Positions 1-64,000 of a stretch of 64,000 bases of DNA are shown piece after piece. Where the stretch lies: sequence record KJ019086.1, one strand, 5' to 3'. How positions within the stretch are numbered: the first letter of the stretch is position 1; the number at the start of each line of letters is the position of its first letter. A program made the position numbers and the translations under genes. The notes below the pieces were generated by a model that was not told the DNA's origin, did not search any database, and saw only the letters and a program-made list of their open reading frames with translations.

Positions 1-3000
1 AACACCTTCACTGGAGTTGTAAGAGGTTTCAGTGGTATTTCTAGTTACAGAGATTCTGATAATCCTTCCGAACTTGTATTTGAAACCACAACCGCTGCCA
101 CTCACACTACAGAAACCAATGTTGAGAATCTATCAACACTCTTCCTAAAGAATTTCTACGACAAACTCAAGTATACCTTTGCTCCTGGTTTTGAGAACCT
201 AGAGTTCAATAGTGAAGTTAGTGTTGGTCAGTGGATTCGTCAGGCAAGATCATTCTACCAATCTAAGGGTAGTGAGGAGTCCTTCAAGATTCTATTCAGA
301 GTATTATATGGTGAAGATCCTCTAGTTATTGATCTAGAGCAGTTCCTTATCAAACCTTCCCAAGCAGAGTACTCTAGAAGGGACTATGCGGTTGCTATTC
401 CAGTCAGTGGTAACCCTATAACCCTCAAGGGTAAGACAGTGTATCAGAGTGATGCAGAGGACGTGTTTGGTGCCATCTCAGAGATTGAGACATTTACTAG
501 AGATAACAAATTATATTACAGAATCTACTTCTTTGTTAGTAATGATGAAATTGCTAATGAGAGAAAACTATTCACTATCCCTGGTAGATCAAGAACACAG
601 AGAGGATGGAATCAGGGTGACACTACAATCACTGTAGATACTACTCTTGGGTTTAGGGATAACAACGAGTTTATCACTGAAGATGGAACTAAGTTTACAT
701 ACTTGGAGAGAACTGTTAATCAGTTCCTAGGTGTTGAATGTAGTGATACAGAGAAAACACTAGGTACTAATGAAGATATCATTGATGATATTACTATCTT
801 TGGTATTAATGATGATGGTGAGACTGTCTCACTACGTATGACTGGTGTTATCTCTGATATTGAGTTCCCCGATGAAGTCCCATTCACTACACCTGGGGAG
901 AAGATATCTGTAGATACCTTAGGTGAGAATATCATCTCTGCTGATGTAACTAGAAGTGAGCCTACACAGAGACAGATCATTGCTAATAGTTTCATCTATA
1001 ACACTTCAGTAAGAATGGAAGTAGATGAACTCAATGGTTCTGATTTCCAAATCAATACTGCCTACTTAGATAAAGCTTTCATTTCTCCTGGTGACTCTGT
1101 TGATATTCTCCAAAGAGGCTCGCAGCTTGTCTATGTCGCTAATCGCAAAGTAACCTCAGTTGACTATCTCAATAGTATTATAACAATCAATGACTCATTT
1201 GGCATCCCTTTAGATCAATCACTTGATATCAGAAGGAATCAGAACTATGCAAAGAGTAGCACTACAGATATTGAGTATGGTCAGAACTCTGTTCTATCCA
1301 ATGTTCTGAACCTTTATGATGCAACAGAGTTTGATGGTAACTTCTATGTTGCAACTAACTCCCTACCTTCCTATGATATGGAAGTTAAAGTTGTTGAGAG
1401 TATTCTTACTGGAGTTACTACTTCTAACTTTGAAGGATATAACTCATTCACTGATCAGTACTCAACAATTATCTTTGATTCTGCCACTTCATTCATAACT
1501 GGTGATCTAATTTCATATAGAGTTATCTCAGTAGAAAGAACAGGTATTCCCCTTATCACTGAAGGTGAATACTTTGTAGAGGTTCTCAGCAACCCCAGAA
1601 AGATTAAACTATATGTATCACCTTCCTTCATTGGAAGTGATAACTTTGTTGGATTCGTGTATAACGATGCAGTAGGTGCTCATGCATTCACTCTAGAGGA
1701 ACAGAAAGATAGAAGAATCAATACTAAGAATGTATTCAAGAAGATTCCCTTCACAGCAACCAAACAGAATATCACTATCCCTAGAACACCCGATGTAACC
1801 CCCTCAGGTTCCCCTGTGGCAGTTCTTACTAATGGTGTAGAGGTATTGTCATATAAGTCACCAGATAAGGTGTTCTTGGGTCCTTTAGAAGAAGTTGTTC
1901 CTGTTGCTTCTGGTGAGGGTTATAGTGTTATTGGACCACCCAATATCCTAATCACACCACCTAATATTCAAGTTACAGATCCAACTGGTATTCCTACTGA
2001 TGGTGGTGTTGCTAGAGTATCACCAGTTATCTCTGGTAGGTTGAAGAAGATCTATATCGATCCACAAGACTTTGATATTGAGGAAGTATTCTCAATCACT
2101 GTTGTTGGTGGTAACAGTCGTGGTGCCACAGCAAAACCACAGATTTCTAAGAGAACTCGTTCTATCCCCTTTGATACGAGACTTGATATCTACGGTGGTG
2201 GTATTAATCCAAATGAAGAGACCATCCTATTCTTAACTGAACACAAACTCGCCAAGGGTGATGCAATTATCTACGAAAACAACGATACACAAAGTATTGG
2301 TGTTAATGTTGCTGGTGGTAGTAACATCTATAATGGCCAGACACTATCTAACGGTGCTGTGTATTTTGCAGAACCCCTTAATAATGTAACCATTAAGATC
2401 TATGAGACTCTAGAAGATTTGAACTTGGGTATCAATACCGTTGGGTTCACTTCAAGTCAAACTGGGTTTGGTGTTCAGGACTTTACTACTATTCCTAGAA
2501 ACCAACTCACTGGTGCTCTCATCACAGATGATGGTGGTGAGTTTGTATATCGTAAGATGGAGTTCCAACCAGAGAACATCTATCCTGAGTATGATGAGTT
2601 GAGATACGACGGTCATGGTTTCTCCAGTGGTGATTTGGTGGAGTATGGAACCTTTGGTTCTGTTGTTGGTGGTCTATCTACTGAGAAGCAATACTATGTT
2701 GATGCTTTAGATGAAAATATCATCAAACTATCTGATGCCGGTATTGGTGGAACAAGTAGGTTTGACTATGATAGGAAGGACTATGTTGATTTCACCAACA
2801 TTGGTGTTGGAACACAGTTTATCAAGTACCCTGATGTCACTGTCAATGTTGTAGTATCCTATGCCTCGTCTATCACTGGTATCATTACAGCAACACCTAT
2901 TATCCGCGGTGGTATTATTCAAACTTATGTTGATACTGGAGGATACTATGGTTCTGATATTCTCAACTTCGCCAAGACACCAGAAGTAACAGTTCAGACT

Positions 3001-6000
3001 GGTGAAGGTGCTAGAATCAAACCAGTTATTGTTAATGGTAAGGTTACCACAGTTCAGATTCTAAGTAAGGGTATCAACTACCCACCCACACCAGATCTTC
3101 GTGTTATTGATAAGTCTCGTAAAGGTGCTGGTGCTCTTCTTCGCCCAGTAGTTATTGATGGTGCTATCCAGAGTGTTGTTGTTATTAGCACTGGTGAAAA
3201 CTATGATCCATTGAATACTGATATTACAGTAATTGATCCTGCTAGACGATGTATTCTTGTTCCTAGAATTACACCTCTCACAGTTAATACCTTTGCTAGA
3301 TTTGGATTCGAAGGTCTATCTAATAATGACTACTCGGTTGTTGCCTATGACAGAAAGATTCGTGAGGATGTATATGGTGACCTAGGTGCTTCCCACTCAC
3401 CCATCATTGGTTGGGCAAACGATGGTAACCCCATCTATGGTGGTTTTGGTTTCGATGATCCAGAGAACTCCAGTTCTGGTTTCCGGGCGATGAGAACTTC
3501 CTATGAACTCTTCCCTGGTGAGATCTATGGTCGTCCCCCACTAACACTATATCCTGCTGGTTCTTTTGTTGAGGACTACAAGTTTACAGATAATGGTGAT
3601 CTAGACATCTATAATGGTAGGTATGGTAGAACTCCTGAGTATCCTAATGGTGTGTATGCATACTTCGCTGGTATCTCCACTGATACTCAGTCACTAGCAA
3701 GAGAACCACAATTCCCTTACTTCATTGGTCCTGAGTTTAGGGATGGATTGGGTATTCAAGATAATACTGTATCCCAAGATTTTGATATTAATAATAAGGA
3801 TATTTTCCGTAATACTTTCCCATATGCCGTAGGTAACCCTATTATCGGCAGTGAGTTCCTAGATCAATCATACTTAGAGGATACTCAGGATTCTATTATA
3901 CAATCTATCAATAATGGTACTGTTGATAACTTAACCATCGTTGGTGCTGGTGTTAGTTACTCTGTTGGTGATATTGTTAATTTTGATGATACTTTCGACT
4001 ACATTAGTGTAGTTGTAGATCAGGTAGATGGTCCCGAGGTAACACAGATTCAAACTCTCATCAAGAGTTATGGTAAAGCAGAAACCAAAGTCATTAAAGT
4101 TGATAACACAACTGTTCGTGTTTATGTTGATCCCTTCCACGAGTATCTTGATGGAGATAAAGTTGTAATTAGTGGTCTATCAACAAACACAGATCAACTC
4201 AACGGGACTCATGAGATTAACTTCATGAGGGAGCAAATGACAATGTTTGCTCCTATTCCTCCTACTTTGTTTGAGACAGTATCTGATATCTTTGTCAATA
4301 CTATTTCAGATAAGGTTTCTGTTGGTTCTAGTATTACTGTTGGTCTTGGCACTCTATCGGAGGATATGGAAGTTATCAACATCTTCCCTATTAATAAGGC
4401 ACTTCGGGTTAAGAGACCAGTAGGTTATGGTTTCACACACCCAATTGGTGATGCTGTTAACATTGCTCCTAATTACTTTGATATTAAGAAGAATGTAGAT
4501 TCATTCCCGTCTGAGATTGATGTTGAGTACTACTTCAACCCACACCAAACAGTGGCAGTTGGATTGGAGACTGGTGCAAGTGTTGGTTTGGTGTATTCAA
4601 TTGGTACTATCGATAAGAATATCTCAGTACAGACTCAAAGAATATATGCACCATCCCATGGTTTCAGAACTGGTGAGGAGATTACTTTTGAGAAGAATGA
4701 TACTGATACTGCATTAGTTGTAACAGACGGTAGTACTGTATATACACTACCTGGTGTAGGTAATACAAGTAACGCATATGTTGTATCACTATCCAAAAAC
4801 TATATTGGTATTAGAACAGTAACAGATGGACCTGATTTATTCTTCTCTACTAATGGTTCCGATTCTCCTTTATATTCTATTAAGACTAATCGTTTCGCTG
4901 AGACTGCATTAGTAGATAGAATTCAGGCAGAAGTTAAAACGAAAACGGATCATAGGTTGGGGAATGACGATCAGATATTTACTGATGTTATTTCTTCTGG
5001 AAAATCAGGTGTAGGTACTAACCCCAACATCAAACTTGAGTTCGATGATTCATCACAATCACTTATTGTAGATCCATACTTCACACAACCTAGTGATATT
5101 GATACGGTTAATAACCTAATTAATATCAATAACCACGGTTATACTAATGGGGATATTGTTCTATATCAAAACTATGGAAGTTCTATTGGTGGTTTAACAA
5201 CTCATCACAAATATTACACTATTCCCTTTGATAGGGATAAGTTCTATGTTGCTGAAACATTTGTTGATGTAAGACCCGGAACTAAACTACCTGTGAATCT
5301 AACTTCTGTTGGTATTGGTTCCCATAAGTTCTCCAAGGTCAATCCACCACTACTCATCACTAATAATAATGATATTGAGTTTGATGTGTCATCACCAACT
5401 CTATTTGGTAAAACACTAGAATTCTTCTTTGATCGGACTCTAACTGAAATATTTGATAATAACAGTATAGACAATGTATTTGTTGTTTCTGGTGTATCTA
5501 CTGAGGGATACGAGGATGCTAGGAAGTCTATTAGATACTCTGATAACAATCCAGATGTATTCTTCTATGGTATTACTGAAGGTGGTTATATTTCCACTGC
5601 AGATACTGAAGTATCTAGAAACAACTCTATTAGATATGAGGCAAGTGAGTACGCAATTGAAGGTAGAGTAACCGTTATAGACGATAGCACCTTTACCTAT
5701 ACACTCAATACTATTCCCGAGAAGCCACTATACACTAATCCTGATACACAACTCTCATACAAGACTTCCTCTAGTACTGCTCTAGGTGGTGTTGGTAGAT
5801 TGAATATCATCTTCAGTGGTAATAACTTCCCAGCTCTACCTGAGTTTGAGGGTATTCAAACTGAGTATGGGCAGAACGCAACTATCAGAGCAGAGTCTGA
5901 TGATATTGGAACACTTGCTTCCTTCAGAATCCAGAACGCTGGTTGGGATTACTCCGCTGATAATACACTTCGCCCCTTTGGTGTTATTCAACCAACCATT

Positions 6001-9000
6001 AGATTTGATAATAGTGACTTTGTTACTGAGGTTACTGTTCTTGATGGTGGTAATGGATATCAGAACCCCCCTAATGCTGTTCTAGTAGACTCTGTAACAA
6101 GAGAAGTAGTAGATAATGGATCTATCATCCTAGAGGTACAATCATCCACCATCACAGATGTTATTGTTGAGGTTGCTCCTTCTGGTTTATCCAAGGATCT
6201 CCAAGAACTATGGACTGTCAATAATAGTAATGGTATTCCTATCCTACTAATTGGTAACATTGATAATGTTGCTGGTGTAGTTACATATACAGTACAGACT
6301 CCTATTGAGGGTTATGCAACACCACCATTCTCAGTTGGTGATAGAGTATTTGTTGAGAATATTCTAGTAGATCAAGATGCTCCCCCCTCTAAACTCAATT
6401 CTGGTGATTATGGGTATCAGTTCTTGGAAGTTGTTGCCGTAACACCAACAAACCCAATCACTATTGGTATTCAGTATCCTGAAGAAGCTATTGGTAACCT
6501 AGGTTATGGTGTTACTTTCCAACAGGCTTTCTCTGGTATTGTTAACGAGGATATCTATCCTAAGTTTGCAGTACAACAGACAACTGCAGTCTTCCTAGAG
6601 GGTGAGAGACTTTCTATCTTTGATTCCTTTGGTAATCTTGATGAGACTGACCTAGTTGTGGAAGAGTCCAACACTAGTTTCTTTAAAGTTACTGGAAACT
6701 ATGATTTATTGGTTGGTGATGTACTCAAGGGTAACAATAGTGGTGTTATTTTAACTGTTACTGAAATTGACAGTAGTAGTTGTAGATATCTAGTTGATTC
6801 TATCTCCAGAATCAACACTGGTTGGAACGATAAGACAGGTTTCCTTAATGAGGAGACACAGAACCTACCAGATAACGATTACTATCAGAATCTATCTTAC
6901 TCAATTAAGAGTACAATTAACTTCGAGGAACTTATCAACCCAGTCAATAGATTAGTACACCCTTCCGGTCTAAAGAACTTCTCTGATACCAAGATTGAGT
7001 CTATCGGTGATATTGGTGTTGGTAGTAGTGAGAGTTCTGAGTCAACAGTTACTATTGACTTTATTGGTCTAACTGATATAGCAGAAACTCCACTGAGAGT
7101 TGATCGCATCAATGTATTCGACTTGGGTTGGGATGCCAATGTCAATAACAACAGATCTAACGCCATTAGACTTCAGAGTAGAACTCCTAACAAGAGACTA
7201 ACTGACTATATCGAAGTTCGTACTAACAGAGTATTGATGCATGACGACATCAGTAACGAGTTTATTGACTCAGATAATGCCTCTTCCAAGTCCCCCTATA
7301 GTGAGTTCAATATTATCACTGGTGAATATACCAGAGGATTGGTTCAGGCAAGAAATCCCTTCACTGATCAAGTTCAATTCACTGAGATTATTGTTTTATC
7401 AGTTGATAACAGTGCCTTCACTTTACAGAAGGCGAGTATCTCTGATAATGATCTTGGTTATGGTATCTTTGAGGGTAGATCTTTAGCTAGTAGTGAATAT
7501 CAAATGAGATTCACTCCCTTCAACACAGATGATTTTGATATTGACCTAAAACTACTATCCCATAAGTTTATCTTTAGTGGTGAGTCAGCTGAAGAGATTG
7601 GATATGTAAACCTAGCCGGTAATACACTATCTACACCAGACGCTGCTAGTACTCAAATATATGGAGCTAGTAATAGTAATAATAGAGCAGTTGTTGTTCA
7701 CGCAAATATTACCACAATTGATGGTCTTCTTTATTACTATGAGATATATGCTTTTACTGATGGTACTGATGTATACTATGCACCTTATGGTTATAGTAGT
7801 GATGTACTAAAGGGTTTCAATAGTGAGTTGGATGGTGATTTTAACGCCACACTACAAGGTGGTAAGTTGGCAATCTACTTCACTAATAATACTGGTGGTC
7901 CAGTTAGTATCACCACCAAGTCTATTGAGTTCAAGCAGTCTTTCAGTGGAACATCACCTTATAGATTTAAGAAAAATAATGTTCCTGATACTGAAGAAAG
8001 AAGTATTATTCTAGACTCAGTATCCACTGCGGGTGTTAGTACACAAACCACTGAGGTATTCAGATACGACACCACTCTATTCCAGAGTGTTAGATCTATC
8101 GTTCATATCTCTGGTACGGATGTTGGTGCCATTCATCAGGTAATGACTATCAATAGTGATGGTTCTACTTATTGTGAAGTGTATCCTTTCATTACTGAGG
8201 GTGATGAGGTAGATTCTACTTCTGGTATTGGTACCTTTGGTTCATCAATTGATGGAACTGATATGGTTCTAACTTTCTATCCAGATGCAGCTATTGGAAG
8301 TCAGGCACTAACTCTCACCTCCTATAACGAAACATTCTATAGAGAATTGGATGAAGTTAACTACACATTCGGTAGACCATTAGTTTATTCTGAGAGTGAG
8401 GAGAACTACTACCTAGAGAGGTATATTGCTCCTCTAGGTTTGAGAAACAACCTACTTAGATTCCCTCTGACATACGAAGGTATTCCCATCTATGAGAAGG
8501 CATTTGATCCAGCAACTACAATTAGCATAAACAACGGTAATTTGACATTGTTCAACATTACTGAGCACTTCTTTAGTCCAGCTGAAGAACTATATTACCT
8601 ACCAGATACAACTTTAGCTAACAACCTCAAATCTCCTATCGAGATTCAACCAGTTGTTGATTATAGAGGTATAACAACTTCTACAATGCCTGACAGAGTG
8701 TATGCCATCAAGAGGGATCTAAATGTATTCCAACTAGCACCAACTGCATCTGATGCACTTGCTGGTCAAGCAATTGTTATCACTGGGTTTGGTACTGGTA
8801 TTTCCCATAGATTGGGTATGATGAAGAAGCTAGAGAAGACTATCATTACCATTGATGGTGTTATCCAGTCTCCTATTACTAGCGCACTCAAAACATTCAA
8901 TCTAGATGCACCACTAGGTTTTGATGACGAATATGCAGTTCTAACTGGTATTGGTACTATTCGTGTTGGTGATCTATTTCTAATTGATGAGGAGTACTTA

Positions 9001-12000
9001 AAGATTGATAATGTTGGATTATCTACATCACAGACTGGTCCTATTAGTAATACTGGTACTATTCCTCTAATTGAAATTAGTAGAGGTGTTGTTGGTTCTT
9101 CCGCAACTAGTCATACTAGTGGTTCTGATCTCGATCTATACAGAGGTAGCTTCAATATTGTTGAGAGTGACGTTGTATTCACCGAAGCACCTGCTGGTAG
9201 GGGTGAGATTAATATCAATGAGTCCAACCTAGTACAGGTTAACTCATCATTCCAAGGTAGAACATTCCTACAGAGAGAGTATGATCAGATTGCACTATTT
9301 GATGATATCAGTGATTTGTTCAATGGTTCAGATTATGAGTTCAACATTACTTCCGCTGGTAGTACTATTGGTGAGATTGAGAATGGTTCTGGTGTTCTAA
9401 CCATCAACGATATCTACCAAACTCCAACTACCGATAACAACGCAGGTAACAACTATTTCTATAGTTATGGAGCACAAACTGGTATCAATACTCTAACCTT
9501 TACTGGTATTACTTCCACTAATGGTCAGAGAGTTGAGTCTAGATTTGATATCAATCAGAACCAGATTCCTCGCGGTGGTGTTATCGTATCACTAGGTTCT
9601 ACACCTGGTTTGGGATACGCCCCACTCTATGGAGCAAAGATAACTCCAGTAGTTACTGGTGGTGTTATTACTGATATTGTAACAACCAATAGAGTTGGTT
9701 TTACAACTGATGTTCTTTGGGCAGACTATGATAACGAAACTGGTGACTTGGTTGTTTCTGGTATTGGATCGGCACTAACCACACAGTTCAACATCACAGA
9801 TGCCGACTATCGTAACACCTCCGGCGTCCTAATTATCACGAGCGCAACTTCTCTAATATCTGCTGGTATCAACCCAGGTGATATTATGTATCTGAGAGGT
9901 ATGGACTTCTCCTGTACTTCAGGTGGAGCACCTGCCACACTTACATACCCAGACCAAGACCCAGTATACGCTGTGGATAGGATTGTAGATGAGTTTAGGT
10001 TCTCAGTGAACGCTGGAATATCTACTATTCCACATACTTATGTTTCTGGTGGTACCTGGCAAAAGTATTCACCATTCCAGTTTGGAAGGGAACAGATTAA
10101 CCCCAAACAGGTTTATCTAAATGGTTTGGAGTTTGATTGTACCAATAGTCCATTCATCACTACCAATATCTTCCCTGATAGTTTCGAGTCAGCATCTTTT
10201 GTTACTCGTGATGATGATGCACACTTCAGACTAAACGTTGGTATCGCAAGTTTCACACACGACTATGTTGGTAGTGGAATCTTTGGTCAGTATATTGAAA
10301 ACAACCCAGGTTCTGGTTATATCGATAGAGTTTCTATCGCAGTTACTGATCCCAACCACTCTGGAACACCTGCAGAGATTGTGGGTATCCCAACTGCTGG
10401 TGGTGAGTTATCATTCACAATTATTGGTGGTGGTTCTGGATATAACCAACCAACCACAGATACCTTTGCTCCTGATCCAGCATACTTTAACCTTCCAGTT
10501 ATTGGTGTATCTAGGAGAAATGTTGGATTCACAACTATCACTGGTAAGAATCTCTTTGTAACTGTTGAGGTATCTGCAGCAACCACCACGGCAATCGGTC
10601 GTAGTGAGTTCTTTGAAGTTAGTGGTTACCAAATCACTAACCAGGGTTATGGTTTTGAAGAAGGTGATGTTATTGAGGTTGTTGGTATTCCTACTGATAA
10701 GAATCTATCCCAACCAATTGAACCCTTCCAACTCACAGTTCTAGACACCTTCACCGATAACTTCTCCGCCTGGAACTTCGGTGAAACTGATTATATTGAT
10801 AGTATCAAGACTCTACAGGATGGTTCAAGACTTAACTTCCCACTTTCATACAAAGGTGAGGAACTATCCTTCGAATCAAATCCCTCCAATGAAGACTCTG
10901 CGGCAATTGATTTAGACGCTATCCTCCTCATCTATGTGAATACAGTACTACAAGTACCTGGTGTAAGTTATGAGTTTACTGGTGGTAACACCTTTACATT
11001 CTCACAACCACCATTCCCACAGGATGATGTTGATATTTACTTCTATAGAGGTAAGAGGAATATTGATAGTACAGTTATTACTGAAATTGATGAATCTATT
11101 AGACCTGGTGATCAGTTACAACTTGTTAAAAACAATAAGTACAATGACAATGTATTCATTGACCTAACCAGAACACAGGACCTTAGAACAGTCACAGAGA
11201 TTGCTTCTTCTGACACAGTTAGAACTAATATCTACTTTGGTAACAAAGACTTAGATACTCTAAGAGAAAGGCAAGTCGGTTGGGAAAAACAGAAGAGAGA
11301 TATCTTCATCTATGGTGAACCAGCACCTAAGACTAGAGATAGTCTAGAACCTGTTATTGTACCAACAGCGGCAATCATCAGAGATACCTCCAAATCACAA
11401 ACAGAACTCTTTGTTAGTAACTCTGAGATATTTGTTTATGAAGAAGATGTTCCTGGTTCTAGTATCGTTCTAACCAATATCAGTGGTGAGATCTATAGAC
11501 CAGTTGAGTATAAGTACAATCCACCAGTACTATTCGAACCCGCGTCAATACGCGCGAATGTAGATGGTAATGGTAAAGTAACTTCACTCACAATCCTAGA
11601 CGCAGGACAAGGTTACCCAACAGGTACTGAAATCACTATTGGTATTTCTTCCACGGGTGATAGGGCAGAGGTTGGTACTACTATCCTCAATCCAATTGAT
11701 GGTTCTATTATCTCTGTTATCCTATCTAAGAGTGGATCTGGTTACAATCAAAGTAACCCACCATTCGTTCTTATTTCAGAACCACAGGTAGATATTGAAC
11801 CTTTGGAACTTATTCCAAATATCCAAGGTTTCAGTGGTATTGTTACTGGTATTCAGGCAACTACAGGTTCCTCTGGGGCAACCAAGGGTATCCGGGTATT
11901 CTACACAGTAGATTCCACAGTTGTTGCTTCTGAACTAAATGCAGGTTACTCAGTTGTTCTATCTAATACTGTTGTTGGTAATGGTGTTGAAACTATCGGA

Positions 12001-12327
12001 ACTAACGCAGCAACCGTGGTTGGTTTGGGAACACAGTTCCTAGATGCTGTTTATGAGATTAGGTCTAATGGTAACCTAGGAATAAATGGTGTATGGGAAG
12101 CAAATGTATCCAATGGAACTAACATATCTGGTATTGATATTTCTGGAGATAACCTCGGAAGTTTCAGCTGGGGTAGGTTATCCAATGTTCCAAGAGATAT
12201 TGATTTGGCACTCTCATACAATGTAGATGGAACTACATACTCACCCAATATGGATAACTACCCAACTCTCAAGAGAAGTAGTGAAGGTCTCCGTAACGAA
12301 GGTGGTATCGCTAAGAGGGTTCTGTAG
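1..12327 (+). CDS. gp7: Giant baseplate wedge subunit gp7-like structural protein (5' end outside window, more than 4100 aa)
   Basis: Frame 1 is open from base 1 (NTFTGVVRGFSG...FYQSKGSEESFKILFRVLYGE...), so the true start precedes the window and is not the GTG at 439. It lies directly before gp8, is G/T/S-rich, and has repeated HG[FY]xxGD and GSGY..P modules typical of cyanophage gp7. Confidence 0.8.
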   Translation, partial: NTFTGVVRGFSGISSYRDSDNPSELVFETTTAATHTTETNVENLSTLFLKNFYDKLKYTFAPGFENLEFNSEVSVGQWIRQARSFYQSKGSEESFKILFRVLYGEDPLVIDLEQFLIKPSQAEYSRRDYAVAIPVSGNPITLKGKTVYQSDAEDVFGAISEIETFTRDNKLYYRIYFFVSNDEIANERKLFTIPGRSRTQRGWNQGDTTITVDTTLGFRDNNEFITEDGTKFTYLERTVNQFLGVECSDTEKTLGTNEDIIDDITIFGINDDGETVSLRMTGVISDIEFPDEVPFTTPGEKISVDTLGENIISADVTRSEPTQRQIIANSFIYNTSVRMEVDELNGSDFQINTAYLDKAFISPGDSVDILQRGSQLVYVANRKVTSVDYLNSIITINDSFGIPLDQSLDIRRNQNYAKSSTTDIEYGQNSVLSNVLNLYDATEFDGNFYVATNSLPSYDMEVKVVESILTGVTTSNFEGYNSFTDQYSTIIFDSATSFITGDLISYRVISVERTGIPLITEGEYFVEVLSNPRKIKLYVSPSFIGSDNFVGFVYNDAVGAHAFTLEEQKDRRINTKNVFKKIPFTATKQNITIPRTPDVTPSGSPVAVLTNGVEVLSYKSPDKVFLGPLEEVVPVASGEGYSVIGPPNILITPPNIQVTDPTGIPTDGGVARVSPVISGRLKKIYIDPQDFDIEEVFSITVVGGNSRGATAKPQISKRTRSIPFDTRLDIYGGGINPNEETILFLTEHKLAKGDAIIYENNDTQSIGVNVAGGSNIYNGQTLSNGAVYFAEPLNNVTIKIYETLEDLNLGINTVGFTSSQTGFGVQDFTTIPRNQLTGALITDDGGEFVYRKMEFQPENIYPEYDELRYDGHGFSSGDLVEYGTFGSVVGGLSTEKQYYVDALDENIIKLSDAGIGGTSRFDYDRKDYVDFTNIGVGTQFIKYPDVTVNVVVSYASSITGIITATPIIRGGIIQTYVDTGGYYGSDILNFAKTPEVTVQTGEGARIKPVIVNGKVTTVQILSKGINYPPTPDLRVIDKSRKGAGALLRPVVIDGAIQSVVVISTGENYDPLNTDITVIDPARRCILVPRITPLTVNTFARFGFEGLSNNDYSVVAYDRKIREDVYGDLGASHSPIIGWANDGNPIYGGFGFDDPENSSSGFRAMRTSYELFPGEIYGRPPLTLYPAGSFVEDYKFTDNGDLDIYNGRYGRTPEYPNGVYAYFAGISTDTQSLAREPQFPYFIGPEFRDGLGIQDNTVSQDFDINNKDIFRNTFPYAVGNPIIGSEFLDQSYLEDTQDSIIQSINNGTVDNLTIVGAGVSYSVGDIVNFDDTFDYISVVVDQVDGPEVTQIQTLIKSYGKAETKVIKVDNTTVRVYVDPFHEYLDGDKVVISGLSTNTDQLNGTHEINFMREQMTMFAPIPPTLFETVSDIFVNTISDKVSVGSSITVGLGTLSEDMEVINIFPINKALRVKRPVGYGFTHPIGDAVNIAPNYFDIKKNVDSFPSEIDVEYYFNPHQTVAVGLETGASVGLVYSIGTIDKNISVQTQRIYAPSHGFRTGEEITFEKNDTDTALVVTDGSTVYTLPGVGNTSNAYVVSLSKNYIGIRTVTDGPDLFFSTNGSDSPLYSIKTNRFAETALVDRIQAEVKTKTDHRLGNDDQIFTDVISSGKSGVGTNPNIKLEFDDSSQSLIVDPYFTQPSDIDTVNNLININNHGYTNGDIVLYQNYGSSIGGLTTHHKYYTIPFDRDKFYVAETFVDVRPGTKLPVNLTSVGIGSHKFSKVNPPLLITNNNDIEFDVSSPTLFGKTLEFFFDRTLTEIFDNNSIDNVFVVSGVSTEGYEDARKSIRYSDNNPDVFFYGITEGGYISTADTEVSRNNSIRYEASEYAIEGRVTVIDDSTFTYTLNTIPEKPLYTNPDTQLSYKTSSSTALGGVGRLNIIFSGNNFPALPEFEGIQTEYGQNATIRAESDDIGTLASFRIQNAGWDYSADNTLRPFGVIQPTIRFDNSDFVTEVTVLDGGNGYQNPPNAVLVDSVTREVVDNGSIILEVQSSTITDVIVEVAPSGLSKDLQELWTVNNSNGIPILLIGNIDNVAGVVTYTVQTPIEGYATPPFSVGDRVFVENILVDQDAPPSKLNSGDYGYQFLEVVAVTPTNPITIGIQYPEEAIGNLGYGVTFQQAFSGIVNEDIYPKFAVQQTTAVFLEGERLSIFDSFGNLDETDLVVEESNTSFFKVTGNYDLLVGDVLKGNNSGVILTVTEIDSSSCRYLVDSISRINTGWNDKTGFLNEETQNLPDNDYYQNLSYSIKSTINFEELINPVNRLVHPSGLKNFSDTKIESIGDIGVGSSESSESTVTIDFIGLTDIAETPLRVDRINVFDLGWDANVNNNRSNAIRLQSRTPNKRLTDYIEVRTNRVLMHDDISNEFIDSDNASSKSPYSEFNIITGEYTRGLVQARNPFTDQVQFTEIIVLSVDNSAFTLQKASISDNDLGYGIFEGRSLASSEYQMRFTPFNTDDFDIDLKLLSHKFIFSGESAEEIGYVNLAGNTLSTPDAASTQIYGASNSNNRAVVVHANITTIDGLLYYYEIYAFTDGTDVYYAPYGYSSDVLKGFNSELDGDFNATLQGGKLAIYFTNNTGGPVSITTKSIEFKQSFSGTSPYRFKKNNVPDTEERSIILDSVSTAGVSTQTTEVFRYDTTLFQSVRSIVHISGTDVGAIHQVMTINSDGSTYCEVYPFITEGDEVDSTSGIGTFGSSIDGTDMVLTFYPDAAIGSQALTLTSYNETFYRELDEVNYTFGRPLVYSESEENYYLERYIAPLGLRNNLLRFPLTYEGIPIYEKAFDPATTISINNGNLTLFNITEHFFSPAEELYYLPDTTLANNLKSPIEIQPVVDYRGITTSTMPDRVYAIKRDLNVFQLAPTASDALAGQAIVITGFGTGISHRLGMMKKLEKTIITIDGVIQSPITSALKTFNLDAPLGFDDEYAVLTGIGTIRVGDLFLIDEEYLKIDNVGLSTSQTGPISNTGTIPLIEISRGVVGSSATSHTSGSDLDLYRGSFNIVESDVVFTEAPAGRGEININESNLVQVNSSFQGRTFLQREYDQIALFDDISDLFNGSDYEFNITSAGSTIGEIENGSGVLTINDIYQTPTTDNNAGNNYFYSYGAQTGINTLTFTGITSTNGQRVESRFDINQNQIPRGGVIVSLGSTPGLGYAPLYGAKITPVVTGGVITDIVTTNRVGFTTDVLWADYDNETGDLVVSGIGSALTTQFNITDADYRNTSGVLIITSATSLISAGINPGDIMYLRGMDFSCTSGGAPATLTYPDQDPVYAVDRIVDEFRFSVNAGISTIPHTYVSGGTWQKYSPFQFGREQINPKQVYLNGLEFDCTNSPFITTNIFPDSFESASFVTRDDDAHFRLNVGIASFTHDYVGSGIFGQYIENNPGSGYIDRVSIAVTDPNHSGTPAEIVGIPTAGGELSFTIIGGGSGYNQPTTDTFAPDPAYFNLPVIGVSRRNVGFTTITGKNLFVTVEVSAATTTAIGRSEFFEVSGYQITNQGYGFEEGDVIEVVGIPTDKNLSQPIEPFQLTVLDTFTDNFSAWNFGETDYIDSIKTLQDGSRLNFPLSYKGEELSFESNPSNEDSAAIDLDAILLIYVNTVLQVPGVSYEFTGGNTFTFSQPPFPQDDVDIYFYRGKRNIDSTVITEIDESIRPGDQLQLVKNNKYNDNVFIDLTRTQDLRTVTEIASSDTVRTNIYFGNKDLDTLRERQVGWEKQKRDIFIYGEPAPKTRDSLEPVIVPTAAIIRDTSKSQTELFVSNSEIFVYEEDVPGSSIVLTNISGEIYRPVEYKYNPPVLFEPASIRANVDGNGKVTSLTILDAGQGYPTGTEITIGISSTGDRAEVGTTILNPIDGSIISVILSKSGSGYNQSNPPFVLISEPQVDIEPLELIPNIQGFSGIVTGIQATTGSSGATKGIRVFYTVDSTVVASELNAGYSVVLSNTVVGNGVETIGTNAATVVGLGTQFLDAVYEIRSNGNLGINGVWEANVSNGTNISGIDISGDNLGSFSWGRLSNVPRDIDLALSYNVDGTTYSPNMDNYPTLKRSSEGLRNEGGIAKRVL

Positions 12328-12332
12328 GGTGT

Positions 12333-12340
12333 TATAAATA
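12333..12340 (+). promoter_or_regulatory. T4-type late promoter TATAAATA
   Basis: Exact T4 gp55 consensus 37 nt before the gp8 ATG, followed by the hairpin gggtttagg/cctaaatcc. Confidence 0.8.
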
Positions 12341-12376
12341 GGGTTTAGGTACTGTATCCTAAATCCTGTATATACA

Positions 12377-13921
12377 ATGGCTGCTTTAATCACAGATGAT
12401 TTTAGGCTGTTTAACGCCGACAACTTCATCGAATCTGTAACTGATCCGAATAACTCATATTATATCTTTGTAGGTCTTCCCAACCCGGTTGGTGGAGGCT
12501 ATGGTAGATCCCTTAATTGGAATAATGATCCACCACAACCCATCGATAACTTCGCATACCTCCGTCATTGTTATGACACTATGATGTATGGACGAAGAAT
12601 CACGCCTGGAAATGTCAAGAGGGTGATTCGTCGTATCAACTGGGTCAAGGGGACCAGATACGATCAGTATCGAGATGACTATAGTGTGAATAACGTTTCA
12701 CCTAATACTGGTTCCACCAGACTATACGATGCCAACTATTACATTATTAATAGTGAGTTTAAAGTATATACTTGTTTGAGTAATGGTTCTAACGGCAATA
12801 ACCCTAAGGGTGCTGGATCTGAGGATGAACCTAACTTTGTAGACACTGAACCGTCCGCAGCAGGTTCCAGTGGTGATGGATACATATGGAAGTATTTGTT
12901 TACAGTATCTCCTTCCGACGTTATCAAGTTCGATAGTACCGACTACATCACTGTACCCAATGACTGGGGTACAACTGATAACTCACAGATTGTTGCCATT
13001 AGAGAAAGTGGAGACTCCCTCATCAATGATAGTCAACTAAAACAAGTTTATGTTGATATCCAAGGTGTTGGATATGCTGGAGGTATAGGTCAGGAGTTAC
13101 CTATTATTGGTGATGGTGAAGGTGCTAGAGCCATTGTTGATGTCAACTCTGGACGTGTTACTAACGCTATTATTGCCAAGGGTGGTAAGAACTATAGTTG
13201 GGGTTTGGTTGATCTTGGTACTATCAATCAGAGTGCTACAACAGCAGCCAAACTAGATGTTATCATCCCACCCTCAAGAGGACATGGTTATGATATCTAC
13301 CAAGAACTAGGTACCGACAGGGTTCTAGTATATGCTAGATTTGATGACTCTACTCAAGACTTCCCTATTGATACTAAGTTTGCTCAGATTGGTTTAGTTA
13401 GAAACCCAACAGTTAATGGATCTAACCAGATCTTCACTGAGAACACATTCACTTCCTGTGAATCACTCAAGATGTTATCTTTCAGTGGTGGTGTAGAAGT
13501 TGGTGATATTATCAATCAAGATACTACAGAAGGTACCGCTAGAGGATATGTTGTTTCCTTTGATGAGGAAACAAAGGTTATGAAGTATATCCAGGATAGG
13601 TCACTATACTATAACCCCAATACATATGATAATACTGACTATGTTGGTATTACTACTAGTGGAAAGAAGATATCCTTTGAGTCTAATCTAAACCCAGTTA
13701 TTACTAACGACGGTTTCCTATCTACTATTGATACAACCTTTAATGGATCTACCGAAACAGTGGGTGCCAAATCAGTAGAACTCGGTGTAGAATTCACAAA
13801 TGGGGTTGCAGTATCGGAGATAAATACTCAGAGTGGTGAGATACTTTACTTGGATAACAGACCAGTAGTACCCAGGAATCCACGACAAAAAGAAGACGTT
13901 AAGATCATCTTGGAATTCTAA
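12377..13921 (+). CDS. gp8: Baseplate wedge subunit gp8
   Basis: Motifs RRINWVKGTRYDQYR, YKCLxNG-like VYTCLSNG, DGYIWKYLF and C-terminal YLDNR...QKEDVKIILEF; position after gp7. Confidence 0.92.
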   Translation: MAALITDDFRLFNADNFIESVTDPNNSYYIFVGLPNPVGGGYGRSLNWNNDPPQPIDNFAYLRHCYDTMMYGRRITPGNVKRVIRRINWVKGTRYDQYRDDYSVNNVSPNTGSTRLYDANYYIINSEFKVYTCLSNGSNGNNPKGAGSEDEPNFVDTEPSAAGSSGDGYIWKYLFTVSPSDVIKFDSTDYITVPNDWGTTDNSQIVAIRESGDSLINDSQLKQVYVDIQGVGYAGGIGQELPIIGDGEGARAIVDVNSGRVTNAIIAKGGKNYSWGLVDLGTINQSATTAAKLDVIIPPSRGHGYDIYQELGTDRVLVYARFDDSTQDFPIDTKFAQIGLVRNPTVNGSNQIFTENTFTSCESLKMLSFSGGVEVGDIINQDTTEGTARGYVVSFDEETKVMKYIQDRSLYYNPNTYDNTDYVGITTSGKKISFESNLNPVITNDGFLSTIDTTFNGSTETVGAKSVELGVEFTNGVAVSEINTQSGEILYLDNRPVVPRNPRQKEDVKIILEF

Positions 13922-13924
13922 TCA

Positions 13925-16900
13925 ATGTCTCAGATTAACCTAGATACCAGCCCATACTTTGACGACTTCGATCCGTCAAAGGACTACTATAAAGTACTCT
14001 TCAAGCCAGGATTCCCGGTTCAAGCAAGAGAACTTACCACTCTGCAATCAATTTTACAGAACCAGGTAAGTAACTTTGGAAAGCACCTCTTCAAAGAGGG
14101 ATCCATGGTTATCCCTGGTAGTATAACTTATAATGCAAAGTATGAGTCTATTGTCATAAACAAACAACAGGGGGGTATCGACGTTTCTCTATATGCTTCT
14201 CGACTAGTTGGTAAAACTATTCAGGGTAAAACTAGCGGAGTTACCGCTAAGGTTATTAACTTCCTACTACCACCAAATAACGGAGTAACAAGCCCAACAA
14301 TCTTTGTTTCATATATCAATAGTGGTTCGGATGCGGCAACAACTGTTTTCGACAATAACGAGGAGTTAATTTCCACTTCCGACATTGTATATGGTAATAC
14401 TACAATTACTGCCGGGACTACATTTGCTAGTACTATTTCAACTCTATCCACAGCGGTAGGTTCTGCTGCCCAGATCAGAGATGGTATCTACTTCATTCGG
14501 GGTTTCTTTGCTCAGGTTCGTGAAAGTGTAGTAATCTTAGAACCTTTTAGTAATACTCCTTCATATAGAGTTGGTCTACAGATCACTGAACAGGTTATTA
14601 CTGCTGGTCAGGACAACTCACTATATGATAACGCCAAGGGGTTCAATAACTTCTCAGCACCAGGTGCGGATAGACTAAAAATATCCACCAAACTTATTAA
14701 GAAACCACTAGACGATTATAATGATACTAACTTTGTAGAGTTATTACGTGTTGATAACGGTGAAGTTAAGAAAATTGCGGAGAATAGTGACTATAATATC
14801 ATTAAGGACTACCTAGCACAAAGAACCTATGAGGAGTCTGGTGACTATACCCTGTTTGGTATGGGTATTAAAGTTGCAGAGTCATTAAGTGATAACTTAG
14901 GTAACGGTGGTGTATATCAGTTTGATCAGAAAACAGAGCAAGGGGGAACACCCACTGACGATCTAGCGGTAGTTAAAGTATCTGCTGGTAAGGCATATGT
15001 TCGAGGTTATGACATCAATAATCCTGGAACTGTTAACCTAGACATCAACAAACCCAGAACAACAGAGAACGTCGAAGCAAGTTCCGTTCCCTTTGAGATG
15101 GGAAGTAAGTTCTTCATCAATAACGTTACAGGAACTCCTGTTATTGGTCTAGACGTTAATGATAATATCGTCGAACTATACAATGGTCGTGTAGATGGTG
15201 CAGGGTCCTCCACAGGAGACCTTATTGGTGAGTCTCGTGTATATTCCTATTCCCTAGAAGACGCACCCTATACAGGTCCTTCTACACCTTGGAACCTATA
15301 TCTATATGATACTCAGATCTTTACCAAACTAACTCTAAATGTAGATGCAACTGGTAATATCCTAACTTCATATAAGGTGAGGGGTCTCAGTAGTAACGCT
15401 ACTGGTTATGTTCGTTCTGTTAGTACCACAGAAGTAGTTCTAACTCAGGTATCTGGTGAATTTATCAGAAACGAAGCTATTTCTGTTAATGGAAAGATAT
15501 CCAGTTCACTTAGTGTATCTTTAGTTGATAGTTACAGGAATAACGATGTTAGATCCATTAGCCAGGCAAGTTCCTCACTAGATCCAAACATTGAAGTTGA
15601 CTTTAGTGCAGATACTCTCCAATACTCTGCTATTCCAACTGGTTTCACAGCTTCAGATTCAGTTACAATCACTACTGGTGGTGTTGTTACTTGTCCTGGT
15701 AGAATATTTGATGCTTTCCGAGTTGGTGATGTTATTGGATATCAGAAAGCTGGATCAGAAGTAATTACATACAATCAAGTATTATCACTCAACGCCACTA
15801 ACACCAGTATTACTGTTGATGCAGTTGCAAATGTTGCTGGTGTTTGTGATGGAACTTTACCTTCATCCGAAACTAGATCTGGTATTAGGTTATACAACTC
15901 TAGACTCCTTAACCAAGAGATTTCTCAGTTATATGCAACTTTAGAAGAGAGGAATATTTCCAGTGTTGATTTGGCATCATCGTCATTAACCTTCGCCAAA
16001 CAGATCAACAACTTATCTACAGATGCTAGTGGTGTTCTAACTGTAAATGTATCCGACCTAGATGTTTCTGGTGCGGTATTTGAAGCCTTTGATCAAGAGA
16101 GATATAGTATTCATTATTCCAATGGAACTACACAATCTCTTAGTTCTAGTCAGGTAACTATTACATCCTCAACAGCAGAATTTACAAACTTACTCCCAAG
16201 TCAGACAACCAACGTAACACTCAATTGTACTGCTATCAAGACTGGTATTAAGTCTAAGACTAAAGTTCTACTTAGGTCTCAACTATTAGAAGTTACCAAG
16301 GCAAGCAGTGGTATTTCTACTGTGGCTCAGGGTTTGGGACAAAATGACTACTATGGTTTAAGGGTTGATGATGAAGAGATCTCACTAAATGTATCAGATG
16401 TAACTAATATTGTTGCTGTATATGAGTCATTGGATGATGGTACCCCAACGTTTGATGTTCTAGGTTTTGTCAATGGTTTAGAACTAGACACTAGAGTTGC
16501 AGTTGGAGAACAGATCAAGGGTGATGTATCTGGTGCTATTGCTCGGGTTGTTACAGTTGCAACACCTGCTTCAGTCAATATTGTATATCTAACTGAATCA
16601 ACTTTTGAAGTTGGTGAATTAGTTACGTTTATGGAATCCAAGATTGAAACTAATCTTCAATCTATTACAGAAGGTAACTACAGTAACATTACAAACAGAT
16701 TTACACTTGATAAAGGACAACGTGAACAGTTCTATGACTATTCTCGTCTAGTCAGGAATAAGAATGCTAAAGCACCTAACAAGAGAATACTAATCATCTA
16801 TGATAGATTCGCTGTTCCAGTGAATGACAAAGGTGATTTCTACACTGCCAATAGTTACTCCGAAGAAGACTTCAGTAAAGGTGTTCCTATGTTGGCTGGT

Positions 16901-19900
16901 GGAACTCTCCGTGCCTCGGACACCCTAGATTTTAGACCCAGAGTCGCCGCCTTTACCTCACTCAACTCCTCACCATTTAACTACACTTCTCGTGACTTTG
17001 GTGACAATGGTAATACTGTTATCCTAGTTACCAAACCAAGTGAAAGTATGGTTCTAGGTTATAGTTACTTTGTTGGAAGAAGGGATCGTATTGTACTAGG
17101 ATCTAATGGAAAATTCAGTGTAATTGAAGGTACACCCGCTGAGTTCCCAACATTACCCACAATTGGTGATGGTGTAATGGAACTCGCCCAAATAACTTAT
17201 CCACCATACCTATACTACATCGAAGACGTTCAAATTATCGAGGTTGATAATAGACGATATACGATGAGAGATATTGGTAAGTTGGAAGATCGTATTGAGA
17301 ACTTAGAAGAAGTTACGTCACTTTCACTACTAGAAAGGGAAACAGAATCACTACAAGTTTTGGATGAAGATGGTAACGACAGATTTAAATCTGGTTTCTT
17401 TGCCGATGATTTCACGAATGCAGAATTTATTGATAATGATTATGAAGATACCAACATTGATGTTGAACCTGCAACTTCTTCCCTAGTCACTAGACAGTTA
17501 TTTTCCACCATTCCATTAAGAGCTCAACTATCAGAAAGTATTGATGAGAACATAGTTGATTTGAGTGATAACTTACCTCTAGTAGATACTAATCTACAAA
17601 AGACTGGTGATATAGTTACCCTATCATATGTTGAAGTTCCTTGGATTACACAACCACTATCTTCGAGAACAGAAAATGTTAACCCATTCAATGTTATTCT
17701 ATTCAATGGTAGTATTACATTAAACCCAGCTTCTGATGATTTTGTTATTACTAGACAGATTCCAGGCAATACTCAAACTATTGATGTATTTGGTGATGGA
17801 AACAGTTCTAATTTCGATCAGACGTTTGTTGAGAGTGTAGAAACTGCTCAGTGGATGAGATCACGTAACATTGCTTTCCACGGTCGTGGAATCAAACCCT
17901 TCACTCAGTTCTATGCGTTCTTTGACGGAACTTCTGGTATTGATATTATCCCCAAACTTATTGAAATCACCATGACTAACGGTGCTTTCTCCGTTGGGGA
18001 GAGGGTTGTTGGTACTACTGGAGGTAGAAGAATCTTTGCAGCTAGAGTAGCTACACCTAATCATAAGGAAGGTACTTTCAATAGTCCAGATAGAACTTTT
18101 GAGACAAATCCATATAATAGGGACGCTCAGTTGGCGTCTTCATACTCAGCCTCGTCTACAGTTCTCAATATTGATACCAACTCACTAGCAGATATCACTG
18201 ACTCACGTTTCTTTGGTTATATCACACCAGGAACTAGATTAGTTGGTCAGTCTAGTGGAGCTATTGCTGATGTTACAGAAGTAAAATTAATCGCTGATAC
18301 ATTTGCTGAACTATATGGTGCTATTTGGTTGAGGGATCCATACGCATCCCCAACACCATCATTCAGACTTGCTACCGGTGTTCGTACACTAAAACTAACC
18401 TCTAGTACAACTAACGCACAATCTACACTTGGTGGAACAACGATCTCCTTTGCAGAGTCTAACTTCCAATCTAGTGGTTTGGTTCAGAACAGGCAGACTG
18501 ATACTACTGTGGTAACAGTTAGACCCCTACCACCACCACCCCCACCAATTATTATTGACCAAACAGTTACTATTGTCAATAACAATACGACAGTTATCGA
18601 TAATACTGTTACTCAAAATATCGATAATACTCAAACTATTATCCGAGAAGTGGAAGTTGACGATGACGACCCATTGGCACAGACCTTTATGGTTGATGAG
18701 ACCGGTGCGTTCCTAACCAGTATTGATCTGTTTATGGCTACTAAGTCTGAAACAGATAACTTAATTGTTCAGGTTAGAACTACTGAGTTGGCAACTCCAA
18801 CCAACCTTCTTATTCAAGATTTTGCTGAGGTTGTTCTATCACCTGATCAAGTTAATGTATCAGAAGATGGGACTGCGGTAACTAAAGTTACTTTCCCCTC
18901 TCCCATATATCTTGAGTCAGGTATAACATATGCCGTTGTACTACTTGCCCCAACTACTGACGAATACACTTCGTTTATTGCTGTTATGGGTGAGGAGAAT
19001 CTCTCTGGTGAGATTGATCCTAACTTAGATCTAAACGCAACACTTCCAGAAGGATCTACTCAAAGTAACTCCAATCTCCCAGGAACTGCTATTATTTCCC
19101 AGCAGTATCTCGGTGGATCACTCTTTAAGTCTCAGAATGGTACTATCTGGACACCAACTCAGTTTGAGGATCTTAAGTTCACTCTCAACAAAGCACAGTT
19201 TAACCAGACTCCAGGAACTCTATTCCTCAACAATCCACCACTAACTGAGACCGGAATTCTACCACCTGATCCAATTGAAACACTACCTAGAAAACTCAAG
19301 GTATCTGTAAGTTCTAATACTTACAACTTCAGTGAAGGTGATATCATTTCTTCTGTTGGTTCAGGTGCTACCAATACCGCGTTGGTAACTGGTGACCTAG
19401 AGACCCTAGGTGGTCCACTAGCAACACTCGATGTAACTGACCCTGGTGTTGGTTTCATTGATGGTTCCTACAGTAGTGTAACTGTATATCCAATTACCAG
19501 TTCTGGTTCAGGTGCTGAACTCAATGTTACCATTTCTGGTAATGTAATTACAGCAGCAACAGTAACTACTGGTGGTTCTGGTTATAGAGTTGGAGATACC
19601 ATTGGTATTACAACCGCTGATGTTGGTGCCGCTGGTGGTGACTCTGTATTGACTCTCGATACCATTGGTGATACAGATACACTATTCCTCACTAACGTAC
19701 AAGGTGAGAAGATGGTTATAACAGAGAGTATTAAGGTATACGATACTGTTACTGAATCCCTAAGGACAACTGGTGTAGATATTACAACAGAATCTGAAGT
19801 TCTCAATCCAATGTATAATGGTAGTATCTTTGTTGCTAACATACCCAATCATGGTATGGAAGCAGACAACAATGTGGTTAGTATCACAGATATCCAACCA

Positions 19901-21145
19901 GATACAATTGGTAGCCCACTAACACAGAGAGTTGATGTTTCCTCTAGTAGTTTGACAATTCAGGACTCTTCCTCATTCTCCACCTTTGAGGGTATTACTA
20001 CCAGTATTGGTTATGCTCTAGTTGGTGGTGAGATTATTGAATACTCCAACAGTGGTAGTGGTACTATTGGTATTACTTCTAGAGGTGTAGATAATAGTAT
20101 TATTTCTACTCATAACGCTGGTGAGAGAGTATTCAAGTATGAACTCAGTGGTGTATCACTAAGGCGTATCAATAGGGAACATTTGATTCCTAATGATAGT
20201 CTCTTAGGTAATACTAGAGAGATTAATAACTTACCCATACAGATTAGTAGAAGTCCAAGAGTATCTGGTAGAGATCAATTGAGCTTCAATCAGGAACAGA
20301 CCGCAGGTGGAGCATTTGGTAGATCCTCTCAAAACTATGAGTATACTAGAATCCTACCCAATCTAGCAGCCTTTGGTTTCGGTGATTCTACTAGTATTAG
20401 ATCCGTAGCAAGAACCATATCAGGTACAAGTGCTGGTGGTTCTGAAGTATCTTTCCTAGATCAGGGAAGTATACCTGTGAATCTAAACACCTGGAACACT
20501 TTCCCCAGTGTGAGAATGGTTGCTTCTCAGGTCAATGAGATTGAATATCTACAAGATCTTCCTAGACAGAAGTCGTTTACACTAGGGTTGACACTAACCA
20601 GTACAGATCCCAACCTCTCTCCAGTAGTTGATCTTCAACAGGTTAGTTTGATTACCTCTAGAAACTCCCTAAACAAACCAATCACCAACTACGCAGATGA
20701 TTCAAGAGTTAACTTACTAGTAGGTGATCCTCACGCTTCTATCTATGTTTCACAGGTGATCAACTTAGAAACACCAGCTACCTCACTTGAGGTCATCATT
20801 AGTGCTTATCGTGATGTATCAGCTGACTTCCGTGTTCTCTATAGGTTGTATGGTCCCAACTCCAATAACTCCACAGAACCAACTTGGGAGTTATTCCCTG
20901 GTTACACCAACATGCTAGATACTACTGGTGATGGTGTTGGTAATAGAATTATTGATCCTTCCAAGAACAATGGTTTACCAAATGCAAGAGTTAGGGATAG
21001 TAACATTGGTGAAGTTCTAGAGTATGGTTACCACGTAGATGAGTTATCTGAGTTTTCTGGTTTCCAACTTAAGATTGTCTTTAGTGGAACCAATGAAGCA
21101 AGACCACCACTATTTACCGATATTAGAGCAATCGCGTTGGCTTAA
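13925..21145 (+). CDS. Large virion structural protein, VrlC/DUF4815-like (2406 aa)
   Basis: N-terminus NLDTSPYFDDFD...YYKVLFKPGFPVQARELTTLQSILQNQ, DPLAQTF motif and C-terminal DIRAIALA, characteristic of the cyanophage VrlC-like protein. Confidence 0.8.
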   Translation: MSQINLDTSPYFDDFDPSKDYYKVLFKPGFPVQARELTTLQSILQNQVSNFGKHLFKEGSMVIPGSITYNAKYESIVINKQQGGIDVSLYASRLVGKTIQGKTSGVTAKVINFLLPPNNGVTSPTIFVSYINSGSDAATTVFDNNEELISTSDIVYGNTTITAGTTFASTISTLSTAVGSAAQIRDGIYFIRGFFAQVRESVVILEPFSNTPSYRVGLQITEQVITAGQDNSLYDNAKGFNNFSAPGADRLKISTKLIKKPLDDYNDTNFVELLRVDNGEVKKIAENSDYNIIKDYLAQRTYEESGDYTLFGMGIKVAESLSDNLGNGGVYQFDQKTEQGGTPTDDLAVVKVSAGKAYVRGYDINNPGTVNLDINKPRTTENVEASSVPFEMGSKFFINNVTGTPVIGLDVNDNIVELYNGRVDGAGSSTGDLIGESRVYSYSLEDAPYTGPSTPWNLYLYDTQIFTKLTLNVDATGNILTSYKVRGLSSNATGYVRSVSTTEVVLTQVSGEFIRNEAISVNGKISSSLSVSLVDSYRNNDVRSISQASSSLDPNIEVDFSADTLQYSAIPTGFTASDSVTITTGGVVTCPGRIFDAFRVGDVIGYQKAGSEVITYNQVLSLNATNTSITVDAVANVAGVCDGTLPSSETRSGIRLYNSRLLNQEISQLYATLEERNISSVDLASSSLTFAKQINNLSTDASGVLTVNVSDLDVSGAVFEAFDQERYSIHYSNGTTQSLSSSQVTITSSTAEFTNLLPSQTTNVTLNCTAIKTGIKSKTKVLLRSQLLEVTKASSGISTVAQGLGQNDYYGLRVDDEEISLNVSDVTNIVAVYESLDDGTPTFDVLGFVNGLELDTRVAVGEQIKGDVSGAIARVVTVATPASVNIVYLTESTFEVGELVTFMESKIETNLQSITEGNYSNITNRFTLDKGQREQFYDYSRLVRNKNAKAPNKRILIIYDRFAVPVNDKGDFYTANSYSEEDFSKGVPMLAGGTLRASDTLDFRPRVAAFTSLNSSPFNYTSRDFGDNGNTVILVTKPSESMVLGYSYFVGRRDRIVLGSNGKFSVIEGTPAEFPTLPTIGDGVMELAQITYPPYLYYIEDVQIIEVDNRRYTMRDIGKLEDRIENLEEVTSLSLLERETESLQVLDEDGNDRFKSGFFADDFTNAEFIDNDYEDTNIDVEPATSSLVTRQLFSTIPLRAQLSESIDENIVDLSDNLPLVDTNLQKTGDIVTLSYVEVPWITQPLSSRTENVNPFNVILFNGSITLNPASDDFVITRQIPGNTQTIDVFGDGNSSNFDQTFVESVETAQWMRSRNIAFHGRGIKPFTQFYAFFDGTSGIDIIPKLIEITMTNGAFSVGERVVGTTGGRRIFAARVATPNHKEGTFNSPDRTFETNPYNRDAQLASSYSASSTVLNIDTNSLADITDSRFFGYITPGTRLVGQSSGAIADVTEVKLIADTFAELYGAIWLRDPYASPTPSFRLATGVRTLKLTSSTTNAQSTLGGTTISFAESNFQSSGLVQNRQTDTTVVTVRPLPPPPPPIIIDQTVTIVNNNTTVIDNTVTQNIDNTQTIIREVEVDDDDPLAQTFMVDETGAFLTSIDLFMATKSETDNLIVQVRTTELATPTNLLIQDFAEVVLSPDQVNVSEDGTAVTKVTFPSPIYLESGITYAVVLLAPTTDEYTSFIAVMGEENLSGEIDPNLDLNATLPEGSTQSNSNLPGTAIISQQYLGGSLFKSQNGTIWTPTQFEDLKFTLNKAQFNQTPGTLFLNNPPLTETGILPPDPIETLPRKLKVSVSSNTYNFSEGDIISSVGSGATNTALVTGDLETLGGPLATLDVTDPGVGFIDGSYSSVTVYPITSSGSGAELNVTISGNVITAATVTTGGSGYRVGDTIGITTADVGAAGGDSVLTLDTIGDTDTLFLTNVQGEKMVITESIKVYDTVTESLRTTGVDITTESEVLNPMYNGSIFVANIPNHGMEADNNVVSITDIQPDTIGSPLTQRVDVSSSSLTIQDSSSFSTFEGITTSIGYALVGGEIIEYSNSGSGTIGITSRGVDNSIISTHNAGERVFKYELSGVSLRRINREHLIPNDSLLGNTREINNLPIQISRSPRVSGRDQLSFNQEQTAGGAFGRSSQNYEYTRILPNLAAFGFGDSTSIRSVARTISGTSAGGSEVSFLDQGSIPVNLNTWNTFPSVRMVASQVNEIEYLQDLPRQKSFTLGLTLTSTDPNLSPVVDLQQVSLITSRNSLNKPITNYADDSRVNLLVGDPHASIYVSQVINLETPATSLEVIISAYRDVSADFRVLYRLYGPNSNNSTEPTWELFPGYTNMLDTTGDGVGNRIIDPSKNNGLPNARVRDSNIGEVLEYGYHVDELSEFSGFQLKIVFSGTNEARPPLFTDIRAIALA

Positions 21146-21369
21146 TGGGAAAGAAAAGGGTACAGGGTTACAATAACCTTTATCGTAACGAATCCGGTGC
21201 TATCGTTAATACCGATACCACTGGTTATGTTGCATACAAAAAGAAAAGAGATTCCTCCAAACTGAAACAGGATCAAATTGAATCCTTAGGAACTCAGTTA
21301 GAGGAAGCAAAGAATGAGATCAATGAGCTCAAGGATCTGGTCAAACAGATGATTAATAAGAACGTCTAA
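21145..21369 (+). CDS. Small conserved cyanophage hypothetical protein with C-terminal coiled coil (74 aa)
   Basis: Overlaps the previous stop; LYRNESGAIVNTD motif followed by a heptad-like tail. Confidence 0.75.
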   Translation: MGKKRVQGYNNLYRNESGAIVNTDTTGYVAYKKKRDSSKLKQDQIESLGTQLEEAKNEINELKDLVKQMINKNV

Positions 21370-21372
21370 ATA
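21366..21372 (+). promoter_or_regulatory. Late promoter variant CTAAATA
   Basis: Late-promoter-like motif 25 nt before a structural gene start. Confidence 0.6.
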
Positions 21373-21396
21373 TTAGAGTAATACTAGCTAATTCTC

Positions 21397-21930
21397 ATGG
21401 CAAGTGCCTACGTATCAAATATAACTATTGATCAGGGTGCTGACTTTTCTGCTTATTTCACATTAGATGATGCTGGAACCTCGGTTCCTATCAATCTAAC
21501 TAGATTTACTGCATATGGGCAACTTAGGAAACATCCTACTGCCCCTTTTGGTGTGCAGTTTGATATTAAGATCGCTAAGCCAAAAACTGGCGAGATTATT
21601 ATCTCATTGAACTCAGCACAGACCTCCGCTTTAGATGAGGGTCGTTATGTATATGATGTATATCTCAGAAGCACCACGAACGCTAAAGTGTATCGTGTTG
21701 TGGAGGGAATGGCACTAGTTAACCCCGGTGTAACCGACATGCAAACTGGAATTATCCCACCATCATACCCACCCGTCGCTATCGGACCAACTCCACCCGC
21801 AGATCCCATCGAAGGGAATCTCTGGTGGAACTCTGAAGATGGGCGTATGTATATCTACTATATTGATAAAGACTCAGCACAGTGGGTACAGACCAATCCA
21901 AGTAGTAAAGACACAGAGAGGACTAACTGA
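21397..21930 (+). CDS. Virion structural protein (BppU-like N-terminus; tail-fibre-type GNLWWNSEDGRMYIYY motif)
   Basis: NITIDQGADFS...GRYVYDV...RVVEG N-terminal domain plus the Pro-rich/W-W motif recurrent in cyanophage fibre proteins. Confidence 0.65.
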   Translation: MASAYVSNITIDQGADFSAYFTLDDAGTSVPINLTRFTAYGQLRKHPTAPFGVQFDIKIAKPKTGEIIISLNSAQTSALDEGRYVYDVYLRSTTNAKVYRVVEGMALVNPGVTDMQTGIIPPSYPPVAIGPTPPADPIEGNLWWNSEDGRMYIYYIDKDSAQWVQTNPSSKDTERTN

Positions 21931-22187
21931 TGGCAAACTTACTCGATCAAATCGGTCAGAGAAATGTTGTTAGGGTAGTATCCCAAGGTGTCCCAGCAAC
22001 ATTATCTGGACTTTCAGATACAGACTTTAGTGGTATTGGTACTGGAATGGTACCAGTATGGGATGGTGATGCTTTCACACCAATAGTAGGAGGTGCCAAC
22101 CAAAGTGTCTCCAATATCATTCTAACGACAAACCCAGTCACACACGCAACTGCATGGACTGATACTATTGATGGTGGATTCTTCTAA
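21930..22187 (+). CDS. Small hypothetical, probably structural (ends IDGGFF)
   Basis: Stop/start overlaps on both sides; the IDGGxF ending is typical of cyanophage fibre-associated proteins. Confidence 0.65.
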   Translation: MANLLDQIGQRNVVRVVSQGVPATLSGLSDTDFSGIGTGMVPVWDGDAFTPIVGGANQSVSNIILTTNPVTHATAWTDTIDGGFF

Positions 22188-23080
22188 TGGCAAAACCTCA
22201 CACACGACAAGAACTTGTCAATTATGGATTGAGGCAGTTGGGCGCTCCAGTTCTAGAGATTAATATTGCAGATGAGCAAATTGATGATCTACTAGACGAT
22301 ACTATCCAACACTTCCAAGAAAGGCACTACGATGGTGTTGTTAGAACATATCTAAAGTATGAACTAACAAAAGAAGATATTGCACGCGGTGGTGACATCA
22401 ATCCAATGGTGAATCCAGGTATCACTACAGTAGGACCAGTAACATATCCAAACCCACCCAAACAAGTAGAAGACAGGTACATAGAGAACTCCAATTGGAT
22501 TCATCTACCTGATTATGTTATCGGTGTTGAGAAGGTCTATGTACCCCGAGAAGCGACTGGTGGTGTAGGTGGATATATAAACCTGATTGGTCCCGATGGG
22601 GGTCTTGGAGGAGGTTGTGGCGGTGGCGGACTCGGTGGTGGTGGTCTAGCCGGTATGGGTTATCTTGGTGGTGGAGATATAATTTCATATTTTATGGCTA
22701 AGCAATGGATGGCAACATATGACTATATGTTCAACCCAGACGCTGCTATTCGGTTCAATAAGAGAATGGATCGTCTATATCTTGACATCAACTGGCGTCG
22801 CCTAACAGCAGGTGAGCTTATTGTTGTTGATTGCTACAGAGCACTTGATCCTGAACAATTTGTAGAAGTCTACAATGATAGTTGGGTGAAGAAGTGGTTT
22901 ACTGCTCTATTGAAAAAGCAATGGGGTCAGAACCTAATGAAGTTCAAAGGAACTAGACTTGCTGGTGGCATTGAGATGAATGGTAGAGAAATCTACGATG
23001 AAGGTGTCAAAGAACTTGAGATCATTAAGAATGATATGTCTAGTCATTATGAACTTCCTCCATTGGATATGATTGGTTAA
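22187..23080 (+). CDS. gp13: Neck protein gp13
   Basis: RQELVNYGLRQLGAPVLEIN, F.E.HYDG, WVKKW..AL.K.QWGQNL.KF motifs. Confidence 0.93.
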   Translation: MAKPHTRQELVNYGLRQLGAPVLEINIADEQIDDLLDDTIQHFQERHYDGVVRTYLKYELTKEDIARGGDINPMVNPGITTVGPVTYPNPPKQVEDRYIENSNWIHLPDYVIGVEKVYVPREATGGVGGYINLIGPDGGLGGGCGGGGLGGGGLAGMGYLGGGDIISYFMAKQWMATYDYMFNPDAAIRFNKRMDRLYLDINWRRLTAGELIVVDCYRALDPEQFVEVYNDSWVKKWFTALLKKQWGQNLMKFKGTRLAGGIEMNGREIYDEGVKELEIIKNDMSSHYELPPLDMIG

Positions 23081-23085
23081 GTAAA

Positions 23086-24564
23086 ATGGTTGTTAATCCC
23101 TTTTTCCTACATGGTTCCACTCAGGAACAAAACCTGATGCAGAATCTGGTCAATGAACAGATTCAAATGTACGGGATCGATGTATATTACATCCCTCGTA
23201 CATTTATTAGGGATGCGACCATCATGCGGGAGGTCACTTCCTCTGCATTTCGATCATACTTTGTTCTAGAAGCATACCTAGAGAACTTTGATGGATATGG
23301 TGGTCAAGGAGACCTCATGTCCAAGTTTGGTATTCAAGTCAAAGATGAAGTTACACTTACTATCTCTAGGGATAGGTATGAGAATTATATTGCCCCATTC
23401 CTGAACTCCAGGATGTTGTATTTGATGGACTCACCCCAAGATGATGGGCAAATGATGACCATCCAGAGACCCAAGGAGGGGGATCTAATCTACTTCCCAC
23501 TGGGTAGAAGACTATTTGAGATTAAGTTTGTAGAGCATGAGAAACCCTTCTATCAGTTAGGTAAGGGATATGTTTATGAACTTCAGTGCGAACTATTTGA
23601 GTATGAAGATGAAGTCCTCGATACAAGTGTCGATGAGATCGATAGTACTCTACTTAATAAGGGTTATATTACAACTATTAACCTTGTCCCCGTTAGTAAC
23701 AGAGCTGTTGTTACACCCAAAACTGGCACTGGATACATCACAGAACTAACTATCTTCAATGAGGGTAGTGGATATAAGTCACCACCTAGTATTGTTATTG
23801 ATCCACCACAACTGGGAACAGATCCTAGTGTTGTTGCACTACTCACTAGACCAGATTCTAGTACCCCTGAACCTGCCATCAAACAGGTTGTAGTATTTAA
23901 TAGTGGTTCTGGATATGTGGAACCACCTAGTGTTATTGCAGTTGGTGGTGAAGGAGAGGGTTCTATTATTAGAGCAGGTATCAATAGCCTATCTGATGGT
24001 ATTATTGATTTTGTTGTATCTGAGAAGGGTGCTGGTTATCCAGAAGATGTGGATATCATTGTATATGATGATGACAATAATATTGTGGCACAGGGTAAAG
24101 GGCTATCTGATGGTGATCAGATTGTATCTGCTATTATCACAAACCCAGGAAAAGACCTACCATCCAGTGTGAGGGCTATTGTGGCAAAACCAGCAGATGA
24201 GGGTGATGGTGTCTTTGTCTACAATGAGATTGTAGTGGGACAACAGTCCGGTATGAGAGCGAGAGTTCGTGGATGGGATCAACCCAATTACCAACTACAT
24301 ATCACTAACTTAGATCCCACTCAGAAGTCTATTAACTTCCAAGCAGGTGAGACTATTGTTGGTGAAACCAGTGGTGCCAAGTATTCCCTCAAGAACTTTG
24401 TGGATACACAATCCAAAGCAGACTTCTACTCCGATAACGATAATATTGGAAATGAGGGTGAGGATATTGTGAATACAGATGACGAATATAACCAATTCTT
24501 TGATACTAATAGGAACTACTTTAACCCTGATTTCAGTAACAACGATCCCTTCGGTGAACAGTAA
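23086..24564 (+). CDS. gp14: Neck protein gp14
   Basis: NPFFLHGS..EQNL, YYIPR, PKEGDLIYFP, FEIKFVEHEKPFYQLGK and terminal NDPFGE. Confidence 0.93.
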   Translation: MVVNPFFLHGSTQEQNLMQNLVNEQIQMYGIDVYYIPRTFIRDATIMREVTSSAFRSYFVLEAYLENFDGYGGQGDLMSKFGIQVKDEVTLTISRDRYENYIAPFLNSRMLYLMDSPQDDGQMMTIQRPKEGDLIYFPLGRRLFEIKFVEHEKPFYQLGKGYVYELQCELFEYEDEVLDTSVDEIDSTLLNKGYITTINLVPVSNRAVVTPKTGTGYITELTIFNEGSGYKSPPSIVIDPPQLGTDPSVVALLTRPDSSTPEPAIKQVVVFNSGSGYVEPPSVIAVGGEGEGSIIRAGINSLSDGIIDFVVSEKGAGYPEDVDIIVYDDDNNIVAQGKGLSDGDQIVSAIITNPGKDLPSSVRAIVAKPADEGDGVFVYNEIVVGQQSGMRARVRGWDQPNYQLHITNLDPTQKSINFQAGETIVGETSGAKYSLKNFVDTQSKADFYSDNDNIGNEGEDIVNTDDEYNQFFDTNRNYFNPDFSNNDPFGEQ

Positions 24565-24571
24565 CTAAATA
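24565..24571 (+). promoter_or_regulatory. Late promoter variant CTAAATA
   Basis: Intergenic, upstream of gp15, overlapping the short hairpin ataact/agttat. Confidence 0.6.
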
Positions 24572-24599
24572 ACTTATCTAGTTATTATCATTAATACCC

Positions 24600-25400
24600 G
24601 TGGGTGAATATTTTTATCATGAGATCATCAAGAGAACTGTTGTCGGTTTCGGCAATCTCTTCAATGGTCTTACTATCCAAAAGGTAGACAAGAAGCAAAA
24701 CGTCATTAACGTGATGAAGGTGCCTCTTGCATATGGTCCTACCCAGAAGTTTCTGGCAAAGATTACTCAGCAGGGTGAGTTAAACCAACCTACTGAGATT
24801 ACTTTACCACGTATGTCTTTTGAGATGAACTCTCTTGCATATGACGGATCGCGGAAGACCGCACCCACTCAGATGTTTAAGACACTAGATAACGGGGAGA
24901 CACTTAAAAAGGTTTATCTTCCAGTTCCATATAATATTGGTTTTGAACTTAATATTATGACCAAGTTGAATGAGGATGCTCTACAACTTGTCGAACAAAT
25001 TCTTCCATATTTCCAACCTTCCTTTAATATTACTGTCGATCTAGTTGATCAGATTGGTGAGAAGAGAGATATCCCTGTGGTACTCGACTCCATCAACTTC
25101 ACTGACGACTATGAAGGAGACTTCACAGGTAGACGTATTCTAATCTATACTCTATCATTCACTGCCAAATCCTACATGTTTGGACCTGTCAGTGAATCTG
25201 GGGATGGTCTTATTCGTAAGGTTCAGGTTGATTATCATACTTCAACCGAGAGGGATTCACCTCGTGAGGTTCGTTACACAGCCACACCAGACCCAGTTGA
25301 TGCCGAACCCACTGATGACTTTGGGTTTAGTGAAGAAACTGTAGTATACTTTGATTCTAAAGTATACAGTCCAACTCAAGGTGAGGATTACACTCCATGA
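24600..25400 (+). CDS. gp15: Tail sheath stabilizer / tail terminator gp15
   Basis: YFYHEII, VPLAYGP, LPRMSFE, QILPYFQP, RDIPVVL motifs; GTG start. Confidence 0.93.
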   Translation: MGEYFYHEIIKRTVVGFGNLFNGLTIQKVDKKQNVINVMKVPLAYGPTQKFLAKITQQGELNQPTEITLPRMSFEMNSLAYDGSRKTAPTQMFKTLDNGETLKKVYLPVPYNIGFELNIMTKLNEDALQLVEQILPYFQPSFNITVDLVDQIGEKRDIPVVLDSINFTDDYEGDFTGRRILIYTLSFTAKSYMFGPVSESGDGLIRKVQVDYHTSTERDSPREVRYTATPDPVDAEPTDDFGFSEETVVYFDSKVYSPTQGEDYTP

Positions 25401-25822
25401 GCTTTGAATCAATAGATGATGCACTGGATATTGAATCCAGTATTGTGAAAAAAGAAGAAGAGGTGGAGGTTACTCCTACCAATTCTAAAGAGAAACCATC
25501 TACTCCCCAAACTGAACAAGATTACAACTATAGTAGGGGACAACTCTATTCTCTCATTGAGAAGGGACAAGAGGCGGTTAACAACGCATTAGAACTCGCC
25601 AACGAAGGTTCTAGTGCTAGATCATATGAGGTTGTTGGTGGTCTTATTAAGAATGTCGCAGACGTTACTGATAAACTACTAGATCTCCAAAAGAAGGTTA
25701 AGGATCTGGATGAAATTTCAGTTACTAATAACCAAACCAATGTAACCAACAATTCGGTATTCGTCGGATCAACTACTGAACTCCAGAAGATGTTGAAAGA
25801 AGGATTGTTGAATAACGATTAA
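25397..25822 (+). CDS. gp16: Terminase small subunit gp16
   Basis: DYNYSRGQLYSLIEKGQEA, RSYEV, NNSVFVGSTTELQKML. Confidence 0.92.
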   Translation: MSFESIDDALDIESSIVKKEEEVEVTPTNSKEKPSTPQTEQDYNYSRGQLYSLIEKGQEAVNNALELANEGSSARSYEVVGGLIKNVADVTDKLLDLQKKVKDLDEISVTNNQTNVTNNSVFVGSTTELQKMLKEGLLNND

Positions 25823-25827
25823 CTACT

Positions 25828-26241
25828 ATGGCTTACGAAGAAGAAAATCAGTGTAACTCTACACCTGAGGGTGAAGATTGCCCTAAGCACAAGAAGAAGT
25901 GCTGCAATTCTGAGGAAAAGAAACGCAAAAAGGGGATGTACGGTCTCCAGGATGAGGATAGTGAAGGCGATGAGTCCTCACAAGAGAACGGTGGCATGCC
26001 TCAGGATAGTGCCAATGAGGAAAGACAACTTAACCCAGACACTGACCTGAAGGACATGTCCAGTGATAGTAAGAAGAGGGCTATGGATTCTTTCCGTGAA
26101 AGAAGTTCTGAAGCTAAGAAAAGAAAATCAGATAAAGATAAGAAGGATGAATTGGCAACTGAACGCATGACAAAGGGCATAAGGTTCTTTGACAAACAGG
26201 GTTCAGGTTATATTAAAAAAGGTAAAAAGAGTTACGACTAA
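25828..26241 (+). CDS. Highly charged hypothetical protein (137 aa), possible internal head protein
   Basis: Clean ORF between gp16 and gp17; Cys-rich N-terminus, K/E/D-rich middle, KGIRFFDKQGSGYIK tail. Confidence 0.7.
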   Translation: MAYEEENQCNSTPEGEDCPKHKKKCCNSEEKKRKKGMYGLQDEDSEGDESSQENGGMPQDSANEERQLNPDTDLKDMSSDSKKRAMDSFRERSSEAKKRKSDKDKKDELATERMTKGIRFFDKQGSGYIKKGKKSYD

Positions 26242-26243
26242 CC

Positions 26244-26855
26244 ATGACACTAATTAACGAACATAATCTTGGAGCTTGGAAAGCTTTAAACCCCCAAGAC
26301 AAAAGACTACAATCATTAACACTCTCAGAACTATTGGAGAATGCCGATCCAACTAGCGTAGATTTCAGTAGTATTACCTTTAAGGGTCGTACAGACGGTC
26401 TACTCGGAGATGGTCTCGATTGTGCTGAAAGTATTGGTTTTGTTGTATTTGATTGTGTATGTCTGTTCCTAGGAGCAGCAACACTAAGAGCTTCAGCCAC
26501 TGCTGAGGTAGCCGAAGATATGGCTAAAGCTGCAGAACCTGTTGTTAACCAACTAACACAGTATATTAGAACCATTTCTGATTCAGCATCATCAACATAT
26601 GATGTTGCTTATGCTGTGTTTAAGGTAATCTCTACCATCTACAGTGGAGGTGCTTTAGGTGCTGTTTGTGGTGTGTTCTTCACGTCCCTAACTTGGTACA
26701 ACGCTATTCTCTATGGAATGACTGCTGTTGGTACTATTATGGCTGCTTTGGCAACTGATGGTGCTGCTGAAATTGGTATTATTGTTGTGGAAATAGCAAC
26801 AGCTGGTTTCCTAATTTCCGACAGTGTTGCCTGCTCTAAAGCATGCAACTACTGA
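26244..26855 (+). CDS. Hydrophobic Ala/Gly-rich hypothetical protein with probable membrane helices (203 aa)
   Basis: ORF tightly packed after the previous gene; long hydrophobic stretches and six Cys. Confidence 0.75.
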   Translation: MTLINEHNLGAWKALNPQDKRLQSLTLSELLENADPTSVDFSSITFKGRTDGLLGDGLDCAESIGFVVFDCVCLFLGAATLRASATAEVAEDMAKAAEPVVNQLTQYIRTISDSASSTYDVAYAVFKVISTIYSGGALGAVCGVFFTSLTWYNAILYGMTAVGTIMAALATDGAAEIGIIVVEIATAGFLISDSVACSKACNY

Positions 26856-26859
26856 GTTG

Positions 26860-26866
26860 CTAAATA
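26860..26866 (+). promoter_or_regulatory. Late promoter variant CTAAATA
   Basis: Intergenic, 91 nt before the ATG of the 936-aa ORF. Confidence 0.6.
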
Positions 26867-26956
26867 TATCTGAAAGGCAATCTAGTCGTGGGCGGTATTT
26901 TAATATCGTTAACAATTGTCCATTGAAGCCTTTCCCACATTTACGGTTCAATAGAT

Positions 26957-29767
26957 ATGGGTAATCTACACAAATGGTTTTCAGGTTCCAAGTCCAAAGA
27001 CGGCAAGTCTGGATGGGTGAATGTAAAGACTGGTGGTACCTGTGCAAGTGATGAACCCGGAGAGGGCACACCCAAGTGTGTGTCTTCATCTAAAAGAGCT
27101 AGTATGACCAAATCCGAAAGGGAGTCTGCTTCTCGTAGAAAGAAAGCTGCTGACCCTGGACAACAACAAAAGTCAGGTGCTACTAAACCAACTTACGTAT
27201 CTACCGACAAGCCTAAGAAGATGAAAAAAGAACATTTTTCTAATTGGAGGGATGATACACCAGAACCAATGGTCAATGAACTCTTTGGATTGGGTAAGAA
27301 GAAGGAAAAGAAAAACAACGGTTCTGGTGGTTCTTTCTCAGCTTCTACGGCAGAGGCGAATGCTAGATCCAGGGGGTGGAAACCTGAAAACGAAAAACCA
27401 AAACCCATGGGTGCTTTTGGTCCAGAAAAGGGAACGAGTAAATCCCCAGACCAATTCAGAAATGTGAAGAAAGCTTTGGGTATTCGTCCAAAACCAGAAC
27501 CCAAAGTTACAAGTCAAACAAAACCAGAACCCAAAGTTACAAGTCAAACAAAACCAGAACCCAAAGTTACAAGTCAAACAAAAACAGATCCTACACCCAA
27601 GTCCAATCCATATTCTGGAAAGGATAAGTTAAAACCCCAAAGTTTTAGTACTGCAGTTAAATCTGGTACTAAAATGAAAAAGAGTACTCCATCAGCCCCA
27701 GGTAAAATTGTGACTCAACAAGGTAATCAAAAAGAGCAGTTTTCTAACTGGAGAGATAACTACGTAGCCACTGAGCACGAGTTCATCGATCTCATCAAAC
27801 CAGAACCTATGGTAGGCATTTCAGAAACCAAGGAAGGTCAGATGAAAGCTGGTAGGGAGCAGTATAAGAAAGAGAAGGAGGAAGGTCGTTATGGTGGAAC
27901 CAAACCTTCTAATGAGAGAGTCGCAAAACTCATGAAGAAGCTGAAGGAGGAGACCAAGCAAGATGGTCCCGAACCTACAACGAAACAGACTCGTGGTGCC
28001 ATGAAGAACATTCGTAGTAAAATGAATACTGCAAGTCACAAAGACCCAGATAAGAAGAAGACAAAGCAAGAACTAGCTTTCCAAAAGGCTAGAGCTAAGG
28101 CTTGGGGTATGACTGAAGGAAAGGAAGAGAAGAGAAAGGATGCAATGCCCGAGGGTGATGTTGGATATGAGATTCATAAGAAAGCAGTTGCCCAATACAA
28201 CAAACAGAACCCTAGTAAGAAGGTGAAGGAGGAAGTAGAAATCTCCGAAGAGGATAAGAAAGGTTCAGGTAGTGGTAAGAAAGACGCCTGTTACAATAAG
28301 GTGAAGGCATCAGCTTCTGTATGGCCATCAGCTTATGCTTCTGGTCGTTTAGTTCAGTGCCGTAAGAAAGGTGCTGCCAACTATGGCAAATCCAAGAATG
28401 AGGAGTTTATCAGTATTGTAGCCTCCGAGTATTTCATCAATGAAGGACTCAATGATGAGGGAGTGGCAGAACTAGTTGATTTGTTGGGACCTATTCAGTT
28501 TGGTGAATTGGTTAATGAGATTGCTGAGGGTGTAGAAGAAGATCTACTTACTGAAGCTAGAGCTGGTGGAGTTAAGATTGAACCCAAGAATAAGTCTGGT
28601 ACTAGAGTTTCAGATCTATCCAAGGGAGCTAGAACTAGAGCTATTAACACACTCCGTAAAGAGAAGGCAGCTAAGAGAGCTGGTGAAGGTGAAGGTGGCA
28701 AGGGCAGTCTAAAGGACTCCCTAAAATCACAAGCAAAGGCAGCTAAGAAACCAGAACCCAAAAAGGCTAAGAAGGAAGAACCCAAAAAGGAAGCAGCTAA
28801 ACCAGCAGTTGAGAAGGCTAAAGCCACTCAACCTAAGAAGAGAGGTTTCTTAGATTCTGTAGCCCGTCAAGTTAATAAGGGTATGGATCGTCATAGAAAG
28901 GCAATGGAACTAGCCCGTGAAACTGGTAAGGTAGCTAAGAAGGCAGCCAATATTGGTGGTCAAGTTGCTAAAGGTGCAGTTCAAGGTGTTAAGGACACCG
29001 CCAAGACAACCAAAAACGTAGCTGATAAACTAAAAGAAGAATACGTATTGGTTGTATCTGAAGAGTGGAAGCCTGACCCCACTGAGAAACGTGAAAAGAA
29101 AGCTGCTAAGCTAGGTAGGGATGAAGAGATCGAGAAAGGCAAGTCCAAGAAATATGGACGCGATGAATCCAAGATTGACAAACTCTACAAGCGTCGTATG
29201 GCTGTTCAGTTCAAAAAGAAAATGAGTGAGGAAAGACTAGACGAACTCAAGTGTTGGAAAGGTTACAAGCGTAAGAAGGGTTCTACACCTGGAGCTCCTG
29301 GTTCCTGTGTGAAAGAAGGTTTCTCCAGTTGGAGAGACGACCTTGACCTTATGGAAGGTGTTGCAGCTTGGCAACGTAAGTTTGTTTCTGAAGAATCCAA
29401 AAGAGAACTTCAGATTCGTGCTTCGAAGGGTGACAAGGCAGCCATGAAGAAACTTCATCAACTTCGTGCCGATGGTAAGATTGGTAAAGAACCTGGTTTT
29501 GAACCTAAGAGAGATCTTCCTGAAGGTGCAGCATGGACACGTAAAGAGGGAAAGAATAAAGCCGGGGGGCTTAACGAGAAGGGACGTAAGTCTTACGAAC
29601 GAGAGAACCCCGGCAGTGACCTCAAAGCACCACAACCTGAGGGTGGTAGTCGCAAGAAGTCGTTTTGCGCACGTATGAGCGGAATGAAGAAGAAACTAAC
29701 CTCTTCTAAGACTGCTAACGATCCCGATTCAAGAATCAATAAGTCACTAAGAAAATGGAACTGCTGA
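26957..29767 (+). CDS. Modular K/E-rich 936-aa protein, likely internal head (core) polyprotein
   Basis: Contains modules seen in cyanophage gp16-gp17 interval proteins (GNLHKWF...GGTCAS; KKDACYNKVKA..VWPSAYASG.LVQCRKKG; AAWTRKEGKN..GGLNEKGRKSY...SFCARM...WNC) separated by xxE motifs. Confidence 0.8.
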   Translation: MGNLHKWFSGSKSKDGKSGWVNVKTGGTCASDEPGEGTPKCVSSSKRASMTKSERESASRRKKAADPGQQQKSGATKPTYVSTDKPKKMKKEHFSNWRDDTPEPMVNELFGLGKKKEKKNNGSGGSFSASTAEANARSRGWKPENEKPKPMGAFGPEKGTSKSPDQFRNVKKALGIRPKPEPKVTSQTKPEPKVTSQTKPEPKVTSQTKTDPTPKSNPYSGKDKLKPQSFSTAVKSGTKMKKSTPSAPGKIVTQQGNQKEQFSNWRDNYVATEHEFIDLIKPEPMVGISETKEGQMKAGREQYKKEKEEGRYGGTKPSNERVAKLMKKLKEETKQDGPEPTTKQTRGAMKNIRSKMNTASHKDPDKKKTKQELAFQKARAKAWGMTEGKEEKRKDAMPEGDVGYEIHKKAVAQYNKQNPSKKVKEEVEISEEDKKGSGSGKKDACYNKVKASASVWPSAYASGRLVQCRKKGAANYGKSKNEEFISIVASEYFINEGLNDEGVAELVDLLGPIQFGELVNEIAEGVEEDLLTEARAGGVKIEPKNKSGTRVSDLSKGARTRAINTLRKEKAAKRAGEGEGGKGSLKDSLKSQAKAAKKPEPKKAKKEEPKKEAAKPAVEKAKATQPKKRGFLDSVARQVNKGMDRHRKAMELARETGKVAKKAANIGGQVAKGAVQGVKDTAKTTKNVADKLKEEYVLVVSEEWKPDPTEKREKKAAKLGRDEEIEKGKSKKYGRDESKIDKLYKRRMAVQFKKKMSEERLDELKCWKGYKRKKGSTPGAPGSCVKEGFSSWRDDLDLMEGVAAWQRKFVSEESKRELQIRASKGDKAAMKKLHQLRADGKIGKEPGFEPKRDLPEGAAWTRKEGKNKAGGLNEKGRKSYERENPGSDLKAPQPEGGSRKKSFCARMSGMKKKLTSSKTANDPDSRINKSLRKWNC
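27491..27580 (+). repeat. Perfect tandem repeat, 3 x 30 bp (KPEPKVTSQT x3)
   Basis: aaaccagaacccaaagttacaagtcaaaca occurs three times head-to-tail in frame. Confidence 0.97.
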
Positions 29768-29873
29768 GAACCGCCCTGTCCCACACTTGGTTTGTGGGAA
29801 TTTTGTCATACTTACTGGTAACAATTCCCGTTATTGGAATTGATATAATCCACAGACAAGAAAACAACTAACA

Positions 29874-31085
29874 ATGTCTATCCTAACTCACACTAATAAT
29901 AACTACGAAAGGTACGATGAGGACAATGTTCTAGCGTCACCTCAGCCTGCATTTAGGAGTGAGAGTATGGATGCAGTTGGTTGGACTAATTTTACCTGGA
30001 AAGATTTTGATGGTGATTATGTCAAGACTCTAGTGGGTGGTGGTATAACTTCTATTAATGAGTATGTGAAGAGAGACGTAGATAATAATATAGTCACTCA
30101 ACCCCAATACATCAGGCACGATATAGACAATAACCCAGTAGGTAGTTTGAATCCACTAGAAATTGTAGGTGTTGGTAATATCACAGCACCTAACGGATTT
30201 GCTGTCGGTAGGGATATGGCTGGTCAGGTTGCTGGTTATCAGGGTGGTACTGAACCCATCACTGTTGAAGGTCAGTTACAGAAACAAGAAACCCCTGGTG
30301 GTGCTTGGATTGGTATTAGTCCTTGGACGGCAGTTGATACTGCAGTAAAAGAAATAGACTCTTCTTTGGTGGGAGCTAAACTTCGTATTTCTACTAGAAT
30401 TCAAGATGCCATAATCGCTCCATCATATCTCACTACCAATACTCCTGCTTCGGATGTTGTTGTTGGTGAGATGACTCCCGATGTGAAAGGTACTCTTACT
30501 TCTAGTGGAGCGGACCCTGCATATCCAGGAGATGTACTTACTCAGACAGAAGGCACTATAACCGGTGGTATCGCTCCATTTGCTAAGTCATATCAATGGT
30601 TTAGAAGAGAAACTGGCACCACGAATGCGTATGCATTCTTTGGTGCTCCAGATGGATTGACTTATACTATTCAGTATAGTGATATTGGTTATGATGTTAA
30701 AGCAAGAACTAGGTGGCAAGATTCATATAACTATCTTAGAACCGTCGGTACGATTCCAAACCACATTGAGGTTATAGCAGAACCACTAGAATTGGTATCA
30801 AAGGGAACTCTCGATGGAGTTGGTCAGTCAGGCACAGTCCTAACACAAACTGCAGCAGTATTCAGTGGTGGTGTTCCCCCATTCACTTATAGATATGAAT
30901 GGGTTAGGAGAGTGACTGGTGAGTCTGGATTCTTCGAGTTTGGTGCTCCAGATGGTCTTCAGTATATTATTAGGTCTTCTGATATCGGTTATGATATTAG
31001 AGGAAGAACCGAAATCTTTGACTCCCTAGGAAATTCGAAGAGTAGTAGTTCTACTATTCCTGGAGATGTTTCAGTAACATCATAA
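29874..31085 (+). CDS. Probable virion surface protein with two tandem Ig-like repeats (403 aa)
   Basis: Duplicated module W.RR.TG...F.FGAPDGL.Y.I..SDIGYD...RT at about 30595-30720 and 30898-31020, plus three N-terminal Y.R.D.DN..V motifs. Confidence 0.6.
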   Translation: MSILTHTNNNYERYDEDNVLASPQPAFRSESMDAVGWTNFTWKDFDGDYVKTLVGGGITSINEYVKRDVDNNIVTQPQYIRHDIDNNPVGSLNPLEIVGVGNITAPNGFAVGRDMAGQVAGYQGGTEPITVEGQLQKQETPGGAWIGISPWTAVDTAVKEIDSSLVGAKLRISTRIQDAIIAPSYLTTNTPASDVVVGEMTPDVKGTLTSSGADPAYPGDVLTQTEGTITGGIAPFAKSYQWFRRETGTTNAYAFFGAPDGLTYTIQYSDIGYDVKARTRWQDSYNYLRTVGTIPNHIEVIAEPLELVSKGTLDGVGQSGTVLTQTAAVFSGGVPPFTYRYEWVRRVTGESGFFEFGAPDGLQYIIRSSDIGYDIRGRTEIFDSLGNSKSSSSTIPGDVSVTS

Positions 31086-31114
31086 CCCCTACATAAGGTA
31101 GGTATAATATTATT

Positions 31115-32761
31115 ATGGCGGATACTAAGTATCTTGGGAATCCAAACCTGAAGAAGGCGAACGTTGCTGTCAACTTCACTTTGGAACAGGTGAAGGAGTA
31201 TGTTAGATGTAAAGAAGACCCAATCTTTTTTGCCAGGAACTACATTAAGATTGTGTCCCTGGACCATGGTCTTGTGCCATTTAAGTTGTATGATTTCCAG
31301 GAAGACTTAGTTAGAAGTTTCCATGAGAAGAGATTTACTATCTGTAAGATGCCTAGACAGACAGGTAAGTCTACAACCTGTGTGGCGTTTCTTCTCCACT
31401 ACTTGGTATTCAATGATAATGTCAACGTCGGTATCCTAGCAAACAAAGCAGCAACTGCTAGAGAGATTCTAGGACGACTACAGATTGCATATGAAAACTT
31501 ACCGTCGTGGATGCAACACGGTATTGTTTCTTGGAATAAAGGTTCAGTGGAGTTGGAGAATGGCAGTAAGATATTGGCAGCTTCTACGTCTGCAAGTGCT
31601 GTCCGAGGTATGTCTTTTAATATCATCTTCCTCGATGAATTTGCGTTCGTTCAGAACAATATTGCAGAGCAGTTCTTTGCCTCTGTTTATCCTACTATTA
31701 CTTCTGGTAAATCAACGAAAGTAATCATCGTTTCCACGCCACATGGTATGAACCACTTCTACCGAATGTGGCATGATGCTGAGAGGGGTATAAATGAGTA
31801 CAATCCAATTGAAGTTCACTGGTCTCAGGTACCGGGAAGAGACTCCATATGGAAAGAACAAACTATTAAGAACACTTCTGCTGAACAGTTCAAGGTTGAG
31901 TTTGAGTGTGAGTTCATTGGTTCTGTTGATACTTTGATTGCTCCATCTGTTCTCAGGGCGATGGAATACAGAGAACCAATTAGGAAGCAAAAGAGTTTAG
32001 ATATATTCTACGAACCAGAAAAAGATAACATCTATGTAATCACCGTAGATGTCGCCAGAGGGGTCGGAAAGGATTACTCTGCCTTTGTGGTGTTTGATGT
32101 CACAAAGTTCCCCTACAAGGTCGTGGCGAAGTATAGAGACAACGAAATCAAGCCAATGGTATTCCCCAGTATCATTGAGAGGGTGGCAAAGTCATATAAT
32201 AGGGCGTGGTGTCTTATTGAGGTGAATGATATTGGTGACCAAGTTGCCTCTATCCTAAACTATGATTTGGAGTATCCCAACCTCATGATGTGTGCTATGA
32301 GAGGTAGGGCTGGTCAGCAACTAGGTGCGGGTTTCAGTGGGTCCAAGACTCAGTTGGGTGTGAAGATGAGTGTTGCCACCAAGAAACTAGGTTGCTCCAA
32401 CCTCAAGACTCTGGTGGAGGAAACTAAACTAATCTTTGAAGACTACAATATTGTTCAGGAACTGACGACCTTTATTCAAAAGAACAACTCATTCCAAGCG
32501 GAAGAGGGGTGTAATGATGACTTGGCTATGTGCTTGGTTATCTTCTCTTGGGTAGTGGCTCAGGACTACTTCAAAGAGATGACTAACAATGATGTGAGAA
32601 AGGAGATATACAATGAAAAGGAGAACCAGATTGAACAGGATATGTCACCATTTGGTTTCTTCTCTGACGGAACTGAAGAGGGTACCTTTGTAGATAATAG
32701 TGGGGACGTGTGGCACACTGATGAATATGGGGATATGAGCCACATGTGGGAATATATGTAG
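31115..32761 (+). CDS. gp17: Terminase large subunit gp17
   Basis: YLGNPNLKK, Walker A PRQTGKST, IIFLDEFAF, STPHGMNHFY, nuclease DVARG and NDDLAM; no intein. Confidence 0.98.
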   Translation: MADTKYLGNPNLKKANVAVNFTLEQVKEYVRCKEDPIFFARNYIKIVSLDHGLVPFKLYDFQEDLVRSFHEKRFTICKMPRQTGKSTTCVAFLLHYLVFNDNVNVGILANKAATAREILGRLQIAYENLPSWMQHGIVSWNKGSVELENGSKILAASTSASAVRGMSFNIIFLDEFAFVQNNIAEQFFASVYPTITSGKSTKVIIVSTPHGMNHFYRMWHDAERGINEYNPIEVHWSQVPGRDSIWKEQTIKNTSAEQFKVEFECEFIGSVDTLIAPSVLRAMEYREPIRKQKSLDIFYEPEKDNIYVITVDVARGVGKDYSAFVVFDVTKFPYKVVAKYRDNEIKPMVFPSIIERVAKSYNRAWCLIEVNDIGDQVASILNYDLEYPNLMMCAMRGRAGQQLGAGFSGSKTQLGVKMSVATKKLGCSNLKTLVEETKLIFEDYNIVQELTTFIQKNNSFQAEEGCNDDLAMCLVIFSWVVAQDYFKEMTNNDVRKEIYNEKENQIEQDMSPFGFFSDGTEEGTFVDNSGDVWHTDEYGDMSHMWEYM

Positions 32762-32779
32762 TTCTAAAATACATATTTC

Positions 32780-32787
32780 TATAAATA
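32780..32787 (+). promoter_or_regulatory. Late promoter TATAAATA
   Basis: Exact consensus upstream of gp18. Confidence 0.8.
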
Positions 32788-32829
32788 TTTCTAGATTAAT
32801 TTCGGACTTTCAAAAGGGAGAACCAAAAG

Positions 32830-35025
32830 ATGCCAGTAAACTTAGCATCGCCCGGAATTGTCGTAAGAGAGGTGGACCTTACCCTAGGTAATGTACAGAC
32901 TTCTACGGACAAGACCGGCGCAATTGTTGCCTCTTTCGCAAGAGGACCTGTTGATAAGCCAACCCTAATCGCAAGCGAGAACGAGCTTCTCGATGTCTTC
33001 GGACAACCCTCATCTACTGATAGGCAGTATGAAGGATGGCTATCCATTTCTTCTTATTTGTCATATGGCGGTATTATGCAGGTTGTTCGTTCTGACAACG
33101 AGAAACTCAATAATAGCTTTGTGGGCACGGCCAGCAGCATTAAAATTAAAAGCTTAGAGGATTATAACGATCTAGCTTATGATGAGAACCAGATTCCTGG
33201 TGTCACGGTAGCATCCAGAAACCCAGGATCCTGGGCAAACGGTATTAAGGTAGCGTTTATTGATGGTAAAGCTGACCAATATGTCAGTTCAGTGGGTCTT
33301 GGCACTTCAGCCACTTCTTCCATTGCTCTAGGACAGGGTGTAATTCAAACTATCAGCAAAGTTGCTGCTGGTGCGGGCACTACACAATTAGTAGAAGGAG
33401 ACCTTAAGGGTATTATTACTGGAGTAAACACCTCCACGGATCAACTAGAAGTTAAAGTCCTTTCATTCACTCCCTCAACTGGTTCAAACGCAGGCGTACA
33501 ATTCGAAGTTGATTATCAACAGGGTGGTACTTGGTCGTTTGTAACTGGACTCTTCCAGGTATATTCTAGCGTAGGTCTAGTGACCTCAGTAGTAGCCGGT
33601 GGAGCATCAGATTGGTTTGATGATCAAACTATCTCCGTTCAAGGTGGTAGAACAACAGTTAATTGGAACTCCCTAGCCAACAGACCAACCACAACTGAGT
33701 TCGCAAGAACTAGAAACGCTCGTTTCGATGAATTCCACATTGTCATTTTTGATGACACAGGTGATGTTACTGGTAATGCCGGTACCATTCTAGAGAAGAA
33801 TATTGGAATGTCCAAGGGTACAGATGCTGAGTTCTCAGCTGGTACTCCTTCTTACTGGAGAAAGTATCTAGCTAACACTTCTTCTTATCTCTTTGGTGGA
33901 TCATCCCCAGTTGGTGTTGTTACAACTTCCTTTGAGCCCGATAACGGTAATGGTTTCGTTCCTGAAACTGGCGGTGAGTGGGATCAACAGACCCGTAATA
34001 AGAACTTCTATTCCTGTGGTAACCTAGCGGTAACTATGGAGGGTGGTAAGAACTACGACGGTGGAACTGATATCGATGCAATCGGTGCGTTAAGAGTAGA
34101 TGTTGGTGATATCGCAGCAGGTTACGACAACTTTGAGTCCGATGACGAGACTGATATTGATTTCCTAATTATGGGATCAGCAGCCTACAACGAACCTGAA
34201 ACTCAGTCACTAGCTAACAAGATCATCTCGATCGCAGAACTACGTAAGGACGCTATGGCGTTCATTTCACCTTACAGAGGTTCTCAGATTACTGATTCTG
34301 GATCAGGTGCTCAGGTTACTATCAACTCTAACAAGATTACTGATAACCTAATCAGTTTCTACTCAACTGTAGCTTCTTCCAGTTACGCCGTATTGGACAC
34401 TGGTTACAAGTACATGTATGATAGGTTCGCAGACAAGTTCAGATATGTTCCTATGAACGGGGACATCGCTGGATGTTGTGCAAGAACCGATCAAGTAGCT
34501 TTCCCTTGGTTCTCACCAGCAGGAACTACAAGAGGAGCAATCCTCAATGGTGTAAGACTAGCTTACAACCCAACACAACAACAGAGAGATCGCCTCTACT
34601 CCGCTAGAATCAATCCTGTCATCTTCGCTAATGATGTTGGTGGTATTGTTCTCTTCGGTGATAAGACAGCCCTATCAGCCTCTTCCGCTTTCGATAGAAT
34701 CAACGTTCGTCGTTTGTTTATCTACGTAGAAGACGCTGTTAGTTCAGCCGCCAAGGATCAACTCTTTGAATTTAACGATGAAGTTACTAGAACTAACTTC
34801 GTGAATATTGTAGAACCTTTCCTTCGTGATGTTCAAGCGAAAAGAGGTATTACAGACTTCATTGTAGTTTGTGACGAAACCAATAACACACCTGCTGTTG
34901 TTGATAGAAACGAGTTCGTCGCTGACATCTTCATCAAACCAACCCGTTCCATTAACTTCATCGGTCTAACGTTTGTTGCTACCCGCACTGGCGTAAGTTT
35001 CGAAGAGGTTGTTGGTACTGTTTAA
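32830..35025 (+). CDS. gp18: Tail sheath protein gp18
   Basis: LASPGIVVREVDLT, PWFSPAG..RG, FDRINVRRLF, FEFNDEVTR, IFIKPTRSINFI. Confidence 0.98.
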   Translation: MPVNLASPGIVVREVDLTLGNVQTSTDKTGAIVASFARGPVDKPTLIASENELLDVFGQPSSTDRQYEGWLSISSYLSYGGIMQVVRSDNEKLNNSFVGTASSIKIKSLEDYNDLAYDENQIPGVTVASRNPGSWANGIKVAFIDGKADQYVSSVGLGTSATSSIALGQGVIQTISKVAAGAGTTQLVEGDLKGIITGVNTSTDQLEVKVLSFTPSTGSNAGVQFEVDYQQGGTWSFVTGLFQVYSSVGLVTSVVAGGASDWFDDQTISVQGGRTTVNWNSLANRPTTTEFARTRNARFDEFHIVIFDDTGDVTGNAGTILEKNIGMSKGTDAEFSAGTPSYWRKYLANTSSYLFGGSSPVGVVTTSFEPDNGNGFVPETGGEWDQQTRNKNFYSCGNLAVTMEGGKNYDGGTDIDAIGALRVDVGDIAAGYDNFESDDETDIDFLIMGSAAYNEPETQSLANKIISIAELRKDAMAFISPYRGSQITDSGSGAQVTINSNKITDNLISFYSTVASSSYAVLDTGYKYMYDRFADKFRYVPMNGDIAGCCARTDQVAFPWFSPAGTTRGAILNGVRLAYNPTQQQRDRLYSARINPVIFANDVGGIVLFGDKTALSASSAFDRINVRRLFIYVEDAVSSAAKDQLFEFNDEVTRTNFVNIVEPFLRDVQAKRGITDFIVVCDETNNTPAVVDRNEFVADIFIKPTRSINFIGLTFVATRTGVSFEEVVGTV

Positions 35026-35065
35026 TTCACTTCTACCTAAACAAATTTTCAAGGAGCAACCCTAA

Positions 35066-35662
35066 ATGGCAAGCACAAGATCTCAGGTAGAGTCCCCAGT
35101 ATTGAGGACGCTGAGTGACTTTAAAGCAAAAATGACTGGTGGCGGTGCCCGCCCCAATCTATTTGAAGTCGTTCTTCAGTTCCCAATCTCAGCACCTACC
35201 GATACCGATACACTACAGAAAACACGTTTCTTAGTTAAGGCAGCTGCACTCCCCGCTTCAAACATTGGTCCCATCGAAGTTCCCTTCCGTGGTCGTGTTT
35301 TGAAACTAGCAGGTGACAGAACTTTCGATACCTGGACTATTACAGTTCTAAACGACACGGATTTCTCAATTCGTTCAGCGTTCGAGAAGTGGATGAACTC
35401 CATGAATCGTATGGAAGACGCAACTGGTACTCAGGATCCAGCTTTCTATCAGTCAGACGCATATGTCTATCAGTTAGACAGAGATGGTTCAACTCTACGT
35501 ACCTATCGTTTCCACGACGTGTTCCCCAATAACCTATCTTCTATGGATCTCAACTATGAGACCACAGATCAAATCCACGAATTCACAGTGGAAATGCAGG
35601 TTCAGTGGTGGGAAGCAATCAGAGGAACCGGACGTAATGCCGGTGGTGAAGATATCTTCTAA
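35066..35662 (+). CDS. gp19: Tail tube protein gp19
   Basis: GGGARPNLFEV, PFRGRVLKLAGDRTFDTW, EFTVEMQVQWW. Confidence 0.97.
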   Translation: MASTRSQVESPVLRTLSDFKAKMTGGGARPNLFEVVLQFPISAPTDTDTLQKTRFLVKAAALPASNIGPIEVPFRGRVLKLAGDRTFDTWTITVLNDTDFSIRSAFEKWMNSMNRMEDATGTQDPAFYQSDAYVYQLDRDGSTLRTYRFHDVFPNNLSSMDLNYETTDQIHEFTVEMQVQWWEAIRGTGRNAGGEDIF

Positions 35663-35678
35663 ACCTAGTTCAGCACAA

Positions 35679-35709
35679 GAGACCTCCTCAAAAAGGGGGG
35701 TCTTTTTTT
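35679..35709 (+). terminator. Rho-independent terminator after gp19
   Basis: GC-rich stem gacctcct/aggggggtc with short A-rich loop, followed by a T-run. Confidence 0.85.
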
Positions 35710-35714
35710 ATGCG

Positions 35715-35721
35715 CTAAATA
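35715..35721 (+). promoter_or_regulatory. Late promoter variant CTAAATA
   Basis: Just after the terminator, upstream of the portal gene. Confidence 0.65.
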
Positions 35722-35771
35722 TATTCACGGGTCGTACCCATACATGTTATTATAGGAAGAAAATACTCGTT

Positions 35772-37532
35772 ATGGGAAGGTTATTCGGTTTTTCAATTGA
35801 AGAAGATGACATCCAACGCCCCGGATCGATAAGTCCGGTTCCCGAAAATAACCAGGATGGTGTAGATTACTATGCCTCTGGTGGTGCGTTTGGTTCTTCT
35901 TACGTTGATATTGAAGGTGTATTTAGAACAGAGTATGATCTGATTCGTAGATACAGAGAAATGGCACTCTACCCCGAAGTGGATTGTGCGGTAGAAGATA
36001 TTGTCAATGAAGCAATTGTTAGTGACCTATATGAATCACCAGTTCAGATTGAACTCAGTAATGTAGATGCTAGTGAGAAAGTAAAGAATATTATTCGTGA
36101 TGAGTTCAAATACATCAAGGAGATGTTGGACTTTGATAAGAGAGCACACGAGATTTTCCGTAACTGGTATATCGACGGTCGTATGCACTACCTAAAGGTT
36201 ATCGACTTCGAGAGACCCCAAGATGGTATTATGGATCTACGATATATTGATCCTATGAAGATCAAGTTTGTTCGTAAGATCAATAATAAAGCACAAAATA
36301 GTCCCATTGCAAGTAAGGTACTAACACTAAACAATACTGGAGCACAGATTCCTAACGGTAGAAACGATGCTTTCAGTGCTGGTATTGATGAGTATTATGT
36401 TTATACTCCTGGTGCATCTACTGGTGGTTGTGGAACTGCGGGTATGGCAGTTGGTAACTCAGCACAATCATCTATCAAGATTGCTAAAGATTCAATTGCC
36501 TACTGTAACTCTGGTCTAGTTGATAGAAACGCACAGACAGTTTTATCCTGGATTCACAAGGCAATCAAAGCGGCCAATCAACTCCGTATGATTGAAGACT
36601 CTATTGTTATCTACAGACTATCAAGAGCACCAGAAAGAAGAATCTTCTATATTGATGTTGGTAATCTACCCAAAGTAAAGGCAGAGCAATACCTACACCA
36701 GGTGATGCAGAGATATAGAAATAAGATGACGTATAACGCATCTACTGGTGAGATGAAGAGTGATAAGAAAGTACTTTCTATGTTGGAAGACTTCTGGTTG
36801 CCTAGAAGAGAAGGTGGTAGAGGAACAGAAATCTCTACACTTCCCGGTGGTCAGAACCTAGGTGAGATCAGTGACCTAGAGTATTTTAGGAATAGACTAT
36901 ATGATTCCCTAAACGTACCTCGTTCCAGACAACCTGGTTCCAGCGATGGTTTTAGTTTGGGACGTTCCAGTGAAATTCTAAGGGATGAAGTTAAGTTCTC
37001 CAAGTTCGTAGCTAGACTCCGTAAGAGATTTGCTGGTCTATTCAATGATATCCTAAAGACTCAACTGATTCTCAAGAATATCATTACTCCCGAAGATTGG
37101 GAGATGTTAAAGGATAACATCCAGTATGATTTCCTCTATGACAACCATTTTGCCGAACTCAAAGATACTGAACTTATGCAGGAGAGATTCAATCTCCTAG
37201 CACAGGCAGAACCTTATATCGGTAAGTATTATTCTCAACAGTATATCAGAACTAAAATCCTCCGTCAAACTGACGGTGAGATGGTAGAGGAAGATAAGCA
37301 GATTGAGAAAGAGATTGAGAGTGGGGCTATTCCAGATCCCGCTCTTATTGATCCCATTACTGGGGAACAAATGATTCCTGGTGGTGAATCTCCACCTGTT
37401 CCAGGAGAAGATCAACCTCAAGATGGTGTTGGTGGTAAAGCTGAAATGGGAGCCCCTATTCAAGATAATGATGTGAAGGTTAACATTGATCGGTCTACCA
37501 AAATGCCGGAAAAGGGATTAGGTGAAATCTAA
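35772..37532 (+). CDS. gp20: Portal vertex protein gp20 (586 aa)
   Basis: Start reassigned to ATG 35772 (MGRLFGFSI); YRLSRAPERRIFYIDVGNLPK.KAEQYL and MLEDFWLPRREGGRGTEI.TLPGG motifs. Confidence 0.97.
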   Translation: MGRLFGFSIEEDDIQRPGSISPVPENNQDGVDYYASGGAFGSSYVDIEGVFRTEYDLIRRYREMALYPEVDCAVEDIVNEAIVSDLYESPVQIELSNVDASEKVKNIIRDEFKYIKEMLDFDKRAHEIFRNWYIDGRMHYLKVIDFERPQDGIMDLRYIDPMKIKFVRKINNKAQNSPIASKVLTLNNTGAQIPNGRNDAFSAGIDEYYVYTPGASTGGCGTAGMAVGNSAQSSIKIAKDSIAYCNSGLVDRNAQTVLSWIHKAIKAANQLRMIEDSIVIYRLSRAPERRIFYIDVGNLPKVKAEQYLHQVMQRYRNKMTYNASTGEMKSDKKVLSMLEDFWLPRREGGRGTEISTLPGGQNLGEISDLEYFRNRLYDSLNVPRSRQPGSSDGFSLGRSSEILRDEVKFSKFVARLRKRFAGLFNDILKTQLILKNIITPEDWEMLKDNIQYDFLYDNHFAELKDTELMQERFNLLAQAEPYIGKYYSQQYIRTKILRQTDGEMVEEDKQIEKEIESGAIPDPALIDPITGEQMIPGGESPPVPGEDQPQDGVGGKAEMGAPIQDNDVKVNIDRSTKMPEKGLGEI

Positions 37533-37537
37533 ACCTA

Positions 37538-37544
37538 ATAAATA
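37538..37544 (+). promoter_or_regulatory. Late promoter ATAAATA
   Basis: Intergenic between the portal and prohead core genes. Confidence 0.6.
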
Positions 37545-37563
37545 AAACATATATCTTTTTATT

Positions 37564-37791
37564 ATGGAAATCGACACATCGGTTGTGGATGCCATTGTGA
37601 GTGGTGAAACACCCGCAGGTATTACACAATCCATTAAGGATCTTCTGTATGCAAAAGCAAGCGAAAGGGTTGATACCTATCGTGATGTAGTAGCAGACAG
37701 AATGTTTGGTGGTTCCGAAGTTCCCGAAGGGGAAACAGAAGAACCAGTAGCCGAACTTGAGAGTGATGAGGAAGGGGTAGAAGAAGAGTGA
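37564..37791 (+). CDS. Small acidic prohead core-like protein (gp67 position)
   Basis: IKDLLYAKASERVD motif and acidic tail; syntenic slot between gp20 and gp21. Confidence 0.65.
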   Translation: MEIDTSVVDAIVSGETPAGITQSIKDLLYAKASERVDTYRDVVADRMFGGSEVPEGETEEPVAELESDEEGVEEE

Positions 37792-38045
37792 TTAAGATTG
37801 TATTCTCCGAGGTTGATAGTCCAACGGACTCTGACCAGGCAATCAGTCTCAACAACTCTAGTGGTGTTAGGGCAATTAATTGTTCTAAAAAACCATATCT
37901 ACTCTACCTAATCGATAACATAAGTGGAGAGACTAGATCACTTACATTAGTGAGTAATGAAAGTCTTATCCTCAAAAAACACAGTTACGATAAGGTATAT
38001 GCTTCATCGAAAACTGTTCGTATCGCTGGAGTAAGCATCTACTAA
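37788..38045 (+). CDS. Conserved hypothetical protein before gp21 (85 aa)
   Basis: GTG start overlapping the previous stop; syntenic slot. Confidence 0.65.
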   Translation: MIKIVFSEVDSPTDSDQAISLNNSSGVRAINCSKKPYLLYLIDNISGETRSLTLVSNESLILKKHSYDKVYASSKTVRIAGVSIY

Positions 38046-38046
38046 C

Positions 38047-38697
38047 ATGAAACTAATTACAGAAGAAATTAACAAGGTTGAATTTATTGTCGAAGAAAAC
38101 AATGGCAAACAGTCATGTTTTATTGAGGGAAACTTCCTTCAGGGCAATATTAAAAACCGAAATGGTCGTGTCTATAGAACCGAGACACTAGCTCGTGAAG
38201 TTGCTCGTTACAATGAACAGTATGTTCAGAACGGACGAGCTCTCGGTGAACTTGGGCATCCTGATGGGCCCACAGTTAACTTGGACCGAGTATCACATAA
38301 CATTATTTCACTTCGTCAAGAGGGAAATAATTTCATAGGTAAGGCAAAACTTCTTGATACTCCTATGGGAAATATCGCTAAGAGCCTTATTGGTGAAGGT
38401 GTTAAACTTGGAGTTTCTTCTCGTGGTGTTGGTTCCATTAGTGAAACGAAGCAAGGATATAAGCTTGTTGGTGAAGACTTTATGTTGGCAACCGCAGCTG
38501 ATATTGTAGCTGATCCTAGTGCCCCAGACGCTTTTGTTCAGGGTATCATGGAAGGAAAAGAGTGGGTTTTTGTTAATGGACTCTTGAGAGAGAGTGACAT
38601 TAAGAGCACACAGTCTACAATTGACAAACTAGTTGTCACAAAGGAACTTGAGGAGAAGAAGATTCAACTTTTTCAAGATTTTCTTTCAAATCTATAA
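38047..38697 (+). CDS. gp21: Prohead protease gp21
   Basis: MKLITE, NRNGRVY, ALGELGHP, LGVSSRG, DIVADPSAPDAFV. Confidence 0.98.
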   Translation: MKLITEEINKVEFIVEENNGKQSCFIEGNFLQGNIKNRNGRVYRTETLAREVARYNEQYVQNGRALGELGHPDGPTVNLDRVSHNIISLRQEGNNFIGKAKLLDTPMGNIAKSLIGEGVKLGVSSRGVGSISETKQGYKLVGEDFMLATAADIVADPSAPDAFVQGIMEGKEWVFVNGLLRESDIKSTQSTIDKLVVTKELEEKKIQLFQDFLSNL

Positions 38698-38701
38698 ACT
38701 C

Positions 38702-38709
38702 TATAAATA
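38702..38709 (+). promoter_or_regulatory. Late promoter TATAAATA
   Basis: Exact consensus upstream of gp22. Confidence 0.8.
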
Positions 38710-38765
38710 AACATAGATTTATATTATATAAATTACACTCGTCGGTAGCAATCTAATTACAAGAC

Positions 38766-39869
38766 ATGGAAAACGTAGTAACGAAAGGTGCTAAGTCGGC
38801 TGAGGCTATGGATAAAGTCTCACCCAGCGTAGTACCCGGACAGTCAATCACCGATCTCGGTGGTCCTACTCCCGAAAACTATACTAATGAGCCTGACGGC
38901 TCTGCGAAGCTTAATGACGCCGGTGGTCCCCTCAAGAAAGTTGAGGATGTGGTCACCAAAGGCGCTAAGAAGTCAGAAGGTATGGAAAAGGCATCCCCAG
39001 AACCACCATCTGGTGGAACAACTGATGCCCGATCCGCTTCTTCACAAGCTGAGAAAGTAACAACCAAACCCCCCGGTCAAACCACTAAGGAAGAGACTGA
39101 GGTAGAGGAAGAGGAAGTTCTTATTTCAGAAATTGATATTGAAGAAGACGTAACTGCACTTCTAAGTGGTGAGGAGCTCTCTGAAGAATTTCAGAGTAAG
39201 GCTCGTACCATCTTTGAAGCGGCCATCCGTAACAAGGTTGCTATCGCTAAAGAAGAACTCCAAGTAGCATACGAAACTCGCCTAGTTGAAGAACTAGAGC
39301 TAGTACGTGAGTCAGTCGCTAGTCGAGTTGACGCATACTTAGAGTACGTAGCCGATGAGTGGATGGCTGAAAATGCCATCGCCGTCGAACATGGACTAAG
39401 AACTGAAATGACAGAGAGCTTTATCTCTGGCATGAAGCAACTATTTGACAGTCACTATGTTTCAATCCCTGAAGAGAGATTTGATGTAGTAGAGTCCATG
39501 GTTGAGAAACTTGATGAAATGGAAGAAAAACTCAATGAGCAAATTGAGCGTAACATCACCCTAAACAGCCGTTTAGGTCAAACTGTTGCTGAAGGTATCT
39601 TCATAGAAGTATCTGAAGGATTAGCTGAAACCCAAAAGGATAAGCTTATCGCCCTTGCTGAAAACGTTGAGTTTGATAGTGAAGCAGGTTATCGTGAGAA
39701 ACTAGAGAGTCTCAAGGAATCTTATTTCCCTGGTAGACCCTCAACTATCGCGAGCAGAAACAGTGTAGAGGACCTTACTGAAGAGGTTAACGTTGGTGGG
39801 GAAGCCCGTCAGGTTACCGGTTCAATGGCCGCCTACCTACAGACACTCGATAGAGTTTCTAAAAAGTGA
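38766..39869 (+). CDS. gp22: Prohead core scaffold gp22
   Basis: DLGGPTPEN, LSEEF..KA.TIFEAA, VDAYLEYVADEW, KLESLKESYF. Confidence 0.95.
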   Translation: MENVVTKGAKSAEAMDKVSPSVVPGQSITDLGGPTPENYTNEPDGSAKLNDAGGPLKKVEDVVTKGAKKSEGMEKASPEPPSGGTTDARSASSQAEKVTTKPPGQTTKEETEVEEEEVLISEIDIEEDVTALLSGEELSEEFQSKARTIFEAAIRNKVAIAKEELQVAYETRLVEELELVRESVASRVDAYLEYVADEWMAENAIAVEHGLRTEMTESFISGMKQLFDSHYVSIPEERFDVVESMVEKLDEMEEKLNEQIERNITLNSRLGQTVAEGIFIEVSEGLAETQKDKLIALAENVEFDSEAGYREKLESLKESYFPGRPSTIASRNSVEDLTEEVNVGGEARQVTGSMAAYLQTLDRVSKK

Positions 39870-39922
39870 ATTCTAAATTATTAGATCAAACAAAACATTT
39901 TTAACAATAGGTTTTAAAACAA

Positions 39923-41326
39923 ATGTACAATTCCGCAAACTCCGAATTTCTCCAGGAGAAGTGGGCACCAATCCTCGAGCACGGTGAGTCCATCCAGGAC
40001 GCACACAAGCGTGCCGTAACTGCCCAACTTCTAGAGAACCAGGAAGTAGCCCTTTCCGAAGAGCGTGCTTTCCTTTCAGAAGCTCCAACAGTAAACACCG
40101 ACCCCAACGCAACTGGCAACGCTGGTTTCTCTGGTAATGGTGATCAATCAGTAGCTGGTTTCGATCCAGTACTTATCAGCCTCATCCGTCGTTCAATGCC
40201 TAACTTGATGGCATACGACCTTTGTGGTGTTCAGCCAATGAACGGTCCTACCGGTCTTATCTTCGCGATGAGAAGCCGTTATGACTCACAGACAGGCGAC
40301 GAGACCTTCTACAACGAAGTCAACTCTGCCTTCTCCGCACAGAACCAGTCCGGTACAGCTACTCAGGGTAACTACTCTGGTCAGGTTGGCGCTGGTAACA
40401 CAGTTGGTTTCGGTACAACCGCACAACGTGGTTCTAACCCCTCAATCCTCAACCCCGAGCCCGGTGACCAAGTTGGTTACAACGTAGGCCAGGGTATGTT
40501 GACCCAGGACGCTGAGAACCTTGGCGAAACTGGTACAGAGTTCAATGAGATGGGCTTCTCAATCGAGAAGGTCACCGTAACTGCTAAGTCACGGGCACTC
40601 AAGGCTCAGTACAGCATGGAATTGGCTCAGGATCTCAAAGCGATCCACGGTCTAAACGCCGAAGCTGAACTATCTAACATCCTCGCCTCTGAAATTCTTT
40701 CAGAGATCAACAGAGAAGTTGTTAGAACTATCTACAAGTCAGCTGTATTCGGTGCTCAGAACAACGTAGCCACTCCTGGTGTATTTGACCTAGACGTTGA
40801 TTCCAACGGTAGATGGTCAGTTGAGAAGTTCAAAGGACTTATCTTCCAGATCGAAAGAGACGCTAACGCGATCGCGCAACAAACTCGTAGAGGAAAGGGT
40901 AACTTCATCCTTTGTTCCGCGGATGTTGCTTCAGCTCTAACCATGGCTGGTGTACTTGACTACACCCCAGCACTCAACGCTAACCTTAACGTTGATGACA
41001 CCGGTAACACCTTCGCTGGTGTTCTACAAGGTAAGTATAGAGTCTACATTGACCCATACGCAGCTAACGTCAGCAACAACCAGTACTATGTCGCTGGTTA
41101 CAAAGGTTCCTCACCTTATGACGCTGGTCTCTTTTATTGCCCCTACGTGCCATTGCAGATGGTCCGTTCAGTTGGACAGGACACCTTCCAGCCACGTATC
41201 GGATTCAAGACCCGTTACGGAATGGTCGCAAACCCATTCGCAGAAGGTCTTGAAGCTGGCTATGGCCGCATCACTCCTAACTCCAACGTCTACTACAGAC
41301 GCGTTCAAGTTAAGAACTTGATGTGA
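39923..41326 (+). CDS. gp23: Major capsid protein gp23
   Basis: KWAPILEH, FDPVLISLIRRSMP, GVQPMNGPTGLIFAMRS, KSRALKA.YS.ELAQDLKAIHG, YCPYVPLQM. Confidence 0.99.
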   Translation: MYNSANSEFLQEKWAPILEHGESIQDAHKRAVTAQLLENQEVALSEERAFLSEAPTVNTDPNATGNAGFSGNGDQSVAGFDPVLISLIRRSMPNLMAYDLCGVQPMNGPTGLIFAMRSRYDSQTGDETFYNEVNSAFSAQNQSGTATQGNYSGQVGAGNTVGFGTTAQRGSNPSILNPEPGDQVGYNVGQGMLTQDAENLGETGTEFNEMGFSIEKVTVTAKSRALKAQYSMELAQDLKAIHGLNAEAELSNILASEILSEINREVVRTIYKSAVFGAQNNVATPGVFDLDVDSNGRWSVEKFKGLIFQIERDANAIAQQTRRGKGNFILCSADVASALTMAGVLDYTPALNANLNVDDTGNTFAGVLQGKYRVYIDPYAANVSNNQYYVAGYKGSSPYDAGLFYCPYVPLQMVRSVGQDTFQPRIGFKTRYGMVANPFAEGLEAGYGRITPNSNVYYRRVQVKNLM

Positions 41327-41378
41327 TCCAATAGCTCCGACGAGTTTTATCACATCAAACACTTACTGTGTTATACTT

Positions 41379-41403
41379 GGGGGACTTCGGTCCCCCTTTT
41401 TTT
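41379..41403 (+). terminator. Rho-independent terminator after gp23 (UUCG tetraloop)
   Basis: gggggac-ttcg-gtccccc followed by a T-run. Confidence 0.92.
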
Positions 41404-41408
41404 GTGCT

Positions 41409-41768
41409 ATGGATGAGTTTAGTTGGTTTGTAGGTATATACGAGGGAGAGGGTTGCTTCGGCTCCCGTATCTGTAAGAAGAAATATAAGGATAGGGAGTA
41501 TAGGAATGCCGGTATCTACCTCACTATCAAGATGACCGATGAGGACACTATTGCCAGAGTTGCAAAGTTCCTAGGTCAGTCCTATGGTGTAGTGGATAGG
41601 AAGTATTCAGAGAGAACAGGTAGAAAGACCTTATACAGGGTTAGACAGATGGGAGGGGCTAGTAATGGCAAACTATATGACTTAGCCCAAAGGATGCTCC
41701 CACACCTATCACAGAGGAGACAGGAACAGATCAGAGGACATATTGAGAAGGCTCAGAACCTAATATAA
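41409..41768 (+). mobile_element. Free-standing single-motif LAGLIDADG-like homing endonuclease ORF (119 aa)
   Basis: N-terminal SWFVGIYEGEGCF matches the LAGLIDADG helix (W.AG..EGEG.F), followed by the LTIKMTDEDTIARV strand-helix pattern and a terminal P.LS.RR motif. Confidence 0.72.
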
Positions 41769-41814
41769 GTGGTGATATCCCTACATCATGTTGCCGGACG
41801 CAAATACTTAATGT

Positions 41815-41822
41815 TATAAATA
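41815..41822 (+). promoter_or_regulatory. Late promoter TATAAATA (plus sigma70-like TGTGTTATACT at 41845)
   Basis: Exact consensus followed by the hairpin actagg/cctagt, upstream of the OMP gene. Confidence 0.7.
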
Positions 41823-41882
41823 CTAGGAATACATACCTAGTGTATGTGTTATACTTAACAGTCCGTATTCGGAGAAGAATTA

Positions 41883-42290
41883 ATGAGTCTTAAAATGATT
41901 GCGCTAGCTAGTCTAGCTGCCCCCGCTGCACTACTAGCAGCACCTTCAGCACAAGCTGAAGTAATCTTTGCTGGCGAACCACAAGAACTAAGTGGTTTCT
42001 ATGTAACCACCGAAGCCAACTCTGGTTGGACCGGTGATGACTACAGAGGATCCATCATTGATGTTCGCGCTGGTTACGAAGCCGCACTTACAGACACAAT
42101 CGACGCATATGTCGAAGTAGGTCCTGCCTTCCTAATGCCTGATGGTAGTGACAACACAACCGAAGTCGGAGCTGAGGTAGGTGCATCTATTGCCGCCACC
42201 GATCACCTAGAATTCTACGGAGAATTCGAAGTCATCTCTGGTGATCTTAATGATTATGGCACCAAGTTTGGCGCAACATATCGCTTTTAG
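41883..42290 (+). CDS. Small host-like outer-membrane beta-barrel protein with signal peptide
   Basis: Sec signal ending AQA, alternating hydrophobic beta strands, and C-terminal YGTKFGATYRF (BAM-type terminal Phe). Confidence 0.75.
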   Translation: MSLKMIALASLAAPAALLAAPSAQAEVIFAGEPQELSGFYVTTEANSGWTGDDYRGSIIDVRAGYEAALTDTIDAYVEVGPAFLMPDGSDNTTEVGAEVGASIAATDHLEFYGEFEVISGDLNDYGTKFGATYRF

Positions 42291-42327
42291 TGTTATAATG
42301 TAAGTAGCTTGGGAAGCTGAGTTACTC

Positions 42328-42355
42328 ACCCCTACCCAAGCGGTGGGGGTTTTTT
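42328..42355 (+). terminator. Rho-independent terminator after the OMP gene
   Basis: acccctacc-caagc-ggtgggggt followed by a T-run. Confidence 0.85.
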
Positions 42356-42374
42356 ATTGCCTAGATAAACAACT

Positions 42375-42635
42375 ATGAACGGATCATTAGACCCAGACGA
42401 AAGAGTGTTGAGTGCTAACTCCAAACTATCAGAAGTACCAGTATCCCTACAAAGGGCTATTGATATTCTTGGTTGGAATGATATAGACGACATTCGTGTA
42501 GAGATTGGTGGATGTGCTACTAGTGGTATTCACCAGAAAGAAGACGCAAACCCAAAGTGGGCTCGTCAATTTGGTGATACTGTCTATAACAAAGACGCAT
42601 TTATTGTTATCAAAAATAGAAGCAGAGATCAATGA
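42375..42635 (+). CDS. Conserved picocyanobacterial/cyanophage hypothetical protein (86 aa)
   Basis: GSLDPDERV...IGG..SGIHQ...NPKWA..FG...Y..DAFIVIKNRSR pattern, recalled from marine cyanobacteria and their phages. Confidence 0.65.
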   Translation: MNGSLDPDERVLSANSKLSEVPVSLQRAIDILGWNDIDDIRVEIGGCATSGIHQKEDANPKWARQFGDTVYNKDAFIVIKNRSRDQ

Positions 42636-43213
42636 CCAACATCTACTACAAACAACTGGACAATAGGAACTTTATGAGTCCTATTGGATTTCAGTTTTCT
42701 ATTGCTAGATATCCTAAAGTTTCCTTCTTTAGTAATAAAGCAGGACTACCTGAGATTCGTTTGGGTGGGGCAGAACAAGCCAACTATCTAAAACAGATTA
42801 TGCACCCTGGAGATAGGGTAGAGTATGGTGAACTCAATATTGAGTTCCTAGTGGACGAAGATATGTTGAACTATACTCTCATTCATAACTGGATTACTGG
42901 TTTGGGATTCCCAGAGACTCCCCAACAATTCAAAGATATCACCACCAATCAAAAAGGTGAAGATGATATGAAGATCCAGTATAGTGATGGAACACTTGCT
43001 ATTTTGAATAGTAACTATAATACTATTGCGAAAGTTAAGTTCTGGGATCTATATCCCACTTCACTATCAACTCTTGAGTTCTCTGCTACAGATGCTGATA
43101 TCAATTACTTTATTGCAAGTACAACATTCAGTTTCTTGTACTATCAGATCTTGGGTAAGGATAATGAACCCCTAACTCCTGAATTTGTAAACCAATCATT
43201 GAATACTCGATGA
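42632..43213 (+). CDS. gp3: Tail tube terminator / tail completion protein gp3
   Basis: NRNFMSPIGFQF, PGDRVEYGEL.I.FLVDE, F.DLYPTSLS.LEF. Confidence 0.9.
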   Translation: MTNIYYKQLDNRNFMSPIGFQFSIARYPKVSFFSNKAGLPEIRLGGAEQANYLKQIMHPGDRVEYGELNIEFLVDEDMLNYTLIHNWITGLGFPETPQQFKDITTNQKGEDDMKIQYSDGTLAILNSNYNTIAKVKFWDLYPTSLSTLEFSATDADINYFIASTTFSFLYYQILGKDNEPLTPEFVNQSLNTR

Positions 43214-43644
43214 ACCTTGATGAACTTCAATCCATGTGGGAGCGTGACTCCAAGATGGATATGGATAACTTACACGATGAATCACTAAAGATACCCCAAC
43301 TTCACCAGAAATACTTTACCCTGTATACTACTACCAAACTTCTAAAGAAGAAGGCAGAGGATACTATCAGTAAGGTGAGGTTGGAACGCCACAACTACTA
43401 TAGTGGCAAAGCTTCCGCAGAGGTATATGTGGAGGAACCCTTTCCATATAAGGTAAGGGACAAAGAATCTATGAACCTACACCTGAACGCAGATGAAAAG
43501 CTGACGAAGGTGAAGTTGAAAATACAGTATTACGAAATGATGTTGGAGTATCTTGAGGATGTCCTCAGGATGATTCATGCACGTGGATACCAAATTAAAA
43601 ACAGTATAGATTTCCTCCGGTTCCAAGCAGGGATCGGCATGTAA
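43210..43644 (+). CDS. uvsY: Recombination mediator UvsY
   Basis: W..DS.MD..NL..ESLKIPQLH.KY, YY.GKA, RGYQIKN.I.F. Confidence 0.92.
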   Translation: MNLDELQSMWERDSKMDMDNLHDESLKIPQLHQKYFTLYTTTKLLKKKAEDTISKVRLERHNYYSGKASAEVYVEEPFPYKVRDKESMNLHLNADEKLTKVKLKIQYYEMMLEYLEDVLRMIHARGYQIKNSIDFLRFQAGIGM

Positions 43645-43649
43645 CAACT

Positions 43650-43838
43650 ATGAAACAATACGACTACTCAGTAGATCTCACAATAGCTGATGTAAAACTC
43701 ATCCACCATTGTGTAACCAAGAGGATTGAAATGTGGGAGGGTTCTCCTGCACGTCCCCCAGAAGAACAAGAACACTTGTGGGCACTAAGGGATGGGTTTT
43801 TCACTATCATCCTAGAAGAAACATTTAATAGAAAGTAA
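43650..43838 (+). CDS. Conserved cyanophage hypothetical protein (62 aa)
   Basis: W.GSPARPPEEQEHL motif; tight packing. Confidence 0.7.
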   Translation: MKQYDYSVDLTIADVKLIHHCVTKRIEMWEGSPARPPEEQEHLWALRDGFFTIILEETFNRK

Positions 43839-43885
43839 TACTATTTGATAGCATATACATACTAATAGGTTATGCCTATTACATT

Positions 43886-45349
43886 ATGTCATCTGACTTG
43901 ACTATAACCAAAGTTAATGAAGTATATTTAAAAGTAGATTGTGACCCTCATATTCAGTATGAGTTGAGGGATGCTTTCTGCTTTGAAGTTCCTGGTGCTA
44001 AATTCCATCCGTCATACAGAAAGAAGTTCTGGGATGGAAATATTCACCTGTTCTCACCACAGACTAGACAACTATACGTAGGTCTATTGGATAGACTGAT
44101 TGCCTTCTGTGATCAGTATGGGTATACGTATGCCTTTAAAGATAATAAGTTCTATGGTCTCCCATATGAGATTAACGAGAACATCTCCCCAGAAGGGGTT
44201 GCAGACTGGGTGAAATCCATTACCAGTTATAAACCCCGTGACTATCAGTTGCACGGTATCTACGCCGCTCTACGGTCCAATAGGAAGTTGATTGTATCTC
44301 CTACTGCATCTGGTAAGTCATTAATGATCTATGCCTTGGTGGCATACTACACACAGAAACACGAAAATATATTGATTGTTGTTCCTACTACATCCCTAGT
44401 GGAACAGATGTATAAGGATTTTGCAGACTACGGGTTTGATGTGGGAACGAACTGCCATAAGATATATGCTGGACGAGAGAATACAACAGATAAACAAGTA
44501 ACTATTACAACCTGGCAGTCTATCTACAAGTTACCTAAGACATACTTTCAGAAGTATAGTGTAGTGATTGGGGATGAGGCACACAACTTCAAGTCTAAGT
44601 CTCTAGTATCCATTATGAGTAAGTTGTGTGATGCAAAGTATAGATATGGGTTCACAGGTACTTTAGACGGGTCACAGACCCATAAGTGGGTGTTAGAGGG
44701 GTTGTTTGGTCCTTCATACAATACTATCAGAACAAAAGAGTTGATGGAGGCAGGACATGTTGCTAAATTAGACATCAAAGTTCTTCTACTGAAACATGAT
44801 GAACAAATCTTTCCAAGATTTGAGGATGAAATCCAATATCTAATTGGACATGAGAAGAGAAACAAGTTTATAAGTAACTTATCTTTAGATCTAAAAGGTA
44901 ACACTCTAGTTCTCTTTGCTAGGGTGGAGAAACACGGAGAGGTCCTCTACAATCTAATAAATAGTAAGGCAGAAGAGGGTAGAAACGTCTTCTTCGTTCA
45001 TGGTGGTGTTGATGTAGAGTCCAGAGAACAGGTACGAACTATTACTGAGAGGGAGAACAATGCTATTATCATTGCCTCTTATGGAGTTTATAGTACGGGT
45101 ATTAACATTAAAAACCTACACAACGTTATCTTTGCTTCCCCATCTAAGTCCAGGATCAGGAACCTGCAATCGATTGGTAGGGTACTGAGAAAGGGAACAA
45201 ATAAAGATAAGGCAATGTTATATGACATTGCTGATGACTGCACAAAAGGATCAAGAAGAAACTACACACTTAATCATCTTATAGAGAGGATCAAGATTTA
45301 CAACAATGAAAAGTTCAATTATGACATAGTAAATATTAATCTAAGGTAA
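43886..45349 (+). CDS. uvsW: DNA helicase UvsW
   Basis: SPTASGKS, DEAH, GFTGT, QSIGRVLR (SF2 motifs). Confidence 0.97.
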   Translation: MSSDLTITKVNEVYLKVDCDPHIQYELRDAFCFEVPGAKFHPSYRKKFWDGNIHLFSPQTRQLYVGLLDRLIAFCDQYGYTYAFKDNKFYGLPYEINENISPEGVADWVKSITSYKPRDYQLHGIYAALRSNRKLIVSPTASGKSLMIYALVAYYTQKHENILIVVPTTSLVEQMYKDFADYGFDVGTNCHKIYAGRENTTDKQVTITTWQSIYKLPKTYFQKYSVVIGDEAHNFKSKSLVSIMSKLCDAKYRYGFTGTLDGSQTHKWVLEGLFGPSYNTIRTKELMEAGHVAKLDIKVLLLKHDEQIFPRFEDEIQYLIGHEKRNKFISNLSLDLKGNTLVLFARVEKHGEVLYNLINSKAEEGRNVFFVHGGVDVESREQVRTITERENNAIIIASYGVYSTGINIKNLHNVIFASPSKSRIRNLQSIGRVLRKGTNKDKAMLYDIADDCTKGSRRNYTLNHLIERIKIYNNEKFNYDIVNINLR

Positions 45350-45353
45350 TCTT

Positions 45354-45758
45354 ATGAATGAGGTAAGACTAGCAGCAATCAAATTAGATAGTGGTGAAGA
45401 AATTATATGCTATGTCGTAGACGTAGTAGATAGGGGTTTGAATAAGAACCTTATAATTAAAGATCCACTTAAAGTTGAATATGTAGAAAGTACTAGAAAG
45501 AAAGCATATAAATTTACTCCATGGTTTCTACTAACTACAAGTAGGGAACATGAAATAGACATGAATAAGATCTTTGCTATCACAGGTGTCTATGATGAAG
45601 AAGTTAAAAAAGAATACACTAAATCATTTCACTTACAAATTGGACCACATAGTTTCAACCATACCAGTGAAACGGGTTATGTTGGGTCAGTGAATAAATT
45701 TAGAAAGCTTCTGGAGAAGATCTATAAGGAGGTGCCAAGTTCTCCTGATGAATGCTAA
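45354..45758 (+). CDS. Conserved hypothetical protein with Sm-like N-terminal fold (134 aa)
   Basis: IKLDSGEEIICYV...LIIKDP...FTPW pattern; usual slot between uvsW and gp55. Confidence 0.7.
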   Translation: MNEVRLAAIKLDSGEEIICYVVDVVDRGLNKNLIIKDPLKVEYVESTRKKAYKFTPWFLLTTSREHEIDMNKIFAITGVYDEEVKKEYTKSFHLQIGPHSFNHTSETGYVGSVNKFRKLLEKIYKEVPSSPDEC

Positions 45759-45785
45759 GCGACCCCTTTTCAACTCCACAAGAGT

Positions 45786-45814
45786 ATTATAACGACCACC
45801 GGTCCAAATGGCAA
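45786..45814 (-). promoter_or_regulatory. Antisense sigma70-type promoter (TTGCCA-17-TATAAT)
   Basis: Reverse complement of tggcaa (45809-14) and attata (45786-91) with a 17-bp spacer. Confidence 0.6.
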
Positions 45815-45816
45815 GT

Positions 45817-45846
45817 ATGACCCCCAAGGGATTCGTGTGTTATAAT
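45817..45846 (+). promoter_or_regulatory. Sigma70-type promoter for gp55
   Basis: ATGACC, 18-bp spacer, extended -10 TGtTATAAT. Confidence 0.65.
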
Positions 45847-45876
45847 ATAAACATACTCAGATCCTAAGGAAATGAC

Positions 45877-46353
45877 ATGGCAAAGGCTAAATCAGAACAC
45901 TACGTAAACAATAAAGAGTTGCTAGCAGCACTCATCGATTATCGTGATAGGTTGGATATCGCAAGAAGAAGAGATTTACCTAAACCACGTATCAGTAACT
46001 ACGTAGGAGAGTGTTTCCTTAAGATTGCCACTCACCTTTCATACAAACCCAACTTCGTTAACTACATGTTCCGTGAGGACATGATCTCGGATGGTATCGA
46101 GAACTGCGTACAATACATTCACAACTTTGACCCTAATAAGTCCAGAAACCCCTTTGCCTACTTCACTCAGATCATCCACTATGCTTTTCTGCGTAGGATC
46201 CAAAGAGAGAAGAGACAACTAGACATCAAGAACAAGATTGTCGAGAAGACTGGTTTCGAGTCTCTGATGACAAGTGACACTAACTTGACAAACGAGTATA
46301 GGAACGATTATAATGCCATCAGGGAAAACATTATTAACAAACTGAACTCATGA
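45877..46353 (+). CDS. gp55: Late transcription sigma factor gp55
   Basis: HYVNNKELL, CFLKIA.HLSYKPNF.NY, NFDP.KSRNPFAYFTQII.YAFLRRI. Confidence 0.97.
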   Translation: MAKAKSEHYVNNKELLAALIDYRDRLDIARRRDLPKPRISNYVGECFLKIATHLSYKPNFVNYMFREDMISDGIENCVQYIHNFDPNKSRNPFAYFTQIIHYAFLRRIQREKRQLDIKNKIVEKTGFESLMTSDTNLTNEYRNDYNAIRENIINKLNS

Positions 46354-46514
46354 ATCAGTACCCCACATCTTCTGATAATAGAAGGAATGATGCACATCAA
46401 GAAGGCAGAACAACTTATATTAGTGAATCTGAATGCAAGGAATGTGGGTGTGTAGTCAAACTCGTATGGTCCAATAGGTGTCATTTCTGCACCATCAATA
46501 AATCAAACTCATAA
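46350..46514 (+). CDS. Small Cys-rich zinc-ribbon-like protein (54 aa, not in ORF track)
   Basis: ATGA overlap with the gp55 stop; MNQYPTSSDNRRNDAHQEGRTTYISESECKECGCVVKLVWSNRCHFCTINKSNS. Confidence 0.6.
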   Translation: MNQYPTSSDNRRNDAHQEGRTTYISESECKECGCVVKLVWSNRCHFCTINKSNS

Positions 46515-46529
46515 AGGGAACAAACTAGA

Positions 46530-47579
46530 ATGGCATTGATCGCAGTTATAACTGACACTCACTATGGGGCGAGAAAGGGTGCTCAGTATCTTCATGATCA
46601 CTTTGAGAAGTTCTACTCTGAAGTATTCTTCCCCACACTAAAGGAGAGAGGTGTCAAAACCATTCTCCATATGGGTGATGCCTTTGATAGTAGGAAGTCT
46701 ATTGGGTTTGAAACACTCAACTGGGCAAAGAGAGTTGTATTCAATCCCATGGCAGAATACGATGTCCATATGATCGTGGGAAACCATGATTGTTACTACA
46801 AATCCACCAACAAGACTAACTCTCCAGGTCTCCTACTAAAAGACTACGACAATATCACCACATACCATAGTCCTACAGAGGTAACTCTAGAGGGTATGAA
46901 TACACTTCTACTGCCTTGGATATGTGATGAGAACAGGGAAGAGTCCTTGAAGATGATTAAGAACTCTACATCGAAGTTCGCTGCTGGTCACCTAGAACTG
47001 GATGGGTTTGAGGCATACCGAGGACATACTTATAGAGATGGTAAGTTGGACAACGGAGTATTCGACAACTTCGATAAAGTGTTCTCAGGACACTTCCACA
47101 CCCGTTCAGACAACGGGAAGATCTTCTATGTGGGTAATCCATATGAGATGTATTGGAACGATGTGAATGACCCCAGAGGGTTTGTTCTACTGGATACTGA
47201 AACCCTAGAGGTTGAGTATGTGAATAACCCGCACACTCTATTCTCTGTTATCTACTACGAAGATACTAACTACAAACTCTTCAATGCCAAAGAGTATGAA
47301 GGTAAGATTGTAAAGGTTATTGTCAGGAAGAATACTGACAGGAAACTCTTTGATAAGTTCCTAAACAAACTTATGAAGACCAATATCCTAGACATGAAGA
47401 TCGTAGAGAACTTCAATGTTCAGGAAGGGGAAGACTTCCAGGTAGAAGATATCGAAGAGAACACTCTATCAATTCTCAACCGATATGTAGATGAAGCAGA
47501 CTATGAAGATAGTTCTATTCAGAAAGATGATATTAAGAATCTTATCTCCCAAATCTACCGAGAGGCATGTGAAGTATGA
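46530..47579 (+). CDS. gp47: Recombination endonuclease subunit gp47 (Mre11/SbcD-like)
   Basis: ITDTHYGAR, HMGDAFD, VGNHD, FSGHFH metallophosphoesterase motifs. Confidence 0.97.
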   Translation: MALIAVITDTHYGARKGAQYLHDHFEKFYSEVFFPTLKERGVKTILHMGDAFDSRKSIGFETLNWAKRVVFNPMAEYDVHMIVGNHDCYYKSTNKTNSPGLLLKDYDNITTYHSPTEVTLEGMNTLLLPWICDENREESLKMIKNSTSKFAAGHLELDGFEAYRGHTYRDGKLDNGVFDNFDKVFSGHFHTRSDNGKIFYVGNPYEMYWNDVNDPRGFVLLDTETLEVEYVNNPHTLFSVIYYEDTNYKLFNAKEYEGKIVKVIVRKNTDRKLFDKFLNKLMKTNILDMKIVENFNVQEGEDFQVEDIEENTLSILNRYVDEADYEDSSIQKDDIKNLISQIYREACEV

Positions 47580-47869
47580 GAGACGCATGTTATATCATTA
47601 CTGCATCAGAAGCAAAGGGTATGGATGTATACACCATCAAGTCTGAGGGTGTGAAGAATGTTCTAATCTTTGAGAAAGGTGAAGACGCTGAGAGGTATGT
47701 TATAATGTTGAATGAAGATGAAGGATATATTGTGGGCGAAACACTAGAACTAGAAGTTTTTGAGGTTCCACTATCTGCCGTGGTAGAATCCCTGAACGAG
47801 AAAGGTTATAGTTACATCTATGTGAAACCCGATGACCTGTTTATTCCACCTGATGCCAAGAAAGTTTAA
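47576..47869 (+). CDS. DUF3110-like cyanobacterial protein
   Basis: VY.I......VL.FE..EDAERY..ML pattern; usual slot between gp47 and gp46. Confidence 0.6.
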   Translation: MRDACYIITASEAKGMDVYTIKSEGVKNVLIFEKGEDAERYVIMLNEDEGYIVGETLELEVFEVPLSAVVESLNEKGYSYIYVKPDDLFIPPDAKKV

Positions 47870-47871
47870 TT

Positions 47872-49599
47872 ATGTTGTTGTTTAAGAAACTGAGATGGCA
47901 GAACTTCCTATCCACTGGAGACAAGGGTATTGAAGTTGATTTCCTAATGAATAATACCAACCTCATCATTGGTAGTAATGGTGCTGGTAAGAGTACTCTT
48001 TTGGATGCTCTCACCTTTGTCCTATTCAACAAAGCGTTTAGGCGTGTGTCAAAACCGCAACTAGTTAATAGTATCACTGAGAAGAAGTGTGTAGTTGAGA
48101 TTGAGTTTGAAACAAATAATAAGAACTACTTGGTTCGCCGTGGAATCAAACCCAATGTATTTGATATAGTAGTAGATGGGGAACTACTAGACAAGCGTGG
48201 TGATGATAGAGATAACCAGAAACTATTAGAAGAGAATATTCTTAAGGTCAATTATAAATCATTCACTCAGGTCATTATCCTTGGAGCATCTACCTTTGTT
48301 CCTTTCATGCAACTCACAGCTTCTAATCGTAGAGATGTAATTGAGGACCTACTAGACATCCGTGTGTTTAGTCAGATGTCAGGTATTGTCAAAGATCGTA
48401 TCAGACAACTCCGCGAAGATATCAAGATTCTAGATCTCAAGAGGGGATCTCTTAGAGATAAGTCTGAGATGCAGAAGAACTTTATCAATGAGATTACTAA
48501 GAAGGGTGAGAGTAATATTGAATCTAAAGGAGAGAAGATCAAGACTCTATTGTTTGAGAAGCAAACTCTAGAATCTGAGAACATCACAACTCTAACTAAA
48601 CTGAAAGAACTTCAGGATGAGTTGGAGGGACTAGAGGATGCTTCTGATAAACTACGTAAGTTGGGTAGTCTAAGGGGTAAGATTTCCCAGAAGATTACTA
48701 CACTCACTAAGGAACACAAGTTCTTCAAAGACAATGCTTCCTGTCCTACCTGTACTCAGGATATTGATGAAGAGTTTCGTAGTGTCAGACTAAGTGAGTT
48801 GGGTGACAAAGCAAAGGAGATGAATAAAGGGTTTAAAGAACTAGAAGATACTATTGAACGAGAAGAGAACCGAGAGAATGAGTTTAAGAGTATCTCCAAA
48901 CAGATCCTAGAACTAAACACCCAGGTAAGCACCAATAATACAAAGAACACCAGTATCAGTATGAATATTGGTGATCTCGAAAGTGAGATTGGATCTATCA
49001 GGCACTCCATTGATAACCAAACAGAGGAGAAAGAGAAACTAGATCGTTTCCAAGATGACCTGAGTCGAGTATTTGATACCCTCTCCACTAGAAACTCTGA
49101 GATGGATAACAATAAGTTTGTCTATGAGTTACTGAAAGATGGTGGAGTGAAGACTAATATCATCCGCAAGTACATCCCCTTCATCAACAAACAGGTGAAT
49201 AGGTATCTCCAGATGATGGAGTTCTATATTAACTTCGAGTTAGATGAAGAGTTTAATGAGACTGTAGTATCACCTATCCATGAGAACTTCTCATACTCTT
49301 CCTTCTCTGAGGGTGAGAAGATGAGAATTGACTTGGCACTTCTATTCACCTGGAGAGAAGTTGCTAGGGTTAGAAACTCTGTGAATACTAACCTCCTAAT
49401 TATGGATGAGGTGTTTGATAGTTCTCTAGATGGTTTTGGAACAGAAGAGTTCCTCAAAATCATCAGATATGTTGTCCAAGATGCTAATGTATTCATTATT
49501 AGTCACAAACAAGAACTCCACGAACGTTTCGATAGTGTTCTACGATTTGAAAAGGATAGAGGGTTCTCCAAACTAACTCTAAATAAAACAAACGATTAA
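47872..49599 (+). CDS. gp46: Recombination ATPase gp46 (Rad50/SbcC-like)
   Basis: GSNGAGKST, CPTC hook, FSEGEKMRIDLALL, LIMDEVFD. Confidence 0.97.
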   Translation: MLLFKKLRWQNFLSTGDKGIEVDFLMNNTNLIIGSNGAGKSTLLDALTFVLFNKAFRRVSKPQLVNSITEKKCVVEIEFETNNKNYLVRRGIKPNVFDIVVDGELLDKRGDDRDNQKLLEENILKVNYKSFTQVIILGASTFVPFMQLTASNRRDVIEDLLDIRVFSQMSGIVKDRIRQLREDIKILDLKRGSLRDKSEMQKNFINEITKKGESNIESKGEKIKTLLFEKQTLESENITTLTKLKELQDELEGLEDASDKLRKLGSLRGKISQKITTLTKEHKFFKDNASCPTCTQDIDEEFRSVRLSELGDKAKEMNKGFKELEDTIEREENRENEFKSISKQILELNTQVSTNNTKNTSISMNIGDLESEIGSIRHSIDNQTEEKEKLDRFQDDLSRVFDTLSTRNSEMDNNKFVYELLKDGGVKTNIIRKYIPFINKQVNRYLQMMEFYINFELDEEFNETVVSPIHENFSYSSFSEGEKMRIDLALLFTWREVARVRNSVNTNLLIMDEVFDSSLDGFGTEEFLKIIRYVVQDANVFIISHKQELHERFDSVLRFEKDRGFSKLTLNKTND

Positions 49600-49604
49600 A
49601 TCTT

Positions 49605-49733
49605 ATGAAAAGGTTCTTGTTATTTGGTGCTATATTTGCACTAGTTGGGGCTGGACTATCACATGGTCAGTTCCACCTCTACAACTCTTCTGTTCCACAT
49701 GTTCATGAAAATGGAGTAATTCATTCACACTAA
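49605..49733 (+). CDS. Small His-rich membrane/secreted peptide (42 aa, not in ORF track)
   Basis: MKRFLLFGAIFALVGAGLSHGQFHLYNSSVPHVHENGVIHSH; fills the gp46-oxygenase gap exactly; CTAAATA at 49579. Confidence 0.7.
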   Translation: MKRFLLFGAIFALVGAGLSHGQFHLYNSSVPHVHENGVIHSH

Positions 49734-49737
49734 TATT

Positions 49738-50460
49738 ATGCAAGGTCTAGATCTAGTTATTGAATACCCAAACGTATTTCCCGATGATCTATGTGATGAG
49801 ATGATCGAGAGGTTTGAGAAGGATGATAGGAAAAGTAAGGGACATAACGGCTCCTTTGGACCTGAATTTACAACAGATAAGGTATCAATAGACCTATACT
49901 ATACAGGACTACCCGAATGGGTTGATATTGATACTAAATCATTTGAGTTAATAACACCCTATGTTGCGGAATATGTGAATTTATTGAGTGATAACTTCCA
50001 CATGAAGGAAACTGCTTTTATAAATGACCAGGGATATCAGATACAGAGAACTGATCCTGGTGGATTCTTTAGTTGGCACTGTGACCATACTTCATATCCA
50101 ATACTAGACCAACGCCTTATCAATACGCAGGGTGGTGATTCATATTGTATTCGTGATAGGATAGCTACCTATATCATATACTTAAATGACAGAACTGGAC
50201 TATCTGATGGAGTTACAGAGTTTGGGTTTGGTGATAACTTGAAGACAGTCACTGCAGAAAAAGGAAAACTCATCATGTTTCCTGCTAACATTTTATATCC
50301 ACATAGGGGAACTACCCTGGAAAATGGAGTAAAATACTTAATGACAGGTTGGGTAGTCCGTGACGCAGTGATGAGATCTGAAATTTCACCACAAGATTAT
50401 GAAGAAAGGTTTGAGAGATACGAGAGGATGCCCTATCTCACTCCAATGGACAATCGATAA
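49738..50460 (+). CDS. 2OG-Fe(II) oxygenase superfamily protein
   Basis: WHCD, R..TYIIYLND, G.T.F, KGKLIMFP...YPH.G, KY motifs. Confidence 0.9.
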   Translation: MQGLDLVIEYPNVFPDDLCDEMIERFEKDDRKSKGHNGSFGPEFTTDKVSIDLYYTGLPEWVDIDTKSFELITPYVAEYVNLLSDNFHMKETAFINDQGYQIQRTDPGGFFSWHCDHTSYPILDQRLINTQGGDSYCIRDRIATYIIYLNDRTGLSDGVTEFGFGDNLKTVTAEKGKLIMFPANILYPHRGTTLENGVKYLMTGWVVRDAVMRSEISPQDYEERFERYERMPYLTPMDNR

Positions 50461-50504
50461 ACTGTCCACCCCCACCAGTCATGGGGGTTTTTCTATGCCA
50501 TAAT
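50447..50504 (+). promoter_or_regulatory. Two-box inverted repeat, terminator-like hairpin and extended -10 (early/middle promoter cassette)
   Basis: TGGACA-N10-TGTCCA, hairpin accccca/tgggggt with T-run (50468-50492), then TGcCATAAT. Confidence 0.6.
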
Positions 50505-50528
50505 AGGTTCATACCAAGGGAAACACCT

Positions 50529-52670
50529 ATGATCAACCTAGAAGTCAAAGGACAACTAGCGAAGCTCCTAGCAACTGAGGATCTTATTGTGGAACACCGC
50601 AATGTAGATACCGCTATGTTCAATGTGGATACTCGCGTCCTGACTCTTCCTAGGTGGGATAAAGCAAGTAATACCGTATTTGATCTTCTAATCTCACATG
50701 AGGTTGGACACGCCCTCTTCACTCCTAATGAAGACTGGACTAGTAAGGTATCTTGTCCAAAGATGTTTGTGAATGTAACTGAGGACGCTCGTATTGAGTC
50801 TCTGATGAAGCGTAGGTTTGGTGGACTACCCAAGACTTTCTATAACGGATATAAGGAGTTATACAATGAAGACTTCTTTGGTATTGGTGATGAAGACCCA
50901 TCTGGTATGCAGATTGCAGATAGGGTAAACCTACACTTCAAAGTTGGCAACTTTATCAAGATTCCCTTCACTAAAGAGGAACAGGTTGTTGTTGATCAGA
51001 TTGCTAGTGCAAAGACTTTCAAAGACGCATTAGAATCCGCTGAGGCATTATATGCCCTTCATAAAATAGAGAAAGAAGAGAAAGTGGAAGAGGTGATAGC
51101 ACCAATATCAGGTGATGATGGTGGTGAATCTGATAAAGAAGATAAAGATGGTGAGGAAGAAACAATCCAAACAGAAACTGATAGTGGGGTTGAGGGTGGA
51201 GATAATACTGATGATGAACCAGGAGATTCTGAATCTAATACAGAAGACACAGTAGATAGTTCTGGTGGTGGAGATCAGAGTGATATAGATGATGACATAG
51301 TGAAGACTATGGAGAATGTGGAGGATAAACTAAAAGATCTAACCAACCCAAACCTCAGTGGTGAACCAATATATCTTACCCACCCTAAGATTAATTTGGA
51401 TAAAGTTGTTATTTCCAATGAAACAGTTCACGAACGCATTGCCAGACACTGGAATATTCGTTTGTCACTACTCAAAACTGAGGATGAATCGAAACTAAAG
51501 GAAGTTGAATACTTTATCCATAGGGATTATGGTAGACATGAAGAAAGTTTCAGGAAGTTTAGGAAAGATATTCAACCTGAAGTTAACTATATGGTGAAAG
51601 AGTTTGAGTGTAAGAAGTCCGCAGATGCATACTCACGGGCAACAGTTTCTAAGACTGGTGTTCTGGATTGCACCAAACTACATACTTACAGATACAATGA
51701 AGATCTGTTCAGGAAAGTAACAACTCTCCCTGAAGGTAAGAACCATGGTTTGATATTTGTTCTTGACTGGAGTGGTTCCATGTGTGAGGTTCTTTCCAAC
51801 ACTGTGAAGCAACTCCTATCACTGGTTATGTTCTGTGATAAAGTTGGTATTCCTTTTGATGTGTATACCTTCACCAATGACTACAACAAATATGATCCAT
51901 ATGCTCCCAGAGAACTTGGGGAGGTGAATACCTTTGATCTAGGTGGCAATTTCAATATGGTGAATATTCTAACTAGTAAGGTTAATCGTAAGACTCTAAC
52001 CAAACAGATGGAGAGAATCTATATGATTGCCGAAATGTTTACCTATGGTAACTATGGATGTGTTCCTGATTGTATGTGCCTCTCAGGAACTCCCCTGAAT
52101 GAAGCTATCCTCACTCTTCACTCAATTCTCCCTAAGTTCCAGAGTGAAAACAATGTTCAGAAAACACATACTATCATTCTTACTGATGGTGAAGCGGGTG
52201 GTTCTAGATGTGTAAAGGAAAATAACCAGGAAGGTGGGCGTGGTAAGTATGTTAGTCGTTTTGTTGGTAACCATACTTACCTCCGTAATAGGAAAACAGG
52301 TGTAACTCGTAAGATTGAAACCTTTGGTGTCACTAAAGACCTATTAGAAGATCTCCGTGAAACCTTCCCCCACAGCACTTTCACCGGGTTTCGTATTCTA
52401 GAAATTGGTGGTAGTTGGTTTGTTCGTCAGGCTGTTGGTTATGATCAACAGAAACTAACAGAATGGAAAAAGAACAAATCAATTTGTTTAGAAAACCAAG
52501 GTTATAATAAATACTTTGTTATACAATCAAACAAACTCAAGTATGATACTGAGTTTGATGTTGATGAAGGAGCTACAAAAGCGAAGATCAAATCCTCATT
52601 CGCCAAGTCCCTCAAAGGAAAGAAGAATAATAAAAGGATTCTCGGAGACTTTATTGGAATGATCGCGTGA
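50529..52670 (+). CDS. Metallopeptidase-like (HExxH) plus VWA/MIDAS domain protein, CobT-like partner of CobS
   Basis: Start reassigned to ATG 50529; HEVGH, NVTEDARIE, acidic linker, VLDWSGSM, GTPLNE, LTDGE. Confidence 0.85.
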   Translation: MINLEVKGQLAKLLATEDLIVEHRNVDTAMFNVDTRVLTLPRWDKASNTVFDLLISHEVGHALFTPNEDWTSKVSCPKMFVNVTEDARIESLMKRRFGGLPKTFYNGYKELYNEDFFGIGDEDPSGMQIADRVNLHFKVGNFIKIPFTKEEQVVVDQIASAKTFKDALESAEALYALHKIEKEEKVEEVIAPISGDDGGESDKEDKDGEEETIQTETDSGVEGGDNTDDEPGDSESNTEDTVDSSGGGDQSDIDDDIVKTMENVEDKLKDLTNPNLSGEPIYLTHPKINLDKVVISNETVHERIARHWNIRLSLLKTEDESKLKEVEYFIHRDYGRHEESFRKFRKDIQPEVNYMVKEFECKKSADAYSRATVSKTGVLDCTKLHTYRYNEDLFRKVTTLPEGKNHGLIFVLDWSGSMCEVLSNTVKQLLSLVMFCDKVGIPFDVYTFTNDYNKYDPYAPRELGEVNTFDLGGNFNMVNILTSKVNRKTLTKQMERIYMIAEMFTYGNYGCVPDCMCLSGTPLNEAILTLHSILPKFQSENNVQKTHTIILTDGEAGGSRCVKENNQEGGRGKYVSRFVGNHTYLRNRKTGVTRKIETFGVTKDLLEDLRETFPHSTFTGFRILEIGGSWFVRQAVGYDQQKLTEWKKNKSICLENQGYNKYFVIQSNKLKYDTEFDVDEGATKAKIKSSFAKSLKGKKNNKRILGDFIGMIA

Positions 52671-52725
52671 CACTCTACGAACTGGCACAATGGGGGGTTG
52701 CAGGAATCCCCTTCCCGTGTATAAT
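52667..52725 (+). promoter_or_regulatory. Two-box element plus sigma70-type promoter for cobS
   Basis: GTGACA-N10-TGGCAC, TTGCAG, extended -10 TGTATAAT. Confidence 0.6.
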
Positions 52726-52758
52726 AGTTGTATACCAAACAAGGAAACCACAAACTCA

Positions 52759-53892
52759 ATGGCCCGACTCGCTATGACAACTGATCAAATTGTTGAGAAA
52801 CTGAAAGAGACCTATGGTGAGAACGTAACTACAGCTGAACTCAAAGCCTTCTGTGCTATGAATGATTGTGGTTACCCTACAGTCACTCGTCGATTGGAAG
52901 AATATAAGTCTGGTCGTGGTCGTTGGGATCTAACCCTAAACGAGAAGTTGGAACAAACCTATCAAGGACCATCTGGTGTCCCTGCTGTTATGGATATTTC
53001 AGAAACAAACCTTGTTCCAGACAAAGATAGTAACTTTGTTTCATTCGGTAACTTCACTGATTTGAAACAAGTCATCAAGTCTGGTATCTTCTATCCTACC
53101 TTTATCACTGGTTTATCTGGTAACGGAAAAACCTTTGGTGTAGAACAAGCTTGTGCTCAACTTGGTAGGGAACTGATTCGAGTAAATATTACAATTGAAA
53201 CCGATGAAGACGATCTTATTGGTGGTTTCCGTCTCATTGATGGTGCTACTGTTTGGCATAATGGTCCAGTCATCGAGGCTCTGGAACGGGGAGCTGTTCT
53301 TCTTCTAGATGAAATTGATCTGGCTTCTAACAAGATTCTTTGTCTTCAATCTATCCTAGAAGGTAAGGGAGTATTCCTCAAGAAGATTGGTAAGTTTGTG
53401 AGACCTACCAATGGGTTCAACGTGATTGCAACCGCAAATACAAAGGGTAAGGGTTCTGACGATGGTAGGTTTATTGGAACTAATGTTCTGAATGAAGCAT
53501 TCCTAGAACGTTTCCCTGTAACCTTTGAGCAGGAATATCCAGTAGCATCAGTAGAAACTAAACTCCTGAAGAAGTACGCTTCTTCATTGGGTATTGTAGA
53601 TGATAAGTTTTGTAAGTATCTGGCAGACTGGGGTGATATCATCCGTAAAACATTCTATGATGGTGGTGTAGATGAGGTTATCTCCACACGACGTTTGGTT
53701 CACATCCTTCGGGCATATAGTATCTTTGATGACAAATCAAAGGCAGTTGCTATCTGTCTAAACAGGTTTGATGATGAAACCAAACAAGCCTTTATGGATC
53801 TCTATGACAAGATTGACAACGAAGTCACCTTTCAATTTGGTGAAGGCACCGACAACGTTCAGTACTCTGAAACACCAGATACAAACTTCTAA
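52759..53892 (+). CDS. cobS: CobS-like MoxR-type AAA+ ATPase
   Basis: Start reassigned to ATG 52759; GLSGNGKT, DLIGG, LLLDEID, ATANTKGKG, NEAFLERF. Confidence 0.92.
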   Translation: MARLAMTTDQIVEKLKETYGENVTTAELKAFCAMNDCGYPTVTRRLEEYKSGRGRWDLTLNEKLEQTYQGPSGVPAVMDISETNLVPDKDSNFVSFGNFTDLKQVIKSGIFYPTFITGLSGNGKTFGVEQACAQLGRELIRVNITIETDEDDLIGGFRLIDGATVWHNGPVIEALERGAVLLLDEIDLASNKILCLQSILEGKGVFLKKIGKFVRPTNGFNVIATANTKGKGSDDGRFIGTNVLNEAFLERFPVTFEQEYPVASVETKLLKKYASSLGIVDDKFCKYLADWGDIIRKTFYDGGVDEVISTRRLVHILRAYSIFDDKSKAVAICLNRFDDETKQAFMDLYDKIDNEVTFQFGEGTDNVQYSETPDTNF

Positions 53893-54333
53893 ATGATTTA
53901 TCCTACTATGAACTCCTGGTCTATGTTATTCGATGAAATTGGTGAAATCAATTTCGATGAATCTGAATACTCCAAAGATATTACTATCCAACCCAACACT
54001 ATGAACGAAACACCCAAAGACGAAAGATTCTGGAGGTATAATGAGGGTAAGATTCTCCGTGAAGTAGAATCTTATCTCTCAGGTACCTACAAAGGTCACT
54101 ATGTTGGTGGTGAAACCAAAATCCAAACACTAGACCTTATTGATTCTATTGGTGACTCTGAATCCTTCTGTAGATCTAACGCAATCAAATATCTCTCTAG
54201 GTTTGGGAAGAAGGAGGGCAAAAACCAGAAGGATCTCCTGAAGGTTATTCACTATGCAATCCTCCTTTATCACTTTGCAGGACTACCCTTCACAGAAGAC
54301 GCTGTGGAAACTCACTCGCCTACTGGGCGTTAA
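53893..54333 (+). CDS. DUF3310/SaV-like conserved phage protein
   Basis: WRYNEGKIL...TY.GHY, FCRSNAIKYLSRFGKKEG, DLLKVIHYAILL; the start may be the ATG at 54001. Confidence 0.75.
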   Translation: MIYPTMNSWSMLFDEIGEINFDESEYSKDITIQPNTMNETPKDERFWRYNEGKILREVESYLSGTYKGHYVGGETKIQTLDLIDSIGDSESFCRSNAIKYLSRFGKKEGKNQKDLLKVIHYAILLYHFAGLPFTEDAVETHSPTGR

Positions 54334-54389
54334 CCCATATCTGTGTTATAATACACAGGAAACCATCTCATCCTTTATCTTTTATATTA

Positions 54390-55058
54390 ATGAAACTATC
54401 TGACGAAACTATTGCAGTGTTGAAGAACTTCTCTTCTATCAACCAGAGTATTATTGTGGGTGAGGGTAACACCTTAAGAACTATCTCAGTGATGAAGAAC
54501 ATCCTTGCTGAGGCAAAAGTCTCTGAGAACTTTGAGAAGTCCTTTGCTATCTACGACCTCAATGAGTTTCTAAATGGTTTATCACTTCATGATAACTACG
54601 CATTGGATTTCACCAATGATACCTATGTGGTTATTCGTGAAGGTCGTCGTCGTGTGAACTATCACTTCGCAGATCCTGAAGTTATTGTTGCTCCACCTGA
54701 TAAGCAACTCCAACTTCCCTCTGAGGATGTATGTTTCCAATTGGATCACAGCCAACTCCTACAACTAGTGAAAGCTGCTTCTATCTACAAACTCCCTGAT
54801 CTATCCGTTGTTGGTGAGGATGGTACTATCTCCCTAGTTGTTCGCGATAAGAAGAACGACTCATCCAATGTGTATTCTGTGGATGTTGGTGAGACTACCG
54901 ATGACTTCACCTTCAACTTCAAGGTTGAGAATACTAACAAGATTCTCGCTGGTAACTATGATGTAGTTATCTCCCAGAAACTACTCGCCAAGTTCACTGG
55001 ACAGAAGAACAATGTTGAGTATTTTATCGCTTTAGAACCAGACAGCACCTTTGGGTGA
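54390..55058 (+). CDS. gp45: DNA polymerase sliding clamp gp45
   Basis: MKLS..T..VLKNFSSINQSI, FAIYDLNEFL, YFIALEPDS. Confidence 0.97.
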   Translation: MKLSDETIAVLKNFSSINQSIIVGEGNTLRTISVMKNILAEAKVSENFEKSFAIYDLNEFLNGLSLHDNYALDFTNDTYVVIREGRRRVNYHFADPEVIVAPPDKQLQLPSEDVCFQLDHSQLLQLVKAASIYKLPDLSVVGEDGTISLVVRDKKNDSSNVYSVDVGETTDDFTFNFKVENTNKILAGNYDVVISQKLLAKFTGQKNNVEYFIALEPDSTFG

Positions 55059-55064
55059 TATTAT

Positions 55065-55089
55065 GGGAGGGTAACACCTCCCTTTTTTT
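55065..55089 (+). terminator. Rho-independent terminator after gp45
   Basis: gggagg-gtaaca-cctccc followed by T7. Confidence 0.85.
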
Positions 55090-55617
55090 ATGAATGTATT
55101 CGCGACAGAACAGTCCCCCAGAGGTAGTGCCGTTGTATTACCTGACAAACATATCGTGAAGATGCCTCTTGAATGTTGCCAAATGGTGGCTATCATCTAC
55201 TCTCACTGGTATTACAACTGGGGTGAGATACACAAAGCGAACGGAGAACCATACTCTACTGAGAAGGGTGCGTTTCGCAACCACCCCTGCACCAAGTGGG
55301 CAGCAGAGAGTATGTATAACACAGCCTGGTTGATCGCTCATGGACTAGCACTCTGTACTGAATACACTGATAGGTATGATAAGGTTCACTCTTGTGCTAA
55401 GACCTTGTTTGAAGCCAAGAAGATGTTCCATAGATACACTGGTGAGACCATCCTATGTTACAATATGGTGGAGGACTTCACCCGTGCCATGCCTGATGAG
55501 TTCAAGCTTGACACTGGTATCTCTACCTTTGATGCGTATAAGATGTATATTTCATCCAAACCTTGGGTGAAAGACAACTATCTCCGCAAACCTGAACGCA
55601 AACCCTCTTGGGTTTGA
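55090..55617 (+). CDS. denV: Pyrimidine-dimer DNA glycosylase (DenV/endonuclease V-like)
   Basis: MN.F......SA..LPDKHIVKMPLE..QM, NHPCTKW, LC.EY..RY.K.H motifs. Confidence 0.8.
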   Translation: MNVFATEQSPRGSAVVLPDKHIVKMPLECCQMVAIIYSHWYYNWGEIHKANGEPYSTEKGAFRNHPCTKWAAESMYNTAWLIAHGLALCTEYTDRYDKVHSCAKTLFEAKKMFHRYTGETILCYNMVEDFTRAMPDEFKLDTGISTFDAYKMYISSKPWVKDNYLRKPERKPSWV

Positions 55618-55638
55618 TTACTTTATTATCTTTTTATT

Positions 55639-56589
55639 ATGAACGAACGCACTGATTTCCTATGGACAGAGAAATACCGCCCACAGGTTATTGATGATTG
55701 TATTCTCCCCGATCACGTAAAGAATACATTCAAGGAGTTTGTTGCTAAGGGTGAGATCCCTAACCTCTTGTTATCTGGTCCTCCTGGTATTGGTAAGACC
55801 ACAATTGCCAAAGCTCTTTGTAATGAGATTGGTGCCGACTACTATGTAATCAATGGATCCGATGAGGGAAGATTCCTTGACACAGTCCGTAACCAAGCAA
55901 AGAACTTTGCTTCCACAATGTCCCTTACCTCGGAAGCAAAACACAAGGTCATCATTATTGATGAGGCAGATAACACAGGTAGTGATGTTCAGATGTTGCT
56001 TCGTGCAAACATCGAGGCATTCTACAAGAACTGTCGTTTCATCTTTACCTGCAACTATAAGAACAAGATCATTGAACCCCTCCACAGTAGGTGTGCAGTG
56101 GTTGAGTTCTCCGCTAGGGGTAAGGATAGACAACAGATCGCTGCGTCCTTCTTCCAGAGACTCTCTGGTATCTTAGAAAAGGAACATGTAGAGGCTGACA
56201 AGAAGGTTCTGGTAGAACTAGTTCAGAAACACTTCCCTGACTTCAGGAGGGTTCTAAATGAGGTTCAGAGGTATTCCAGTAGTGGTAAGATCGACTCTGG
56301 TATCCTAGCAACCTTCTCTGAAGTTAAGGTAGAGGACCTTATCAAACACCTTCGTGAGAAGAACTTTGTTGAAGTCCGTAAGTGGGTTGTTGCTAACTTA
56401 GATAACGATACTAATAGTATCCTCCGTAAGTTATACGACACCCTATCTACACAACTAAAAGGTCCTTCTATCGCTGCTGCTGTATTGGTTATCGCCAAGT
56501 ATCAGTATCAGGGAGCCTTTGTAGCTGACCAGGAGATCAACCTCCTAGCAGCTCTAACCGAAATTATGATTGAATGTGAGTTTTCCTAA
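55639..56589 (+). CDS. gp44: Clamp loader large subunit gp44
   Basis: FLW.EKYRP, GPPGIGKTT, IIDEAD, FIFTCN, PLHSRC. Confidence 0.97.
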   Translation: MNERTDFLWTEKYRPQVIDDCILPDHVKNTFKEFVAKGEIPNLLLSGPPGIGKTTIAKALCNEIGADYYVINGSDEGRFLDTVRNQAKNFASTMSLTSEAKHKVIIIDEADNTGSDVQMLLRANIEAFYKNCRFIFTCNYKNKIIEPLHSRCAVVEFSARGKDRQQIAASFFQRLSGILEKEHVEADKKVLVELVQKHFPDFRRVLNEVQRYSSSGKIDSGILATFSEVKVEDLIKHLREKNFVEVRKWVVANLDNDTNSILRKLYDTLSTQLKGPSIAAAVLVIAKYQYQGAFVADQEINLLAALTEIMIECEFS

Positions 56590-56591
56590 TT

Positions 56592-56882
56592 ATGAATGTC
56601 AAACTAATCCGTATGAACTCTGGCGAAGATGTTATCGCCGACCTCATCAGTGAGACTGATGATACACTAGTTCTATCCAACCCTATTGTTTTAGTTCCTG
56701 GTCAAGGTGGAACACTGGGTTTCGCCCCATGGTCACCAGTTCTCTCCCCAGATGTTAAGGAGATTACAATCAAGTCCAGCTACATTGTATTCATGAGTGA
56801 GCCAAATGAGGATGTAGTGGATAACTACAACCAAATCTTTTCCCCCATTGTCACACCAAGCAGTAAAGGATTAATCTTATGA
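56592..56882 (+). CDS. Conserved hypothetical protein with Sm-like fold (96 aa)
   Basis: VKLIRMNSGEDVIADL...LVLSNP...FAPW pattern. Confidence 0.7.
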   Translation: MNVKLIRMNSGEDVIADLISETDDTLVLSNPIVLVPGQGGTLGFAPWSPVLSPDVKEITIKSSYIVFMSEPNEDVVDNYNQIFSPIVTPSSKGLIL

Positions 56883-57121
56883 TGGATACAGTTGTACTCT
56901 ATACAAACAACGGCCAAGAGTCGGAGAGAATCCAACAACTACTGACTAGTGTAGGTGGTGAGTTTCATATCTATACCTTAGATCAAGACTTCACACAGGA
57001 CCAATTCCGTAAGGAGTTTGGTGTATCTGCGGAATACCCACAGGTCGCCATAGGTTATAATCACATTGGGGGTCTCAAGGAAACCCTACATTATCTAACG
57101 GACGAAGGACTTATTAAATGA
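56879..57121 (+). CDS. Cysteine-less glutaredoxin-like protein (80 aa)
   Basis: Grx pattern VVLYT..., YPQV, HIGG; CxxC position replaced by GQES. Confidence 0.7.
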   Translation: MMDTVVLYTNNGQESERIQQLLTSVGGEFHIYTLDQDFTQDQFRKEFGVSAEYPQVAIGYNHIGGLKETLHYLTDEGLIK

Positions 57122-57528
57122 CCCTGGAACTCAAAGACTGGTTGAATAGTTTAAACATGAGTAAGGAAGACCTTATTGGTGGAGATCCTGATGTGGAGAA
57201 AGAGTATCCACCATTCATTGTCAATAAGTGTATGTCTGGTCAGATGGATGCACTTATGTTTGCTAATGAGATGAATAAGTTCCCCTCACTAGATAAAAAG
57301 TTACAATATGATTTTTATCTAAATAGTTTGCGGAAGAGAAAGCGTTTCTCTCCCTGGTTAAGGAAGGATAAGATTAAACACCTTGAGACCGTTCGTAAGT
57401 TTTATGGCTTTTCCACTGAAAAAGCAGAACAAGCTTTGAATATTTTATCCAATGAACAACTTGACTTTATCTATGATAAGCTTGACACTGGGGGAACCAA
57501 ACCATGCAAACGGACGAAAGAGGGGTAG
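57118..57528 (+). CDS. gp62: Clamp loader small subunit gp62
   Basis: ELKDWLNS.N, YPPFIVNKC, ANEMN, LRKRKRFSPW. Confidence 0.95.
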   Translation: MTLELKDWLNSLNMSKEDLIGGDPDVEKEYPPFIVNKCMSGQMDALMFANEMNKFPSLDKKLQYDFYLNSLRKRKRFSPWLRKDKIKHLETVRKFYGFSTEKAEQALNILSNEQLDFIYDKLDTGGTKPCKRTKEG

Positions 57529-57929
57529 TATCTTGGGACCCCTCATATATGATAGAAGTATTTTTGTCAGAACCTGACGACTTCTTAAAAGTAAGAGAAA
57601 CTCTTACGCGCATTGGTGTGGCATCTCGCAAAGAGAAGAAGATATATCAGTCTTGTCATATTCTACATAAGCAGGGAAGATACTTTATAGTTCATTTTAA
57701 GGAACTCTTTGCCCTTGATGGTAAGCATACTACAATTACCTTGAATGATATACAGAGACGCAATCGTATTGTTAAACTACTATCCGATTGGAACTTGATT
57801 GAAGTTTCAGATAGTATCGATATTACAGATGTTGCCCCTCTGAATCAAATAAAAGTTCTCTCATATAAAGAAAAAGAAGACTGGATACTGGAACCCAAGT
57901 ATAATATTGGGGTTAAACGTTCAGAATAA
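57504..57929 (+). CDS. regA: Translational repressor RegA
   Basis: PDDFLKVRETLTRIGVASR, QSCHILHKQGRYFIVHFKELF.LDG. Confidence 0.97.
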   Translation: MQTDERGVVSWDPSYMIEVFLSEPDDFLKVRETLTRIGVASRKEKKIYQSCHILHKQGRYFIVHFKELFALDGKHTTITLNDIQRRNRIVKLLSDWNLIEVSDSIDITDVAPLNQIKVLSYKEKEDWILEPKYNIGVKRSE

Positions 57930-57930
57930 C

Positions 57931-57959
57931 AGGGAGGGGTATCCACACCCCTTTTTTTT
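57931..57959 (+). terminator. Probable terminator after regA
   Basis: Imperfect G/C stem followed by a long T-run. Confidence 0.6.
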
Positions 57960-57970
57960 GTGCTTTCTAC

Positions 57971-57977
57971 CTAAATA
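57971..57977 (+). promoter_or_regulatory. Late promoter variant CTAAATA upstream of hsp20
   Basis: Motif after the terminator, followed by the hairpin tgagt/actca; GGAG SD before the ATG. Confidence 0.6.
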
Positions 57978-58036
57978 GATGAGTAGTTGCCACTCAGGGA
58001 CTACACCTTATACATCTCGCTTATTAGGAGAAACAC

Positions 58037-58480
58037 ATGTCTGGATTAGCACGCTATTATGGTTCTGGGGATATTGAGAAGTTCCTCAAGGACGTTGATA
58101 AGTATTCAATCGGAATGGATGAATGGTTCCATAGGTTCGGAGCACTTCACCAAACAGAAGCAAACTACCCACCCTACAACGTTATTCAGGAGAATGCAGT
58201 CTCCTATCGTGTAGAGGTTGCAGTTGCTGGATTTGCAACAAAAGAACTAGAAGTATTCACAGAGAACAACAAACTCTATGTGGAGGGTCAGAAGGAACTG
58301 GCAGAGCCTAAGGAGGGTGAGTCTTATGTCCATCGTGGAGTGGCTGCAAGGTCCTTCAAGAGGGTCTGGACCATCTCTGATGACGTGGAAGTGAAGGACG
58401 TGGAGGTTTCCAATGGTCTCCTCACCATCCGACTCTCTCGTATCGTTCCTGACCACCAGAAGAGACGTTCCTATCTCTGA
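58037..58480 (+). CDS. hsp20: Small heat shock protein Hsp20
   Basis: NYPPYN, VAVAGF, YVHRGVAARSF.R, NGLL.I alpha-crystallin motifs. Confidence 0.96.
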   Translation: MSGLARYYGSGDIEKFLKDVDKYSIGMDEWFHRFGALHQTEANYPPYNVIQENAVSYRVEVAVAGFATKELEVFTENNKLYVEGQKELAEPKEGESYVHRGVAARSFKRVWTISDDVEVKDVEVSNGLLTIRLSRIVPDHQKRRSYL

Positions 58481-58594
58481 TATAAATATCCATTGAGACT
58501 ATTTTCTCCGGGAGTATTGATCTCCCAAATATCGTCGCACCTGGGGGGTCCTGTCACAAAACAGGGTTGCCCCCTTTTTGGTGCATGTTATAAT
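58481..58594 (+). promoter_or_regulatory. Intergenic regulatory block: TATAAATA, two hairpins, TGTCAC box, TTGCCC-16-TATAAT promoter
   Basis: Elements read directly from the sequence; function inferred. Confidence 0.55.
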
Positions 58595-58609
58595 ATAGTA
58601 TAAACTAAA

Positions 58610-58996
58610 ATGAACAATGATTATGATAGGGAACTTCCTTCCCCAACCGGATCTACGGGGGCAGTTGAACTAATGATTGAATCTATTGACCAGATGAGCA
58701 ACAATGATCCAGTAGTAAAACTAGTTCTACTGAAGAATAATGAAACTATTATTGCTGAGGTTCGTGAGAGTATCGATGGAAGTAGTGTTCAGCTCATTGA
58801 CCCTCGTGTAGTTCTACTACAGGCAGCAAGACCATCTGATGACGGACAGACCACAACAACTGCCATCTCATATACCGACTGGTTACCTTTGTCTGAGAGT
58901 AGAAACTTCACTATTGATGGTGATTATGTGGTCCTTATCACTGATCCCATTGAAAGTTTAGTACAAAGTTATACACAGGCACGACAAAATGGATGA
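58610..58996 (+). CDS. Conserved hypothetical protein with Sm-like fold (128 aa)
   Basis: VKLVLLKNNETIIAEV...VQLIDP...DWLP pattern; usual slot before gp43. Confidence 0.7.
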   Translation: MNNDYDRELPSPTGSTGAVELMIESIDQMSNNDPVVKLVLLKNNETIIAEVRESIDGSSVQLIDPRVVLLQAARPSDDGQTTTTAISYTDWLPLSESRNFTIDGDYVVLITDPIESLVQSYTQARQNG

Positions 58997-59270
58997 AACT
59001 ATTAGAGTATTGGTCTTGACCAATGGAAAAGTCCTTATCAGTAAGATCGAAGAGATAGGAGGTGCTGATATCGGGGAGCCAGACTGCCGTCTAACCGACC
59101 CAGTATGGTATAATGATGAGGTGGAGGAAATGACTGAAGGGTTCAAACGCTTTCCTGGTAAGGGGATCACACCCGATACCAAGTTGGCCATCTCTTCTGT
59201 CAATATCTTGACTCTGGTTACCCCAGATAATAAACTCCTCAGTGAATACCTCGTGTTTATTAGTGATTAA
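58989..59270 (+). CDS. Conserved hypothetical protein with Sm-like fold (93 aa)
   Basis: IRVLVLTNGKVLISKIEE...GEPDCRLTDP pattern; usual slot before gp43. Confidence 0.7.
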   Translation: MDETIRVLVLTNGKVLISKIEEIGGADIGEPDCRLTDPVWYNDEVEEMTEGFKRFPGKGITPDTKLAISSVNILTLVTPDNKLLSEYLVFISD

Positions 59271-60745
59271 TGTCTAACAAGTTCTACACCAATGTTCAGC
59301 TTTATGGTAACAACATCCTCCTACGCGGGTATGAGAACGGAGAGAAGTTTCACACTAGGGAACAATACTCTCCCACACTATATGTGAGTTCTAAGAAACC
59401 TAGTGAGTGGAAAACACTTACTGGTGAGAATGTTCAACCAGTGAAACCCGGATCTATTAGAGATTGTAGGGATTTTATCAAGAAGTATAAAGATGTAGAG
59501 AACTTTAATGTGTTTGGTAATGAGAGGTTTGCCTTTCAATACATTGCAGACAACTATCCTGGGGAGATTGAATATGATCCCCAGTTGATTAATATCTTGA
59601 GTTTGGATATTGAGGTTGAGTCTGAACATGGTTTCCCAGATCCAGAGTCTGCTAATGAGGAAGTACTACTCATTACTATTCAGGACTATGTTACCAAACA
59701 AATCATTACTTGGGGTCAGATAAAGCATGGGGAGTTTGATAACCAACAGGATAATGTAGATTTCCGTCCATGTGAGAGTGAGTATCACCTACTGAGTGCC
59801 TTTATTCAGTGGTGGCAACAGAACCCACCTGATGTTATCACTGGGTGGAACATTGACTATTATGATATTCCATACCTCGTCAGACGCATGAAGAGAGTGT
59901 TGGGTGATAAACTAGCAAGCACTATCTCCCCTTGGAAGTTCGTAACAGACGAAGAGCACTTCTTCAAGGGTATGAATAAACTATATTATAATATCGCTGG
60001 TATCACTCAACTAGACTACCTAGTTTTATACACTAAGTTCACATATACGAACCAAGAGTCATACAGACTAGACCACATTGCTAATGTGGAGTTGGGTCAG
60101 CAGAAGTTAGACCACTCTGAGTTTGAAACTTTCAAAGACTTCTACCGAAAAGGTTGGCAGAAGTTCGTAGAATATAACATCGTTGACGTGGAACTGGTTG
60201 ACAGGATGGAAGAGAAGTTGAAACTCATTGACCTTGCCATCACTATGGCGTTTGATGCCAAGGTTAACTTCCAGGATGTATTCTCACAGGTGAGACTATG
60301 GGATACTATTATCTATAACTATCTCAGGGATAGGAACATTGTTATCCCTCAGAAGGAACAGACTAGTAAGAGTGAGAAGTTCGCTGGAGCATATGTAAAA
60401 GAACCCAAACCCGGTCTATATGAATGGGTGGTGTCCTTTGACCTTAACTCCCTGTATCCTCACCTACTAATGCAATACAACATCTCTCCAGAAACATTGA
60501 TGGAAGAGAGGTGTCCTAATATCTCCATTGAAAAGGTTCTCAATGAAGAAGTAACCTTTGAGATGTATAAAGACTATGCTGTTTGTCCTAATGGGGCAAT
60601 GTATCGCAAAGATGTCCGCGGGTTCCTACCAACCCTAATGGAAAAGATGTATGATGAACGAAAGGCGTTCAAACAAAAGATGTTGAAGTCCAAACAAATC
60701 CTCGTTGATATCGAGGCTGAAATGAAAAGAAGAGGTGTATTATGA
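59270..60745 (+). CDS. gp43A: DNA polymerase gp43, N-terminal subunit (gp43A: exonuclease domain and palm motif A)
   Basis: ExoI LDIEVE, ExoII GWNIDYYDIPYL, ExoIII YNIVDV, motif A SFDLNSLYP; ends in the first fingers helix with TGA at 60743. Confidence 0.95.
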   Translation: MSNKFYTNVQLYGNNILLRGYENGEKFHTREQYSPTLYVSSKKPSEWKTLTGENVQPVKPGSIRDCRDFIKKYKDVENFNVFGNERFAFQYIADNYPGEIEYDPQLINILSLDIEVESEHGFPDPESANEEVLLITIQDYVTKQIITWGQIKHGEFDNQQDNVDFRPCESEYHLLSAFIQWWQQNPPDVITGWNIDYYDIPYLVRRMKRVLGDKLASTISPWKFVTDEEHFFKGMNKLYYNIAGITQLDYLVLYTKFTYTNQESYRLDHIANVELGQQKLDHSEFETFKDFYRKGWQKFVEYNIVDVELVDRMEEKLKLIDLAITMAFDAKVNFQDVFSQVRLWDTIIYNYLRDRNIVIPQKEQTSKSEKFAGAYVKEPKPGLYEWVVSFDLNSLYPHLLMQYNISPETLMEERCPNISIEKVLNEEVTFEMYKDYAVCPNGAMYRKDVRGFLPTLMEKMYDERKAFKQKMLKSKQILVDIEAEMKRRGVL

Positions 60746-60900
60746 GTTTTCGTCACAAAACATATGGTGGTCTAGTTCATTATGACCACAATGATAAGAT
60801 TATAGTCATTGAACGTCGATTGAATCCAATGCAACATCACGCTATGCTTGTGAGTAAGTTGAAGGAAGAGTATCCAGAGTATCAAGTAGTTACTGGATAG
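60742..60900 (+). CDS. Small hypothetical ORF inside the split gp43 locus (52 aa, not in ORF track)
   Basis: ATGA overlap with the gp43A stop and GAGG SD; MSFRHKTYGGLVHYDHNDKIIVIERRLNPMQHHAMLVSKLKEEYPEYQVVTG. Confidence 0.65.
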   Translation: MSFRHKTYGGLVHYDHNDKIIVIERRLNPMQHHAMLVSKLKEEYPEYQVVTG

Positions 60901-61115
60901 TGAGTGGTTTAGTTGCTGAGATTATGCAAGTCGTTACTATGATTACTATGCTATTCAATATGTGCAATAGTAATGAGTTCAACAGACAAGCATGTATGAA
61001 AGACTGGGATACTTGGTTATTACCTGAGATATCCCGTGCGTGGCAAATTAAAACAGGTCAGGAAGCCCCTTACCAAAACGAGGAAGATGTGGTAGAATGG
61101 CACCAACAGCAGTGA
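60900..61115 (+). CDS. Small hypothetical ORF inside the split gp43 locus (71 aa, hydrophobic N-terminus, two Cys)
   Basis: GTG start overlapping the previous TAG; fills the remaining gap. Confidence 0.6.
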   Translation: MSGLVAEIMQVVTMITMLFNMCNSNEFNRQACMKDWDTWLLPEISRAWQIKTGQEAPYQNEEDVVEWHQQQ

Positions 61116-61122
61116 GGTTCTT

Positions 61123-62286
61123 ATTGGTTATCTTATCGGTGGAGACTCTGAGGAGAAGCAGGAGGAGATCGTTCAGTCGGATAGTGACTATTCCAAACTA
61201 TCTGATAAACAACTGATCTATCTACGTGGGCAAACTATTAAAGATATTGCTAAGTTTTATAATTTTCAACAAGTAAGGAAAATTACTCTAAACTCCGCTT
61301 ATGGTGCTTTGGGTAACCAATACTTTAGATACTATAAACTGGCGAACGCAGAGGCAGTGACCTTCTCTGGTCAGTTAAGTATCCGTTGGATTGAGAATAA
61401 GATGAATGGATTCATCAATGAGATTCTAAAAACAGAGGGTAAGGATTATGTGATCGCCTCTGATACTGACTCTATCTACATTAACTTTGGTGATGTGGTA
61501 GATAAGTTCTTGAAGAAGTTTGATGGTGATAAGGAGAAGACTGTATCAATGGTAGATAAGATCTGTAAGGATCAACTAGAACCCTTCATTGATAAGTGTT
61601 ATGCTCATTTGGGTGAGTATGTGAATGCATATGAACAGAAGATGCAGATGAAGAGAGAGAATATTGCGGACAGGGGTATCTGGACAGCGAAGAAGAGATA
61701 TATCCTGAATGTATGGGATAGTGAGGGTGTTCGTTATGAGGAACCCAAACTGAAGATGATGGGTATCGAAGCAGTGAAGTCCTCCACACCTGCTCCCTGT
61801 AGAACTATGATTAAGGATGCTCTCCGTATTATCATTGAGAAATCTGAGGATGAAGTTATTGACTACATTGATGATTGTAGAAAGAAGTTTAAACAGATGA
61901 AACCAGAGGAGATTGCGTTTCCTCGTTCCGTTAGTGATATGATCAAGTTTCGTTCTGGGACAACAATATATGCTAAGAGTACTCCTATGCATGTGAGGGG
62001 AGCGTTACTATTCAATCATCACATTAAGAAGGGTGGGTTGGAGAACAAGTATTCTCTCATCAATAGTGGTGAGAAGATCAAGTTCTGCTACCTCAAGATT
62101 CCTAATCTAATTGGTGAGAATGTTATCTCATTCATCTCCGACTTTCCTAGGGAACTTAAGTTGGAGAAGTATGTTGATTATGATACCCAATTCAATAAAG
62201 CATTCCTAGATCCACTCAAGATCATCTTGGATGCTATTGGTTGGAACTGTGAGAAGCAGATGTCCTTGGAGTCATTTTTCACCTGA
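61123..62286 (+). CDS. gp43B: DNA polymerase gp43, C-terminal subunit (gp43B: motifs B and C, thumb); probable ATT start, 387 aa
   Basis: Frame open from the TAG at 61093; contains KITLNSAYG (61279-61305) upstream of the track's TTG, plus ASDTDSIY, KKRY and MGIEAVKSSTP. GAGG at 61114-17 precedes ATT 61123. Confidence 0.9.
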   Translation: MGYLIGGDSEEKQEEIVQSDSDYSKLSDKQLIYLRGQTIKDIAKFYNFQQVRKITLNSAYGALGNQYFRYYKLANAEAVTFSGQLSIRWIENKMNGFINEILKTEGKDYVIASDTDSIYINFGDVVDKFLKKFDGDKEKTVSMVDKICKDQLEPFIDKCYAHLGEYVNAYEQKMQMKRENIADRGIWTAKKRYILNVWDSEGVRYEEPKLKMMGIEAVKSSTPAPCRTMIKDALRIIIEKSEDEVIDYIDDCRKKFKQMKPEEIAFPRSVSDMIKFRSGTTIYAKSTPMHVRGALLFNHHIKKGGLENKYSLINSGEKIKFCYLKIPNLIGENVISFISDFPRELKLEKYVDYDTQFNKAFLDPLKIILDAIGWNCEKQMSLESFFT

Positions 62287-62314
62287 TATATAAACCCCCC
62301 AGAGGAGATCACCA

Positions 62315-62473
62315 ATGGAAAAACAAAATCTAGCGATGGATCTATTCATCGAGTCTGTAATCAAACCAGACAGTGACCTTAGGGGTCAAGCATCAGAACA
62401 GGGTTGTCTAGAAGAACTATTGCAAATCCGTGATGATGTGATAAAATATCTTTATAACGAGAGGAAAAACTAG
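62315..62473 (+). CDS. Small conserved cyanophage hypothetical protein (52 aa, not in ORF track)
   Basis: GGAG SD; MEKQNLAMDLFIESVIKPDSDLRGQASEQGCLEELLQIRDDVIKYLYNERKN. Confidence 0.7.
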   Translation: MEKQNLAMDLFIESVIKPDSDLRGQASEQGCLEELLQIRDDVIKYLYNERKN

Positions 62474-62476
62474 TTT

Positions 62477-62710
62477 ATGGCGTTATCCCAATCAGTGGAG
62501 AATTCCCTCAGGGAGGCAAGTTCGTCCCTGAGGAATGCTCTAGCTTTTGCTGCCAGACAGGAGAGATCACATACCTGTCAGCATATTGCTAAAGTATTAA
62601 ACGATATTGATCTTATTCAGAGAACGGATGAGATGTTTGATACCCTTGATAGTATCAAGGATGGTAAGGGTGGTAGCAACCCATTTGGTAAATTTGGTTT
62701 TGATGAATAA
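62477..62710 (+). CDS. Conserved cyanophage hypothetical protein (77 aa)
   Basis: MALSQSV..SL.EA...LRNALAFAARQER pattern; tight packing before uvsX. Confidence 0.75.
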   Translation: MALSQSVENSLREASSSLRNALAFAARQERSHTCQHIAKVLNDIDLIQRTDEMFDTLDSIKDGKGGSNPFGKFGFDE

Positions 62711-63717
62711 TGGATTTCTTAAAGGATATTGTAAATGAAATTGGTGGCGACTTCACTCAGATTGCCTCAGAGATTGAAGAAAACGAAACATACGTGGACA
62801 CTGGTTCGTTCATCTTTAATGCTCTTGTATCTGGGTCTATCTATGGTGGTGTATCTGGTAACAAGATTACTGCAATTGCTGGGGAAAGTTCTACTGGAAA
62901 GACTTTCTTCTCACTCGCCGTGGTCAAGAACTTCTTGGATACTAATCCCGATGCATATTGCCTTTATTTTGATACTGAAGCTGCAATCAATAGAAACCTT
63001 CTTGAGTCACGAGGTATTGACCTTAAGCGGTTGGTTGTCGTCAATGTCGTTACAGTAGAAGAGTTTAGGATGAAGGCACTTAAGTGTGTCGATATCTACC
63101 AGAAGAAACCAGAAGACGAACGCAAACCTTGTATGTTTGTCCTAGATTCTCTGGGTATGTTGTCTACAGAGAAAGAGATCAATGATGCTCTGAATGACAA
63201 GAACGTTCGTGATATGACTAAATCACAACTCATCAAAGGGGCGTTCAGGATGTTGACCTTGAAACTAGGTCAGGCTAAGATACCAATGATTGTTACTAAC
63301 CATACCTATGATGTGATTGGTGCCTATGTTCCTACTAAGGAAATGGGTGGTGGTTCAGGTCTTAAGTATGCCGCCTCTACTATTATTCACCTCACTAAGA
63401 AGAAAGAGAAAGACGGTAAGGATGTTATTGGTAACATTATCAAGTGTAAGACTGCTAAGTCCAGACTCTCCAAAGAGAATACAGACGTAGGTGTTAGACT
63501 ATTCTATGATGAACGGGGTTTGGATAAGTACTATGGTCTCCTAGAACTTGGTGAGCTTGGTGGTATGTGGAAGAATGTAGCTGGTCGTTATGACTTGGGT
63601 GATGGTAAGAAGATCTACGCTAAAGAGATACTAAAGGATCCAGAGAAGTACTTCACCGAAGAAGTTATGGAGAAACTGGATGTTGTTGCTAGGGGAACAT
63701 TCTCATATGGGTCATAA
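62710..63717 (+). CDS. uvsX: RecA-like recombinase UvsX
   Basis: DTGS..FNALVSG, AGESSTGKTF, DSLGML, GGGSGLKYAAS. Confidence 0.97.
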   Translation: MDFLKDIVNEIGGDFTQIASEIEENETYVDTGSFIFNALVSGSIYGGVSGNKITAIAGESSTGKTFFSLAVVKNFLDTNPDAYCLYFDTEAAINRNLLESRGIDLKRLVVVNVVTVEEFRMKALKCVDIYQKKPEDERKPCMFVLDSLGMLSTEKEINDALNDKNVRDMTKSQLIKGAFRMLTLKLGQAKIPMIVTNHTYDVIGAYVPTKEMGGGSGLKYAASTIIHLTKKKEKDGKDVIGNIIKCKTAKSRLSKENTDVGVRLFYDERGLDKYYGLLELGELGGMWKNVAGRYDLGDGKKIYAKEILKDPEKYFTEEVMEKLDVVARGTFSYGS

Positions 63718-63722
63718 ACAAT

Positions 63723-64000
63723 ATGAGTGAGTATATCAAACACTATAGGGGAGTTCTAACAGATACATCTTGTGATGTTCTGATAGATGCTCTTCTGAGT
63801 GTAGATAGAAAGCATATAAAGGAACACCGAACAGATCGTAAAACATTTGATCAGGTGTTTCTTAATGCTGCAAATATGGACCTGATTCCAGGTATTACTA
63901 AAATAGTTGGTAATGTAATCAAACAATACAAGATGGATGTTCCATACTTCACACAGTTCTTTCCCAAGGGACTGGAGATTGAAACACCAAAGGTCAAAGG
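63723..64000 (+). CDS. Partial ORF, probably N-terminus of a second 2OG-Fe(II) oxygenase
   Basis: MSEYIKHYRGVLTDTSCDVLID... resembles the N-terminus of the 49738 oxygenase; open to the window end, catalytic motifs not visible. Confidence 0.5.
   Translation, partial: MSEYIKHYRGVLTDTSCDVLIDALLSVDRKHIKEHRTDRKTFDQVFLNAANMDLIPGITKIVGNVIKQYKMDVPYFTQFFPKGLEIETPKVK

Follow-up and report, generated by a model that had tools for sequence, protein, structure and literature searches.

The split-fingertip form of the DNA polymerase gp43 in T4-related phages was reportedly described by Petrov et al. in 2006 and 2010, and the splitting of the Aeh1 enzyme NrdA-a/NrdA-b by mobE is said to have been described by Friedrich et al. 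in 2007. According to two articles, bicistronic gp43A/gp43B pairs of the split-fingertip type occur in the Aeromonas phages 25, 31, 44RR and 65 and in the Acinetobacter phage 133 (PMC3061061, PMC2988022). The gp43 halves of phage 25 co-purify and polymerise, and a Pfu polymerase with an engineered fingertip split is fully active (PMC2988022, PMC3061061). The latter enzyme was obtained by coupled translation over an AUGA overlap and needs no added domains for its assembly (Hansen et al. 2011, PMC3061061). For Aeh1 NrdA-a/NrdA-b, split by mobE, terminal extensions were proposed to mediate assembly (Crona et al. 2011, PMC3045599). Marine metagenomes were furthermore found to contain fractured genes with split inteins (Dassa et al. 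2009, PMC2677866). A paper describing a cyanophage gp43 split was not found in the literature searched.

The window, i.e., the whole stretch of 64,000 nucleotides analyzed from record KJ019086.1, belongs to Synechococcus phage ACG-2014f and encodes gp43 as gp43A and gp43B (Table 1). The original prediction that gp43 resides in two ORFs, broken between motifs A and B at the fingertip, was confirmed by the ORFs, by Pfam and by alignment to RB69/T4 gp43. The sequences quoted at that time were also recovered, with ORF A ending in ...KQILVDIEAEMKRRGVL and the B frame from 61096 to 62286 reading ...IGYLIGGDSEEKQ...KITLNSAYG; likewise, the combined length of 491 + 387 = 878 aa, compared to 831 aa for P-SSM2, was correct. 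gp43A was matched by Pfam DNA_pol_B_exo1 and by positions 19-142 of the DNA_pol_B profile, which is resumed in gp43B from position 151; the proteins correspond to phrog_2062 (end-to-end match) and phrog_1918, respectively. Matches to the RB69/T4 polymerase structures showed E-values of 1e-66 to 1e-79, with the alignment of gp43A to T4/RB69 gp43 reaching chain residue 490-493 and that of gp43B covering RB69 residues 550-901. LDIEVESE and FDLNSLYP are located on gp43A, and alignment with single-chain S-CAM7 and P-SSM2 and the RB69/T4 structures showed that all catalytic motifs are intact across the two proteins. The exonuclease domain and motifs A (DxxSLYPS), B (KxxxNSxYG) and C (DTDS) assign them to family B (T4 gp43 type). 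The distance of 377 nt between the two genes is occupied by ORF166 and ORF167, which are both conserved and had been missed initially. All four genes are located on one strand, and their stops and starts overlap or nearly abut.

Table 1. Features of the gp43A-gp43B locus of Synechococcus phage ACG-2014f (positions in the window).
Feature	Position	Strand	Description
gp43A	59270..60745	+	491 aa: N-terminal domain, 3'-5' exonuclease, palm motif A, fingers helix N
Motif A, FDLNSLYP	60437-60460	+	within gp43A
A tail, residues 477-491, ILVDIEAEMKRRGVL	60698..60742	+	C-terminal extension of helix N
ORF166	60742..60900	+	52-aa protein, phrog_3538; start overlaps gp43A stop (ATGA)
ORF167	60900..61115	+	71-aa protein, phrog_3571, phrog_703 (8e-9); GTG start overlaps ORF166 stop (TAGTG)
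Likely gp43B initiation region	61108..61125	+	ORF167 TGA 61113-61115; GAGGT 61114-61118 (Shine-Dalgarno-like); ATT 61123-61125
gp43B	61123..62286	+	387 aa, assuming ATT 61123 as start, in a frame open from 61096; helix P of the fingers including motif B, motif C of the palm, thumb, C-terminal tail
B leader, residues 1-41	61123..61245	+	GYLIGG motif, variable acidic linker, conserved DYSKLSDxQLxxLR core
Motif B, KITLNSAYG	61279-61305	+	on gp43B
TTG, GenBank start of gp43B	61309..61311	+	inside motif B
Motif C, DTDS (in SDTDS)	61462-61473	+	on gp43B

A true two-subunit family-B gp43, expressed from a coupled four-gene set with an ATT start for its second subunit and going back to an old, shared split, is proposed for this phage with a probability of roughly 0.85. 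In such an enzyme, the proofreading exonuclease would be contributed by gp43A along with the N-terminal domain, motif A of the palm and helix N of the fingers, and gp43B would add helix P of the fingers, which bears motif B, as well as motif C of the palm, the thumb and the C-terminal tail. Since these elements are divided between gp43A and gp43B, the active site and the nucleotide-binding fingers would be formed only in the A-B complex. gp43A, ORF166, ORF167 and gp43B are most likely co-transcribed and coupled in translation. A terminator on the + strand was not found between A and B, and sigma-70-like promoter matches in the A-B gap remained at chance level (12 found vs 10.5 expected).

Purifying selection was recorded among 14 isolates, with pN/pS values of 0.025 for gp43A, 0.037 for the gp43B body, 0.13 for ORF167 (codon-position pattern 7/3/16) and 0.18 for the B leader, in which third positions account for 38 of 56 polymorphisms. 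The locus shows the characteristics of bicistronic split-fingertip gp43 in the sense of Petrov et al., namely adjacent cistrons on the same strand, a break between helices N and P and selection on both cistrons, which are not pseudogenes judging from the first two pN/pS values and from thousands of environmental homologues of equal length. The original prediction had regarded the split as being of the same kind as in Aeromonas and Acinetobacter T4 relatives. This was borne out by Aeromonas phage vB_AdhaM_G2 (PQ066597.1, L106), the phage used for comparison: its gp43 halves of 506 and 391 aa are joined by an ATGA overlap, and in a MAFFT alignment its A half ends in the same column as that of the window, 28 aa past the invariant helix N Arg, so that the break positions are homologous. 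Its B leader has an xTDxxLxxL pattern in common with LSDKQLIYL, but identity in these regions is ~35%, and GYLIGG, the acidic linker and intervening genes are missing.

As in the phages of Petrov et al., a same-strand cistron pair is broken within the fingertip, between helices N and P, the cistrons lie anywhere from a few bases to kilobases apart and the junction varies among relatives. In contrast to those phages, the hosts are marine cyanobacteria, the window isolate has no canonical B start, tail and leader carry motifs of their own (LVDIEAEMKRRG; GYLIGG plus acidic linker), and small ORFs, or purM/purS in relatives, take the place of a seg-type endonuclease or untranslated spacer. The split Pfu polymerase is also a family-B enzyme cut near the fingertip, but it is artificial, and its archaeal fingertip is very short and was cut in helix O.

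At the fingertip, A ends just past RB69/T4 chain residue 493, and confident B homology begins at 550. The A tail and B leader together comprise 57 aa, compared to 56 aa in RB69 between the same anchor points. Extra length beyond single-chain enzymes, as initially claimed, is therefore present in relation to short-tip cyanophage gp43 but not in relation to RB69. The A tail was predicted to continuously prolong helix N (helix 452-487, pLDDT 70-80), and a low-confidence prediction likewise has the B leader core (DYSKLSDxQL...) lengthening helix P (helix 28-65); these models represent single halves with low overall pLDDT values of 62 and 67. The A tail is conserved in three lineages and in 79 loci, and its DNA is nearly invariant among isolates. 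Its last codons double as the ribosome-binding site of ORF166, with AGAGGT located upstream of the ORF166 ATG. Within the B leader, residues I5, G6, G7, D22, L31, L34, Q37, T38 and K40 are invariant in 119 aligned B proteins.

The original prediction further envisaged an intermolecular coiled coil formed by a basic A tail and the acidic LSDKQLIYLR of B. The predicted helicity of the A tail and, weakly, of the leader core agrees with this idea, but the charge complementarity and the role of the acidic segment were not upheld: the net charge of the tail is 0, and that of LSDKQLIYLRGQ (the quoted stretch plus GQ) is +1. Hydrophobic moments of the A tail and leader core did not exceed those of shuffled sequences, which is a weak measure as the undisputed helix P core also scored low. 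An amphipathic or charge-complementary zipper was rejected in view of these moments and of charges contradicting the earlier description. Moreover, the acidic segment (B residues 8-22) does not represent a general zipper because it is hypervariable, being the most variable part among isolates, contains Gly/Pro in relatives, and is absent, together with GYLIGG, from the B halves of Makaravirus S-H34, the S-CAM7-like L107 and the Aeromonas phage; this segment is dispensable. The idea that A tail and B leader are copies of one ancestral segment was dropped, the matches being too short.

The new detail of this locus, likewise missed initially, is the beginning of gp43B. In the window isolate, the B frame contains no ATG, GTG or TTG before TTG 61309. 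This TTG is very unlikely to be the real start because it lies inside motif B and would yield a product without the motif B residues Lys, Asn and Tyr. A canonical start upstream of helix P is lacking in nine of the 14 isolates; four isolates possess GTG in the B start region, and the RefSeq genome isolate has ATC at the 61123 position, again with no canonical start. The codon homologous to ATT 61123 is ATG in 67 of 83 related loci and also in P0002, P0005, P0016 and P0035. ATT is ordinarily very weak as a start codon. gp43B of the window would most likely start at ATT 61123, seven bases past the ORF167 stop and behind GAGGT, and initiation may occur directly or as re-initiation by the ribosome terminating on ORF167. 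RNA structure was not detected at the B initiation region (z = +1.5).

The missing start codon ahead of motif B and the truncated B annotated in GenBank could also indicate that gp43B is decaying after start-codon loss or that the split is a sequencing or assembly artefact. The probability of this explanation is close to nil. The same arrangement is found in 45 independently sequenced isolates at 95.6-100% identity, so that an assembly error or chimera, considered in the original prediction as a possible source of the split, does not account for it, and the state of the B start is likewise shared by many independently sequenced cultured isolates. Furthermore, B leader and body are under strong purifying selection with motifs intact, and gp43 is, to our knowledge, the sole replicative polymerase gene in T4-type phages.

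Alternatively, ribosomes reaching the ORF167 stop may shift to the +1 frame or make a short hop and thereby continue into B, resulting in an ORF167-gp43B fusion of ~460 aa. The last 20 nt of ORF167 are also covered by the B frame, and the nine isolates without canonical start would be compatible with this mechanism. The last ~65 nt of ORF167 (61050-61116) are nearly invariant among isolates and are kept in one relative whose ORF167 has a single internal deletion. In addition, the GTT/GTG variation at 61117 is synonymous if the codon is translated internally and therefore leaves room for upstream entry into the B frame. However, a slippery or re-pairing sequence was not found at CAG-TGA, most split loci are devoid of ORF167, and the frames of one relative (L054) differ from those of the window, so that one shift rule cannot fit both. 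Since GTG is present in four isolates, and ATG with a good Shine-Dalgarno sequence in most relatives, independent B initiation is the family norm, and frameshifting is considered distinctly improbable.

Introns, inteins and a 50-nt bypass are known among T4-type replication genes, and a group I intron, an intein, whole or split, or long-range translational bypass might rejoin gp43 into a single chain, either in the RNA or in the protein. This is very improbable for the locus studied. A permissive Rfam scan (E <= 10) of positions 60300-61600 revealed no group I intron, and the interval codes for two proteins under selection and contains stops in the frames. With 15 and 41 aa, respectively, tail and leader are much smaller than intein halves, and Pfam searches on A and B detected polymerase domains only, without intein or split-intein blocks at the break. 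Moreover, in 44 of 79 relatives nothing removable is present between the halves. The fractured genes of Dassa et al. are likewise two-piece cyanophage-like replication genes with an intervening gene, but split inteins ligate their halves and an endonuclease gene is also involved; the gp43 halves stay separate because no intein is present.

Among the junction genes, ORF166 features just two polymorphic sites in 156 nt (14 isolates). Between gp43A and gp43B, homologues of ORF166 are present in 11 loci belonging to several lineages and also in the S-CAM7-like contig L107; the Makaravirus homologue is located elsewhere, outside the junction. The ORF167 protein has a hydrophobic N-terminus and two conserved Cys. 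Makaravirus S-H34 shows the same architecture, with an ORF167 homologue (38% identical) between gp43A and gp43B, and remoter relatives follow mazG in Syn1 and S-IOM18. An IMG/VR scan with ORF167 returned solely the phage itself. Pfam domains were not found in ORF166 and ORF167; among nine junction ORFs of relatives, Pfam identified PurM and PurS, gave weak matches to HhH-GPD and CapR and left the others unassigned.

A homing-endonuclease-type element may have generated the split, in which case ORF166 and ORF167 would be remnants, and tail and leader element-derived assembly domains, comparable to Aeh1 NrdA/mobE. Precedents for such an origin exist (PMC3045599, PMC2988022), junction contents vary by lineage, and a tree built from the N-terminal 466 aa intermingles split with continuous forms and shows seven or more changes between them. 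An S-CAM7-like backbone also occurs in both forms. Nevertheless, this origin is unlikely. Inteins or homing endonucleases were not detected by Pfam in A, B, ORF166, ORF167 and the nine junction ORFs of relatives, and the commonest form carries no insert. ORF166-family divergence between lineages tracks the flanking gp43 and is not younger, with one exception, where an allele was replaced between the window and L054; on the same basis, a recent spread of ORF166 as a mobile gene was rejected. Furthermore, the leader core looks ancestral and not imported because it resembles the corresponding RB69 and Aeromonas segments. Aeh1 NrdA also represents an essential phage enzyme in two reassembling pieces, as is presumed for gp43, but it features a recognisable homing endonuclease and endonuclease-derived interaction domains, and an endonuclease was not detectable here.

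The split is of a kind already known, is common in ocean phages and is not peculiar to ACG-2014f. Besides the 45 cultured isolates, Makaravirus phages possess the same split. In total, 7,685 proteins were scored in the search with B at E <= 1e-10. Among the best 120 of these matches, nearly all have 384-392 aa, most show 70-75% identity at near-full coverage, and several were called as complete genes; matching A proteins comprise 487-491 aa. Thousands of environmental proteins of 386-392 aa show the split; a survey of marine contigs for the same break point had been suggested with the original prediction. In 44 of 79 related loci, the A stop and the B start overlap by a single base, so that the two halves directly abut. 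In the two-subunit reading, the split would be old and shared, and the abutting A/B arrangement with one-base overlap would represent its basic form; the junction would later have become an ordinary intergenic site gaining small and metabolic genes, in this phage ORF166 and ORF167.

A more far-reaching scenario is tentative and rather doubtful. Two ancient alleles of the gp43 fingertip, one short and continuous and the other long and split, would recombine and be swapped across cyanomyovirus lineages, and the split junction would serve as a dedicated cargo site holding the ORF166 family, ORF167, purM and purS. Many ACG-2014f isolates would translate B from ATT/ATC, coupled to the upstream small gene, and ORF166-family proteins could be functional partners of the split enzyme and not passengers.

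Studies of marine T4-like phages widely rely on gp43 as a PCR target and phylogenetic marker, and its annotation is automatic. In the records examined, the B leader was uncalled. A frequent two-gene gp43, whose second half is mis-started or unannotated, affects gene calling, marker-gene surveys and core-gene counts, and junction insertions can put metabolic genes inside an apparent single gene. For enzymology, these phages provide a large natural collection of family-B polymerases split at the fingertip, with varied tails, leaders and spacers. Regarding translation, gp43B would provide a natural example of an essential gene that lacks a canonical start codon.

The gp43 gene of isolate Syn7803US17 (KJ019086.1) of Synechococcus phage ACG-2014f, a T4-like cyanomyovirus (genus Atlauavirus, 227 kb), is distributed over two open reading frames. 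In Pfam, gp43A carries the exonuclease domain together with the initial third of DNA_pol_B, and gp43B the rest of DNA_pol_B. In alignments, the solved RB69/T4 polymerases match gp43A up to chain residue ~493 and gp43B from ~550, which places the break within the fingertip, between motifs A and B, in line with the original prediction. The combined length of 878 aa, which had been contrasted with single-chain enzymes, is likewise correct (P-SSM2: 831 aa). The 377-nt gap between the two genes, absent from the original prediction, is occupied by two small genes, ORF166 and ORF167. Searches for an intron at the locus (Rfam) and for an intein or endonuclease (Pfam) returned none; no plus-strand terminator was found between gp43A and gp43B, and promoter-like matches there were at chance level only.

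Features of the gp43 locus, with pN/pS among 14 isolates
Feature	Coordinates	Strand	Description	pN/pS
Upstream small genes	58610-59270		two neighbouring paralogues directly 5' of gp43A (phrog_431/483; DUF6561 in relatives); the second shares one base with the gp43A start	
gp43A	59270-60745	+	ORF, 491 aa, C-terminal end ...KQILVDIEAEMKRRGVL	0.025
A tail + ORF166	60684-60925		almost invariant among 14 isolates, 4 variable sites/240 nt	
Inverted repeat	60700-60716		CCTCG...CGAGG, 5 bp, 7-nt loop, within A-tail codons; 26 nt 5' of ORF166 start, in the invariant stretch; missing from comparison locus L027	
ORF166	60742-60900	+	52 aa; start overlaps gp43A stop (ATGA)	
ORF167	60900-61115	+	71 aa; start overlaps ORF166 stop (TAGTG)	0.13
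gp43B frame	open 61096 to 62286	+	translation ...IGYLIGGDSEEKQ...KITLNSAYG...	
GAGGT	61114-61118		overlaps ORF167 stop TGA 61113-61115	
B leader	61117-61308		hypervariable among 14 isolates, 56 sites/192 nt	0.18
GYLIGG	61123-61143		gp43B N-terminus	
Body of gp43B				0.037

In order to evaluate whether these segments are translated, pN/pS was calculated from the window and the locus fetched from 13 further ACG-2014f isolates. Ratios were low in the used frames of gp43A, ORF167, the B leader and the body of gp43B, whereas alternative frames gave values of ~1 or >1 and contained stops; all four segments are therefore coding. Third codon positions account for 38 of the 56 polymorphic sites of the B leader, and translation of gp43B thus begins no later than 61117-61123. 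Judged from these sequence comparisons, gp43 is very probably a genuine family-B polymerase that works as two subunits. Diversity differs strongly along the junction (60684-60925 versus 61130-61300): pS reaches 0.38 in the B leader versus ~0.1 in its flanks, and the acidic stretch of the leader occurs as three distinct alleles. The contrast between the almost invariant A tail and ORF166 and the hypervariable leader beside them suggests that one side underwent a local sweep while the other exchanged alleles.

In this isolate the gp43B frame contains no ATG, GTG or TTG before TTG 61309, itself located past NSAYGA of motif B; the GenBank record of the window annotates gp43B from this codon regardless. 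The same call was observed in 14 GenBank records, leaving the leader unannotated, and other ACG-2014f records start gp43B at GTG 61117, TTG 61132 or GTG 61273, the gene being the same in all. Among the 14 isolates, four have GTG at 61117 and one has TTG at 61132; a canonical start 5' of helix P is absent from nine, of which eight carry ATT and one ATC at 61123. Environmental relatives of gp43B open with M-GYLIGG, and their ATG is homologous to ATT 61123: of 83 loci, 67 have ATG at this codon, three have GTG and eight have ATT, these eight with a start five codons upstream. Moreover, the 65 nt 5' of the start region are nearly invariant among the 14 isolates and retained in the relative L054 despite an internal ORF167 deletion, and the RNA around the start is unstructured. 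Based on the homologous ATG, the GAGGT, this nearly invariant upstream stretch and the unstructured RNA, ATT 61123 is taken as the most likely start; ribosomes may initiate there directly, if weakly, or may re-initiate there once ORF167 has been translated. Entry by frameshifting from ORF167 is not favoured, as a suitable shift site is absent and the arrangement in relatives is at odds with it. In L054, an ACG-2014f-like IMG/VR contig, this single deletion shortens ORF167 and spares its last ~70 nt; its gp43B likewise has no canonical start, and its ORF166 protein is 60% identical to that of the window versus 98-99% for flanking gp43.

Fingertip-split gp43 has been described for Aeromonas phages 25, 31, 44RR and 65 and Acinetobacter phage 133, with spacers of 2 bp to 3 kb; the halves of phage 25 gp43 co-purify and polymerise, and Pfu engineered with a fingertip split is fully active (PMC3061061, PMC2988022). 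The proposed likeness to Aeromonas T4-relatives was borne out by Aeromonas phage vB_AdhaM_G2 (506 + 391 aa, ATGA overlap), whose A half terminates in the same alignment column, 28 aa past the invariant Arg of helix N, and whose B leader has the xTDxxLxxL pattern in common with that of the window. PHROGs holds distinct families for each half (phrog_2062, 502 positions; phrog_1918, 382 positions), and "DNA polymerase subunit B" is an existing annotation in S-CREM2. Within the literature collection searched, no paper describing a gp43 split in cyanophages was found.

All 45 ACG-2014f records covering the locus carry the split. In a large protein collection, 7,685 proteins matched gp43B at E <= 1e-10; the best 120 are nearly all 384-392 aa long, mostly at 70-75% identity and near-full coverage. 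The gp43A query retrieved many proteins of 487-491 aa, plus single chains of 831-835 aa at similar identity. A scan of IMG/VR with the B leader yielded 80 loci, 79 with both halves. In 44 of these 79, the gp43A stop and gp43B ATG share one base with no insert, and the Shine-Dalgarno sequence of gp43B falls within the A-tail codons for K(K/R)RG; the remaining 35 have gaps of 70-1528 nt. One 191-kb contig encodes gp43A (487 aa), a 65-aa ORF and gp43B (387 aa) among the usual replication-gene neighbours. Makaravirus phages (S-H34, S-N03, MC09, others) encode gp43A (488 aa), an ORF167 homologue and gp43B (366 aa), with the same A tail as in the window and a short B leader without GYLIGG. Furthermore, in a 224-kb contig resembling S-CAM7, gp43 is split and an ORF166 homologue occupies the gap, whereas cultured S-CAM7 is single-chain; homology between the two (71%, with a 29-aa insertion in common) breaks off precisely at the KQ that precedes the tail. 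Split (25) and single-chain (94) sequences are intermixed in a neighbour-joining tree built from 466 N-terminal residues (no bootstrap support), with at least seven changes of state, which is only suggestive of fingertip exchange by recombination or of repeated loss. In the metagenome-assembled genome metaG-MbCM1 (NC_019443.1), gp43 is annotated in four CDS, and UvsX and Hsp20 in two apiece, a pattern that looks like frameshift errors or decay and not like the fingertip split.

The 35 gapped junctions hold the ORF166 family in 11 loci of several lineages, an unrelated family of 45-81 aa (including the 65-aa ORF of locus L023) in nine, PurM (AIR synthase) in eight and PurS in two. Metabolic genes between gp43A and gp43B were observed in the uncultured IMG/VR relatives L075, L077, L079, L081, L082, L087, L089, L092 and L051; purS is carried by L092 and L051, and L089 has a weak HhH-GPD match. 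Distant relatives of ORF167 (phrog_703; L021 3408-3614 in S-IOM18, L022 3408-3605 in Syn1) share C...C...WL.PE...G..TPYQNE and are usually located directly after mazG in the replication cluster, outside gp43.

The original prediction further proposed that extended fingers helices, an acidic B leader and a basic A tail, may zip the halves together. Extended helices are plausible from the models: gp43A alone is predicted to form an unbroken helix 452-487 through the tail (pLDDT 70-80), and gp43B alone a low-confidence helix 28-65 following residues 1-22 without secondary structure. Conserved hydrophobic spacing (A: L478, I481, M485; B: L26, L31, L34, T38, I42) is compatible with packing of the two helices as a longer fingers hairpin; with 57 aa between the same anchors versus 56 aa in RB69, it would be about as long as the RB69 fingertip. 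The sequences give no support to a special charge zipper: the A tail is neutral, LSDKQLIYLRGQ has a charge of +1, neither exceeds shuffles in amphipathicity, and the acidic segment is variable, contains Gly/Pro in relatives and is missing from three other split lineages. Across 119 environmental gp43B proteins, GYLIGG varies little or not at all; it is absent from Makaravirus, S-CAM7-like and Aeromonas B halves. Judging by split Pfu and the native fold, the large interfaces of palm, fingers and N-domain would suffice for assembly.

Fingertip-split gp43 itself was already known, and this phage represents one more case. The finding is of moderate interest for the abundance of the split in marine phages, for the gp43A/gp43B junction as a cargo site and for a gp43B without a canonical start codon in this isolate.

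Follow-up and report, generated by a model that had tools for sequence, protein, structure and literature searches.

The locus studied here raises a simple question: where does translation of the second half of a split DNA polymerase begin when the 5' part of its reading frame holds no canonical start codon? We addressed this question in a window of 64,000 nucleotides from sequence record KJ019086.1 (the whole stretch of DNA analysed, to which all positions refer). Its source is Synechococcus phage ACG-2014f (Atlauavirus; Kyanoviridae). Two cistrons in the window, gp43A and gp43B, jointly span one family-B DNA polymerase (PolB) that is broken at the tip of the fingers; Pfam exo1 and DNA_pol_B match the first cistron and DNA_pol_B the second.

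59270 to 60745, plus strand: gp43A, the N-terminal half of the polymerase, 491 aa, with the exonuclease domain, motif A and the first half of the fingers, ending in EAEMKRRGVL (open reading frame list, Pfam DNA_pol_B_exo1 and DNA_pol_B, GenBank gp43).
61123 to 62286, plus strand: gp43B as we re-annotate it, 387 aa plus stop, with the second half of the fingers including motif B, the palm with motif C (DTDS) and the thumb (homologue lengths, RB69 gp43 alignment).
61123 to 61125, plus strand: proposed initiation codon of gp43B, ATT (AUU); about 19 of 44 GenBank isolates have ATC here, and most relatives ATG.
61279 to 61305, plus strand: polymerase motif B, KITLNSAYG (aligned with motif B of RB69 gp43, around K560).

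Unsplit cyanophage gp43 aligns across the A/B break, and gp43B aligns with RB69 gp43 residues 532-901. A predicted complex of A and B scored 0.84 (best control, 0.00). The same mark was attained in 51 of 78 solved complexes and in 2 of 108 mismatched pairs, and single-chain RB69-type structures known to the predictor may account for the pass. Residues 1-20 of gp43B have no position in this model, which is hence uninformative about the role of the N-terminal GYLIGG motif.

The gp43B frame has a TAG at 61093-61095 and then runs without ATG, GTG or TTG up to TTG 61309. A preliminary description of this DNA had claimed as much and had placed motif B inside the start-less stretch, and both statements hold against the sequence, the open reading frame list and the RB69 alignment. 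Downstream of TAG 61093 the in-frame codons are AAT GGC ACC AAC AGC AGT GAG GTT CTT ATT(61123) GGT TAT CTT ATC GGT GGA, and a reading of the sequence found no near-cognate codon between the TAG and ATT 61123. TTG 61309 is the first canonical start in the frame, and a start there would lose motif B. By a rough estimate, 72 codons without a canonical start are only mildly unusual by chance (a few per cent). The weight of the missing start comes from the essential motif encoded there and from the comparative data.

We compared the start region across relatives and isolates. Within the range of lengths searched, gp43B matched more than 7000 database proteins; of the 120 matches listed, most were 386-387 aa long, which is the length of gp43B counted from the codon at 61123. 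The homologues of 386 or 387 aa that were examined all begin MGYLIGG. Among 85 unique junctions, the codon before GYLIGG was ATG in 72, ATT in seven and ATC in six. Within the species the codon differs as well: 44 GenBank isolates carried ATT (about 25) or ATC (about 19) and in no case ATG, as counted from one GenBank representative per sequence class, whose members were assumed to share its codon. An ATT/ATC polymorphism would also be expected of an internal isoleucine sense codon, and this counts against an AUU start.

61126 to 61143, plus strand: GYLIGG, conserved N-terminal motif of the split gp43B (codon variation among 17 ATT/ATC alleles).
61114 to 61118, plus strand: Shine-Dalgarno sequence of gp43B, GAGGT, 4-5 nt 5' of ATT (anti-Shine-Dalgarno complementarity).

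The 17 ATT/ATC alleles themselves show where coding begins. At codons +1 to +6, which specify GYLIGG, each position uses two to five synonymous codons and a single conservative change (Y to F) occurs; codons -1 to -5 vary non-synonymously. We conclude that GYLIGG is translated in these alleles because its codons are under clear purifying selection. In a single metagenomic contig (L192, identical to L329), codon -1 has lost 1 nt, so that the TGA of the small upstream gene, ORF71, falls in frame two codons before ATC.

The signals upstream of the codon point the same way. As the preliminary description had noted, GAGG (61114-61117) overlaps the TGA of ORF71 (61113-61115) and lies 5 nt from ATT 61123. 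All ATT/ATC upstream sequences (nine unique ones of the insertion class and L004) have anti-Shine-Dalgarno complementarity of at least 5 nt at 3-5 nt upstream. A strict Shine-Dalgarno sequence precedes only 3.8% of internal isoleucine codons within the window and the first ATG of only two of its 43 long open reading frames. It is also found in only four of 12 alleles that combine an insertion with ATG, and five of these have none. The GGAGG core stays constant while the codons that hold it change amino acid (LEGL, PEVV, LEEV, KGGV).

With homologous ATG starts at the same codon, coding-type conservation that begins there and a strong Shine-Dalgarno sequence at every ATT/ATC allele, the proposal that translation from ATT 61123 gives (M)GYLIGG is strongly supported. 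On these comparative grounds, a strong ribosome-binding site almost certainly directs the start of gp43B to AUU, or to AUC in sister strains. The initiator tRNA would begin at this near-cognate codon; we infer that fMet-tRNA decodes AUU/AUC there, and likewise how efficient such a start is. A phage tRNA that might decode AUU/AUC as a start was found neither in the window nor in the 1-50 kb segment, and the 126-226 kb segment holds only tRNA-Arg(TCT) and tRNA-Asn(GTT); together these scans covered all but about 12.8 kb of the genome.

A start further downstream, for instance at ATC 61135, ATC 61168 or CTG 61213, would leave GYLIGG untranslated. Synechococcus phage MC09 gives some precedent, as its gp43B lacks GYLIGG and has its ATG start about 20 codons downstream; judging from this phage, the motif is not universally essential. 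An AGGAGG also lies just 5' of ATC 61168, but it is only 2 nt away, which is too close, and relatives have V or L at this position. Isolate C16 has a TTG at codon +3 that was chosen by its annotators. CTG 61213, which has no Shine-Dalgarno sequence, had been named as the sole alternative; this was wrong, since ATC 61135, 61168 and 61216, ATT 61237 and 61246 and more are also in-frame near-cognates. The purifying selection on GYLIGG codons in the ATT/ATC alleles themselves makes a downstream start very unlikely. One further protein (P0014) starts MIGG, i.e. with ATG at codon +3. In another (P0019) an 'M' at codon -5 was considered as ATG and rejected, as the codon is GTG. Separately, the largest group of relatives with an endonuclease cassette has an in-frame GTG five codons upstream of ATT/ATC, and this GTG could be the real start in that group.

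Could the codon be a sequencing error, or gp43B a dead gene? Beyond the missing canonical start nothing favours this. Forty-four plaque isolates, each sequenced independently, share the structure, as do environmental contigs, and gp43B is under purifying selection. The 91-mer that contains ATT is identical in 12 GenBank isolates. As to ATT against ATG at 61125, which the preliminary description had suggested checking, contigs from three independent metagenome runs span the site and have T there, with no variant. Scans with lineage-specific patterns found one locus in IMG/VR and three in metagenome contigs. We regard the probability of an error or a dead gene as negligible.

The origin of the non-AUG codon may be read from the junction between the two cistrons, where the window carries two small genes.

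60731 to 60744, plus strand: putative ancestral gp43B initiation region, now serving ORF52, with AGAGG (60731-60735), a 6-nt spacer and ATG 60742-60744 (sequence; relatives).
60742 to 60900, plus strand: ORF52, small inserted gene, PHROG 3538, function unknown (open reading frame list, PHROG match).
60900 to 61115, plus strand: ORF71, small inserted gene, PHROG 3571 with a weaker match to 703, function unknown (open reading frame list, PHROG match).

ATG 60742-60744 overlaps the gp43A stop, TGA 60743-60745; the ORF71 start, GTG 60900, overlaps the ORF52 stop; and the ORF71 stop overlaps the gp43B Shine-Dalgarno sequence. Searches of ORF52 and ORF71 gave no Pfam match, PHROGs of unknown function only and no nuclease similarity. 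Homologues of ORF52 occupy the same junction in four other lineages (L263, L284, L283, L289), and in Makaravirus phages they lie elsewhere, adjoining a DNA adenine methylase gene. A homologue of ORF71 lies between 43A and 43B in MC09. ORF71 is nearly invariant among isolates and internally deleted in L192.

It is conceivable that the gp43B frame is entered from upstream, by a +1 frameshift or read-through from ORF71, which would yield an ORF71-gp43B fusion, or by a -1 shift from ATG 61097, and that ATT is a plain isoleucine codon. ATT and ATC are indeed synonymous, the ORF71 stop is only 7 nt before ATT, and isolates do not differ at the 3' end of ORF71. However, the relative frame of ORF71 and gp43B varies among close relatives: the window has an offset of +1, L192 has both in one frame with a TGA, and so does the sister lineage L003, with a TAA directly before the ATG. 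In addition, CAG CAG UGA G is not slippery and no structured stimulator is predicted, two ATT alleles (L137 and L156) have no upstream open reading frame at all, and ATG 61097 is missing in L003. We therefore consider upstream entry highly improbable. The RNA at 61085-61175 folds no more stably than shuffled sequence (z = +0.85).

Another way to dispense with a separate start would be to remove the 378-nt insert from the RNA as a group I/II intron, or to have the ribosome bypass it. Gene 43 of Aeromonas phage 25 contains introns, as does psbA of cyanophages. However, no Rfam family matched within 59000-63000 even at E = 10, and two conserved open reading frames, tightly packed, fill the insert. 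Relatives that lack an insert are still split, with the cistrons in different frames and a stop/start overlap, and excising the insert would leave the two frames unjoined and take the gp43A stop with it. Metagenome contigs contained no joints, and the RNA run (X20) covers only 61178-61442 of a relative. These observations make an intron or bypass extremely improbable. Split inteins were also considered and rejected, as they would need far longer flanks and an HN[CST] junction, which is absent.

Relatives without an insert suggest what the junction looked like before. In 52 of them, a Shine-Dalgarno sequence, a spacer and TAATG lie at the same place and the ATG is the gp43B start, so that all 52 TAATG-overlap junctions have ATG. 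An insertion of 70-766 nt is present at each of the 12 classable ATT/ATC junctions (a thirteenth, L004, is unclassed), and 14 other insertion junctions have ATG. On the gp43B tree at least eight changes between ATG and non-ATG are needed. Two pairs of near-identical phages were compared. L156, which has ATT behind a 77-nt scar, and L216, which has TAATG, differ at one position in the 900 nt upstream and at five in the 900 nt downstream. All five lie within the first 18 nt, and the G-to-T change in the start codon is among them. Differences cluster in the same way between L157 (endonuclease gene, ATT) and L323 (TAATG). The inserts of L006, L093, L141, L157 and L335 match PHROG 374, 'HNH endonuclease', and that of L005 is DUF559/Vsr-like. 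The signs of intronless homing, i.e. a sporadic insert in near-identical genomes and a co-converted flank, are seen in the pairs L156/L216 and L157/L323; in the window there is only a sharp boundary at 61118/61119, at which the cassette gives way to variable sequence and metagenome contigs break too. As a side observation, the window's GAGGTTCTTATT and the GAGGTTGTTATT of L157 share a 12-nt similarity, which may reflect common ancestry of the two initiation regions; we draw no conclusion from it because eight of the 12 positions are functionally constrained.

Based on these patterns, we propose a model for the junction. In the ancestral arrangement, the stop of gp43A and the start of gp43B would have shared a TAATG overlap. 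An insertion at the junction (ORF52 and ORF71 in the window, free-standing homing-endonuclease genes in relatives) would then have taken over the old Shine-Dalgarno sequence and ATG and introduced a GGAGG-N5-ATY initiation region in their stead. Among relatives that bear an endonuclease gene, the change of ATG to ATT belongs to a short co-converted tract of otherwise silent changes beside the insertion, and it might protect the allele from re-cleavage. We hypothesize, tentatively and with somewhat more doubt than confidence, that homing-endonuclease genes, or what remains of them, invade the junction as cassettes that come with a ribosome-binding site and an AUU/AUC start for gp43B, and that the change from ATG to ATT shields from re-cleavage. 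If this is true, ATG to ATT would be the only 'silent' way to change a start codon inside an endonuclease target, and a selfish element would decide which start codon a core replication gene uses. AUU/AUC would also be routine starts in abundant ocean viruses, whose hosts otherwise use Shine-Dalgarno sequences little.

Alternatively, a weak AUU start might be an adaptive device that keeps gp43B below gp43A or senses IF3 or the translational state, as in infC. AUU starts are known to be IF3-sensitive in E. coli, and the absence of ATG from 44 isolates, one transversion away, suggests that ATG is not favoured. However, members of the species vary between ATT and ATC, and L003 has the same insert and ATG at the gp43B start. 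Phages with the TAATG overlap use ATG for gp43B proteins that match those of ATT alleles exactly or almost exactly. Among classable junctions ATT/ATC is found only with insertions and moves with them, and the ancestral TAATG overlap already gave coupled expression. We consider a regulatory device unlikely. The fact that ATG to ATT travels with mobile insertions points to a by-product of a selfish element rather than to regulatory design; most likely, mobile DNA left the non-AUG start behind as a historical by-product. Taken together, it is very probable, as judged from sequence comparison, that gp43B is a separate polypeptide begun at AUU 61123 via GAGGU and that its non-AUG start is a by-product of inserted DNA.

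Ribosomes that end ORF71 at UGA, which overlaps the Shine-Dalgarno sequence 7 nt before AUU, may add initiation by termination-reinitiation. Coupling of gp43B to the upstream small open reading frame is possible but not required, because two relatives have ATT after a non-coding scar of 70-77 nt. Transcription could also begin close by.

61070 to 61098, plus strand: promoter-like site inside the 3' end of ORF71, TTACCA, 17 nt and TAGAAT, preceded by TG (nine of 12 positions match).

If active, this site would leave a leader of about 18 nt before ATT. Both hexamers are kept in the diverged relative L003; promoter-like sites in the region are no more numerous than expected by chance.

These results bear on annotation. 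The GenBank/RefSeq records inspected place the gp43B start at TTG 61309, an internal GTG, GTG -2 or TTG +3; most GenBank records annotate a truncated gp43B, and the TTG 61309 version is without motif B. On our reading, GenBank and RefSeq mis-annotate the polymerase gene of this phage group, and gene callers limited to ATG/GTG/TTG will go on truncating such genes. This bears on gp43 as a phylogenetic marker and on pangenome counts. If the start is confirmed, an essential gene would be seen to use AUU/AUC starts naturally and population-wide, beyond the infC and pcnB of E. coli. The evolutionary cause would be clear, namely mobile DNA inserted at a translationally coupled junction. Natural ATG, ATT and ATC alleles in otherwise near-identical phages would be available for comparison, and the locus would be a concrete case of homing-endonuclease co-conversion that reaches a translation start signal.

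How does this locus compare with known systems? The E. coli genes infC (IF3) and pcnB are the only two confirmed AUU-initiated genes, and in E. coli reporters AUU/AUC initiation reaches only about 0.1-3% of AUG (bioRxiv 10.1101/063800). This seems low for an essential polymerase subunit and counts against an AUU start. N-terminal Met was shown for an AUC start by Hecht et al. (bioRxiv 10.1101/063800). Like infC and pcnB, gp43B is an essential or important protein without a canonical start, its AUU lies behind a Shine-Dalgarno sequence, and the initiator tRNA would insert Met. The likeness to infC that had been drawn goes no further, as the AUU of infC is conserved and serves IF3 autoregulation, whereas that of gp43B is not conserved as such: it is polymorphic with AUC (about 25 to 19 in the isolates) and replaced by AUG in the sister lineage and most relatives. 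Moreover, the non-AUG start of gp43B is linked to DNA insertions, without a known regulatory loop.

The split itself has close parallels. Summaries of work on T4-related phages (Petrov et al. 2006, 2010; PMC2988022, PMC3061061) describe a bicistronic gene 43 in Aeromonas phages 44RR, 25, 31 and 65 and Acinetobacter phage 133, and the halves 43A and 43B of Aeromonas phage 25 are described there as co-purifying and active. In these accounts, as in the phages studied here, PolB is cut at the fingers tip into 43A and 43B, and an untranslated spacer or a free-standing homing-endonuclease gene lies between the cistrons. They mention no non-AUG 43B start, Petrov et al. 2010 being represented by summaries. 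The present phages differ in that they are Kyanoviridae, their simplest junction is the TAATG overlap, and their inserts are of the PHROG 374 'HNH endonuclease' type, the Vsr/DUF559 type or small open reading frames. An engineered split Pfu DNA polymerase likewise shows that a family-B enzyme tolerates a break at the fingers tip, with halves made by coupled termination-reinitiation, but its restart codon is an AUG in an AUGA overlap (PMC3061061).

Intronless homing, as by T4 SegF, SegG and MobE, cyanophage F-CphI and the Vsr-like endonucleases of 'fractured genes' (PMC2677866), shares with the relatives studied here a sporadic insert in near-identical genomes and a short tract of clustered silent substitutions co-converted beside the insertion site; scar alleles here have lost the endonuclease and kept the tract. 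The ORF52/ORF71 insert of the window, unlike such cassettes, has no nuclease similarity. Unlike known intronless homing, the converted tract here takes in the start codon of an essential gene, changing ATG to ATT, with a cleavage specificity that is putative.

The 1.4-kb region studied here is 100% identical to isolates of Synechococcus phage ACG-2014f (Kyanoviridae, Atlauavirus), and 45 GenBank records span 80% or more of it. We consider it quite probable that gp43B starts at an AUU codon (ATT at 61123), a reading with good support that is still unproven. The genes are arranged in this order.

gp43A, 59270-60745, 491 aa
ORF52, 60742-60900, 52 aa, matching PHROG 3538
ORF71, 60900-61115, 71 aa, matching PHROG 3571
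gp43B frame (remaining polymerase), opening after TAG 61093 and ending at 62286
uvsX, farther downstream of gp43B

As the preliminary description claimed, the gp43B frame holds no ATG, GTG or TTG from TAG 61093 to TTG 61309, and KITLNSAYG (61279-61305) is motif B; the region aligns to RB69 gp43 residues 532-901, and this alignment confirmed the KxxxNSxYG pattern. The sequence also bore out a GAGG at 61114-61117 that overlaps the ORF71 TGA and lies 5 nt before ATT 61123, the first near-cognate codon past TAG 61093. CTG 61213 had been named as the sole alternative candidate, but several in-frame ATC and ATT codons lie downstream of ATT 61123. The doubt over ATT versus ATG at 61125 can be settled: 12 isolates share an identical 91-mer, so the T is real, and metagenome contigs from three independent runs span the site with no variant there. 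Reading across the ATT start in the +1 frame relative to gp43B is a 39-codon ORF (61097-61216), whose ATG at 61097 is not kept in the sister lineage L003. Endonuclease cassettes in relatives carry a similar 9-codon +1-frame mini-ORF, ATG TGC TGG AGG GAC TTA TTG GGT ATT TAA.

Cyanomyovirus gp43 in IMG/VR loci takes three forms: unsplit (about 830 aa; the fingers tip is short), split here, and split elsewhere. Where the split is simplest, the stop codon of gp43A shares bases with the start codon of gp43B in a TAATG, and an SD-like AGGGG or AGAGG lies within Arg-Arg-Gly codons of gp43A. Five related cyanomyovirus contigs (L019, L029, L039, L042 and L046) are split after about residue 423 of gp43A, shortly past motif A; their second part starts M(W)KDVRKMS... 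and a separate insert lies upstream. A protein search at 0.55-1.75 times the query length gave more than 7000 matches; among the 120 listed, gp43B homologues are mostly 386-387 aa, and each 386/387-aa homologue read begins MGYLIGG. A complex model of gp43A with the 387-aa gp43B read from the ATT leans towards assembly, scoring 0.84 (best control 0.00), a mark attained by 51 of 78 complexes of solved structure and by 2 of 108 mismatched pairs, though prior exposure of the predictor to single-chain polymerase structures may account for the score.

At the codon preceding GYLIGG (at least 85 unique junctions), ATG occurs in at least 72, ATT in 7 and ATC in 6; the proposed comparison of homologous genes thus placed ATG at this same codon in 72 of the 85 counted. 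Direct-overlap (TAATG) junctions have ATG in 52 of 52 among the matches listed. All 12 ATT/ATC junctions of determinable class hold an insertion of 70-766 nt between gp43A and gp43B; the thirteenth, L004, whose upstream end is missing, was left outside the classes. Fourteen other insertion junctions among the matches listed have ATG.

Every ATT/ATC upstream sequence scored (L004 and the nine distinct ones of the insertion class) can pair through 5 nt or more with the 16S anti-SD, the match ending 3-5 nt ahead of the codon, for example GAGGT, GAGGTG, AAGGAGGTG, GGAGG, GGAGGT or GGTGA. A strict SD is present in 4 of 12 ATG-insertion alleles and no SD in 5. Within the window, 3.8% of internal ATT/ATC codons have a strict SD ahead of them, as do just 2 of the 43 first ATGs of long ORFs (8 of 43 by a loose definition), so an SD is unusual in this phage. 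Alleles of the endonuclease-cassette group all keep the GGAGG core, and the amino acids of the codons holding it vary (LEGL, PEVV, LEVV, PEGL, LEEV); at the sequence level, this marks a nucleotide signal rather than a peptide. A GTG five codons upstream could be the start in this group, most alleles of which contain it, but it is missing in L006/L008, L005, L190 and the entire Atlauavirus group.

Across 17 ATT/ATC alleles, the six codons 3' of the start each use 2-5 synonymous codons with amino acids invariant save one Y-to-F change, and the five codons 5' of it vary non-synonymously. In L192 (= L329, one environmental contig), a 1-nt deletion in codon -1 puts the upstream-ORF TGA in the gp43B frame two codons ahead of ATC. 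These patterns together indicate that GYLIGG is translated. Judging from these alleles, translation cannot enter gp43B from far upstream. The L192 segment (3977-4246, minus strand of the locus) is Atlauavirus-like, with an internal deletion that leaves ORF71 just 34 aa long. Selection on GYLIGG contradicts a start downstream of ATT 61123, although MC09 (Synechococcus phage, Makaravirus) shows that a shorter gp43B can exist: its gene (L336 2691-3791) has its start ATG within the 3' end of an ORF71-like gene and is missing GYLIGG and some 20 residues, which means that not every gp43B has the N-terminal extension. Frameshifting or read-through from ORF71 is also disfavoured, because the frame relation varies (+1 in the window, in frame in L192, TAA directly then ATG in L003), the site has no slippery sequence or structure, and L137 and L156 lack any upstream ORF. 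A search of about 94% of the genome gave no special phage tRNA for the start. Just past GYLIGG, 61130-61160 is hypervariable (17 of 30 sites among 8 sequences; peptides DSEEKQ, AGEGPD, SSEGPD), a pattern suggestive of allelic recombination.

For variation within ACG-2014f, 44 GenBank records were grouped by sequence class and the codon was read from one representative per class.

Sequence at the gp43B start (capitals, start codon) by class
Window type, 12 records: cttATT, identical 91-mer
US30 and US3 types, 11 records: attATT
C16 type, 2 records: cttATT, TTG at codon +3
C90, 2 records: tttATC
C6 type, 17 records: gtgtttATC

On this basis about 25 records have ATT, about 19 ATC and none ATG. 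A single transversion would yield ATG, yet none of the isolates has it, which suggests that ATG is not favoured; the reason could be expression balance or endonuclease immunity. L003, whose gp43B is 95% identical and which has both small ORFs, has the start sequence GAGGAGtatTAAATG. Positions 60900-61118 are near-invariant among isolates, variation resumes at 61119, 61120, 61125 and 61128, and metagenome contigs break at 61112-61119; thus the conserved insert stops just ahead of the start codon.

Inserts at several junctions encode nucleases: a protein of about 150 aa matching PHROG 374 ('HNH endonuclease') in L006, L093, L141, L157 and L335, and in L005 a DUF559/Vsr-like endonuclease, a type known from 'fractured genes' of cyanophage-like metagenomic loci (PMC2677866). 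ATT/ATC alleles are scattered in the gp43B tree, where well-supported branches force at least 8 ATG/non-ATG changes. Relative L156 (77-nt scar, ATT) differs from L216 (TAATG) at 1 of 900 nt upstream and 5 of 900 nt downstream; the five downstream differences fall in the first 18 nt and comprise the start-codon G-to-T (position 2) and four synonymous sites. L157 (endonuclease gene, ATT) and L323 (TAATG) show the same pattern, which is that expected of homing with a short co-conversion tract, then loss of the endonuclease gene. We propose that turning ATG into ATT would guard the allele from re-cleavage. The preliminary idea that the AUU start is a regulatory device is not favoured, because ATG with direct coupling is found in phages whose gp43B is identical or near-identical to that of ATT alleles.

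No nuclease similarity is seen in the insert of the window itself, whose ORF52 and ORF71 match PHROG 3538 and 3571. The ancestral initiation site, AGAGG-N6-ATG overlapping the gp43A stop, now serves ORF52. Four other loci (L263, L284, L283, L289) have ORF52-like genes at the 43A/43B junction, and MC09 has an ORF71-like gene there (L336 2468-2713), annotated 'DNA polymerase'; both thus recur at this place in separate lineages. In Makaravirus phages the ORF52-like gene instead adjoins a DNA adenine methylase gene. Elsewhere in the window's phage genome, a 'putative HNH endonuclease' lies among DNA methylase genes (L338 12892-13395; KJ019086 138892-139395), with 43% identity (E = 7e-19) to the C-terminal half of relatives' gp43-junction endonuclease. 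That the insert is an intron removed from RNA is disfavoured by the absence of Rfam matches in 59000-63000 (E up to 10) and of joints in metagenome contigs, and by relatives without the insert, which still have two cistrons. The ORF71 3' end (61070-61098) contains a promoter-like TTACCA-17-TG-n-TAGAAT, both hexamers of which are kept in diverged L003, and the L156 scar has a near-consensus TTGACA-17-TACTAT about 25 nt ahead of its ATT; gp43B may have its own promoter.

An immediate annotation correction follows. GenBank/RefSeq ACG-2014f records give inconsistent gp43B coordinates (61309-62286 versus 61123-62286), with starts at TTG 61309, an internal GTG about 50 codons in, a GTG two codons before ATC, or TTG +3. 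Since motif B lies upstream of TTG 61309, that start deletes catalytic residues.

In E. coli reporters, AUU and AUC give 0.1-3% of AUG expression, with Met inserted (bioRxiv 10.1101/063800). The strong SD, with possible reinitiation after ORF71, may bear on their efficiency in Synechococcus. AUU starts are already known from infC and pcnB. In Aeromonas phages 44RR and 25, gp43 is known to be split at the fingers tip, an untranslated spacer or free-standing endonuclease gene lies between the halves, and the reassembled halves are active (PMC2988022; PMC3061061). What is new here is the combination, not its single parts: a putative start of an essential gene that varies between AUU and AUC, always has a strong SD ahead of it, is found solely where an insertion lies at a stop-start junction that once overlapped and, in relatives, is carried as ATT inside a homing co-conversion tract.
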